The notes under the pieces: generated by a model
Told to the model about the DNA's origin: nothing
Databases searched by the model: none
Seen by the model: the letters and a program-made list of their open reading frames with translations, nothing else
Shown: positions 1 through 64,000 of the stretch, one piece after another
How the letters are laid out: each line of letters opens with the position of its first letter
Numbering within the stretch: position 1 is the stretch's first letter
DNA from: Dimorphilus gyrociliatus
Taxonomy: Eukaryota; Animalia; Annelida
Assembly (NCBI GenBank): GCA_904063045.1
Contig: CAJFCJ010000019.1
Span: 3,723,409 to 3,787,408, forward strand
Direction: 5' to 3'
Length of the DNA stretch: 64,000 nucleotides
Position numbers and translations under genes: made by a program

Positions 1-59
1 AAGTAACATATGTAGGAAATATCGCGGGAATTATAAAGAGACGCCTCTATAAAAATTAC

Positions 60-238
60 CTTCTCCATATGAATGGTGTACTCTCTGTAACTTTATTAAT
101 ACCGTGTAAAGTTGTTGTCTGAGTGAAATTATACCAGACTGTAGACCATCCATCAGGCACTTCTAATTCTGCAACCTTTCTTTTAGTTGATGAGCGTCGA
201 CGTCTTTCGAAATCCCAATATTCTCTTTCCTCTTTCAT
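60..238 (-). CDS. DEG/ENaC (ASIC/FaNaC-like) amiloride-sensitive channel, first coding exon; partial, continues left of the window
   Basis: Translation ...WYNFTQTTTLHGINKVTESTPFIWRR has the pre-TM1 F-x3-TTLHG motif followed by the basic residues that precede TM1 in DEG/ENaC channels. The exon ends at a GT donor (AG|gtaatt, intron starts at 59). Confidence 0.8.
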
Positions 239-921
239 TCCTTATCTTATATATATATATACTGTATATATATATACATATATAGATTTAAATTCTTAGT
301 TATATAAGTATACACAACACATTGAATACATGTATTTTTTAAAAAATATCTAACATCTACTTAAGCGTCGTTAACTTCTATAGATGGTCGTCTGCTCATA
401 GACGCTGCTCTGTTCCGACTGATGCCGCTCGCTTTAATCATTCCGTTATGTATATATATATATTAGTCTCGTCTAGCTAATGGTTCGTTGTTTTGTCACA
501 AATGTAGCCGACGTAAATAGAAAGTTGAGATGGAAATATACTACATGTATATTGTTGGTGTAGTTCTAAATTTACTTGTCAACATTACATTAAGATGTCT
601 TTAAGTGCTCGACCTTATAATACGGAATAAGGACCAGTGCTGTTAATAAGTCAGACAATTACGGCTTAGCCTAGATTCTTGTTAATTGTTTATTAATAAT
701 CAATCGAAGGAGAACTAGAAATATAAATTGTTTAAATAAAGGCTGTTTTTCCAATATGCGTCTTGTCATTAATAGAGTGTCGATTGATGATATTGAAACT
801 GTCTATACAGTTTTTACAACTTAAATTATTCAATGGTGTTAAATGTCAGGCTCACCAAACAACCTATTGTAGGCATCTATTTTTGTAGCAAAAATACATC
901 TATTACGTAATTATTATGTAG

Positions 922-7452
<6,531 letters not shown>

Positions 7453-10400
7453 TTACCAAAACTTTGGACTATTAGATGTGTGTTGTTTTTTTCTTTTTTT
7501 TGTCTTCTTCTTTTCTTCTTCTCTGTTTTTCTTTTTCTTTCTGTCTCTCTTTTCCTTCCAATTATTTAATATTAATAAATAGTTATGGAAAGTATATAAA
7601 AAAGATATGTACTCTGTGTCATACAATAACAAAAAAAACTATTATCTCTTAATTGATTGCGGCGACGTCTGACTCGAAATTTGTACGCATTTTTAAACTG
7701 ACAAACAGATTAACGTCATAACGTAAACAAAGTGACTGACAAGCTGACGGAATTCATGTTTACTCAGACAGCTTTTTTACGTTCGAGTCATTCCATTAGT
7801 TCCCCTCCTATCCAACCACCCACAGGGCGTTTACGCCCTGAGGTTCAAAGGTCGACGGGCAGCAGATCGCCACGCGCACGCTCTGACGGATAGTGTATAC
7901 TTTTGTCGCCTTGAACCTGTATCGGGGCATATTTTTTTCTATTTGTCTCCTCCTCCTTCTCTCTATCTTTCACACGCAAACAGATTGACGAGATAAGAGA
8001 ATAAAAAAAGAGTAGGTAAGAATGAACAAAGCGTTAACAATAAGATGACTGATTAAAAATTGGAGAAAAAGCCTTAAAAGACGAGTAAATGAGATTCAAA
8101 TTGGTTTGGCCAATTGATTTTTTCGCCTTTTTTTATAATGGCACGCTCTGATTTCTCTTTACGACTTCGCCGGTATATTGGTAGATAAGCAAATCGAATA
8201 TTCACTATCTTTAAGTCTAATCGATTTCGAGTGACGTCTGAGCGATTAGTCGTCGTCTTTTATCTATTGATAGTCTTGCGTTAGCGTGGGAGAGATACAT
8301 GTCTGTTGTATATTAAGGCTAATGCATACACGAATACCTTTTACAATACAACTATTATACGCTATTTTATTATAATGTTTATGTAAAATAGACCTAAACA
8401 GGCCTAAATAAAAAAATTAATTTTCCAACCAAAAATTCCGCCTCCAACAATGGAATAAAAACTTATTATACCTATATAAATAGATATTTATAATTGCAGG
8501 CCGTTTACAAGCATTCAAATTTTTGGTTACGTTCTTACGTTCACACGCTCTAGGCCTATTTAAAGGTGAAAGATCATATTCATCGCCTATCTTTATATTA
8601 TTAGTTGTGCTCACTGGCGTCAATAGGTGGATATGTATTATTAGCCTAATAATCGACTATTTTGAGTGCACCCCTCTGCTATATCTTATTCTAATGTTTT
8701 TCGAAGTTGACAACAAAAACGGAAGTTTATAGGAACGCGAAGAATTTACCCTCTTTTGCGAATGTAAAACTTCTTAGCGCCCCGTTTATAATCTTGGGGC
8801 AAGAAAAAGGAATTCTTTCTTTTCGCGTGCGCTGCTCTCCCCCGCTCCCGATTATTTCTCAACTTGTTTTTCTCTCTTTCTCTCCTTTTCATTCTTTCTT
8901 TCTCTCGTTTTTTTTTCTTTATTATCATCAAGTATTTCGTGGAGAATGGAATGTATTTTTTCATTCCTTTAAACAACTATCATTGAAGAGGTTAGTAACA
9001 TTCTGAAAAGGAAGAAAAAAGTGGGTGGGGAAAGGTATGAGTGTGCCTTCTTGTGATTGGCGCGTTACGGATTAGTTCTTAATTATTCGGTCACGTTCTA
9101 TCGGAAACAGGTGTGAGTGTGAAAAGTACCGTATTTATAAGCGAATATAAACATAAACATATAATTTAAAACATTTATTGTTAATAAATCCATTTTTAAC
9201 GGCAACTAAAGAAAAATTAAAGTGTTTCTCTTTTCTTTTGAAAGTATGGCTTCCCTTTTCATTTCTCTACTTTTCTGTTCGTTTCTTCTCTCTTCTTTTC
9301 TCTCTTTTGATATCTTTAAAGAAATTTCTCTTACGTATATAAATGCGGGTCGGTAGTCGTCGATATCGACTTTGGAAATCGATCGTTAGAGATAAGCAGT
9401 TTGCCTCTTGGCCACTTTCCTTTGATCTTTACGGCAGATAAGACTTTGCGCCCCCTCTCTTAATTGTTAATTATATAGTCGCCAGATTCTTTCTTCGCTA
9501 TTGAACAGCAGGCATTCGAAACCCTATATTGAGCTATAGAAGTTGTTTAGGCCTATAATATCTACCGCTCTCCTTTAATCTTAATCGAATCGGACGGCGT
9601 AAAGGAGTAAAAAGAATATTTCATGGCGCTCACTTTCGGTTGGTTTCGGGCTCTCACAGCATGAGCTATACCGATTTGGAACTTTATGTTCGGACGACCT
9701 AGCGTTCGAGAGGTGTTCCTTAACACCGTAAACGACGGACTTCAAACGCTCCGGCGTCGACACGCTTTTTTTCGCCTCAAAGTAGTCGTTGTTCGACAAT
9801 GAAGCTGCTGTTGCGAAGAATAGTAATTCGACCGGTAAAGCAAAGCTCCGGAACAAAAAAAATAGCCTTATTTTCTCTTTTCTCCCTCAGCTATTTTTTT
9901 CAAAAGTCTTGACCACTCGCCCGATTATTCCCAATGCTCTTTTGATATCTTCCATATGAAAAATAAGACTTTTGTTTGTGAAACAGAAGAAGGAAATAGG
10001 CTCTTTTCATTTATCGCGTGTCCTATGGTCATTCTTCATAACTCGGACGCGTCTTTCCATTTTCTCGCTTGACCTTTATCGCTTTTCTCCTACATTCATT
10101 CTTTTTTTACACGGATGATCATAACCCTTGACCATTCGTAATACGATTCGAAAAGCCCCGAAAATACGCGCATTTGAACTACATATGAACTTGGAAATGG
10201 TATTTTGAACTCGCCGTAACATACTCCCCGTGGAATTAGACAAACGATATTTGGAATGTTCTTTTTTTAGCCTGTACACGCGCTCGTTTATTTAGTCACG
10301 TGATTTTTCATTATTTCTACTCAACTCTTTTTAATATATATATAAATATGCTCAAACGTTAAATTGTGAGTAGGTAAAAATTTATTACCGACATTGCCAA

Positions 10401-11399
10401 TTGTAACAGCCCACCCGTCGTTTATCATTTGTAATAATATCGAAAAGAGCAAAGTAAAATGGCTTTTCTTTATTTAGTAATTGTCTAGAAGTACATTATA
10501 TTGAATATTTTTAAAATGGCCTGCTTTTTTTTATAAAAAAAAAGACATAAAAAAAATATATATATATGTATGTATATACGAAACGAATTAATTCTTAAAT
10601 TCCAACATTCTTTTCACACGACCGCGCACGCCGGCGTCAATTAGCTAAATTCATCGGTCGCATATTTGCCTCTCCTCTATTCCCGATGAAAAGAAAGAAA
10701 TCGGCTACAAAGGAAGTAAGAATAATCGAATAGCTTATGGTACACGTGCGAAACTTATTCGAAAATTCTATTGGAGAGAGGGAAATACTCGTTTGTTAAG
10801 CTTCGCCGAATTATTTATAGTTCCCTTAGGAAGGGGAAGAAGAATATTATTCGGAGGGGAAAATGAGAATTCCATTGTCCATTCGTGTGGGAATGTACAC
10901 GGCGAGATGATGATTGGAGACGGTCGATTAATTACGCTTATCAGAGCCAGGAATGTTGTCATACGTCACCAGCAGATGTTTGAACGCGTCAATTACGGCA
11001 TTGTTCTACTCGAATGCGTATTGTTTGCAGATCTTATAAGGAATTTTGGCCGCCGCCCATAAAAAGCGTGCGGCTCGCGTCGGAAGGCAGGCGAAGAAAA
11101 AAAATTAAAAAAAAAAAAATTGTTCCCACGTTCTTGTATCAGGAAACGTAATTTGTTTATCAGACGACGTGTTGTTGCGCGTTCCGCCTTATCGTCACAT
11201 CCGATAAAGCACGCGCAAAAATTATAATAGGGAACAAGTATTTGTCTGTTCCCGTCACTATATCGCTCTCTAAGCATTTCCGAAACTTATGTTCGCGTCT
11301 AACGCGTGACGCCTATAGGCCCCACCTACTTTCTAAATCGTTTATTTATATTACTAAAGGAGTAGAGTAGTCAAATAGAGGAATGACCACTGGTCAAAT

Positions 11400-11590
11400 A
11401 AGGGTCGCGCAGCGTGAACAACGTTCAGAAAACGTGTCGGGACTTGCTGGCCAATAGGCGTTGTGCCAGTCGCGTTCAATTCACGAAACTGGCTGTTGAT
11501 TGGTCGACTAGCGCCTGGCGTGGCTTGTGTCGCGCGTTTTTTATATCCTCTTTTATTCGAGTTAAAACTTGTTGAATGAGCAGCTGGTCT
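11400..11590 (+). promoter_or_regulatory. Putative HES core promoter
   Basis: GC-richer patch 200-380 bp upstream of the HES ATG. It contains CCAAT (11451-11455), inverted CCAAT (ATTGG 11499-11503), N-box CTTGTG (11524-11529), TATA-like TTATAT (11541-11546) and proneural-type E-box GCAGCTG (11580-11586). Confidence 0.55.
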
Positions 11591-11785
11591 CGGTTGACCG
11601 TTTCGATTAGAAGAAGCGAAAGGAATAAGCAAACGGACTTTTCTTAGATATTTCAATTAAAACTTGAAAGTTGCTACATCATCAACTCTTGCAATCTAAA
11701 TAAGGAATTTAACAAAAAGAGGAATAAGAACATTCCATAAAAGAATTGTACGTAACGTTCTATAAAGAAAAAGAAATTTCAAGCA

Positions 11786-13625
11786 ATGGCCGATGACAGC
11801 GATGATGTTGTTTCAAATTCTACAGACTGTACGAAGAAGGTAAAATATCTTACTATATATTAAAGATTACATAACATAAGCAGGAATCAAAGCTGTCAAT
11901 AGCAACGAGTGCATAGGCACGTAGTTGAGAGGCGCTATAAAAATGCTTTGAATTACAACTCATAAATTCATTTTATTACACGTTTATAAAAAGATATATG
12001 TAAAAATAAATGCATGGGAAAAGCTACTGTTGATGTAATAAATCTATGTTTTCCACTTCGTTAGCTATATTTAAAAGCATCCTATCAAAAATATCTATTT
12101 ACCATTAGAAAAGATTACCCGCTTATTCTCTTTAAATGTTCTTTTATATCTATTTTTTTACTGTTAACTATTAAAATCATTAATAAAATCTTCTTTCAAA
12201 AAATAGAATAGCAAACCGGTGATGGAAAAACGTCGTCGAGCCAGGATCAATGCCAGCCTGTGTGAATTGAAGGCGTTGCTCTTAGACGCAATGAAGAAAG
12301 ACGTAAGGCGATTATATAGAGTATATCACAGTTACGTAAGCGGGGAACGAGTTGAGAGAGCAGTAACTTTGAAGGCGACTTCAATACGCAAACAACCTGT
12401 TTATATAGAACGTGGGCCGTGGGAAAAAATAGCTAGGAATAATGACGTTAGATCGAAATCGACCTTTTTCTTTCTTTCTTCTTATTTTATTCTCTTTTTT
12501 TTATGTTTTATTCAATTCCGCTCGCGTTTAAGAAAAAACTTAAAAGACAAGTTAGGGGTGGAAAGAAGCAGTAAATGCTCGAATAAGTGAAAGAGTATAT
12601 ATAAATGAATATAAAAAAAAGTAGAATTTCATAAAGAATACTCCCTTTCTTCGGTATAGGAGGAAATGTTGTATAATAAAAAAAAGGAAGAATAAACTGA
12701 ACATTTTTAAAGAATATTTTAATTGAATCACTTACCGAGATTGGCACGGTTGCCTTAGGGGATTCTGATGACGAAGAAGTTTATCTTTCGTATTCCGTTC
12801 GTTTAATAATATAATGAATAGAGTGTTTATATTTGAAAATCCTTTCAGGGGGCTCGTCACAATAAGATGGAAAAAGCGGACATTCTCGAATATACAGTTA
12901 GGCATTTACGGCAGGTACAAAGGCAACAAATCTCTGCTGCAGCCTCCAGCGATCCTGCTGTTTTAAACAAATTCTATGCGGGATTCAACGAATGCACAAA
13001 TGAAGTTTCGCGTTATTTGTCATCTGTCGAATCGGTTGATGTTGAATTACGTTCAAGAATTTTAGAACATTTAACCAATTGCATAGCAACGAGTCAGTTA
13101 GGCAGAAATTTGAATCACAACTCTTCATCTCCGTCTTCTCCGTCATCGCATACCATTATTCAACAGTCTCCGATCAGTATTGCTCCGAAACAGGAAATTA
13201 ATAACAATGTCATTAAGCATTCTCATCAGCAGCAATCGCAACAACAGCAGCAGCAACAACAAGTTCAAGTTATACCAACCAAATTGGCAAATGGCCAAAT
13301 GGCGTTCGTCATACCCAGTAGCGAGCAGACAACTACTAATTACGTAATGATAACGAGCAATACCTGTCCGGCAACGGCGTCAAATGTCGTTATAGCGGCT
13401 CCTAAGCAACAGACAATTGTTATGCAAGTTCCCGTCGTTAGTGAATGTTCAAGCGACTCAAATAACAATACTATTAAAACGCCGAGGAAAAGAGGATCGT
13501 CATCGCCTATGCTCTCCTCCTCTGCAACCTCATCCCCCTCTCCTGCAAAAAGTATGAAAACCGAGGATAATCGCCCATCTTCCCAATCACCAAAGGCCGA
13601 AGAAGAGCCCTGGCGGCCTTGGTGA
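11786..13625 (+). CDS. HES: HES/hairy-Enhancer-of-split bHLH-Orange transcriptional repressor
   Basis: Exons 11786-11839 ([18 protein letters not shown]), 12207-12302 ([32 protein letters not shown]) and 12849-13625 ([20 protein letters not shown]...). Basic-region proline, Orange domain [16 protein letters not shown], polyQ tract and terminal WRPW Groucho-binding motif are present. Confidence 0.97.
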
Positions 13626-13804
13626 GGAAATGAGTATGAATGCCGCTCGCATACGCTTCTAATACTATTCAAATATGTAATTATCTGGGAGAGATAAATA
13701 GCACATACGCCACAAATATACATAAATTAATTGTATTCAGAGCCAAATAGATGTATAATTATGTATATTAATAATTTTTTTTAATGTCCTCATTTAGAAG
13801 AGAC

Positions 13805-13812
13805 CTGTGATA
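13805..13812 (+). promoter_or_regulatory. K-box (cTGTGATa), miR-2-family target site in the HES 3' UTR
   Basis: Exact CTGTGATA 180 nt downstream of the HES stop; it is the reverse complement of miR-2 family nt 1-8 (UAUCACAG). Confidence 0.6.
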
Positions 13813-14191
13813 TAATGGTGAATCATCAAACAATGAATTTATATATTTAGTAGATTACTTAAATATTACTTAAGAATACAATTCAGACGTCTAATGCTAA
13901 ATGAATGAGTATTGTTCCTTTCTTTATTGGCTACCTGCTTATAAACGTGTCATGTTCAGATACGATCGGAAAAATCCCCTTTTAAAATACCATTCGTACG
14001 TAATATTATTCAATTACAAGAAACACGCAGCGCCATCTAACAGTACATTATCATACTAGTGAGGAAAAACTAGAAATTTATTCCAAATATGTAAAATTCT
14101 CAAAAAGAATCGCTTTTTAACAAAAGAGGCAAACAATGTTTACTTTTATTATCTATATTCTAGAAAGGATTATAGCCAATCTACAATTCTG

Positions 14192-16218
14192 TTAATAGAT
14201 AAACGGTATGAGACGACTGCGTACTCTTTCCCGATATTTTTGCCATGCAAAACCATGGACAGTGGCACTTTGAGCGTCCTCTTCGTATGCTTTAAGCACA
14301 TGAGTTATCAGGTTGAATCCAGCATAGAACCAAGGTAATGGGTTGGTTAGACCTATAATTAGAGAAAAGTTAAAAGGTGCTTAAAGATCATAATTTGTAT
14401 ATTTTCACTTACCACATGGAGCGCATATGGCAAAAACCGATAAAATATCACCGAAATACTCGGGATAACAAACAAATCCCCACAATCCTGATGATATGAT
14501 ATTGTAACCGCTTTCGGTTTTAATTTGATCGAGGTGAGCAACGTTCGGATGATAGGGATCTTCCCTGAATCTTTGTTTTGTCAGATTTGACGAGAAGGTA
14601 ATATAGATTCCAATTATGTAAGGTAAAAAGATTACGGCGAGAAATTCCTGCTTTAGGACGATATCATATTTCCAAATGTAATAAGACGAGTAAGTAAATG
14701 CAAAAGGGTAAAAGAAGAGGGCGGCAAAACACTTAAAGAAACCAAAAGGCTGACTTTTAACATCAGGATAATGAAGTAACGATTTTTCCGTCAAACTGAA
14801 CTGAAAGATATAGCCAATGTGCATAAGAACTTGTATCAATAGAGTAAGGTTGAATTTATCTCTTTTGTAGTTTTCCAACGGATACAATACTAACAAGGTC
14901 GTCGTAAGACAAAAATTGATTCTGGTTAGAATCCAAACTGTCCAATTAATGCCCAAGCATTCAGGCATGATTTTCTTTCCATTGATAAAATCTAATAGTA
15001 TACTTCTCCCTTTCAAATTTAACGTAGTAGCATACGTTATAATGCCAAGAGCAATGGACAGTCCAAATCCTGTGATCATGAAATCTTCCGGTCTTTCTAT
15101 GAGCTTTGTGATTGGTATCTTCAATGCCGCAGCAATGAAAACGAAGCAAACATTCAACAGTAGATGTAACATTTCTAAAAAAAAGTAAACAATATTTTAA
15201 ATAATTTATTCATAGTTAATCTCATATATTGCGTAATAATAATCGGATCTTACGATTTAATCTGAATTCTCTCATTTTCCCAGCAACCTCAAAAGCGTAT
15301 TTCTCTCCAATTGGAAGAAAGTAGAAAAATAAATTAGCCACAATGAAAGAAAAGAAGTATCTAAGAGGTACAAAACTGCAATCTTTCGTCCAATTGTACC
15401 TCGATAACTTAGTTGAAATTTGTCGAAATGAAAAGTTCTTTTGGAAATTAATTATTCAATTAATAACAATTAAGAATTGATAAATTTCACAAAGCAAACT
15501 TACTTTAGAAGATTTATACATTGCAAATGTGACCACAATGAAGAAGGTTATCAAAAATAGACTCAATAGTCCTTTCAGCCAATCTAGAAAAAATGAATCA
15601 TCCTCCACTACTTTCTCCACAGGTTTTTTCTCCTCTATTTTCTGTTTTCTTCCTCTCAAACTTCTTTGTGTTTCCACGTTCAAATCTTCCTTGGTAGCCT
15701 TTCGCCTTCTCGTTGTAATTTCGGGAGATAATTCAGTTTCTTTTTTTTCAACTTCTTTGACCGTCTGGATAAATAAATATATTTTTATTATAAAACAAAA
15801 GTTCTTCCTGCGTAAAGAAATGTTACTTCTTTTGGGGGTGAACCAGACATAACAGTTCTTTTAACTGAACGTTTTCTTCCGGTTCTAGGAGCTGGCTTCT
15901 CCGATTTTTCTTCTTTCTCTTCATTAGCCGGTTTCTTTTCTTGCTTAGGCTTTTTAGGTCTTCCTGGAGATCTTCCTCTTGAACGAGATCGCGAACGACT
16001 TCTGCTTCTCGATTTCTTTGGTGAACTGGCACTCTAAGGAACACCACGATTAAATTAAAAGTTATCTAAATACCATCGATAAAAAATGAAACGCAAAGGT
16101 AAACAATGAAGGAAAATTTAAGTTTATTTGTGTATTGAATACAAGATAGAACAACATTTTTAAAAAAAGAATATACGTTTATATTTAAATATAAATATTT
16201 TACCTTTTTAGGCGGCAT
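14192..16218 (-). CDS. LBR: Lamin B receptor-like inner nuclear membrane protein (RS domain plus degenerate ERG4/ERG24 sterol-reductase domain)
   Basis: Exons 16204-16218 (MPPKK), 15827-16033 (SASSPKKSRSRSRSRSRGRSPGRPKK...), 15504-15764, 15254-15437, 14413-15174, 14192-14352. The RSRSRSRSRGRSPGRP motif matches the LBR RS domain. The C-terminus SGLWGFVCYPEYFGD...PCG...LPWFY...HGFAWQKYRERVRSRLIPFIY matches the LBR/TM7SF2 end. Confidence 0.88.
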
Positions 16219-16812
16219 TTCGTTGATTGGGCTAAATAATATCTGTCAAAAATATGTGACTTAAAAACAACGAAAAACGAGTATCAAATCTTTATCATCT
16301 TCTTATTTTAGATAATTGTTTTTAAAAAATCAAGGAAAAAATATATAGATTATTTAGCCAAATGAATTAAAGGTAAAAAAGAAAAACATTTGACGCGGGA
16401 AACAATGGCTGAATGCAAAGCACGCTGCATAAAAGAACAGCAATTTTGGGATCATAACAAATGAATTATATAAATTTTAGGTTGTAAATGGATGTTCAAA
16501 ACTTACCCGTTTAAATAGAATCGGAGATCAGGTACTAATTATAGGAATTATTATTCAATACCACTGCATTAAATTGTGCGAAAATAAAGAACAGAGCCTA
16601 ACGCAGAAATGACGCTAACCCGGAATTGGATACCACATTACCCTTAGCCTTAGACCGGTGAAGTACCGGTTTCAAGGAAATTTGAATTTACCAATTTCTT
16701 CACTTCATACAAATTTTTATTCAAGCAAAGCAAAATACAACAAATAAGCCCAAAAAAAATGTTTTACGTAGCTTTTAAAAATATCAAAACAAAATATATT
16801 CCATTGGCAGAC

Positions 16813-19463
16813 TTACAAATAGTAAAGTTTGTCAGCCAAATTAGATGATGGCTCGGCATGCATACTTTGACCAACCAAATAAGCGAGTCGATGAGCGTAT
16901 TGCACAGGAGCGGGAACTCGAATAGTTCCTTGCCAGTTGTAATAGAGATGACAGAGTTTATACGTTAGCCGATGAATATGATCAGGCTTAAGGTGCGAAG
17001 TGTCATAAATGACATTATAATGAGTTGGAGTTACAGTTCCCTGATTCACACTCTGAGAGACAACGAAAAAGTCATACCACTCTTGTTTTGTTACGGTTTG
17101 ATCGATAACTGTTCCTGGAGCTGGATTTCTCATAGTTCCAGAGTCGAGGAAGAATCTAGCATTGATTCTCTTTTTCACAACAATATAAGTAATCTTCGGA
17201 ACGTATGTTTCGTCAATACGTTTTGCAGCTTCAAGAAGTTGCGGAACTTCTTGTTCAAAGACAGTTTTTAGCTGTCCATCACCAACGCCATCACGGTAAA
17301 TCATGATTCTATCGGGGAGGTTCTGGTCTTTAGGATCCCTCGGTACACGGCTATAGTGTCTAAGTGCGGACACAAAGCACTGGGTGATACCGCTCAACAG
17401 TTCTTGGTGGTTGGATTGAAAGAGTACTTTAGAAAAGTACTTAGTAAATAGTTTATCGTACGAGGCGACAAATGCCCCAATGGATCGACCCTTTTTAGAA
17501 GAGTCATGGTACGAATCAATCCCAACCACCATCATGTTGCGAACTGGGATATCACAAGACCAGACACTCCCCCCTAGCTTGCAATTGATTTGGATGGCGA
17601 TTTTGGTGGCAACAGACATTAGTTTGTCGGGTTTGCTTATGGTCTTGGTCATGACGACTTGGCTTGGTATCCCTGCTTCTAAATAACAAAATTTTTTGAT
17701 CGAGTCATATCGTTCCTTACGATTGTTCGTTGCAATAACATTGACTAACTGAGTTGTGTTAGTAACATGTCGACGCAAATGTTCCATGTAGGTTGCAGTT
17801 GAATCGTTGGTCAGTTGAATTACGGTTGGTGTTCCAAAGTTCATACCAATCTGCTTAGCTACATGCTTCAATTTATCCACATAGCTGCGAGCATAGCTAG
17901 TGTCTCTGGCTGTGCAAATTAACAACCAATTTTGAATCTGCACAGGTTGCATTATCTTTTTATCTTGCATATCCCTGGCCCAGTCAGCAGTTCTGGGGTT
18001 TACCGTAAATTCTTGGTGCAAATTTACTTTAATCTTTTCCGACAGAAGCTCTCTTCCAGTCAGTTTTATGAGATCTTTTTCAATATTTAAGTTCCAGCTC
18101 TTTAATTCTTCTTGAACGCTTGGAGTGGTATGAATTTTCTTGATTAAATTTCTTAACTTGTCAACTCTTTGGTCAGGTGATTGTCTTGTGTGAATTGCTA
18201 AATCTTTCATAACACGAAAATCAGTTCGCATCTGATCAGATAATCCAGTTAGTGTGCAAAGTTCGGGAAGGAGACGTATTGGTTCAGTTAATCCTCGTCG
18301 TATGTCTTTTCGTTTCGGATTAGAAACTAAAAGGGGTTGTTTCATATCAGTTATTTCTAAATTATATTGAGTCTGGAAATATTCTTTAAATGATATCTTC
18401 TTTCCCCTACATTCGAAGGTATGAGAAGGATTTTCCTTCCATTCAATATCGTCTATTCTATAAGTTTTATTATTATAACGTGTTAAAACGATTTGACCAA
18501 TAATTTCTCGAGCCGCTATATCGTAGAAGTTTTTTGGGTTTTTTTCGTACAAGTCGTATAAAATATCCAACACCGTATCAATTCTCATCATCTTATGGGA
18601 TACCTCAGCGCATAGTAGAACATCTCTTTCATAAGGCATTATACTAGTTATATAACCTGGCCATAACTCCATTTTGTGCTGGTTCACCATAATGGGGTCA
18701 TTTGGTTGATAAAAGTGACGACCAACTTCTTTCATGTTCATAGCCGATAGCATTTTACGTTGAATTAGGTTCATCAATTGCAGAGCTGTTGGATGATTTG
18801 GAGGAATTTCTTTACGAAGGGTTACTTTCATGGTTACTTCTTCATCCCGTTTCGTTTTTGATCTCAAAATAGTTGGATTTTGAGGTAATTTTTTTGTCAT
18901 AAAAAGGATAGCACCATCGAAAGCTGAAGTTTTACCAATGATATCTTGATGTTGAAATAGCAAGGCCTTTCTAAGTTTCTTTGAGTCCATTTCAGGTTTG
19001 AATTCCACCGAGTATTGACATACCCAATTTGATGGAAAAGTGAATCTAAAAAAATTGGCCCGAAGGTTTACAGTTCTTCCAGATATCCCTTTTATTGAAA
19101 ACAAGGGTTAATTGAATTTCACTTAAAAATATGTTTATATTTACCGGTTTTATCAGCACCCGGTTTCCTAAATATGGCAACCTCATAAGGATCGGCTCTT
19201 CTTGGATCCTCAGATATGTTCGTCTTCCGCATTCGCTCTTCAATCTCAATAGTTCGAACAGGAAGTCCCGCTCCTCCTCGAACAGTTGCTCGTCCCATTG
19301 AGGCTGCTTCCTGAAATTAAATTAATTCGTGAAACAAGAAAAAAGAATGAAATGGCATTCCACATACCCCACTTGTGCTCTCTTGGCTTGGATGAGGAAC
19401 GGCATCTCTATCTGCTTGTCCACGTGCTCGTCCACGAGCGCGTCCACGTGCACGGCCAGTCAT
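16813..19463 (-). CDS. piwi: Piwi-clade Argonaute (PIWIL1-like)
   Basis: Exons 19368-19463 (MTGRARGRARGRARGQ..., like the PIWIL1 N-terminus), 19145-19310 and 16813-19088. PAZ, MID and PIWI domains are present with the D-E-D-H tetrad (GIDSYHD, NHQELL, YRDGV, YAHRLA) and terminal LYYL. Confidence 0.98.
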
Positions 19464-20425
19464 TGGCTGCAAAAAGTGACCTAGTTAATGACTGATGAAA
19501 ATGGTTTTAAAAAAAAACAACTAGATTTTGGTATTGTGCAAATGTTCAGTATTTAACAATAATGACGATAATGTTAAATATTAGCTGTCTAGCTACAAGC
19601 ATACACTGTTAACTTGCGTAATGGCATGTCAGCCATCTTGTTAGTGTTGTAAATTAAAAACTGAAATATCTCTAGATATCACATTAACTTTACGCTATAT
19701 TTCATGTTGAAGGAAAAAGTTGAGGATACAGAAAGTAAAGAAGCTGGTTAGGCCAATATGCTTCTAGATAGTAACTCTCCAACCTCATAGTTAGTTGCTA
19801 TAAGCATTAAATTAATTAAAAGAAAGGTGCAATTATGTAATTGCAGTTAGAAATATAGCAGGTGTCAAGTACTGCTACCCCTAAGCCTTACCTCTAAGTC
19901 AGTAACAACTGTAGAATGTAAGTAGAATTGAAGTTGATTTTTGCTTAGATGTTCTTCAGTTGGACGAACAGTTCAAAGTGACTAAGCATGGAGAAAGTGT
20001 GAAAGCCATGAAAAGACATTTGCTTTAGGGCACTAATCACACTCAAGATAATATCCTAATTGGTAGATAACCAATCAGCTTTGACAATTTGACTTTTTAA
20101 GCCATGCTGATTGGTTTATAGAAACAGTACAATTTTGAACATTTCACCCCTTTTAAGCATTGTCTTTGGGTGAATACGCCATTTCTATAATTTGACCTTT
20201 TTGACCTCTAATGAGCGTTCAATGTCATAAACAAACTTCATTTAAGTCTTTTTTCAAAAAAACAAACTAGTGTAAATGATGCTAAGTTTCATACTCTTTC
20301 CAATAATAACTTTTTTATTGAAAAATATCTTATAATATAAGGATAACTAGTCCAAAAATATAGCGGAAAATTCCAAGGGATAGTTGTCCATTTTAAAACT
20401 TATAGGAATTTCAACAGGAACAAAA

Positions 20426-23400
20426 CTAGAAGTTTACGATTGATGGACGGTCCTCCCTTGAATCGTCTCTCGTTTTTGTAGATAATCTGCGCCTAACATC
20501 GAATTTTGAATTTGACTTTATCTTCCATTTGTTGTTGTCCATAAAATAGGTGTTCTGTGTTTGTTAGTTGAAATATCAATTTTTATGATTAGCCTACGAA
20601 TTCAACAATTTACAATAACTCCGGTTGCGCTACTTTGTAATCCGTCTCCTCTTTGAAATTTCAAATCTTCCCTGTCTTTCGTCAAAGCATAAAACGCCTC
20701 CGATACATGTATCATCATTGATTTACCAAGGGCTTCTAGTTCGCAAACCGTCGATACGGTATCTCCCACTAAAGTGTACTTCGGAGACTTGCCTCCTTTC
20801 TGACCTAAAACACCCGCAGTAACTGTTCCTGAATGTAATCCGATTCGAATTGCAACCTGTTCTTTGAGACCTTCAATCTGAAATATACAGTATATATAAA
20901 GAGTATATATAGGGTTTTAGTTTTGTAGCTATTATTATTAAATACTAGATTTTCTATACCTCAAACGTTTTAGTCCAATCCCTTATTTTAATCGACATAT
21001 CTGCAATGAGATGTGCGTGACGCTGATTTTTTATCGGTAATCCACTCGCAACCATATAAGCGTCTCCGACAGTTTCCATTTTGAAGGCTCTAAACTCAGT
21101 AGTTATTTTATCAAATCCGCTATATAGATCGTTCAGCATAGCCACCTGATACCAGGGGATTTAGTTAAAAGCTAATTAAGTTATTATTTAATTATCCCTA
21201 ACTTACAACAGTGTTTGGGGTATTTCTGGAGCATAATTTAGTGAATTGAACAATATCGGAATAGTAGAGGCTAACTGCTTGATATTCAACTGGAGTGATA
21301 TGGATCCCTTTCTATATGATTTAATAATCTCAATTTGTATAAAAACTAATTAATTACTTTATTCTTCTACCAATAAAGCTTCTGCTGTTGAATGAGGTAA
21401 GAGCGATTTTAACAACTTATCTGCCTTATCTTTAGCATCTTTAGCCTCTTCAGTCCTCTTCCCTGTCAACTCTTCCAAATTATCAGCATACCTACTCAGA
21501 TACAGGAAAGAGTTCGTCATAAAATAGAAATTGATTCTTATAATGCAGCTGACTTATCGAGTTTGCTTGTAATTATGTCCATAATATTCAGCTTTCTTCC
21601 GCAGTTAATGGAATTTATCCTTTTGACAACCACTCTGGCCTCTGGCCTGTCTGCTGGCTCTTCACTCCAGCATTTGGACATGACACGCATAACAACCTGT
21701 GATTTAAATTGGTTTATTAGTGTTATTTTCTATTGAAATGTCTTCTGGCAGACATCCAAACGATTTTCGGGGATGGGAAGTGTTTCATTCTTCTTATCGT
21801 CGATACTATCTGACATAGGTTTGAGCTCACCGTCCATTTTCCTAAAAATTGGTCTGTACGGATTAGGGCCCCCTAGTTTTACTGCTTCAACCGTATTTAT
21901 AATGTCCTCAGATTGTAGGGGCGATGGTAGGAAAAACGGTTCGGCTCGAAATAGAATGCATTGCATAAGTATAGCTAAAGCGTAGACGTCAGCGTCTTGC
22001 GTTCCGTAACGAAAGTTTGCCCTTTCGTCAGTTGTCATTCGTAAAATCTCAGGGGCAACCCATAAATCCGCAGGCCTAAAGTGTTAATTTTTTTCGACTT
22101 CGCCTTTAAGAATATAATAAATTTTAACTTACTCAACCTCCTCTACTTCATTCAAAGGAGGGGTAGAATCTTCCTGCATCCTATCTCTTTTGTTTTTGGC
22201 AAAGAGTTTTTGTTTCCGTTTAGCATCAAAGAAACTATATAAGCCATATAAAGTAATCTTAACAACCCAACGGTCATCGACAACGCACGAATCGTAGTTT
22301 AAAGAACCGTGTTTACCCAATGCTGAGGAGTGAATATAGTTTAGGCCATTTGACAGATCCATTACAAAAGATAAGCGGAAAGCAAGGTCGAGTTTCGTTT
22401 CTTTAGCGTGTAAGACTCGTCTCAGAGTTCCTTTTGGAGAGTGTAAATATAAAGCATATATTCCCGGATAGGTTACAGTAACACCTAAAAACGGACAGAT
22501 ATTGTCGTCTTTCATAAGTTTCATATGTTCTAGCTCATCGCGATCTTTGTCAGTTAATTCAATATCAATGTTACGAAAGGAGACAACATCTACAATTTCA
22601 CCCCTAAAAATGGCCGTCTACAATGTTGAAACTTGATAAGTAATTGCAAAAAAATTTCAAATATTATTCTCTTTACCCCGAAGCTGCTATCTGTTTTAGG
22701 TAGTCTTCTATCCAATATATCATTAGGATCTACTTTCCAAGTAGACCTTTTTAATCTTTCTCTTTTTAAGCGATTCTGATTCAACATATATGCAAAGAGG
22801 CATAAAATCAGAAAAACGGATGTGGATATGATAAAAACTTTGTTTTGTTAAAAGGGAATAAAAAAGATTTATTCAAAAGGAAAATGGAAAAAATTGAGAA
22901 GGTAAATATACCAGTTGTTCTAGTCAATTCCAGTTTATTTTTCTCACCATCGATCCTAATCGATTTTGAAACTGGAATAAAATTATCTGGTCCAAGTATA
23001 CAATTGTTATTAGCCCAATACAAGCCCAAGTCCTCCACTTGAATCTCGTCCCTACAAACGATAATAACACTACATCGATTATAAACAACCAAGTGCCCTA
23101 ATCTCTATTGATAAGATTATTTTAAGAGCGTAAGCAAGTATCTCTCAAACAGAAAAGAAGAATAATAAAAGGAAAAGTAAAAGAAAAAAAAAACGAACGT
23201 CTCGGTGAATAAGAGTCTCATGCCTATTTTACCGGCCACCTCTGTTGGATTGAAGGACCATACAACATAATCATAAACGACGTTACCGTTCCCATTTATC
23301 CTTATTGATTTATTTAGCGGCGGGCTGTAAAAGGAGGTATTTGCGATGCGGTTTAGAAAATTCCCATTTAGTTTATTTTTTTCCGATCTATTCATAATCT

Positions 23401-24926
23401 GGCACATAATTCGTGCAGCATTGTAAGAATACACATTTTCGGCTGGTAAGGGAATTTTCTTTTGCCTAACATTTTCAAATTTGTAAATGGACAAATGTTG
23501 AAAGGTTAAAATAGACATTTTTAGAATAAACCATAAATAATAATTAACAATTAACATTTATCTATTACCTAATCCCTTCGAGGATCTTCCCATCTATAGT
23601 AGTATTTTGCCAATTGCTCAAATTGTATAATTTACTCACGTACTTTCTCAATATAGTGGATTCGAAATCTGAATAAGTCGTAAAATTCTCAATACCTATC
23701 ATTTTCAGAGAACTATAATGTCGGCGGATTTCGGGCTTATTCGCTCCGTCGATTGGCCAAGGACGGAGAAAGTTTATTGATGGTTTCAAGTTGAACGCTA
23801 TCTGATTTTTGTCAGGCAATTGTTTATATTAAATTTAATATACTGAATATAACTTACTAATAAATAGTCTGGTGCTGAGATACCCAATTTTAGGGCAACT
23901 TGCATTAAAAACCTTAAGAGTTTGTTTGATGTACAAAATATCAAAAGACGAATATGAGATAGAGCTACTTTTAATTTATGAGATATCTCAGTTTCGTAAT
24001 ATTCGCTAGATGTAGACATATATTGAGGGAACTAAATAGAGGAAGAGGAAGTAGATTATATATAACAATAGATAGATGCAATTTGTTAATAAACTGCCTT
24101 ACTAAGCTATATTTCGTTCTAATTTACTTATTTTATACAAATAATGGGTAACATTTCAACTCGCCTCAATTTCAACTAAATTAATACTGCGCTTTCCCAA
24201 TAGGAAGTTGATTTCATCACTTCGAATATCGCATCTATTTCTCTCGCGAATAAATGCTGCCGTTTCAGCCCAATTACAAAGCTAATAATTGAATAAATCC
24301 TAGATTGTTCTTCAATGCATATTATTTGCTTATATGAATAAAGAAAAAAATTGGCAAACCTTTAGAAATTCTACCAATATACGACTTAATTGAAAACTTG
24401 AAGGAAATCCTTTAATCAAAGACCTGAACGTATTCTTGTCATCCGAAACATAATCACTCAAGCCCAAAGCCATAAGAAGACTATTCGTTGGATTTCCGAT
24501 TGAATATAATAAAGCAGCTTGACTAGATTGTCTACAAATAGGTCCAAAAAAGAGCTTTAAATGCTTTTTTTCAATAAACACCCTCGTATTGTATTCGTTC
24601 CCAATACAATTCGACTTTATGAAGAGTAGGCGAATATTTATTCTCTTTTTGCTAGAACACACAAGAGAATGAGAAACATCTTTATTGTAAAAAAAAAGGC
24701 GCTTTGTATGTATAGAAGATGGGCAAAAAAACCTAATAATTTCTTCTTCGTAACACTTGTCAATTCCGTATAAAAACCCATATCCTATCCTCTCCCAAGC
24801 TCCTTTATTACTTATTTTTCGCATATTTTTGACATCATCAGGTAACGTTATACCAATATTTATATTTGCAGTTGTCAAAATCCGATAGACTTTAATAAAA
24901 ATCACGACTATTGTTGAGAAACGCAT
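20426..24926 (-). CDS. Receptor-type (membrane) guanylyl cyclase with degenerate catalytic domain
   Basis: Multi-exon gene: signal peptide MRFSTIVVIFIKV (ATG about 24926), ANF-receptor-like ectodomain (FFGPIC), TM VFIISTSVFLILCLFAYML, kinase-homology domain (HGSLNYDSCVVDDRWVVKITLYG, LWVAPEIL, CWSEEPADRP), hinge YADNLEELTGKRT...LLPHS, and cyclase domain (YSDIVQFT, KMETVGDAYMVASGLP, IRIGLHSG, KYTLVGDTVSTVCELE). Last exon 20426-20554. Confidence 0.92.
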
Positions 24927-25708
24927 CAATTGTGATTTTTCTATCTGTTTCACTCAGCTCTGTAATTATTTATATGGTGAAAATTTTTCTTTTTCTCTTT
25001 TCTTTAGTATAAGAGCAAACAATGATACAGAACCTTTTTTCTTTATAGCGTCTCTTTTTTTATTATAGTTTTTCTTGTCCTTTCTTGTAGGACTGGAAGT
25101 TGTAGTTGACCTGATTATTCAGCCAAGAAATAGCAAATTATATTAATGTATGGAAATTTATCTTTATTCAAGGACAAATTTTTTTTTTCTTTTAAATTAT
25201 TCATATTTTTTTTATTTACAAGTTGTTCTATTTGAATATTTTATGGACCTTTACTTATGTTGGGGTTAACCTTTTCTTTTATTATTTGAATCAATAAAAA
25301 ATACGTTTGGAGATGGAGAGAGAGAGAGAGAGAGAGAAATACAGACGGAGACACAGAAAGAAAGAGGGAGTAACTTGAAAATTGCGTTACGAAATATGTG
25401 TCAGCTTTGTTTTCTTATTTTTATTAATGACGTTCCGTGTTTTCCTTACATAAAGGCTTAATAAAAAAGAGGTCGTTAATTATCAGTATAGAAAAGATAA
25501 GATAGTTTCGAACGCTGCAGTTTCATTTTCTCTCCTAATTAGAATATTTTTCCTGATTTATAATAAATATATCATAAATTTTTATAAAGAAGAACTAATA
25601 TCCGATTCTTTTTTTAAATAACCAATCAACATCAATAATTAGTGTTGGACGGAAATTCGATATTTGATTGAATTTTTTGTCTGGTGTTGCCTAATTTATT
25701 AAAGATAG

Positions 25709-25709
25709 G

Positions 25710-25741
<32 letters not shown>

Positions 25742-25755
25742 TAGAGATAGAGAGC
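25709..25755. repeat. (GA)n microsatellite; a shorter GA tract lies at about 25316-25337
   Basis: Directly visible gagagaga run. Confidence 0.9.
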
Positions 25756-26051
25756 GAAAGAAACATTATTAAAAATACGATAGCTTTTTTAAATTAAGAC
25801 TTTTATTGCCGAAGTTTATTTATTTAGAACCTAATTTAAATATAGATATGATTTTTATTTGTTCATTAGTTTCCAATAAATAAAGAGCCAAAAATTATAT
25901 TTTCATTTAGAGTAAAAAATAAAAAATAGGGAGAAACGACTGAAAATGAAAGCTTCGAATGCTTAGTCGCCTGAATACTCTATAAAGCAGTCTGAAAAGC
26001 GTGAGCAATTTATCTATGGATAAGTCTTATTCGTTAATAGCTTATTTTTTT

Positions 26052-27734
26052 TTAGCTTTCACTAGTCCTTGATGAATCGCATAATCTTAATATGAAGTCA
26101 GTTTCATTTTCGTAAACACTATTAAATTTAGATTCAAAATCGTCTGCTTCATCTTTGGATTTCGTTAGAGTTTTCAATAGATTTCTTAATTCATTTTCAC
26201 ATTGAGATTCGGTTAGAGTTGCAGAATTCTTCGATAACGGTTTTTCGATTTCGTTTTGTAACTCAGGTTCAGGTTCGGGTTTTTTTTCGGATTCGTTTTC
26301 ATCAATACTTAAAAGCTCTTTCATCATATCGTCATACGTATACTCATCTCCAGCTTCGTCCTCTAATTCTAAGCTTTCGTCTTTCTTATCCTCTATTTCC
26401 TGAGAAACTTCATCGGCTGACTTTTTCAATTCGCTCAAATTTAATTTATCATCTGCTCTGCTCTCTTCTTCAACTCGACGTTCCAATTCTAAAAAGTCAT
26501 CCAAATCTGGCGAAAGACATCCAGAAGCGGTAGTAGTCGATTCATTTTTGCAGTCTTGAAATAATTTAAGCACATTTTCGTAAAAGGCATCATTGTTTAT
26601 CCAGCTATGGCTGCAGGCTTGTAAAAGGGTCAACCTCTTAGAAGCACGAGGATTGAGAAGTCTAGTAATCAGATTATGAGCACCAGAGTAAAATTCAGGT
26701 TCGGAAAATTGCCCCAAAGTAATATTTTTTTTAATCTCGTCGAATTTATCACCCGAAAAAGGCATGTTCCCATAAACGAAAGTATACAATATTACCCCCA
26801 AACTCCACATGTCAACCTATTCGAATAGAAGAGAATAGTATAATTCCTATTTGCGTTTATACGATTTTAAGTTGTATTCACTATTCACCTCAGGTCCTTC
26901 GTATGGAATACCATTAACTATTTCTGGAGAAGAATACAATGCACTTCCGCAGAAGGTTGTTAATTTTTCTTCGCCAAAACTATTAGCTAGGCCAAAATCG
27001 CAAATCTGAGTAGATATTTACATATAAGATTTCACTCGAGAGGAAAAAAATCTGATATTTTTTTAAACACTTACTTTTAATTGATGATTTTCATCTAAAA
27101 GTAAATTCTCAAGCTTTAAATCCCTGTGTACAATGCCCTCCTGTAAGCGGTAATTTTACACTTTTTCGAAATATTGACCAAATACTTACGGAATGTAAGT
27201 AGGCTAGCGAAGAGAGGAGCTGTTTGAAGAAATAACGAGCGTCGTCCTCTTCTAAACGACCTTTCTCTTCTATTAAATCGTAGATCTCACCTCTAGCAGC
27301 CAACTCGAGTATAATAACAATATGATTGTCAGATTCAAACACTGAAAAGAGAATTTCCATAACGAATTATTGAACAAAACCAAAAGAGAATTACTACCTT
27401 CAATCACTTGTAATATGTTTTCGTGTTTTAGCGCTGACATAATCTCAATTTCCCTATAGATTCTTAGTAAATCTCGTTTGCCTCCCGTTTTCTCTATATA
27501 ATTTTTATCAATAATTTTCATGGCACACTGTTTTTAAAAAGAAAAAAAGATTTTCTTATAACTTTTTAAAGAAAAACTATAAAAAATAACAGAGATCAAA
27601 TTTATTTTATCTCTTACTTTTTCACCCGAGACTTTATTTACGGCTTTATAAACTGTTCCTGTTGATCCGATTCCCAACTTTTTTCCTACTTCGTATTGAC
27701 TCAGTAATGACTTACGTTCAACAGCCTCAGCCAT
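26052..27734 (-). CDS. NUAK/ARK5-like AMPK-related Ser/Thr kinase with acidic C-terminal tail
   Basis: Spliced exons give [91 protein letters not shown] and PEIVNG.PY.GPEVD are NUAK-family signatures. Confidence 0.85.
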
Positions 27735-29468
27735 ATTTTTTAACGGTTCAAATTATTGTAATAACTTAATGATTGTCAAATACTTTGTAGGAGTGGAATT
27801 CCTAAATATATCCCTATTAGATGAGATGTATATGTTGTCGACTTCAAGTGTTTACACTTTGAAAATGATATGAACAACAATTAAATCGAAAACGGAAACG
27901 GAAATTCCTGTTCAAACGTTCACTACCGGTAAGAAACCGGTGCCAAAAATTGAGCCATACATTTGAAATGCTAGGGGATTAAAGACGGTATAAGTTGTCT
28001 GACTTTAACATCAAAAATCGATAAGAAAATCAAATAAAATCGATAAAATTTTGCGATTATTATTCAGATAGCGTGATACAGTAACCAGCGAAAAAATGCT
28101 TACAAAAATTTAGGTTCTAATGAGGGGTTAATTAAAGGCGACATGGAATTTTTTCCATATATAAATAATTACTAGTTGTATTCGTGCTAAGTGTGAAAGG
28201 ACCGAAAGAGAAATTGCCTCCAGAGACTAAAAACCGCATATGCAGCCCAGGAAGAGTAGCAGAGCGAATAGAATCCAATATTAGATAAAGTCGTATTACA
28301 AAAAGAATAAGAAACAATGCGCCGGCTCATTCACAATAATACACAAGAAATTGATCTGGTAGGCTTTATTGGCTTTGTCTTCTGGAATTACGTTTGGACG
28401 GGCGGAGGTCATGAGAGCAGGATACAGTGTTCGTATAATAGGCCTAAATCGTGACGTCATTGGTGGATTCCCCTCCAGTATATAAAAATGGCGTTGTAGG
28501 TGCCTCGCGCGTTCAAAACTCTACGTCGCTCGTCACGGATCGATCAGGTAATAAATCGGTTTATTAATCGAACTTTTGCGACAGTAAATGGTAATTTCCT
28601 TCGGTATTTGCTTCCATATATTTACAAGCCCGGTGGCTTTGATATACGTGTTGCGTGCGGGAAAAAATAGTTTAATTGAATCATCAGTACAGGTCGTTTC
28701 ATTCTTTAACGGGTGTGTACAATAATAGATTTATTCCGGTTACTCTATAATACTATATTGAATCGGTTTGTAAATTTTTTTTATCTTACGTAATTTAGTT
28801 AACAAGTTGACTGGTGTTGAGTAAGATCCGCCACTTTTTAAAGGGAAAAAAGTGATGCGTTGCAGATGTAAATAAAAAAAACTATTTAAACCTTTAAGAG
28901 GCGCCTATGAAATAGAAGCCAGGTACATGGGAAGTTTTTGTTTGTAACACTAAGAATGCTTTAGACGCCTTTCGGCTATGATGTATTAGCCAGGAGAAAA
29001 TGTCGCATGGTTTGATTAATTAAAGGCATAGAAACGTCAGTTGCGTCTCTAAAGCTTAATATTTCTTGTTAGTAGCGTAACAGTTTGTCGATACGGACTA
29101 TGGATATTTAGTAATTATATCGAGGCGTATCTAATTGCTGCCTGACTCGTTTCTAATGGCGAAAGGACCTGATAAAATGTGTTTTTGGTTTAAAACTAAT
29201 CATTAGGGGCGTCGAAATTTTAAACGAGGTTTCGATATGAAGGTCTTCTATTTCTCTAGTACATTCTCTTATTAAGATTTTTGTCACACCAAACCGTATA
29301 AGAGAATAAAATTGTGTGTAACAGCTGCATCGTTAAAAAAAAATGAGAAAAAAAAAACTAAAACGCATATGCAACAAACAGTGATACGGATGAAAAGAGT
29401 ACAGTCTAATCGGTCAACATCTCTCTAATGCAGCGCAACGAGTGTGTTAATTTCGTTAATGTTTCAGT

Positions 29469-32201
29469 ATGAGCGACGCCGACAGACTCGATTCCGACAT
29501 AATACGCTTGTCGATAGATGGGGAATTGACAAGCATTTTACGGAATTATCGTTGTTTTTTAAAGAAAATCTTTGCTATCGAATCTCTAAAACGTGATGAC
29601 TCTGTCATTCGTAATGCTGTTCGACGATACGAAACTATTTGGTTGCGGTTGCTTAAAGAAGAAGGTGATCGATCGAAGGAGATCAACCCGCCTCTGGACG
29701 TCGAATGGATATGGACCGTTCACATGACATATCCGAAGGAATATCGCAGTGATTGCAAGAATTTGATTGGTTTCGTACCGGATCATACTATCAGGGATCC
29801 GAATGACAACTCTTTGGCCAGGAAGAAGGGAGAAAAACTATGGAAAGAATTTACTGCAGGAGATGAACCTTACGAAACGGACTTAAGTAGAGCCCCGCCC
29901 ATTAATTCGACAAATCAGACAGCCTTGTCTGTTGATTTATTAGAATGTGCTAAAAGACAGGCCGATTTTTACTATGATATCTCTCTTCCGCATTTTGGCG
30001 ATAAAATTTTCCTGCAAAACGCTCAAGAACGATACAAGCTATTCTCAAAGCTAACTGCTAGATTAGGCCGTTATTTATTCGCTCCAACGGATATTCGGTT
30101 CGTTTGCAAATGCCACATGCTACATCCCCATTCCTTCAACAAAGACACGGACGTTTGGGGTGCTCAGCATATCGATTTGGAAAAGATGGAACTGGCCGAT
30201 AAGCAGTTCAGTATTAATGCCTGGAAGGAGATGATTGGTTCCTCATTATTCGCTCCTGGTTCATTGTCTAGAGGACCAAGCCCTGAAAATAGATTGGATC
30301 AGGTTGACATTAGTGATATTCACCAGTCTGCCGGAAGGATTACTGTAAGGGTAACAATTGTTGCAGCCAAGTTAACTATTGGTCATAAGGTTAACAAGGC
30401 AAAAATAAAAATTTTCGAAATGGAAGAGAAAGAAGGTGATGAGAAGGATATAAAACATAAAAAAGAAAAAGGTAGAACCGTATGGAATTCTCATCAAACA
30501 AAAATTCGTGATGACTCTATGTTTGTTCTAAATGGAGCTAACAAGTTTCAATTGACCATTAATCCTCCACACGTTCTCAAGGTAAACGTGGAAGTTAATC
30601 AAGGCGGCATTAAGAGCGTAAAAAGTTTCTTTAAACCAAAAATGTATCAATTCGATGGCTTTCTAATTGTAGACGCCGCCCGAGCTTTTATAGAACATAA
30701 TAAGGCGGAATTATCCGTCAAATTGGATTCAGGAAATTCACCGAATGTCTTTTTGGAATTAGCATTGCGATTCTCAAGACCGTATCTTTCAGATTTAGTT
30801 TTTAACTTAGTTCAGGGTAACTTTACTACCAAGGAAATGCCTCAGACTGAAGAAAGCCTGTGGGGTCCTGTACCTTTGGCATCCCTTCCAGAAGATGTTA
30901 AACATAATTGTGCTGTTGCAAATCATGTACTGTATCCAGATTCTGCTCCCGATGAGAGACCGTTTCATATTACAGTCATTCATTCATTACTCTTAAAAAC
31001 TTCCGCTATCCAAGTATTCGCAAAACGTCGTTTAGTCTGCGTCGCTCATACTGTTGGTAATGACCAATTGCCAACGTCTTCCTTGGTATCAGATACAAAA
31101 AAGATACCTAGTTTAGACGTGGCTAAGGGAGAAAGAGCGATACTGATCAAAGACAAAAATGGTGATTGGGCAATTATTAAAGGCATCTGGCAAGATAAAA
31201 ATAAAAGAACACCAAGCCATTTGAAATTAATAATCTACTACGTTCGAAATGATCCTTCTGACGCAGACGAGTACACAGCTTTTGATCGGAAGACGAATGT
31301 TTTGCGCATGAAAACTGTAAACGTGTCCTTGCAAACTGGTCGTATTCGGGCCCAGCCAGAAGGAACGCCCGGACGAGACAAAACTATTGACGTAGCGCCG
31401 TCTATTGCCTTTGCTTTTACCGTTGCCGTATTGTGCACGTTGTGCGAGCCCAGGCCGCAACAACTGAGGCAAAAGGACATCTCTAAAACAGATTCTACCG
31501 ATGGTATAGGAAGGGGTAATACGTTTGCGGACGATCTAGTTAGGGGGCTTAGAGATGAGCATAAGCCTACGTTTGTGGACTCTGGAGGCTTCTTGGAGAC
31601 TGTCGCTTCTAATGCCATGCTTTTCTTGGCAGCAAAGGGTTTAATGAATGTTTTAGGTGGCGGTCCGCGACGAAATAGGCGACGATCTTCCAGTTTATCT
31701 CTAACTAGACGAGAAGAGGAAGAAAGAGATGCTGCTGAAATTGAGGAAAGAATGCTCTATGGGACTGGCTACGAGGAAGATGAACCAAATTTTGATAATC
31801 TTACCAATTACTATTCTGGTATGAACGAGGACGTTGCCACTGACGTCTTTTGCCCGTGGGGTGAGACTGGCGATGATTTCGTACAAGCTATTGAGGCTGG
31901 TCAAGATTTGGATGACGCTCTAAACAATCTTGATATTAATGGATATCACGACGAACCGGATATGGATCCACTAACGGATGCATACTATGGAGGAAACGAA
32001 GAATACGTTGAAGAAGAACTTGGTAGGAATTACGAAGAGAACGAGGAAAATCATGATGGTCATGATCATAATGACTACACGACGGAAGAGGCTAATTGGA
32101 GCCATGATGATACTGGTGATACTGCAGACATTGTCGAAATTGATCGAGGATCAGTTGGTGGAGGATCTGTTGGTGGTCATTCTGTAGGAATGGATGATTA
32201 A
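29469..32201 (+). CDS. Glycine-rich-domain-containing protein (GRDP)-like / DUF1399 family protein, single coding exon
   Basis: 910-aa ORF. The N-terminus (AVRRYETIWL...PPLDVEWIWTVHMTYPKEYRSDC; FYYDISLPHF...RYKLF; PTDIRFVCKCHMLHP) matches the duplicated DUF1399/GRDP motif pattern, and the tail is acidic. An acceptor tttcag immediately before the ATG suggests a 5'-UTR intron. Confidence 0.75.
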   Translation: MSDADRLDSDIIRLSIDGELTSILRNYRCFLKKIFAIESLKRDDSVIRNAVRRYETIWLRLLKEEGDRSKEINPPLDVEWIWTVHMTYPKEYRSDCKNLIGFVPDHTIRDPNDNSLARKKGEKLWKEFTAGDEPYETDLSRAPPINSTNQTALSVDLLECAKRQADFYYDISLPHFGDKIFLQNAQERYKLFSKLTARLGRYLFAPTDIRFVCKCHMLHPHSFNKDTDVWGAQHIDLEKMELADKQFSINAWKEMIGSSLFAPGSLSRGPSPENRLDQVDISDIHQSAGRITVRVTIVAAKLTIGHKVNKAKIKIFEMEEKEGDEKDIKHKKEKGRTVWNSHQTKIRDDSMFVLNGANKFQLTINPPHVLKVNVEVNQGGIKSVKSFFKPKMYQFDGFLIVDAARAFIEHNKAELSVKLDSGNSPNVFLELALRFSRPYLSDLVFNLVQGNFTTKEMPQTEESLWGPVPLASLPEDVKHNCAVANHVLYPDSAPDERPFHITVIHSLLLKTSAIQVFAKRRLVCVAHTVGNDQLPTSSLVSDTKKIPSLDVAKGERAILIKDKNGDWAIIKGIWQDKNKRTPSHLKLIIYYVRNDPSDADEYTAFDRKTNVLRMKTVNVSLQTGRIRAQPEGTPGRDKTIDVAPSIAFAFTVAVLCTLCEPRPQQLRQKDISKTDSTDGIGRGNTFADDLVRGLRDEHKPTFVDSGGFLETVASNAMLFLAAKGLMNVLGGGPRRNRRRSSSLSLTRREEEERDAAEIEERMLYGTGYEEDEPNFDNLTNYYSGMNEDVATDVFCPWGETGDDFVQAIEAGQDLDDALNNLDINGYHDEPDMDPLTDAYYGGNEEYVEEELGRNYEENEENHDGHDHNDYTTEEANWSHDDTGDTADIVEIDRGSVGGGSVGGHSVGMDD

Positions 32202-33098
32202 AATCCATCCAACGGATATTTCCGCTTTTACAGGGATTTACACGCTTGTTTACTTACCGATTTTACACTTCTATGTTATTCTATACATATAAAGTACATT
32301 TGTATGTATTTCTATATTATACACTTTACATGTACAATTATATATATTTTTGATGAAAAAAAGCCTCTTCTTGTCGAGACTTTTTCTTTTTCCCTTTTTT
32401 TTTGACTTTTTATTACATTTGTCAAAAAAACACTATATTTCTAAAAATAACGATGCTCAGCTAAAGAAAATATTCAATACCTTTAGATTGCATTCTTTAC
32501 TTATTCTATTGTTAATCGTATATACAGTATGTATATATTTTTTTCTCTTATTTCATCCTTTCCCGTTTTTCCTCTTGTGATTAATGTACTATGTAATATA
32601 CCCTTCACCCTTTTAAATTTGATGTTTTAATATACTATATATTATATATATATAGTATTTATTTATATTTCTCAGTGGTTTTCACGTCTAAAAGCTTCCA
32701 TCTTGCAATAGTTCGTTTTTTTTTCTTTTTTTATACTCTGACAGTGAGAAAGAGAGGTCGATCAGTTTGTTTTTGTCATATAATTACACGTTACTAAAAT
32801 ATTATTTTTTTTATTAAATATAACAAAAAGACTAATTAAAAAGGTTAAAAAATAGAATCCTCTTATTTCTATACTAATTGCCAGCATCTTCATTATTTTC
32901 ATTTTCTATATATTGAAAATAGTACTTATAGATAGAAGTACAAAAGAAACACACATATATATATATATATAGTAACTTCGTTTTCTTAATGAATAGACAG
33001 ACATAAAAAATAATAATAACAAAAAGGATCACTATTATTATTTTTCTTTTGCAACATACAAATATATTTCCTTTATTCTTAAATTTTCCCTCATTTCT

Positions 33099-35061
33099 CT
33101 AATAAACTAATTGATGATTCATCTTCAGCAGTACAACTATGTCGTTTAGTACAGAGAATGTACCTTGATAAAATGAAAAAAAGTAAACGTTATTTGAAGC
33201 GTATGAAAAAGAAGGAAAAATGGAGAAGAAAGAAGGGAGAATTGCCTCTTAAACTTACAAATATAAATTTCCGGGTAATATTAACAATATAATGGATATA
33301 ATAAATACCCAACCAGTGTAAGATTGTAGACTAAATGTATAGATCAAATTAAAGATTAAAGGTCCAAGAAGGGAAGTTAAAGCTTGAAGTGCGTGTACAA
33401 GGGCGTATATAGTTCCTGTAAAAGAGAAAGTGTACTAGTTTATCTTTAGAAAATACTCTTTATGATTTCCAAGTATAATTATTAGTATAACAATGCGGTA
33501 CTTAAGAAAGCACTTTAAAACTATCAATATATAGTATTATGGTTTATAATAAAAGTTAACCTACTATACCTTGTTCGCTAGGTAAAGCAAAGCGTGATAT
33601 GCCAGATCTAGATACGGCAAACGGTAAGAGATGAAAAGGTTGTAGTATGGAAGCTGTATAATATAGAAAAAAGGGCTTTTTCTCATCAATTATTAATTTA
33701 GATTGATAAAGAATATAGTGGCTGTTTTCGAAATTATTTTCAACTTACAGCAATAAACTTGAGTCAAATTGTTTGCAAATGTTAGAATAATTGATGAAAT
33801 TAGTTTGGAAACAACACCCAAAAAGGAAAGAGTATCGTCATTAATTCCCATCTTATAAAATATTGGTACACCTGGCCAACAGAACAGCGCACTCGATATC
33901 ATTAAGATGGCAACAAAATAGGATATTTGGATGACATTCATACATAGAGGAGGGTTTTTAAGGAATGGCACATATGTTCTCTCTTGTCCTTGTTGAATGA
34001 AAACGTAAGATTGATAAGCAATAAAAAGTGCCCATAATCTTCGATGATTCGAATTACTAAAGGAGCAGATTGACGATATACTAAAATTTTTTGGTTCTAC
34101 TATTCTTGGTATAGGAGATTCTTTTAAAAACATTGTAAATATAAGACCAATGATTGATGTTGAGCTCAAAACCAAAAATGAGAGATTATAGCCTACCAGT
34201 TCAACAATATAGCTCGCCATTAATGTTGATAGACCAAAAGTAAGGCCAATTGTCATCTCGACGATGCTTAATCGCATAGTCCTACTCTCTTCAGAATCCG
34301 TATCAGAGATATATGCGGCATTTCCTGACATAAATCCAGGTAAATTCCCAGTTAGTCCAGAGAAAACGGCGCCTAAATATACGAATAATTTCCGGTAGAT
34401 TGTACTCTGACATAGTCCCGCTAATAAGAATCCTCCAATAAACAAGATGTTTCCTATATATGGTAAATATAGAAGAAACTTTCTAGAGTGTAGTCGATCG
34501 CTCAAATATCCAAATATTAAAACACTAACAGTTGTCGGAATCAATTCAGCAGCATTAAGAATTGTTATTAATGCAGCAGATCTTTTACCTAATAGATCTG
34601 TACTTTGACTGAAAATACATAATAACATTGTTATTCGATTAAAAAAAGATGGATTAATTATTTTTTTGTTGCCTTTTTTCTTTTTATAAAAGAAACAAAA
34701 AAGTTAGAAACAAAATTTCAAATGATAAAAATAGAAAGAGATAGATAGATATATACAACTATAAACGCCATCTGACGCTCTAAATAATAGATTTCTCTCC
34801 TGTTTGCCAATAGTTAACTTGTTCTTTTTTTTCTAATATAATTATATATATATATCATAAGGGAATTGAAATATTATAATAACTATAAACGTTTATTAAC
34901 TCTGAATTGCAGACGTTCTGTAAGCTCTGGCGCCAAATTTCTGAGGTATAATTCGTTATTAATAACTCTGGAAGGAATTGTTGAAACAACGGGATAGTAG
35001 CTTGTTTACTGAAAAAGTAGATGATGGTAATTAGCTCGAATATCCATCTCTGATTTATCAT
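33099..35061 (-). CDS. MFS transporter, SLC46 (PCFT/HCP1-like) family
   Basis: Exons approximately 34901-35061, 33752-34608, 33570-33653, 33266-33417, 33099-33166. MFS motifs FGYLSDRLHSRKFLLYLPYIG and AYISDTDSEESRTMRLSIVE, and the C-terminal SRFALPSEQGTIYA...LGPLIFNLIY typical of SLC46. Confidence 0.82.
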
Positions 35062-35514
35062 TTCTTCTTTACTCTTCTTCTTTCGTTTTTACCGCTTTGT
35101 AGCTTCTTCCTTTTTCTTGCCGAAACTTGTTAACAAGGATAATCTGTAGTGAAATGAAAAGTCTTAACTTTTACAAGCCCTTTTTAATTTAATTAATCTA
35201 TTAAAACTGAATCAAATTTTAAGATAATTAGTACTCACCTCTAATTGTAATTAAATTAGAACGTTATTATTTTAAAATATGGGAAAAATAATATTCTTCC
35301 ACCAAAATATAATTAATTACAGAGCGTTTAGCTTATCTAGAGATAAAAGGCTGTATAAACTGTATTATTGCTCTTTTTATGTGTGGCGTCGAAGCGAGGT
35401 TTAGCATTTCTGACTAGTTGAGTAAAATACGCGCCTCCCTCGCCCCCACCCTTCCTCTTTCCTTTTTTCTCTCTTTTGACTCCTCTTTCCTCTTACCCAT
35501 ATCACTCTATCTGT

Positions 35515-35541
35515 TTCTCTCTCTCTCTCTCTCTCTCTCTC
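35515..35541. repeat. (CT)n microsatellite
   Basis: Directly visible ctctctct run. Confidence 0.9.
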
Positions 35542-36907
35542 GACTCCTTCATTTTTAAGTTCTAACTAACAGCTATAAATAAATCTTAACAATTCACTGT
35601 CACTCTTTAAAATTCTATTTACATCCGCTCCGAGAATTGAAATAAAACTTATCCACTAATATATAGTTACACTAATTATTTCGTCAGTTTACCTTAATGA
35701 ATAATTAAGAAATCTACCACTTTATATTCTCATTATACATCTTCGTTTTGTTTGTCAAAGGAGATAAAAAAAAAATTTTCTATTAAGTAATATTCTAAAA
35801 AAAGGTATTGTTATTTATTTTGAGTAAAGAAGATGAAGACAACAAGGTAAAAAGGAATAAGCTTATAAAAAGAAAAACTAAGGAATTATTATTTACACGT
35901 AGGTTGTATTTAGACGCTAGCTCATTTGCATATTAGTAGAGTAAATAACCTTTAAATTTTATCGGACTGCTTGTAAATCTTAATAGGCCTTTGTATAATA
36001 TATTTTAGGAATAGAAATTTTATTTTTATTATCCATTAGTAGAATTATTTTTATAAGGTTTGACTTTATTTTCGTTGAACCGTAGAAAAGTGAATGTCTA
36101 TATAATGTTATATCAATATTAAATTGTTTTATTGATGATAGAAACGTTAGGGATGTTGGATGGAATATATTTTTTTTTCTATCACGGAATAAATTCACTG
36201 GCCTATTTCAGTGTATTTTTTCTTGTGCTTTCTTTCCACTTTTCTCTCTTCCAAGGTATGGCTATCATATTGTATCTTCTCTTTATATAGTTTCCCTTAT
36301 GTACACTTTTATAAACAACTAATTAATAAATTATAGGAAACAAAGTAGCTACTAGAAACTAGTTTTAAAAAGCTTTTACATCCTCTAGGAAATCCTACGT
36401 ATAAGTTAGATTTCTTTGATAGGATTAAAAGATAAAATGTAAAATTTAGGGTTAAAGACACATCTTGAAAATTGGATAGAAAAGAGAAAAACGTAGAACT
36501 AACCTTAGCAAAAAAAAAGCAATATAAATATAAAGCCAGCCGTAAGATAGAACGAAGGAATGATTTATGAGTGAAAACAGCGGAAAACCGTAATTTATTT
36601 CGCGGGGGAAGTCGACGCGGCTACTTTCATGTGATATTTGTTCATTCTAGGAGCGACTACGTACTGTTCGATTAATTTCATTTATTTTCTATTTTATTTT
36701 CAAATAGTATTTATTAAATTATTTAAAAAGATGCTATTGTTACTTTCCGATCTTTTTTTTATCTTTTTCTTTTCCTTTCACTTTTAAGGAATCTATTTTT
36801 TTTCTTTTCTATCTTTCCTCTTTTGCATCTCAGTTGATTCAATTAGTACTGTCACTGCCACTGTTACTCATACTACTGTAATTATGATATTATTGTTATT
36901 AATGATT

Positions 36908-36933
36908 TATTATTATTACTACTACTACTACTA

Positions 36934-36964
<31 letters not shown>

Positions 36965-36992
36965 TACTACTATTACTATTACTACAACTACT
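36908..36992. repeat. (TAT)n/(TAC)n compound trinucleotide microsatellite
   Basis: tattattattactactactactactattattat... is directly visible. Confidence 0.9.
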
Positions 36993-38138
36993 TGTACTTG
37001 TATTAATCTTCAAAGATGCTCATACACAATGTTACTAGTACTATTATTAATTATATATGTCTATTAATGATCACATAATTATTTTAATTAGTACTTTTTT
37101 TACCTACACGATTTCCTTTTTATTTTTATCATCAATCAATTATCAATGAATTGACAACATTTTAGTTGGCCTATAGTAGCAATCTGTTTTTGATCGAACG
37201 CTATAAATCATACTTAAAAAGGAGAGAAATCACGAGAAAGAGTATATTGCTTATAAGAGGAAATACGTCACTTTTAGACTAAAAAAAGAATGTTTAAGTT
37301 ATATTAAAAACATAACATTTACTCAATGATAAGGGATTGCCTTATTATTTACTTAACTATACGCCTAATTATATTATTACTTCTAAAGAACTGAATTAAA
37401 AGTCTAATGCAAAAAATCATTCATCACGATTCAAGATGAGAGCAGGAGACTAGAAGCGACATCTATATCTTGTAATCTACTACACATAGGACGAATTAAT
37501 CAATGTCTCTACGTTTACATAAAGCTAATACCATATTTATATAGTTTTAGGCCTATTAGTTAAGGCGTGCATCAACATGTATGAATATATTGCAAACGTT
37601 TCAATAGTATTCATAGAGAATCTTAGCTACTATAAAACTGGTTGTGAAAGTTGAAGTTAGTTAGTTTTGAATTGTTAGAGACATAGTTACGGATTAATCC
37701 GCAAAGAGAAGAGTGGATTATTTCTGGATTAAATATATATTTAATATATTATAGAAAAAAGGAAAAAAAAGAAAGGTATAATTTAATAATAGTAGAATTT
37801 AATGTTAATTAGTAGAGAGAAGAATGATCCCTTTTAACTGATACAGCTAAAGAGACCTATACATTAATAACAACTTAAAAAAACGATATAAAGCGTATAG
37901 GCATAATAAAAACACCATTTTTAGTTTTGGGGAGGTTTTATCCAATGTTAAGATTACATATTGTATTCAAATCTTAGAAATAATTTTTTGATTTGTGGAA
38001 TTACCGGAAAGAGTAAAAATCACGTGATCAAGCCTGCGTGAAATTCCTGGGAAATGGGAGTTTTCTATTTTATTTTATTTTAAACAATTCTTATTATTTG
38101 ATACTTACGAAGTTGTTTTATTAATTTATTTAAGAGAG

Positions 38139-40307
38139 ATGTCGGCTCCAAGTAACAAAAGAGCGATACAGCGTCTAGCAAAGGATCTGGATGAAATAGA
38201 AAAATATCCGGTTGCTAACGTTTCAGCTGCCCCTTTAGACGAAAATATGTTTGAATGGCACTGTAATTTCCTTCACGAAGACGTCATCTATCATTTAATT
38301 CTTTTCTTTCCTACACAATATCCATTTGTTTCCCCATCAGCTGAGTTCGTTCCACCAGGTTTTCGATTTCTTCGAGGAGCTACAGACGTTGGGAAAAAAG
38401 GAACGAAAATTTGTCTCTCAATATTTTCAGATTTCGCAAAATATCATACCGAATGGGCGAATGAAAAATCAATGGGATGGTCCCCTGGTTATACAGTGCA
38501 AACTGTCTTATTGAATTTGGTCGCGTTTCTTGCAGAACATCAATCTGGCTCTTCGGTCGATCATTATAATAAAGAAAATGCAAAATTGGCTGAAAAGTTT
38601 GCATGTGCCGATTGTGGTCATACTTACGCTAAACCCTTCCCACCGCTATCAACCACGGATGGTCCACCCGCTCTAGATGATGGTCCAATAGTTGTTGATT
38701 ACGTGTCCAAAACAAGAATGAATTTCAAATCTTCCCCAAAATCTAGGGATGATCTCTTTGGTTACGGTCTAATGCAGAGTGGTCCTAAAACCAGACCATC
38801 GCTAACTTCGCCATGTGAATTTATATCAGGTGAATCTTTCTTCTCTATGAAAAAATCACTTGGTACGGTTAAGTCTGTTCTGAAGGAAGATTTATCCTAT
38901 TTTCTACCGCTATATATTAATAAATCTCACGGAGACAACATTCAGAAGACGTTTGAAGAAACCATGATGGAATTGGCGGTTCTACTACCGAAATGTAATC
39001 CAAAGAAGACGTCTGTCAGCGAAATGGTTTTAAAAACCATACCCAACTTAATGAGCGCAACCGTTGTTGATTTTTCTAAGGGGCATCAACATACTAGCGA
39101 TAATCATTTAAATGGCTATTTTTCTCTCCACCGCCTTTTGCTATGGGCTATCGAGACTTATCCCGATTTGCAGAAGATAATTGACGATAGACTACAAAAT
39201 TTTATAGATAATCCCGATCAGCGATCTAAGAAAGCTTGTCCTCATATTGGCGAATGGCTTTTACTTTTAGCCGGCTCCTCCAAATACACTTGGCCCGATG
39301 CAGCCAAAGCCTATTTGGGAGAGAGTTGGAAAAGGAATGTCATGTGGTACGTCAAAGACGACGCAAAGCTTGGTATGTTGGACACAGATAAAGAGTATAG
39401 GTTATCCAAAACCCTAGCTGCTACAGCAGTTAGTAGAAAGCTATTGGCTTTTCAGGTTCTTTTTCTCGATATCGCCATGGACAAATCGTTAACTAGACAT
39501 CAGCTAATTCAGCGCTATAATGAAAATAACGGCTTTCCTACTGCTCAAATGGTTGCAGAGATGAAAGCCGCCTGTCAAAGAATCAAGGATATGAAAACTT
39601 ATGAGGATTGGTATGATATTCTAAAACTGGAAGCACCTTCAAAAGATCACATCTTTAATGAATTGAAGGAATGCGTCGAATATGCTATCAACACAAATGG
39701 CTATCACTGGACGTTCTGGGCAACAGGAGGAGGATGGGGAGAAGTTTTGAAAAGATACAAACTTTATAAACCAAAAGAGGATGATAAAGGGCAAAAAGCC
39801 AAAAAAGCTAAAGCCCCAGCTGCTAAGAAGGCGAATGTCGTACATGACGAACCAAGCGACAGCAGTATGAGTGACCACGATGAAAAACCAGCTAAACGTC
39901 GTCCTCCAAAAGCACCAGTTGCTAAAGCGAAACGGATAATTAAAGATGATGATGATGATGACGATGAAGAAGAAGTTGTTAAAAAGCCAGTAGTTGGAAG
40001 AGGAAAAAAACCGGCAAAACAACCTGCAGCAAAGAGGGGAGCATCCCAAAGAGGACGTGGACGTGGACGCGGACGCGGTAAAGCGAAAATAGAAGAATCG
40101 GAAAAAGAGTCATCATTAGAAGAAAGCTCATTGTCGGAAGAAGAAGAGCAACCTGTTAGAAAGGCTCCAGTTAAAAGGGGTAGAAGAGGGAAAGCCCCAG
40201 CCCCCGAAGTAAAACCTAAAAAAGCAAAAATAGTAGAGGAAAAACCAGCTCCAAAAGCACCCGTCAGAGGTAGAGGTCGTGGAAGAGGAAGAGGAAGAGG
40301 CAAATAA
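38139..40307 (+). CDS. Atypical ubiquitin-conjugating (UBC/E2) domain fused to an uncharacterised helical domain and a K/R/acidic RG-rich tail; intronless
   Basis: 722-aa ORF. The UBC fold pattern RLAKDLDEI...SAAPLDENMFEWH...FPTQYPFVSP...KICLSIF...GWSPGYTVQTVLL includes the active-site Cys, but HPN is replaced by GAT. A CADCGH motif and two GRGRGRGRG blocks follow. Confidence 0.8.
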   Translation: MSAPSNKRAIQRLAKDLDEIEKYPVANVSAAPLDENMFEWHCNFLHEDVIYHLILFFPTQYPFVSPSAEFVPPGFRFLRGATDVGKKGTKICLSIFSDFAKYHTEWANEKSMGWSPGYTVQTVLLNLVAFLAEHQSGSSVDHYNKENAKLAEKFACADCGHTYAKPFPPLSTTDGPPALDDGPIVVDYVSKTRMNFKSSPKSRDDLFGYGLMQSGPKTRPSLTSPCEFISGESFFSMKKSLGTVKSVLKEDLSYFLPLYINKSHGDNIQKTFEETMMELAVLLPKCNPKKTSVSEMVLKTIPNLMSATVVDFSKGHQHTSDNHLNGYFSLHRLLLWAIETYPDLQKIIDDRLQNFIDNPDQRSKKACPHIGEWLLLLAGSSKYTWPDAAKAYLGESWKRNVMWYVKDDAKLGMLDTDKEYRLSKTLAATAVSRKLLAFQVLFLDIAMDKSLTRHQLIQRYNENNGFPTAQMVAEMKAACQRIKDMKTYEDWYDILKLEAPSKDHIFNELKECVEYAINTNGYHWTFWATGGGWGEVLKRYKLYKPKEDDKGQKAKKAKAPAAKKANVVHDEPSDSSMSDHDEKPAKRRPPKAPVAKAKRIIKDDDDDDDEEEVVKKPVVGRGKKPAKQPAAKRGASQRGRGRGRGRGKAKIEESEKESSLEESSLSEEEEQPVRKAPVKRGRRGKAPAPEVKPKKAKIVEEKPAPKAPVRGRGRGRGRGRGK

Positions 40308-40570
40308 CTCTAAATAGGAAAAGATTCATGGCGAACAGAGATAAATCAAGAAAAAATCATTCAACTATTTTCAAAAGTGTTGTAATTGATATTCTAGCTG
40401 TTAATTTGTGCACATAACATTTAGTACTCAAGTCGTTTTACTGCTGTTTCTTTTGTTGTTATTTGAAAATAGTTTTAAATTTATTCTCAAATGAAAATAA
40501 ATACGCAATTATTTAGGAAAATCAAGAATAAATAACACGATATAAGTCTTAAACATTAGTCATATTGAGA

Positions 40571-40579
40571 TAGGGAGAA

Positions 40580-40613
<34 letters not shown>

Positions 40614-40630
40614 GGAGAAAGAGAGAGAGA
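40571..40630. repeat. (GA)n/(GAAA) microsatellite
   Basis: Directly visible purine repeat. Confidence 0.9.
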
Positions 40631-41307
40631 TTAATGAAATCTATTTTATATTGAGTCTCTTATAGGATATATTGTAATTATAGTGCTTTCTTTAGATGTT
40701 TACATATTTTAGAGGATTTGAACCAATAGAGGACAACCAGTAATATAATTATATACAGTAAATATATAATGCCATAGCTGTATAAGCTAAACTAGATAGT
40801 TTATCTTTATGTCCATTATATATTTAAATTAGTTATTATTACTATTTCAACTGCATAATAATCAATTATAGAATGTCCATTGTGAATTAGATTATTGAGT
40901 TTTTTTTTAAATGTTTTGTTAATTCAATCACTATGTTTTCTAGATTAATAAATATTAATTGAATGTAATTAAATGTTACTTTTTCTTTTAATAGATAACA
41001 TACTGCTTATGGATAGACAGCCGAATGTTTTTTTGATAATTTCCCACATTTTGGCCTGTATTCATGTTTTTATGATACTTTTTGAGCACTTGTATTATCA
41101 ACAAGAGCCTTTTAGAGTTCCTAGAGATACTAGTGATATCGAAATATGGTAGTATTAGTCTTTTACCTGATATTTGTAGAAATGGAATATGAACCATACT
41201 TATGTTAGTTAAACTTTTGGGGTCAATGTCAAGGCCCGTTAAGCAATAACCGGTAACCTTTATATTGTGAAATATCTTTCTGTAAAGTAAATTAAGGTTC
41301 AAGTGAG

Positions 41308-42388
41308 ATGGCTGATATACTTTTACCACGTGAAGGTTCCAAATGGGTGATGACACAGGCTAAAGATGTTAAAATAATCGAAGCAGGGGTGAAAAAAGTC
41401 AGTAATATAATTTACTCAAAGATTCTGGAAAATGACAAGATGTTCTTTTTAAAATCATTTACAAGCCATCCGTTAAATCCATCTACAATGGATAAATCAG
41501 CAATTGAGTGGGTCTTTTTTGTAGACGTTTTGAATTTTTCTTTTTGGTCTGATAACAGTGACAATAAAGCTGGTGTTAAGTGGGGAGACAATATATGGAC
41601 AGGTGCCTCTTTATTTTATTAACTAATTAATTGTATTACCAGACAATTATGTTGTACCAGGTTATTGGGCCCTATGTGCAGCTGTAAATCGAGCGTTGGC
41701 TGAAGGTAAAGAGATTACTTCAGCACAAGTGTTTTCAAAAATAACGAAGGAGGAACTGAAGCATGTCCTGAGATCGGACACTGAGAGAGAGATTCCCCTT
41801 CTTGACGAACGTGTGAAAAATCTTCATCAAGCTGGTAAAGTCATCATGGAACTGTATGATGGTTCAATTATTAACATGGTTAAAGCAGCGGATAAAAGTG
41901 CAATGAAACTATTGGACATGATCGTCTCCAACATAGAATCGTTTAGGGATACTGCAATGTACGAGGGAAAACGAGTTGCCCTTTATAAAAGAGCGCAGAT
42001 TCTAATCGCTGATATCTGGGCTGCATGTGAAGGTCGAGGCCTTGGAGAGTTCACTGATATCGACGAACTAACAATGTTCGCTGATTACAGGATTCCTCAA
42101 GTTTTGTGCTGGTTTGGAGTGCTTGATTACTCGGTTGAACTAATGGAAAAGCTTAAGTCGAAGCACGTTTTCAACAATGGTGACAGAGAAGAGGTAGAAT
42201 TACGAGCAGCATCCATTAAGGCAGTAGAAATGATCGTAAAGGAGACGAAAGCTCTACTGAAAAATAATGAAGGAGACTATGTAGTAAATTCATCTGTAGT
42301 CGACTTTTATCTTTGGGAATATAGAAGAGAAAAAGCTAAGGAATGTGATATAATACCGTTTCACAGATGCCGCTGTATTTATTACTAA
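41308..42388 (+). CDS. QNG1: Queuosine 5'-phosphate N-glycosylase / queuosine salvage protein (C9orf64, DUF2419)
   Basis: Exons 41308-41602 and 41661-42388. Motifs WVFFVDVLNFSFW, GYWALCAA, LYKRAQILIADIW, LTMFADYRIPQVL, EVELRAAS, DFYLW and PFHRCRCIYY. Confidence 0.95.
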
Positions 42389-42467
42389 ATTCAAGAATTC
42401 AGGACGTTTGTAATATCTTTTCAAAAATACAATTTCAAGAGATTCTCTGCAGAGTCTCTTCAATGAT

Positions 42468-44320
42468 TTAGCGCATAACAGGCATAGCTGTGGAGGCTGT
42501 GGAGTGTGAAACGTCCTCGCCTCTCCATAATTGTGTAACGGTTTTAACTTGCGTGTAGAATTGGATTCCTTGTTTTCCGTAAAAGTGCGTATCTCCTCTG
42601 AAAGAGCCCCTTGAGCCAGTAAATGAAAACATAGGCAATGGCACTGGAATTGGGACATTGATTCCTACTTGACCAACATCAATTTTTTGTGTATATTTAT
42701 GAGCAGTAGCTCCATTTGTTGTAAAAATGGCGGTACCGTTTCCATAAGGATTTCCATTAATAAGATTAATGGCATCATCAAGTGTATCAGCCTCCATTGA
42801 ACAAAGTACAGGGCCAAAGATTTCTTCTTTATAACATTCCATGTTGGGTTGCACACCGTGTAAAACAGTAGGTCCAACAAAATTGCCCTTTTCGTAACCT
42901 TCTACCTTAACTCCTCTACCGTCCAATAGGACTTTACAGCCATCCTTTTGACCAGATTCAATAAGTTTTTCCACTCTTTCTTTGGCTTGTGGGGAGATTA
43001 AAGGACCAAGATCGGCCTTAGGATCAGTTCCAACGTTAACTTTCAATTTCTTTGCTCTTTCAATCAACTCTGGTATCCACTCCTTACTCTCACCAACCCA
43101 AACAACAGTTGTTAAAGCCATGCATCTTTGTCCGGCAGCACCAAAAGCCGCACCCGCCAAAGCATTCAAAGTGGCTTCTTTATTGGCATCTGGCATAATA
43201 ACACCATGATTTTTTGCACCCATATTACTTTGAACTCGCTTTCCATTCTTTGACCCTCTATTGTAGATATAAGTTCCAGCTTGGTCAGAACCAACAAAGG
43301 ATATTGCGCGAATAAGAGGATTATCACAAACAAAGTTTACAGCGTCATGTGCACCATGTATAACGTTAACAGTACCAGCAGGAAATCCTGCTTCTCTTAC
43401 CAGATCCATAATCATCATTGTTGCTCCAGGATCTCTTTCAGAGGGCTTTAGCAGCATGGTGTTTCCGGTGACAAGAGCCATTGGAAACATCCATAACGGG
43501 ATCATAGCAGGGAAATTGAAAGGTGTTATTCCAGCTGTTACACCAAGTGGTAGGCGGTATGAAACGATGTCCATGTCCTTAGCAACACCGGGAAGTGTCT
43601 CTCCCAGCTGCAATGAAGTAATGGAACAACAATGCTCAACAACTTGTAATCCTCTCAACACATCCCCTTCGGCATCGACTAACGTTTTGCCCTAAATCGG
43701 AAAAATAATTGATATTCTTAGTAAGAAAAACATTAAACTCAAACAATTGTAACCACACCTGTTCCTCGGTTATATTTGCAGCAATTTTCTTCATATTCTC
43801 TCGTAAAAGTTGTTGTAATTTAAACATGTGCTGCTGTCGGGTTAGCACAGTTGTGGTTGACCATTGTTCAAATGCCCTTTCACACGACTCTACAGCGCGT
43901 TGCATTTCGGCCTGGGTACATTTTGGTACTCTTGTGATAATCTCATTTGTAGCCGGGTTGGGAAGATCAATCCATTCATTGGTCTCAGATTCCACAAATT
44001 CATTGTCGATAAACATTTTTGTCTAAAATATGCGGATGCACTATAAAATACTTAATTTTAAATCGGATTTTGCTAATACCAACAGTATTGGATCCTGTAG
44101 CGTAGCATCGTCTAGTTGCGTGATGACACGCCTGAAAAATTCACAAAGAAATTGATTACTTCGATATTAAGCACGTGACAGTTCGAAATTTATAATCTAT
44201 AGGGATTACTCTAATTAGTTGCGTCTTTATGCAAGAAATTAGCTTGCAAAAATCCTTTAAACACTAAACAAAAGTACAAACCCGGCGAAGAAGATTGACA
44301 TTTCTTAGTAGTCCAGCCAT
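42468..44320 (-). CDS. ALDH6A1: Methylmalonate-semialdehyde dehydrogenase (acylating), mitochondrial
   Basis: Exons approximately 44282-44320 ([13 protein letters not shown]), 44084-44131, 43759-44022, 42468-43691. Basic mitochondrial presequence, [33 protein letters not shown], catalytic [18 protein letters not shown] and [12 protein letters not shown]. Confidence 0.97.
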
Positions 44321-44601
44321 TTTCGAAATAGAGTGAGGTGACCTATATTAGTATGGTGCGTTCTACCGAAGAACAAAAATGAGGACCATATTACGATTCA
44401 AGGTTATCCGCCATTTTTTTTCCCCGCTTAACTGATAGTGTAGTGTATTTCTACAAAAAAAGGTAAAATGGCTCGCTAGAGGGCGTCGGCTAGATCTGGC
44501 CAAAAATTTTCGTCTGACAATTGAATGGATTTCCTAGGCCAAAGCGTTTGATTCATAGATATTGATCGTTGTATACCTGTTCGAACCCGTGACGTTCAAC
44601 A

Positions 44602-47086
44602 ATGTCAACACAATATGAACAAATACCCCCCTGGCGGAGGGAATTTCTTGAAAAGAGACAGAGGGCTCAGGAAATGGAACGACTCCGCCTGGAGAGTGCA
44701 GCCGAAAAACTCGCCAGTGTACCTAGTTGGAAAAGGGGTCTTTTGGAAAAAAAGAAGCAGCAGATGAACTCGGTCGTGTATACTGATAAGGAAGGAAACG
44801 GTACAACTGTCAACGGTTACGGTAACCATTCAATCGAGAAAGAAGAACATTTATTACCAGTTAATCAAAATCCCTGGGTCAGGTCCGATACCAAAATTAA
44901 ACACTCAAACCAACCAGCAAACAACTGTAAACTAATATCCAATAACTTTAACGACTCTGTGTTCGATGACTCAGAGAACACTGAAGTTGAATACGGAGCG
45001 GGTTTTGTTCATAAAATATTGCAAAAATTCTCTCACATGTCGACAAATGATTCTCATCCAAAAAGATCACATAGTACGGATTCTTTAGACGACAGAAAAA
45101 CGGAGTCTAAGCGACGAATTCAATCAGAAAGGACAGACTGTGTTGATCAGGAACCCAACAAGCTTCCTTCTAAATCAGTGAGCGTGGAATCTTTAAGCTC
45201 ACTTGCTAACTCTCCTGGTAGAGTCCCACAATCACCATTGATATGCCGCTCTTCAAATAAAGGTAGTATTCCAGAGAATGAAAGACCCAAGAAGAATATT
45301 GTGAAATCAGCTCTCTCTAAATTCCAAACTGGCCCATTGAGCCCACCAACTTATACAAAAAGATCGGCACCGCTTCCACCTCCTTTTTTGAAAAAAACGG
45401 ATACAACTGAAAAGTCTAATGGCTTCTCAAATTCAAGCCATTCCAATGACCCTTGCTCACAAGAGTCTTTCCAGCACTCTTTAAATAATAATGCTAACAT
45501 TCCAAGCCATGAACGTGATAAAAATAAAAAGTCTTTACAAAATGTGATGAATAATTCCACAGAAGTTATAACTGAAATTGTTTCAGTCACAGAAGAAGTT
45601 AAAAAGGAAGAATCTCCTAGAGAACCAACTAAACCTGCAAAGCAAAATCATTCCAAAACTCGAAAAACAAATATATATGACTCGGCTCAGGAGCGCACAG
45701 ATAGGTCGCACCTCATTTTAGAATTTTCTCATAGAAACCCAGAAAAAAATAAAAATTCTACGAACAAAGGTGGTAAACCAGGAAAGTTTTCATTTGGAGC
45801 CGCCTCAAACGTGGTCCCGAAGACGTATAATAAGCTAGTACTACAAACTCATTTAACTAAATACGATGATATAAAAGATAAAAATGATGAAGTTCGAACA
45901 CTAGAGGATTATAAACAACAAGTTGATGCTAATGAATACGAGAATCTCCAGACAAATATTGATGATCTTACAAGTGACGATGATGATATTCCGGTGACAT
46001 ATATTGATGATATTTTAGCAGAAAATGAAATAGATTTTATAGGAGCTAACGTTAAATTAAATAGAAATTTGTTAGAGAAGACAAAGAAACCAGGCTCGGT
46101 AAGAATAACGATTTCTTATCTTCTATTTATCTTCTAGGGCGTGGATATTTTTTAGATACAAAAATTTTTGATTACGCATTTTACGCTTTTACAAAATATC
46201 CGGAAGTATTTTCAGACGTCATTGCTTCAGAAGAGAATGGTCATATAGTATAGCGAAAAACGACCTGTTAAGTTTATTCGACGTAATAAACATGAATAAA
46301 ATAATATATTCCGCACGTACACATCTGTATATTTAAGCTATAAAGCTTAGACTAATTTACTATTATAAAGACTAAATTTTAAAAATTTAACAAAAGATAA
46401 ACACCTTACGACAACATGTCGACAGTTGTTATCATTGCCAAAATATAGAACAAGTTATTGACCGTTATCAGGAGTCTCCTGATAAAGCATGGACAAAGTA
46501 ATATTTACAGTATAGTGAGATTTCTAAGAGTTTGTTAAAATATGCATGGTTTTTACATAAAGCCTAATTGATATTTTAGTACATCGTTATTGTCATTACG
46601 CCGTTCGTTAAATGTAGTAACATATGCCACGTATTATTAAAGTAAATATGTGTATTGATTTGTGGACTTATTTAAAAACAGTTACGAATTTCATTCAACG
46701 ACTCCGAAGATATTTTTGAATATCCATCAGAAGCTTCACTATGGCAGCCAGAACGTACCAAACCTATCGAACCCTCTAATAAACCCAGTAAAACATTTGT
46801 GGATAATCCAGCTCTACGCTCTACTTCCTGTGAGTTTTACATAGCATAACAACTGCTTTTCAAACTTCTCCATTGTAAAAATACATAAAAACCAATCTTT
46901 TTTCTAGCTGGCACGTTGGGATCGTATGTGTCTTCTACTCAAGTAGACTATGTTTGGGGAGAAAGGAAACCTGAAAGTCAGCCTATTCAATCAAATAACA
47001 AGAATGAAGAGAAGATATCTAGACAGCAAGAATCTGCGGATCACTCTTGGTCGGAGACTTCAAGAAGTTCTCATTTATTATTTTAA
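44602..47086 (+). CDS. Taperin/phostensin (TPRN/PPP1R18)-like PP1 regulatory protein
   Basis: Exons 44602-46099, 46682-46829, 46908-47086. N-terminal IPPWRREFLEKR and VPSWKRGLLEKK repeats, RVxF-type LRISF followed by FEYPSEASL, GTLGSYV, and terminal HLLF. Confidence 0.8.
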
Positions 47087-47449
47087 TATGATTTTAATTA
47101 AAGGAAGGATAAATGCTGCTGTTTTAAAATTTAGGTTTAAAAAATTTAGCCTTTTTTAGGTTATTTTTTGTTTTTCCCTATTGTTATCTTGTTTGTTCTC
47201 ATTGATATTTATTATATGCTCTATTCTACATCTAAAACTGTTTCATGAAAATTGTTCGAAACTAAGAATCTATTTATAGACAAAAAAGAAAAATAATTAT
47301 GTTATTAATAATTCCAAACAAAAAGAAAATGCTTTTAAGCAATTTTGGTGATTGGTATTACAATATTTTAAACTTTTGTTGAGCTTTTGCATATCTTGTT
47401 GTAGAGAAGACAGGGAAATCTACATGTATATGTATATATACATATACCA

Positions 47450-47451
<2 letters not shown>

Positions 47452-47484
<33 letters not shown>

Positions 47485-47490
47485 CTATAT
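47452..47490. repeat. (TA)n microsatellite; another TA tract lies at about 59678-59706
   Basis: Directly visible tatata run. Confidence 0.85.
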
Positions 47491-48519
47491 ATACATTGTA
47501 TATATGCATTCTATTCTTATCAATTGTGGATATGATGTTACGTTTTTACTAGCAAAGGAAGTATTTAAAAAAAATGTGAATTTCCTGTTTTTATAAAAAT
47601 AAATTATTATTTATACGACACGTTATAGTCTATATTCTTACAATTTTTAATCTTTTGAATAGTTTATTATTGTTCACCTTACACTTTTTCTATCCGATAG
47701 ATGGCACCATTTATCAAGGACAGAATGGCTTATTCATATTCATGATTCAGATAAAATGTATTTCTGCGCGACAACAAAAATTACGTTTAAACAATAAACT
47801 AATCTGTAATATCCGGAAAATGTATGAATAATTATATTAAATGCATAAAGTAGTATTTGATCTTATCTCAATGTTGTTTTAGAGCTATTTGGCATTGACC
47901 AGACTAGCGAACTATATTTTCGGCCATATTTTGGTTTGCGCGTCTGAGTAAAGAGGTCGTCTGCGTTCGCGGAGGATAATCGGTGACTTTTCGAAATTAT
48001 TTTCATATAGGGGCGAACGATTTCGTTGTTTTACAATTTGGATTAGCCGATGAGCTGGTAAGCAAAGAAATAGCGTGTGTACTTTCGACTTTTTAGTGTC
48101 TTCTGTATTGTCACTCTCTAAAGATGGCTGCCATCCTTGGCTCTCTTTTCCAAGTTTATCCTGATCGTTTTTATATAACTAACTCGTTAAGCCAGAGAAA
48201 TAATTTTTCTAAATGTATTACAAATCGCTCCGATCTTTGTATTTTATAGTCTTTAGTAGCCTTCTTATGTGTTTTTGTGCTCAAATTAAAAGAAGATTTC
48301 TGCTTATCGGCTTTTATGGACACTATCGATTCCTATGTTGTAGGCCGCACCGATTGTTTAAAGAGTTTGATTACATTTACGAATCTCGAAGCGAAAAGCT
48401 CGACCGCCTCAGTGTCGCCGACGTATCCGATTTCACCTTCGTACTTTTTTTGTTTTTTTAATTTGGTACTTATTCCTTAACAGCCTAACGCTTTTTCAGA
48501 TCTCAACAACTGAAAAAAG

Positions 48520-51500
48520 ATGACCGAAGTGGAACATCACTATTCACCCAAGCAACCCTGGGAAAGTGCCACTAATAATGGTACGGATATCCATGAAGAT
48601 TGGGAAAGCGGCAATAACTCGGCCAAGTTGTTTGAACGATCGAGAATTAAAGCGCTAGCAGGTTCGTACTGTTTATTCTGCTACGAAAGATTATGAATAT
48701 TTGTTTTTGTAGAGGAGAGACAAAAAGTCCAAAAGAAAACTTTTACAAAATGGGTGAATTCACATTTGAATCGTGTCGAATGCAGAATTCAGGATTTATA
48801 TATCGATATGGCGGATGGAAAAATGTTAATCAAATTATTAGAAGTACTCTCTGGCGATCGTCTTGTAAGTTAATGGCCTCACCTCTAAAAACTAATTAAT
48901 TCGGATGGACTATCCATAATACGTGTTTAGTTGTATTCATTTGAGATTTGATGAATTGATTTAGTTGGCAAGAGTAATGACTAGGCACGAAGAAACCCAC
49001 TTATCAATAGCCTAATCGCATCAAATATAGTCGCATATGGTTAATGAAATTTCATAATCTATACATTGCGGCATCAGATGATACTATATCTTCTCTTGTA
49101 GTTTAGACAAAGAATTATTTTTTATTAATTCTTGAATGTCAATTTTTTACTATTCACAATGTCCGATTTATTTCAGCCAAGACCAACAAAGGGAACAATG
49201 AGAATTCATTGTTTGGAGAACGTCGACAAAGCCCTAATGTTTTTAATGGAGCAACGCGTACATTTGGAGAACGTTGGCGCTCATGATATTGTTGATTGTA
49301 ATCAGCGTTTAACGCTGGGCTTGATATGGACAATTATTTTAAGGTTTCAGGTAAACAATTTTTAATTTCTTCGTAAGATCGATTTCTGCCAAGCAGCCTG
49401 TTATATTCGTCAGAATTACGAGCAGATGCTGCATCATGCGGCTGCTATATTTAACTGCGGCTAAAACGAGGGCGTGGTTCTCTGTTGGTGCTGTGCGCAA
49501 GAGTTGAGTAGGTCAAAAAATATTTTATTTGTCCCGTCTCTTCGATTTTTTCTCCAGTAAAATGATATGGCCGAACTAGGCCACACCTACGCTTTGTGTA
49601 CATTTTTGTCGCTATATTCGGACATATCAAACTCTAAGATAACAAAAGTCGAAATAATGAAGGCTTTATTTTTTATTGTTATGTTCATTGCAGATTCAAG
49701 ATATATTTTTCGAGGCCGAAGACAACGAAAAGAAATCGGCTAAAGATGCCTTGTTGCTGTGGTGTCAGATACAGACGAAGGGTTATCCGAATGTTAGTGT
49801 TAGGGATTTTTCGCGATCTTGGCGAGATGGGCTGGCTTTTAACGCTATCATACATAAACACCGACCTGATCTGATCGACTTTAAAAATCTAAGGAAATCA
49901 AATGCTATTCAAAATTTGAACAATGCTTTTCAAGTTGCAAGCGAAAAGTTAGACATCGCCTCTTTACTTGACGCTGAAGATGTTAACCAGGAAGTTCCAG
50001 AAGAGCGATCGATAATGACCTATGTTGCTTCCTATTATCATGTTTTCAGCAAGATGAAGCAAGACTCGGTTCAAGGAAGAAGAATTGGTAAAGTTATTGA
50101 TGGTATTCGTGAGAATGACAATGATATCCAAGAGTACGAGAATCTGACATCTGATCTACTCGAATGGATACGAAATACAATCACAGAATTAAATAAACGC
50201 GAATTTAAAAACACTTTGGAAGGTGTACAAAAGCAATTGTCTGACTTTAACGCTTATAGAACAACAGAAAAACCACCAAAATTTGTTGAGAAGGGAAATC
50301 TTGAAATCCTTTTATTTACCATTCAGAGTAGGCAGCGAGCTAACAACCAGAAACCGTACATGCCTCGGGAAGAACGAATGATATCTGATATAAATAAGGC
50401 ATGGGAAGAATTAGAGCGAGCAGAACACGAGCGTGAACTTAAGTTACGAGAAGAGTTGATTAGACAAGAGAAGTTGGAACAATTGGCAGCAAGATTCGAT
50501 CGTAAAGCCGGTTTAAGAGAGGATTGGTTGAATGAAAATCAACGTTTGGTTTCACAAGATAACTTCGGTCAAGATTTAGCAGCAGTCGAAGCTGCAACTA
50601 AAAAACACGAAGCTATTGAAACTGATATCAATGCATATAACGAAAGAGTTCAAGCGGTCATTCACGTCGCTGATGAATTGCAAAGCGAAAATTATCATGA
50701 TATAGACAGGATCATAGCCAGAAAAGAAAATGTACAGACTCTGTGGGAGTATTTACTGGAATTACTTCAAGCAAGACGACAACGTCTCGACCTGACTCTG
50801 AAATTGTATAAAATATTTCAAGAAATGCTTTATGTATTGGACTGGATGGATGAAATTACTGCAAGGTTGCATTCTGAGGATTACGGTAAACATTTAATGG
50901 GAGTACGCGACTTAATTCAGAAGCACGAGTTGTTGGAAGCCGATATCACCGTCGTGGGAGCTAGGGTTCGAACAATAAACTCATCTGCTAATTATTTTGT
51001 TGATGGAGAATTTCCACAAGAGGTCGGTGATTATCGCCCTGTCGACCGAAATGTTGTTGCTGATAGAATGAGATATTTAGAGCAAAGATACGCCGAATTG
51101 CTACAATTAGCAAGAGGAAGAAGGTCAATGTTGGGTGAGAGTGAACGTCTATGGCAATTCCAATGGGATATCACAGATGAAACCAGCTGGATTACTGAAA
51201 AATATCAATTGATGTCTGCCGAAATACCTGAAGAATTAAATTTGACGGCTGCCCTTCTACTAAAAAATAAACATAAGGTACAGTAATAATCGAGTAAAAA
51301 TATTTTCTTGTGCACCAAAACTTTAAATTAGATGGAGGAAGATGAAGTGCACGCGCATCACGCTCATAAAATATCCCTTCTAGATTCTATAGAGGCAGTA
51401 GTTAATGAAATTGAAACGGTATTTAAAGCGATAAGACTTGATTAAAAATGAAATACGCCATGTGATTGCTATTTGTTGATTTTTTTCTCGATTTTTCCCT

Positions 51501-54500
51501 TTTCCTAACATTTTTATTTATTTTGCTTGTTTACATAGGCAAATGAAAATGAGTTGTCAGCGAGACGAGGTCATGTTGATGGAATACTAGAAGGTGGACA
51601 AAAATTGATAGATGCTAACAACCTTGGAACTGATATAATCAGAAATCGTATTCAATATGTTAACGAAGAATGGGATGATCTAGTCAAATTAGCTGATACT
51701 AAGCGACAGCGTTTGGACGAAGTTGTACAATTAAATCAATTCGCATCCGACGCTGAAGATGTTAATCTTATGCTTGTTGAAATGTTGCGAAAGCTCAACT
51801 CTGATGATGTTGGCAGAGATGAAACATCAGCTATGTCTCTTTTGAAGAAGCATAACGCTGACAAGGAAGAGCTTTTGAACTACAGTGAAGTAATCAAGGC
51901 TTTACATCAACAACGGGAGCAACTCTCCGAAAAAGATAGAGACTTACCACAAGTAGGTGATAGCTTGAGAACTGTCGACAACCGCTACAAGGAACTAATC
52001 GATCTTGCGGATGAACGAACCCAGAAATTAAATGACGCTCTTGCTTTGTATCAACTTTACAATGAAGCAGATATTGTAGAACAATGGATAATAGAAAAAA
52101 CTAAACTACTTAGCACTATGGATATTAAGCCAAGTGAAATGGAGGAAGTAGAGATTATCGGAGCTCGGTTCGTGATTTTCGATCAAGAACTTTCAACTGC
52201 TCGAGAAAAGGTCGATCATGTTAATGAACTCGCTCAACAGCTTCTCAATAACAAACATCCAAACGTCGAAGAAGTTGAAAAGAGAAGAAATGAAGTTAGC
52301 GAGATGTTGAGTGAACTAGAGAAAATTGCTAACGAGAAAAGAAAACAACTTTCTGGAATTCAGAGCAAAACTACATGGCAAATCGAATGCACAGAAACTA
52401 TCACTTGGATTAAAGAGAAGACCAAAGTTATTGAATCGACAGATGAATTAACTAGTGATTTAGCTGGTATCATGCAGTTGCAAAGACGTCTTGGTGGTCT
52501 GGAAAATGACTTGACTGCCATTAACGCCAGACTGGTTCAATTAGAACACGATGCCGACCAATTGGAAGAGGATAATCCCGAAGAAGCTGAATTGATAAGG
52601 GCGAAGATTGATGAAGTCAAAGCACTTTGGCAAAACCTGAACGAGAATATGCAAAAGAGGGATGAGCAACTAAGCGCAGCAAGCGAACAACGTAAGTTCT
52701 TGGGTGACTTGGACTCCTTCCAACAATGGCAGGATAAAACTCAAGCTCGTATCGCAAGAGAAGACTTCCCTGTTGATGTTGCTGATGCTGAACGTTCATT
52801 AGCTAGTCACAGCGAAGTTAATGATGACATTGAAGCACATGCTGAAGAACATGAACGTCTCGTTGAATATGGTAAAAGTATGGTGGCAGATATGGATGAT
52901 GATCCACAATACGTCATGCTAAAGGATAGACTTCAAGGAATAGATGAAGACTGGGAAAATCTTAGAAGATCGTGGAAATCTAAACAAAACAAGTTAACTC
53001 AAAACCTCAATTATCAATTTTTCCTTCGAGATGCCAAGCAGGCGGACTTACTTTTGAGCCAACAAGACAACTTTTTGTCGAGAGAAGACGTACCGGTAAG
53101 TGACTATTATTTGAGTCGCAGATATTGTCAATTATCAATAGATTAGCCACAAGTCGGATTGCTCTGTATAGTTTTTAAAATCACTAGTGGTTATCACTTG
53201 TTAGCCTCTGTATGTACTCATATACTTTGCACAGACAAAACCCGGAATGGATAAACAGGTATCACTGCATGATTACTCTTACTATACCTAAAGCGACGTA
53301 GTCCACTGTTTTTTATCGTTTGGTTTCATTAAGTGTTAAGAGACTGATTTTTTTCCATTAGATAAGATAATTAATTTTTACTACCACTTTGTTCTCGATA
53401 GAATAGAATTTTTTCAGGTTACTAAAAATTCCAGTTGAAGACTTGCAGAAATGTTTTTATTTCCCTGTTTTTTTTTCCCACTAGAGAAAGCTGTTTTTTC
53501 AAGAAGTTATCTGTAGCAGCTTTATGCACTAAACGAACACTAATTTTCCGCACAATATCGATTATTATTATACACCTAGTTAGGTGCGTTCTTATTATAC
53601 TTTATTAAAAATATGTATTCGCTTTCAGACGTCTCTTACTGCTGCGGAGAATCTAATCAAGAAATTAGAACAGTTTATAGCAACCCTGGATGCAAATGAC
53701 GAACGAATCAATCAAGTTTTACACGAGGCCCAACGCCTTCAAGATGAGAATCATTACGCTTCTGAACTTATTAAAACTAAAGCTGATAGTATTGATGACC
53801 GTCGTCAAGCGAATAGACAAAGAGCTAATGAAAAATTATTGAAATTGAAATCACAATTAGACCTTCAATTACATCTTCAGGAATTCGACGAACTAGAAGA
53901 ATGGATAGAAGAGAAGAAAACAGAAATGGATGAAGGAGAGCTACCTAGTGTCAAGGATCGCAAGATTATACACACAAAATTTGTAAAGCACGAAACTCAT
54001 ATCGCCGAAATAAGAACACACAAAACTTTCTTGGCAAAACTTATTGCGGACACGGAAGCTTTGATAGAGGAGAAGCCCGAAACTTCTGAAACTCTTCAAC
54101 CTCGTCTAGACGATCTTAAACAAAAGTGGGAAGATTTGGAAAATGGTGCCGAGGAGAAACGAGAAGTGCTGCTTAGAGCTCAAGGTCCTGCTGCTGTAGA
54201 AGATACCTGCGATGATGTAGATGCTTGGATCACTAATCTCGAATGTCAAATGGAATCTGAGCTAGTTCCTGAAGCACCCCTAACGCTCAATTTGCTTATT
54301 CAAAAGCAAAACATACTCGAAAGCGAACTTCAACTTAAGCAACAACAAGTCGACCAATTACAAGCAATGCAAGCTCCTCTTGAACAGTGTGAACCAGATG
54401 AACGTGACCGAATCGATAAAAAGAGAGCTCAAGTTCAGGAACGTTTCTTGAAGCTCATGGACCCTTTGAAAGAGCGAGAAAAACGAATTGATAAAGAAAA

Positions 54501-57500
54501 GCGAAAGAGGCAATTCCTTCGTGATATTGAAGATGAGAAACAGTGGATATTGGAACGCTCACCGCTGGCTAATAGTGCGGATGTAGGAAATTCTTTGCAG
54601 TCTGTCCAAATGCTAGAACGCAAAAATCAATCATTACAGAATGACATTGATTCTCACCATCCTCATATGAAATCAGTCTGTGAAATTGGTCATATGTTAA
54701 TTGACGAAATGCCGGAAGGAGATTCTCAACGTGAACTATTTGCATCCAATATTGATGAAGTTCAAGCTTTGTGGGAAGACCTAGAGAAAGACGTTGAAGG
54801 ACGAAAGGGTCGATTATCGAAATCTGAAGTTGCACAACAATATCTTTTCGATGCTGCCGAAGCTGAAACTTGGATGTCTGAGCAGGAATTAATTATGATG
54901 TCTGAAGATAAGGCTCATGACGAATTTGCTGCTGAGAATATGCTTAAAAAGCACGACAATGTTGTCGAGATAATTGAAGAGTTCGCCGGAACAGTGCGAA
55001 GTCTGGGTGAAAGAGCTCGAGAATTAATTGAAGATGAACATCCAGATTCTGAAATTGTCGGTCTCCGTCAAAGTCAAGTTGATAAACTGTACGCTTCATT
55101 GAAAGATTTATGTGGTGACAGAAGAGAAAGATTAGATGGCACCTTGAAACTTTATATGTTGCAAAGAGAAATTGATGATCTTTTACAATGGATACACGAA
55201 AGAGAATTGGTTGCAAAGTCAAAGGAGCAGGGACACGACTTGGAGCATGTGACTATGATGATAAATAGATTCCGTGACTTTGCTAGAGATACCGAGCATG
55301 TAGGACAGGAAAGAGTAGCGGAAGCATGTGATACATGTGATGCATTGATCAATGCTGGCCACCACGATGCACCTAAAATAGCCGAATACAAAGATAACGT
55401 CAATGAAGCTTGGGGTGATCTTATTGAGCTCATTGATACCAGAAGCCAGGAACTCAAAGCATCCCTTGCTAGACATAAGTTCCTTCATGATTGCTCTGAT
55501 ACTCTTGAGAGAATTAATGAAAAGAAGGCCGAAATGTCAGATGAACTTGGAAGAGATGCAAAGACTGTTGCTTCTTTGCAGAGACGCCACCAAACTTTCG
55601 AGAATGATCTTATTTCGTTGGGCACCCAAGTTCATCAGATACAAGAAGATGCGGCAAAATTAGTTGTATCATATAGTGGTGATCCCGCTCAGGAGTTGAA
55701 AAATAAAGAAAAAGAAGTATTAGACGCCTGGAATTCTATACAAGAGTCAGCCGCCAAGCGAAAGATGCAATTAGCTGATGCTTCTGATTTGTACAGATTC
55801 TTTAACTTGGTTCGTGATCTACTCTTGTGGACTGAAGATATGATAAGGCAAATGAAGAGCGAAGAAAAACCAAGAGATGTTTCGGGTGTCGAACTTCTGA
55901 TGAATAATCATCAGAGCTTGAAAGTCGAAATTGAAGCTCGTGACGAAAATTTTTCGATTTGTGTCAACTTGGGAAAAGATTTAGTTGCTAGAAGACATCC
56001 TCGTACCGGTGATGTCCGAGACCGTTTGACTGAATTAGCTGAAAGCCGAGGAACCATGATGGATACTTGGGAAGGACGATGGGAACACTTACAACTTATG
56101 TTGGAAGTTTATCAATTTGCAAGAGATGCTACAGTCGCAGAGCAATGGATCGCATCACACGAGCCTTATGTACAATCGTTAGATACAGGCAACACTCTAG
56201 CCTCTGTTGAAGCTATGATCAAGAAGCATGAAGCCTTTGAAAAATCAGCTGCAACTCAAGATGAACGCTTCCTTTGTCTGAAAAATTTAACCACTTTCGA
56301 AGTTAACGAAGCCGAAAAAGAGAATTTCAAACGATCCCATCCCGATCAGGATTACCCACAGAAAACGTCTTCAAAGGAAAAGTATTTGAAGGAATTCGTC
56401 CCCCCTCTGCCCACACCGTCACCGAAACCAGCAGCGATGAAAAAACCACACGAAGAAACAGTTTCGTCTCCTACCTCCGGAGCAATAGTTTCACCCGGAG
56501 CGGGATCTTCACAGCAAGAAGCTGCTGCCCGTCCATCCGAAGGACCTCGACCAGGTATTATTTGCATTTTTCTTAGTTTATTTATTAATTTAGTAACCAT
56601 TATCCGTTATTTGTATTTACACGAAAAATGGGATCGTAGTATTTTTAGTTTGCCATTCCTATTTTTGTATATAACTAAACAGCTTCAAATAGAGAAGTAA
56701 CTTTACCGAAAAGTAGCCCGGAAAAAGCTGAGCGTAAGAATCACTCACTCAGTTTTCTTTTAAGCGAAGCTACATTGTCACAAAATAAGCTCTTGCTAAC
56801 ACTCTTTTGCGTCTAACTTTTTCATTAACCTAGCCGATTTCTTACTTACATCAGACGTCGTAGACATTGCTGCGAAGAGAAGACCAACCAGTGAACCTTA
56901 TCCAACAAAGACTAGCATTGAAGCCCGTCGAAAGCTGCATCAGTCTATGCCTGCGCAAGGTTTCATGCTTACCTTGGCAAATTTATAATTTTGAACATTA
57001 GCCACTTGATCACGATTACTCTGCCGCTTATTTACGATTTAACTCCTATTTGCTTTCTTTACATCGATCATAAAACGATATATTTATCTAATTTTTTTGC
57101 GGTTTCCTAGGAGAAGAAGTTAGCGGAATGCTACAAAGAAAACATGAATGGGAATCGCAGTCCAAGAAATCTACGAACAGGTCTTGGGAAAAATTATACT
57201 GTGTCCTCACAAGCAACAGCCTCAGATGTTTCAAAGATGCAAAACACAGCAAATTAAGAGATGAATTGCCATTAGCGGGAGTAAATGCTGGTGTGGCTGG
57301 TGATTATCATAAAAAGCCACACGTCTTCCGCCTTCGTTTCCCAACTGGCGCCCACTATATCTTTCATTGTAAAGACGATGTATGCAACTTGAATTATATC
57401 TTATGATTTTTGTAAATAACTATCTATTTTCATAGAATGAGAGAGATTCGTGGATCAATAGAATAAACGCAGTGTCCGGTTCGACATCAACACCAACCAG

Positions 57501-57579
57501 GACGCAAACCCTTCCAGCTTCGGGTAGTGCGGAGAAAGAAAGTAAGAAGAAGCTATTCTCTCTCGGTCGCAAGAAGTAA
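48520..57579 (+). CDS. SPTB: Beta-spectrin (conventional; CH1-CH2, spectrin repeats, PH domain)
   Basis: Exons approximately 48520-48661, 48714-48865, 49177-49350, 49694-51277, [51332-51418], 51539-53095, 53629-56554, [56683-56733], [56834-56959], 57111-57379, 57436-57579. Motifs [46 protein letters not shown], the ankyrin-binding repeat region, PH domain RKHEWE...[10 protein letters not shown] and basic C-terminus LFSLGRKK. Confidence 0.97.
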
Positions 57580-59675
57580 ACTAAAGAGAAGAGAAATAAC
57601 TTAGCAAATTGTTTTTTAAGGACATTGTTTTCATTTACGTTTACGATGAGGGAAAAGATGGTTTAAACGAATTGTATATTAGATTAAAAAAAATAGGGCT
57701 GCTTGGAATATGTAAAATTTTTCTTTAGAAGCAAAAGTATAGCGCAGAGAGAGCTGTAAGCATTCAGTTTTAACTGCTCTACACTTGATTTTATACTGCC
57801 GATTTGCCGCCATATATATTTTAAATATTTTTTTTGCGCTTAGGATTTAAAAATTTGGTTCTTAGCTTTTGGAAGGTCGCTTCATTCGGCGTACGTAGCA
57901 ACAGGTGTTTAATAAGTTTACTAATATTGCTTTTCTCGCTTTTTTCCCTTTTTGTAATCGTTTTTTTGTGTATGAGTGCGCTCGTAAAAAATTTCGTACT
58001 TACTAATATTTGAAGAATATCGGCTATTAGTCACGTTCGCTTTTATTGATTGAAGCATTTTTGTTCAAATACAAATTTATTCTATACTGAAAAACTAATT
58101 TATTCTGTAAAACTACAAGAAATATTTCAAAGATTTGTAATAATTTTTGATTATATATTTCAATAAAATGCTGGATTAAGTACTCAAATTTTTAATTTTC
58201 AATTTCTTTTCCTTTCTTGCTATTACAGAAAGAGAAAAAAACATCTTGATGTATATTAATTATACATTAATAGTATAAAGTAATAATTGTCTTTTTTTAC
58301 CATTTATTATCATCGTTAGTTATCGATCTGATTCATTCTATTTATTGAAAAAGACCAGATGTTTATCCTCTTTGTACGGCCTGAAAAAAGTGCCTCAATT
58401 ATTCATTCAAAGAGTACATGTGTAGAAATAATAACTATAAATTATTCTAATTTTTTTTTTTTTGTTTTAGTTTTCTTTTTTGCTCTAGTCATAGCACAAA
58501 TGCGAAGATTTTAGGGCTTGGTTATCTGTTGGACATCTGGAATTAAATAGACCAAAATCCGATAAATCAATTGTTGTAATTCAATCATACATTCCATTCT
58601 CATATGATTTTTTTGTTGTACTTAGGTTAATATTAAATTTGTTTTTTATTGACCATATAAACAGTATATATACGGTTACGCCGAAACCACTTATTTGACA
58701 AAGAATCAACATCTCCTATTCCTTCTTCCTCTTTACAATTTAAATATTAGAAATAATTGCGGTAGATAGCAATTTACTTTTGGAGTTTTTTTTTTCTGAG
58801 GAAAAACGGAACTTATATTTCAAAGAATTTAACGGTTTACTGATCTTATTTATTTTTTTATCTTATTTAATAAGATTAACGTCCTCTTTCAGTATAGGAT
58901 TCCTTTCAAATATCGAAATGTTTTGCGAAATACCCATCCAATTCTGTCCTATTAGGATTAGAGGTTCGTTAGGCTGTGTCTAAAAATAAGATTTTTTCAA
59001 AAGCTTCCTCTCTAATTTTATCATTAACATAGCGTTTATTTTAAACGGAAGCGTCTCTCTTCTGGCATACAATTTTCTGCTGAAAGTTACATTTTAAAGA
59101 ATTTTTTTTTACATAATTTTAATGCTATTCGCAACAGTACGGCTAAAACGACAGAAAAACATTCTCGAGTATTATAAAAAAAAGCTCTTATAGTACTTTT
59201 TATGATTTTATTGCTGTAAAAATAAACTACTACTGATGTGTGATTCTTCTTATCGGAATTTTTTTTGAGGGGAGAGCGAGAGTAAACAATCTAATAGATG
59301 GCAGCACCTCAAAAGAGAAAAATCTATTTTTAGCTATATACAGTAACAATTTACACCTAGTATTATATTACAAGTTGATAACCGCTAGTCGTTTCAGTAG
59401 TTTTCCAATAAACTATTATCATTAATAACTCTTTTTTTACAGTTCTTTTTTTTAACAAGGCCTCGAAATAGGAGTAATAAATTTTCTTGATTTGACATAG
59501 GTTGTCAGAGTTGACCTAGCTAAATATTGTATTTTATTATTGAGAAAATTCTGTAGGATATTAGAGATATTGCATTAGCGCTCTTGTCTCATCCTCTCCG
59601 ATCAAATATTCTCTTCAATTTCCTTTCTAAATACAGACCACCTGATATAAATTCAAATGTAAATATACTAGTATT

Positions 59676-59706
<31 letters not shown>

Positions 59707-60793
59707 AATGAGTATTCGTACTATATTATACAATATATATATATAATTTATGATAATTATTATAAATAAATAAAAAATTTATCTCCATTTTCGTATAAAT
59801 ATATCAAGTTGAATTATTAATTGACAAAAATGAAAAAATTTAACTATTCATCGTTTAACGCAACCCCGATAACCTTTACGTATTAAATTATTTCGACGTT
59901 TCTCCCTTTTATTTCAAAAACAAACAAAATTCAAAAGAAATCGTTAAACTCTTTCTTTTACTTTTTGCTGTTTATATAAATTATATATACATATTTATTT
60001 AAAGATATTTTAGTTTAAATATTTAAAATGAGTCCAAATAAAAAGGTTTCATGATAGAATTTAAAAAAAAAATTAAGAATAGAATGGAAGGAGATGTAAG
60101 TTTCCGGTTCCTCTTTAAAAAAATAAAATTATTTTTTTTTGTCTATTTAGCATTTTAAATTATTTTTAAAAGGTTAATTAATAAGTTTACCATTTTCATG
60201 TTAGGTTTCCCTCTTAAAAATTATTTAATTTCCTTTAAACTTTTATAAAAAAATCATTAATAATTTATTTTATTTATTATTTATACAGGTCACTCTATTT
60301 TTCTTTCGTTCTATCTCTCTATCTATCTATCCATCTGCCTCTCCCTCTCTTCGTCTGTCTCTATACTAGATCGCTGCTGTTTGTTTTTTTTACCTACCGA
60401 TGAGGATGTTACTACTTTCCGTTACTTAGTCATTCTTAAAGTTTTAGTGCGAAGCTTTTCTACTCGATTTCACTTAGAATCTAAATGTTCCATATTCGAA
60501 CAATCTAAAATATTTGTATTATTGTTTTTAAGTAACAGATGGAGCTTGTGTAACGTTTAGCTTCATAAATTTAGCCCTTTTTTTTAAAAGATGCGCCCTC
60601 TATCTGATAATTACTTCAAATTTATTCGTGCCGAATGCCTAATTGTTTTTCCAAAAAAATTGGGACATATCAAAGGCTTCACTAATGATTTTAATCAGAC
60701 TTAATTTACATATTTTATTTTTTATTTTGCTCCTTATTAAAATATAAATCATGCAAAAAATCCAAAAAAATAGCAAAACCGATGAAAAACTGC

Positions 60794-63700
60794 CTAGTTC
60801 ATAAAAAGCGATGAGTTCTTTAAAGAAGATTCCACTTCTCTTATTGAAGCTGTTAGAAGACTGACTTGTTTGTGAAATTCATCCCAATCTTTATTCTCTC
60901 CATAACGAATATCATATAGAGCATCCGATAGCTCAGGTAAACTCGTTGCTCCATATGTATTATATTTACTTGGAGATAGCAGCATGTTCTTCATTAATGG
61001 ACGACCTTGTAGGCCTTGACGAAGGATGAAAAAACGCTCAATTGCCATTAACTTGTCGTTAATTAATCGAATGTTAAGGAATCTGAAGATTAAAACAGTT
61101 TTTTATTAATAATTCAAAGCAAGTTAAAACGAGAAAGAGTTAAAGCTTCTTAAAAGAAAAAAGGAGAGGAAGGTTTGAAAAAAACGAGGAAGCTTTTACC
61201 CGGATTGGCCTTGTTTTCGAAGCTCCATCAATTGAGAATTGAAAGATTCTGTCCTGCTTTTAAACCGAGAGACAACTTTAAGTAGTTCATCTGTACATTT
61301 AGTAAAATGAATAAGAGTTTCATGCTATATCCATATTTATATTACTAGTTGCATTAACAACTTCCGAGTTCATCTCTAATTTGTCCCTTGAGAGATTCTT
61401 AGCAGCAGTGTAAACATTTTCCACATTCCTCGATAATTGATTGGCAAATTCAAAAGGATCGAAAGGTAAAATTGTGGACTCGGATAAGTTTAATACCATG
61501 GTCATCCATACCCTTACGACAGCTTCGTGATAGTAATATTCGGGATCGTAGAGCCTTTCCACAAGATCAACAGTTTCGTAAGCTGTGTGATACAGTGGAT
61601 AGAAGGGAATCGGAAGACTCTAAATGGATTAATAATAGACATTCTTAAATAAATTGCTGTCAGAACGTAGGATAAATGAAAATAAGGAAAATAGAACGTA
61701 CTGGATCGTACATATAGAAAATATCAACAGAAGTAATACCAAGATAATTAATGAATGGTTGATAGTCGCTTCCAGAACCGAGAGGAGAGATGCTATTTTT
61801 TCAATAATTGTAAACAAAGAAAAAGGTCATTAAAACTTTATACTTTTGACATTGAAAAGGAAATATACTAAGGCCTCTTGGCATTGTCCCTATCAGGCAT
61901 ATACTTTTTCCAAGAATCATATACAGTCTTCAAACCATAACCTATTGCTGTCTTATTAGGATTTTCAACCCTCTTTGCAGCTTCCAGTAAAACATTGCTT
62001 ATTAGGCCTGATGATGTGCCTCCTCTTAATGTCGACGTGCCTAAGACAGCTATATCTGTGTTTAAGTACGCTACTGCCCGCGCAGAAATGATATTTGAGA
62101 ATTGCTCAACCCATTCGGTTGAACCAATTAGGCCTTGTTCCTCAGCAGCCCAACTACAAAAGATAATCGTTCTCTTGGGAGACCATCCATCCTTTTTTGC
62201 TTTAGCTAAAATTGCTGAGATTTCTAATAGAGCAGCCGTTCCGCTAGACGGGTCAATAGCTCCGTAGATCCAAGCATCTCTGTGATTACCGACGATAACA
62301 TACCTGTCTATTATGTAAAAATTGCGTTTGAAAGTAATAATTATCATTTCGTTATTTGTTCCTTACCCGTTTCAATACTGCCCTCGAGTATCGCATGAAC
62401 GTTGTAGGTCGTTCGAATTTCTTTCGTAACGTTTACAATAAGCGTCACCTGCCTTTTTTTTATATTATTTCAAACGTTTAAAGAACGTGAGCGGAAAAAA
62501 AGCGACGCCGCCGAAAAAAATCAATAATGAACAAACTTTGTATAATCGTTCGATTTTTCGTAACGATAGTACGCTGAAGCGTCTATATTTTCAAATTCTA
62601 ATCCGTGTTCCCAATCAGACGTTAGATTATACTTCTGAACTGCTTCCTTCTCAAAGCCTCTGTGTATGTGTTTAGGTAGCGTAAAATCTTAATTATCTTT
62701 TATCTAAATGCAATATAGATGTAAAGAATAGATAGAAATTAACACACAAGAAAGGAAAAGGGTGAAAATGGAAGAGCAGGGAAAAAAAGAGAACGAGAAA
62801 GCGGACAATGATATAAAAAGGGATAAATAGAAAAAAGACAAAAGCTCATTTTTGTGCCGCTTTTTAGATTTTAGGTCAAAGCTTTACGTACTGCAATAAA
62901 ATCTCAGCATCTCCATAGCTGATTGGTAAAACTGGAATTTTGACTAGTTGAGCTTCGTCTATGTTAAGTCTGTAGTTAAACGATTCGTCTGTATAGGTAA
63001 AACTACTTATAATACGGCATAGATATATATACAAAACAGAGTATGCAATTTCGTTCTGTTCATCGTTTAAGATAATAAACAGTGTCCAACTTTAGGTTTA
63101 AGATAAATACAATATAAGCCTATTACCCGTTGCCGACCAACCGGGGGTTAGGAGGTCGCCTTCAAGCTTCAGGGAGCCCCTTTGAACGCCGTCAGATGGC
63201 ATTAGTATTCCGTCTGGGTATACCTTGCCGGCAAATTTAGGAGCGTAGTCCTTAGGCGCCGTAAATAAAATTAGACCACTCGCATTCCATCTTTCAGCGG
63301 TTTTAGCCTTAAATTTGTTTAATAAGTAAAAGATAAGCAAGCCAATTACGTAATTTTGCTATAAATTGAGGATAAAGACCTTATCGCCTCGAAATATTTT
63401 TCCGTACTTTGCAACGGCAATTTTCCCTCGGAAATCTACTTTGAATTTGTTTCTTAAATATAGAAAGTCCATTTCCCTCCCATAATTGACGTAAACTAGC
63501 GTTCCAGTAACGTTACCTGAACCAGAAAAAGCATTAAAAGGCCTTACAATATGGTCAGATTGGTTTGATATTCCATCTAACTGTTTTTCCAGCGCACGAC
63601 TGGTCCACCAGGAATTATTTCGTTTTTTAAATCGGACCAAGTTCGTCTCTTCTCGATTCCCCGAGGGAAACGATAGCAAAACCCTATATGGTATTATCTT

Positions 63701-63991
63701 CGCTTCGTAACCCAATTCCTTCCAGAATTTATACAACTTCTCGGCGTTTACTTTATCCTTTTGCGTACCGGCCATATGCGGTTTAGATGCGTAGGATCTA
63801 AGGAAATTTCTTAATCTATCTCTATCGACGGCATTAAGCGTATTCTTTAAGAATGTATCATCTAAATCCTTAATTGATTGCAGAGTAGTTCGATGATAAA
63901 CTGAAGGCGTAAGGTAAAACGCAAGAAGAAACGCTATTAAGAAAATACACATGTTAAAAGCAATAAATTTAAAATAGCTTTTTCTATCCAT
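60794..63991 (-). CDS. FOLH1: Glutamate carboxypeptidase II / PSMA / NAALADase-like type II membrane metallopeptidase (M28B)
   Basis: N-terminal TM anchor, PA domain (VYVNYGREMDF, KYGKIFRGDK, DGVQRGS), Zn ligands GNHRDAW, GAIDPSSG, SWAAEEQGLIGSTEW, YLNTDIAV and YPLYHTAYET, and a TfR-like dimerisation domain. Multiple short introns. The symbol marks the family; orthology to FOLH1 versus NAALAD paralogs is not established. Confidence 0.9.
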
Positions 63992-64000
63992 GTCTCCTCT

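Follow-up and report, generated by a model that had tools for sequence, protein, structure and literature searches.

Can a receptor guanylyl cyclase that keeps one face of the class III active site, and has altered most of the other, still take part in making cGMP? The question is raised by a gene on the minus strand of a 64-kb stretch of the Dimorphilus gyrociliatus genome (hereafter, the window), which has 16 coding exons running from an ATG at 24926 to a stop codon at 20426-20428 and codes for a protein of 1110 amino acids. The product is a type I membrane protein in which an ectodomain and one transmembrane helix are followed by a kinase-homology domain, a putative coiled coil, and a class III cyclase domain. 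The claim of the initial annotation that the transmembrane helix, kinase-homology domain, coiled-coil hinge, and cyclase domain are intact is borne out by a single frame, open throughout its 1110 codons. A six-frame regular-expression scan of the window for cyclase motifs matched this gene only, revealing no second cyclase gene there. The features of the gene are as follows; orthologue refers to the copy in a related species described below.

25034..25100, minus strand: 3′ end of a non-coding 5′ exon (transcript-contig joint 24959 to 25034, GT..AG ends)
24733..24926, minus strand: coding exon 1, aa 1-64; start codon 24926-24924, hydrophobic signal-peptide-like N-terminus
24360..24651, minus strand: coding exon 2, aa 65-162, ectodomain including the FFGPIC...LSD stretch (transcript joints; 73/97 residues identical to orthologue)
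24165..24281, minus strand: coding exon 3, aa 163-201, ectodomain (3′ boundary inferred, GC donor GAG/GCGAGT)
23858..24031, minus strand: coding exon 4, aa 202-259, ectodomain (transcript joints, translation, orthologue)
23569..23801, minus strand: coding exon 5, aa 260-336, ectodomain (next intron, 23568-23466, inferred from GT..AG ends and frame)
23199..23465, minus strand: coding exon 6, aa 337-425, ectodomain (transcript joints, translation, orthologue)
22912..23051, minus strand: coding exon 7, aa 426-472, membrane-proximal ectodomain (transcript joints, translation)
22677..22837, minus strand: coding exon 8, aa 473-526, single predicted transmembrane helix and basic juxtamembrane stretch (hydropathy; joint 22837 to 22912)
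22133..22617, minus strand: coding exon 9, aa 527-687, N-terminal and central part of the kinase-homology domain (PF07714, E 1.4e-11)
21754..22075, minus strand: coding exon 10, aa 688-795, C-lobe of the kinase-homology domain (Pkinase, E 0.0019, sub-threshold; 95/107 identical to orthologue)
21554..21696, minus strand: coding exon 11, aa 796-842, end of the kinase-homology domain (weaker kinase match, transcript joints, orthologue)
21371..21491, minus strand: coding exon 12, aa 843-883, putative coiled coil or hinge (signaling helix; sub-threshold HNOBA match; 40/40 identical to orthologue)
21207..21311, minus strand: coding exon 13, aa 884-918, start of the cyclase domain with the first metal-binding Asp (PF00211, E 1e-4; aligned to GC-C and rhodopsin-GC)
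20960..21145, minus strand: coding exon 14, aa 919-980, base-specifying Glu and second metal-binding Asp (PF00211, E 1.4e-14)
20614..20877, minus strand: coding exon 15, aa 981-1068, phosphate-binding Arg and degenerate motif (PF00211, E 9.9e-13; alignments)
20426..20554, minus strand: coding exon 16, aa 1069-1110 and stop, last cyclase beta-strand (NTYFMD) and basic C-terminal tail (joint 20554 to 20614, GT..AG)

Transcript-like contigs provide 14 listed GT-AG joints for the gene, and exons 13-16 follow one splice path in them. Two introns lie outside the listed joints: one after exon 3, which is demanded by the frame and whose GCGAGT donor is also present in the orthologue, and one at 23568-23466, which is retained in one contig and both flanks of which are covered by the orthologue alignment. 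The ATG at 24926 is preceded by an in-frame stop within the same exon, and the start codon and N-terminus of exon 1 are conserved in the orthologue; at the other end, the 3′ untranslated region reaches about 20312, with one contig running 243 nt beyond the joint 20554 to 20614. The stop at 20602-20604 was considered as the true C-terminus and rejected as intronic, because the contigs splice 20614 to 20554 and exon 16 supplies the end. An alternative acceptor in exon 8 at 22775 (joint 22775 to 22912) shifts the frame and yields a transcript for an ectodomain lacking the transmembrane helix.

Pfam and PDB searches were run one exon at a time. The reading frame is open and conserved through the ectodomain, where exon 2 has a sub-threshold match to ANF_receptor (E 0.021; 14.3 bits versus a cut-off of 25.4 bits); the single-exon searches gave no Pfam match in the remaining ectodomain exons and no PDB relative. 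Exon 7 is the least conserved part of the gene, with 16 of 45 residues identical to the orthologue and an 8-residue gap. The transmembrane helix is predicted from a hydropathy window: exon 8 opens with a hydrophobic run of 19 residues (mean Kyte-Doolittle value 2.13), after which comes a basic stretch. The kinase-homology domain lies N-terminal to the cyclase domain; besides the exon 9 match there are weaker kinase matches in exons 10 and 11, and exon 9 is identical to the orthologue at 139 of 161 residues and 83% identical to P0151, the corresponding exon of a relative from sample ERR14224704. Exon 12, 100% conserved in the orthologue, aligns with the C-terminal end of HNOBA at an E of 0.0049, which falls short of the cut-off.

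The cyclase domain is the part that raises the question. Exons 13, 14, and 15 each exceed the 21.9-bit cut-off for PF00211, matching profile positions 5-32, 32-93, and 97-164, respectively. Class III cyclases use seven catalytic residues (two metal-binding Asp, a gamma-phosphate-binding Arg, a Glu/Cys base pair, and the transition-state Asn and Arg), which are split between two domains (PMC6592433). Alignments to solved GC-A, GC-C, soluble guanylyl cyclase (sGC), and rhodopsin-GC chains, together with a multiple alignment, show that four of the seven are kept: the first Asp (codon 21255-21257) in YSDIVQFT of exon 13, the Glu (21074-21076) and the second Asp (21062-21064) in ETVGDAYM of exon 14, and the phosphate Arg (20845-20847) in exon 15. 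The other three, all on one face, are changed within the degenerate motif QKGGKSPKYTLVGDTVSTVCELEA of exon 15, where the HMMER alignment to solved cyclases places Thr (20773-20775) under the base-contacting Cys, Ser (20752-20754) under the transition-state Asn, and Glu (20740-20742) under the Arg. That alignment and the multiple alignment both place a 3-residue insertion after the GVxG strand, within 20805-20776, and the Lys of the KGKG loop, a position on the same face as Asn/Arg, is missing from a loop that reads LQSSATG (20640-20620). The metal/phosphate face is thus complete, and the Asn/Arg/Lys/Cys face is altered at four positions.

These residues agree closely with the initial annotation, whose three quoted motifs are all present where it placed them on the minus strand, in exons 13-15 (21311-20614), and whose Asn-to-Ser, Arg-to-Glu, and Cys-to-Thr changes and short insertion are confirmed by alignment to solved cyclases. 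It was also right that the base-specifying Glu is retained, but it had grouped this residue with the metal Asp pair, and that part does not stand: the Glu works on the Asn/Arg face (PMC6592433), which is therefore degenerate at four of five positions and not wholly. On the metal side, the Gly of the DIVGFT phosphate-binding loop is replaced by Gln (21246-21248, exon 13), which may weaken the otherwise intact face. We rejected this change as proof of a dead metal face, since non-Gly residues are frequent at this position in cyclases: of the 125 motifs of this kind among the search matches, 36 carry Ser, Asn, Gln, Lys, Asp, or Phe, and Asn is found in the solved, active rhodopsin-GC.

A complete syntenic orthologue is present in a related species (L004), with all 16 exons open. 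The degenerate motif is identical there at the protein level, with 19 synonymous and no non-synonymous differences in 31 codons. Across the cyclase exons protein identity is 94% (pN 0.031, pS 0.75, pN/pS 0.04), and identity is 100% in the coiled coil and 88% in the kinase-homology domain; pN/pS is 0.085 for the kinase-homology domain, 0.40 for the ectodomain, and 0.19 overall, and the synonymous sites are close to saturated. Purifying selection is thus strong, and strongest in the coiled coil and the cyclase domain. Of the observations that the initial annotation had named as speaking against its reading, two were looked for and neither was made: the cyclase exons and the motif show none of the relaxed selection (dN/dS near 1) expected of decay, and an alternative exon encoding the canonical motif (GDT[VIL]N) is absent from all six frames of the whole 64-kb window in a regular-expression scan. 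Because no such exon exists there, the contigs show one splice path through exons 13-16, and the orthologue shares the degenerate motif, we conclude that this half-site receptor guanylyl cyclase gene is real, expressed, and under strong purifying selection.

An exhaustive search of 1.8 billion representatives with exon 15 returned one close match, the 100-aa fragment P0001, which is a fragment of the orthologue. The five best-scoring matches after it have 43-47% identity, and none besides P0001 is above 56%; a word search with the same exon gave P0001 as its sole match, and neither search found a deeper orthologue. Among solved structures, exon 14 is closest to GC-A and GC-C (E about 1e-12), which align with it across the ETxGDAYMV block, and the divergence is asymmetric, with exon 14 about 58% identical to GC-C (counted manually on the alignment) versus at most 56% between exon 15 and its non-orthologous relatives. 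Wherever a checked match has a degenerate motif, it is a two-domain cyclase or a rhodopsin-cyclase and not a receptor of the kinase-homology type. In the metal-keeping second domains of the two-domain cyclases P0002, P0004, and P0018, Asn is replaced by Ser or Gln and Arg by Lys, Thr, or Ser, and KGKG is absent. Among the 150 best relatives we found no known active cyclase with the residue combination seen here, similar motifs being those of degenerate halves of two-domain enzymes.

We propose, with a probability of about 0.5, that this receptor is a subunit of the adenylyl cyclase C1 or sGC-alpha type, which would produce cGMP only with a partner supplying Asn and Arg. The half-site pattern of this type, put forward in the initial annotation, is supported in that the metal face is kept, the complementary face is degenerate, and the pattern is under purifying selection; in the alignments, it is the same as in the metal-donating halves of natural heterodimeric cyclases. 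In class III cyclases, one subunit brings the metal face of each active site and the other brings the Asn/Arg face, so a homodimer of this receptor would have two crippled sites. Pairing through the coiled coil with a receptor cyclase that keeps Glu, Cys, Asn, and Arg would instead give one working site, built from the Asp pair of the half-site subunit and the Asn/Arg of the partner, and one degenerate pocket, with the half-site subunit adding its own ectodomain and kinase-homology domain as regulatory inputs to the heteromeric receptor. Two features count against this: Gln in place of the phosphate-loop Gly might weaken the metal face, and the Arg-to-Glu change is a charge reversal, not a neutral loss, and could mean a new pocket function.

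Because almost every cyclase-domain residue is conserved in the two species, the catalytic Asp and Arg residues are not singled out, and a non-catalytic role fits the conservation equally well. The protein might be a pseudo-cyclase, its domain kept for dimerization or nucleotide binding, which would act as a dominant-negative or decoy or signal through the kinase-homology domain or another interactor without cGMP. The loss of three of seven catalytic residues and of the KGKG Lys, the reversed charge at the Arg position, and the Gln in the phosphate loop all speak for this, as does conservation that is uniform across the domain and strongest in the coiled coil, as a structural or dimerization role predicts; the frameshifted ectodomain transcript without a transmembrane helix is also compatible with decoy-type biology. 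However, both metal Asp residues, the phosphate Arg, and the Glu are retained, none of which a pure scaffold needs, despite a neighboring exon that has 43-47% identity to its five best-scoring non-orthologues and at most 56% to any, and the residues match working metal-donating halves of natural heterodimeric cyclases, so that we regard a pseudo-cyclase as the leading rival, possible but less likely than the half-site subunit. Far less credible still, to the point of being very improbable, is that the gene is decaying, or that the gene model is an artefact with the canonical motif in an unrecognized alternative exon. The raw reading frame does seem to stop early at 20602, and of the two introns outside the listed joints one is retained in a contig; however, the early stop is intronic in a 1110-codon frame open over 16 exons, GDT[VIL]N occurs in no frame of the 64 kb, and all 16 exons are open in the orthologue, with pN/pS of 0.04 in the cyclase exons.

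It is also conceivable that the receptor works as a homodimer with a rewired site, in which the Ser and the extra Lys of the QKGGKSPK insertion partly replace Asn, Arg, and Lys, giving low or differently regulated production of cGMP, or of another cyclic nucleotide given the Cys-to-Thr change. The insertion, unchanged in the related species, puts two Lys beside the base/phosphate pocket, the Ser side chain can still form hydrogen bonds, and the degenerate motif is itself very constrained, without a non-synonymous change in its 31 codons. We nonetheless consider this unlikely. In the C2 domain of mammalian adenylyl cyclase, kcat falls one to two orders of magnitude when this Asn or Arg is mutated. 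Also counting against a rewired homodimer are the Glu at the Arg position, which should repel phosphates, the lack of any known active cyclase with such a combination among the 150 best relatives, and the general use of the Asn/Arg pair for transition-state stabilization in class III cyclases (PMC6592433). A related and similarly improbable idea is that the degenerate face has become a new, conserved pocket, serving non-canonical catalysis or nucleotide binding in a homodimer, or acting in a heteromer as an allosteric site like the forskolin pocket of the transmembrane adenylyl cyclases (tmAC). The candidate pocket comprises the Ser, the charge-reversed Glu, the Thr, and the Lys-rich 3-residue insertion, none of which varies although synonymous divergence is saturated, and if it were real, the cyclase-like domain of this receptor would sense rather than make nucleotide.

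If the receptor is the metal-donating subunit of a heterodimer, it would extend a short list. To our knowledge, mammalian receptor guanylyl cyclases are all homodimers with two complete sites, and we know of experimental support for obligate heteromeric receptor cyclases in one nematode pair only. The gene would provide a clean case of half-site division of labor in another animal lineage, expressed, strongly constrained, and apparently of independent origin, and a small, tractable set of subunits for studying how heteromeric receptor cyclases are assembled and regulated. If paralogues with the reciprocal defect accompany it in this compact genome, pairing receptor cyclases in varied combinations would seem to be a repeatedly used route to more diverse cGMP sensing. 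Such division of labor is already known from nematode receptors, sGC alpha/beta, and tmAC C1/C2, and the receptor described here is a sequence-based prediction of that type, with no new mechanism.

The predicted arrangement resembles sGC alpha/beta in that one subunit would provide the metal Asp pair and the other base recognition and Asn/Arg, with one site and one degenerate pocket per dimer, and solved sGC alpha chains match exons 14 and 15. It differs in that sGC is cytosolic with H-NOX/PAS domains, whereas this protein has an ectodomain, a transmembrane helix, and a kinase-homology domain, and retains the base-specifying Glu; the exon 14 sequence is nearer to GC-A and GC-C than to sGC. In tmAC C1 and in the metal-keeping domain of protist two-domain cyclases (for example GC2 of TgATPaseP-GC), as here, the Asp pair and phosphate Arg survive, Asn/Arg have given way to other residues, and there is no KGKG Lys (PMC6592433); the Asn-to-Ser change is the same replacement as in domain 2 of P0004 and P0018. 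Whereas those enzymes carry both halves on a single fused polypeptide, the half-site domain here is alone on a single-pass receptor, so a partner has to be encoded by a separate gene. Chytrid rhodopsin-guanylyl cyclases offer a heterodimer of two different receptor subunits, RGC and NeoR (PMC12264004). These too are receptor-linked class III guanylyl cyclases, the form proposed here, and P0129, a rhodopsin-cyclase among our matches, carries Thr at the Asn position and Lys at the Arg position; their sensor, however, is a rhodopsin and not an ectodomain with a kinase-homology domain, and they are fungal, without orthology to the annelid gene.

The nematode receptors share the overall plan. Some C. 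elegans receptor cyclases are without the complementary residues, the intracellular domains of ODR-1 and DAF-11 function only when co-expressed, and each monomer is thought to give essential residues to a single site (PMC5225109, PMC8045692). Like that pair, the D. gyrociliatus protein is a single-pass receptor with a kinase-homology domain, a cyclase domain, and, putatively, a coiled coil between them, and it lacks part of the catalytic set. Other C. elegans GCYs were reportedly predicted by Morton in 2004 to be obligate heterodimers. Unlike the nematode receptors, this one is from an annelid and has no detectable orthology to them (the best exon 15 relatives are at 43-47% identity and none exceeds 56%), so the loss of the Asn/Arg face probably occurred independently in the two groups of receptor cyclases.

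The receptor guanylyl cyclase gene encodes a cyclase domain in which one face of the active site is kept and the other is degenerate, and alignment to solved cyclases confirmed the residues that the initial annotation had proposed (Asp pair kept, Asn to Ser, Arg to Glu, Cys to Thr, and an insertion). With residue roles taken from the seven-residue scheme of class III cyclase catalysis (PMC6592433), both metal-binding Asp residues and the base-specifying Glu are present in YSDIVQFT and ETVGDAYM, and the gamma-phosphate Arg is retained in IRIGLHSG. In exon 15, GDTVSTVCELEA aligns under the canonical motif, both in HMMER comparisons with sGC beta-type and rhodopsin-GC chains and in a multiple alignment of cyclase domains (A1), placing Ser at the Asn position and Glu at the Arg position. 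Thr replaces the Cys preceding the LFGD strand, a three-residue insertion follows the GVxG strand, and LQSSATG, with no Lys, stands where canonical enzymes read V-KGKG in A1. Judged by sequence, the face donating the metals and the phosphate Arg is thus complete in this protein, whereas the base-contact and transition-state face has lost its Cys, Asn, Arg, and Lys and retains only Glu. The Gly of DIVGFT is Gln on the otherwise intact face; we do not regard it as a defect, because a residue other than Gly (most often Ser, Asn, Gln, or Lys) occupies this position in 36 of the 125 corresponding motifs among the cyclases retrieved, and the solved, active rhodopsin-GC has Asn.

The gene is multi-exonic and minus-strand, in a window of 35% G+C, and its splice evidence comes from contigs of one public run (X1) placed on 20500-25100. 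The 14 short segments listed as skipped by these contigs all begin with CT and end with AC on the plus strand, so that on the minus strand they are GT..AG introns, 56-147 nt long. X1 thus behaves like RNA, showing transcription and splicing of the gene. Built from the listed joints plus two introns inferred from frame, the gene model comprises a 5′ exon that is non-coding and ends at 25034, followed by 16 coding exons that share an uninterrupted frame of 1110 codons.

Features of the cyclase gene (window coordinates)
24926 to 20426-20428, minus strand: ATG to stop codon
24164-24032, minus strand: inferred intron after coding exon 3, with a GC donor (GAG|GCGAGT)
23568-23466, minus strand: inferred intron with GT..AG ends, containing a stop
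20614-21310, minus strand: coding exons 13-15, the interval flagged initially
22775-22912, minus strand: donor 22912 with main acceptor 22837 and second acceptor 22775
24732-24652, minus strand: 81-nt intron, in frame and stop-free

The 24164-24032 boundary is absent from the listed X1 joints and rests on frame and conservation, its donor being identical in a related species (about 8839-9101 of contig L004). One X1 contig leaves 23568-23466 unspliced, reflecting either intron retention or pre-mRNA. The stop at 20602-20604 that closes the raw ORF was rejected as the coding end; it is intronic, and contigs join 20614 to 20554, adding exon 16 with the last cyclase-fold strand (NTYFMD) and a basic tail. 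The second acceptor has an X1 contig depth of 15 versus 34 for the main one, although depth is not readable as expression level; its use deletes 62 nt, and with them the transmembrane helix, so that the shifted frame meets a stop after 17 codons, and the product would be an ectodomain-only protein lacking the helix or an NMD target. If the 24732-24652 intron were retained, the ectodomain would gain 27 residues.

We rejected an alternative exon as a source of the canonical motif: GDT[VIL]N was not found in any frame of the 64-kb window, where this gene contributes the sole cyclase motifs, and exons 13, 14, 15, and 16 are joined along a single path in one X1 contig.

Domain searches, run one exon at a time, are consistent with the intact receptor-cyclase architecture initially described, from N-terminus to cyclase domain in one open frame. 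Exon 14 has its closest solved relatives by sequence in the receptor cyclases GC-A and GC-C (E about 1e-12), and no solved relative of the ectodomain exons was found in a single-exon PDB search.

An exhaustive search of representative proteins identified a 100-aa fragment (P0001) 90% identical to exon 15 and located on genomic contigs L001-L003; using the first ectodomain ORF as the next query led to L004, a 22-kb contig from another run of the series that supplied L001-L003, which carries a complete orthologue with all 16 exons aligning and open.

Regions of the cyclase gene, with protein identity, pN, and pS (Nei-Gojobori counts) against the L004 orthologue, a two-species comparison
Exon 1: N-terminus, hydrophobic, signal-peptide-like
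Exons 1-7: ectodomain, about 470 residues, the only ANF_receptor match being sub-threshold in exon 2 (E 0.021); 65%, pN 0.20, pS 0.50
Exon 8: transmembrane helix (one strongly hydrophobic 19-mer, then a basic stretch) and juxtamembrane; 79%, pN 0.124, pS 0.761
Exons 9-11: kinase-homology domain (KHD), PF07714 E 1.4e-11 on exon 9; 88%, pN 0.065, pS 0.765
Exon 12: putative coiled-coil hinge, matching the end of HNOBA below threshold; 100%, pN 0.011, pS 0.627
Exons 13-15: cyclase domain, PF00211 gathering score exceeded by each exon; 94%, pN 0.031, pS 0.75

In the cyclase exons pN/pS is 0.04; with saturation of synonymous sites in most regions, this ratio overestimates the true dN/dS. In the 31-codon stretch AGVLGQ to ELEALG, 19 differences from the orthologue are synonymous and 0 non-synonymous. 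Selection therefore maintains the degenerate half-site, which is not decaying; relaxed selection is rejected, and the initial claim withstands this comparison as it does the search for an alternative exon.

Synteny with L004 is also conserved: a Ser/Thr protein kinase, the receptor cyclase, Piwi, and an ERG4/ERG24-type (LBR-like) gene lie in the same order on one strand (window 16816-27750; L004 5143-18640), despite the saturated synonymous sites. Directly downstream of the cyclase gene, an uninterrupted 763-codon ORF (16816-19104, minus strand) encodes a Piwi-clade Argonaute with Piwi_N, PAZ, Mid, and Piwi domains (Piwi domain E 9.5e-95).

Apart from the orthologue, none of 1.8 billion representatives is >56% identical to exon 15; the five best-scoring matches after the orthologue fragment are 43-47% identical, and a word search with exon 15 found only P0001. 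Among the matches checked, none with Asn and Arg replaced is a KHD-type receptor; each is either a two-domain cyclase or a rhodopsin-cyclase. The Asp-pair domain of these two-domain cyclases has Ser or Gln for Asn, Lys, Thr, or Ser for Arg, and no KGKG, replacements of the same kind in the alignment as those seen here. This receptor cyclase thus seems to be restricted to its lineage and to have diverged fast, its catalytic domain having converged on a C1/alpha-type half. One representative from the exon 15 search (P0032, 910 aa) carries, besides a cyclase domain whose motif is degenerate (GDSVSTASRI), an entire carnitine/choline acyltransferase domain; it could be an unusual fusion or the product of merged gene models.

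The residue pattern, intact architecture, splicing and expression, and strong constraint together establish a half-site receptor guanylyl cyclase that is real, expressed, and strongly conserved. Decay or artefact is barely credible given that constraint, the 16 open orthologue exons, and the lack of an alternative exon in the window. Class III cyclases build their active sites where two subunits meet, each subunit contributing a complementary face (PMC6592433). Both sites of a homodimer would therefore lack Asn, Arg, and Lys; in a heterodimer with a cyclase keeping these residues, one site would be complete and would use the Asp pair of this protein. We favor such a heteromeric subunit, with a probability of about 0.5 from sequence considerations. 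A homodimeric site rewired around the substitutions seems improbable. A non-catalytic pseudo-cyclase, acting as a decoy, as a dominant negative, or independently of cGMP, is a tentative alternative that we consider rather unlikely; the two-species comparison cannot separate it from a heteromer subunit, because nearly every domain residue is conserved.

The heteromer subunit would have a receptor-cyclase precedent in Caenorhabditis elegans, where several GCYs lack complementary residues and the intracellular domains of ODR-1 and DAF-11 restore signalling only if expressed together (PMC5225109, PMC8045692). The half-site receptor cyclase described here belongs to this already known type.
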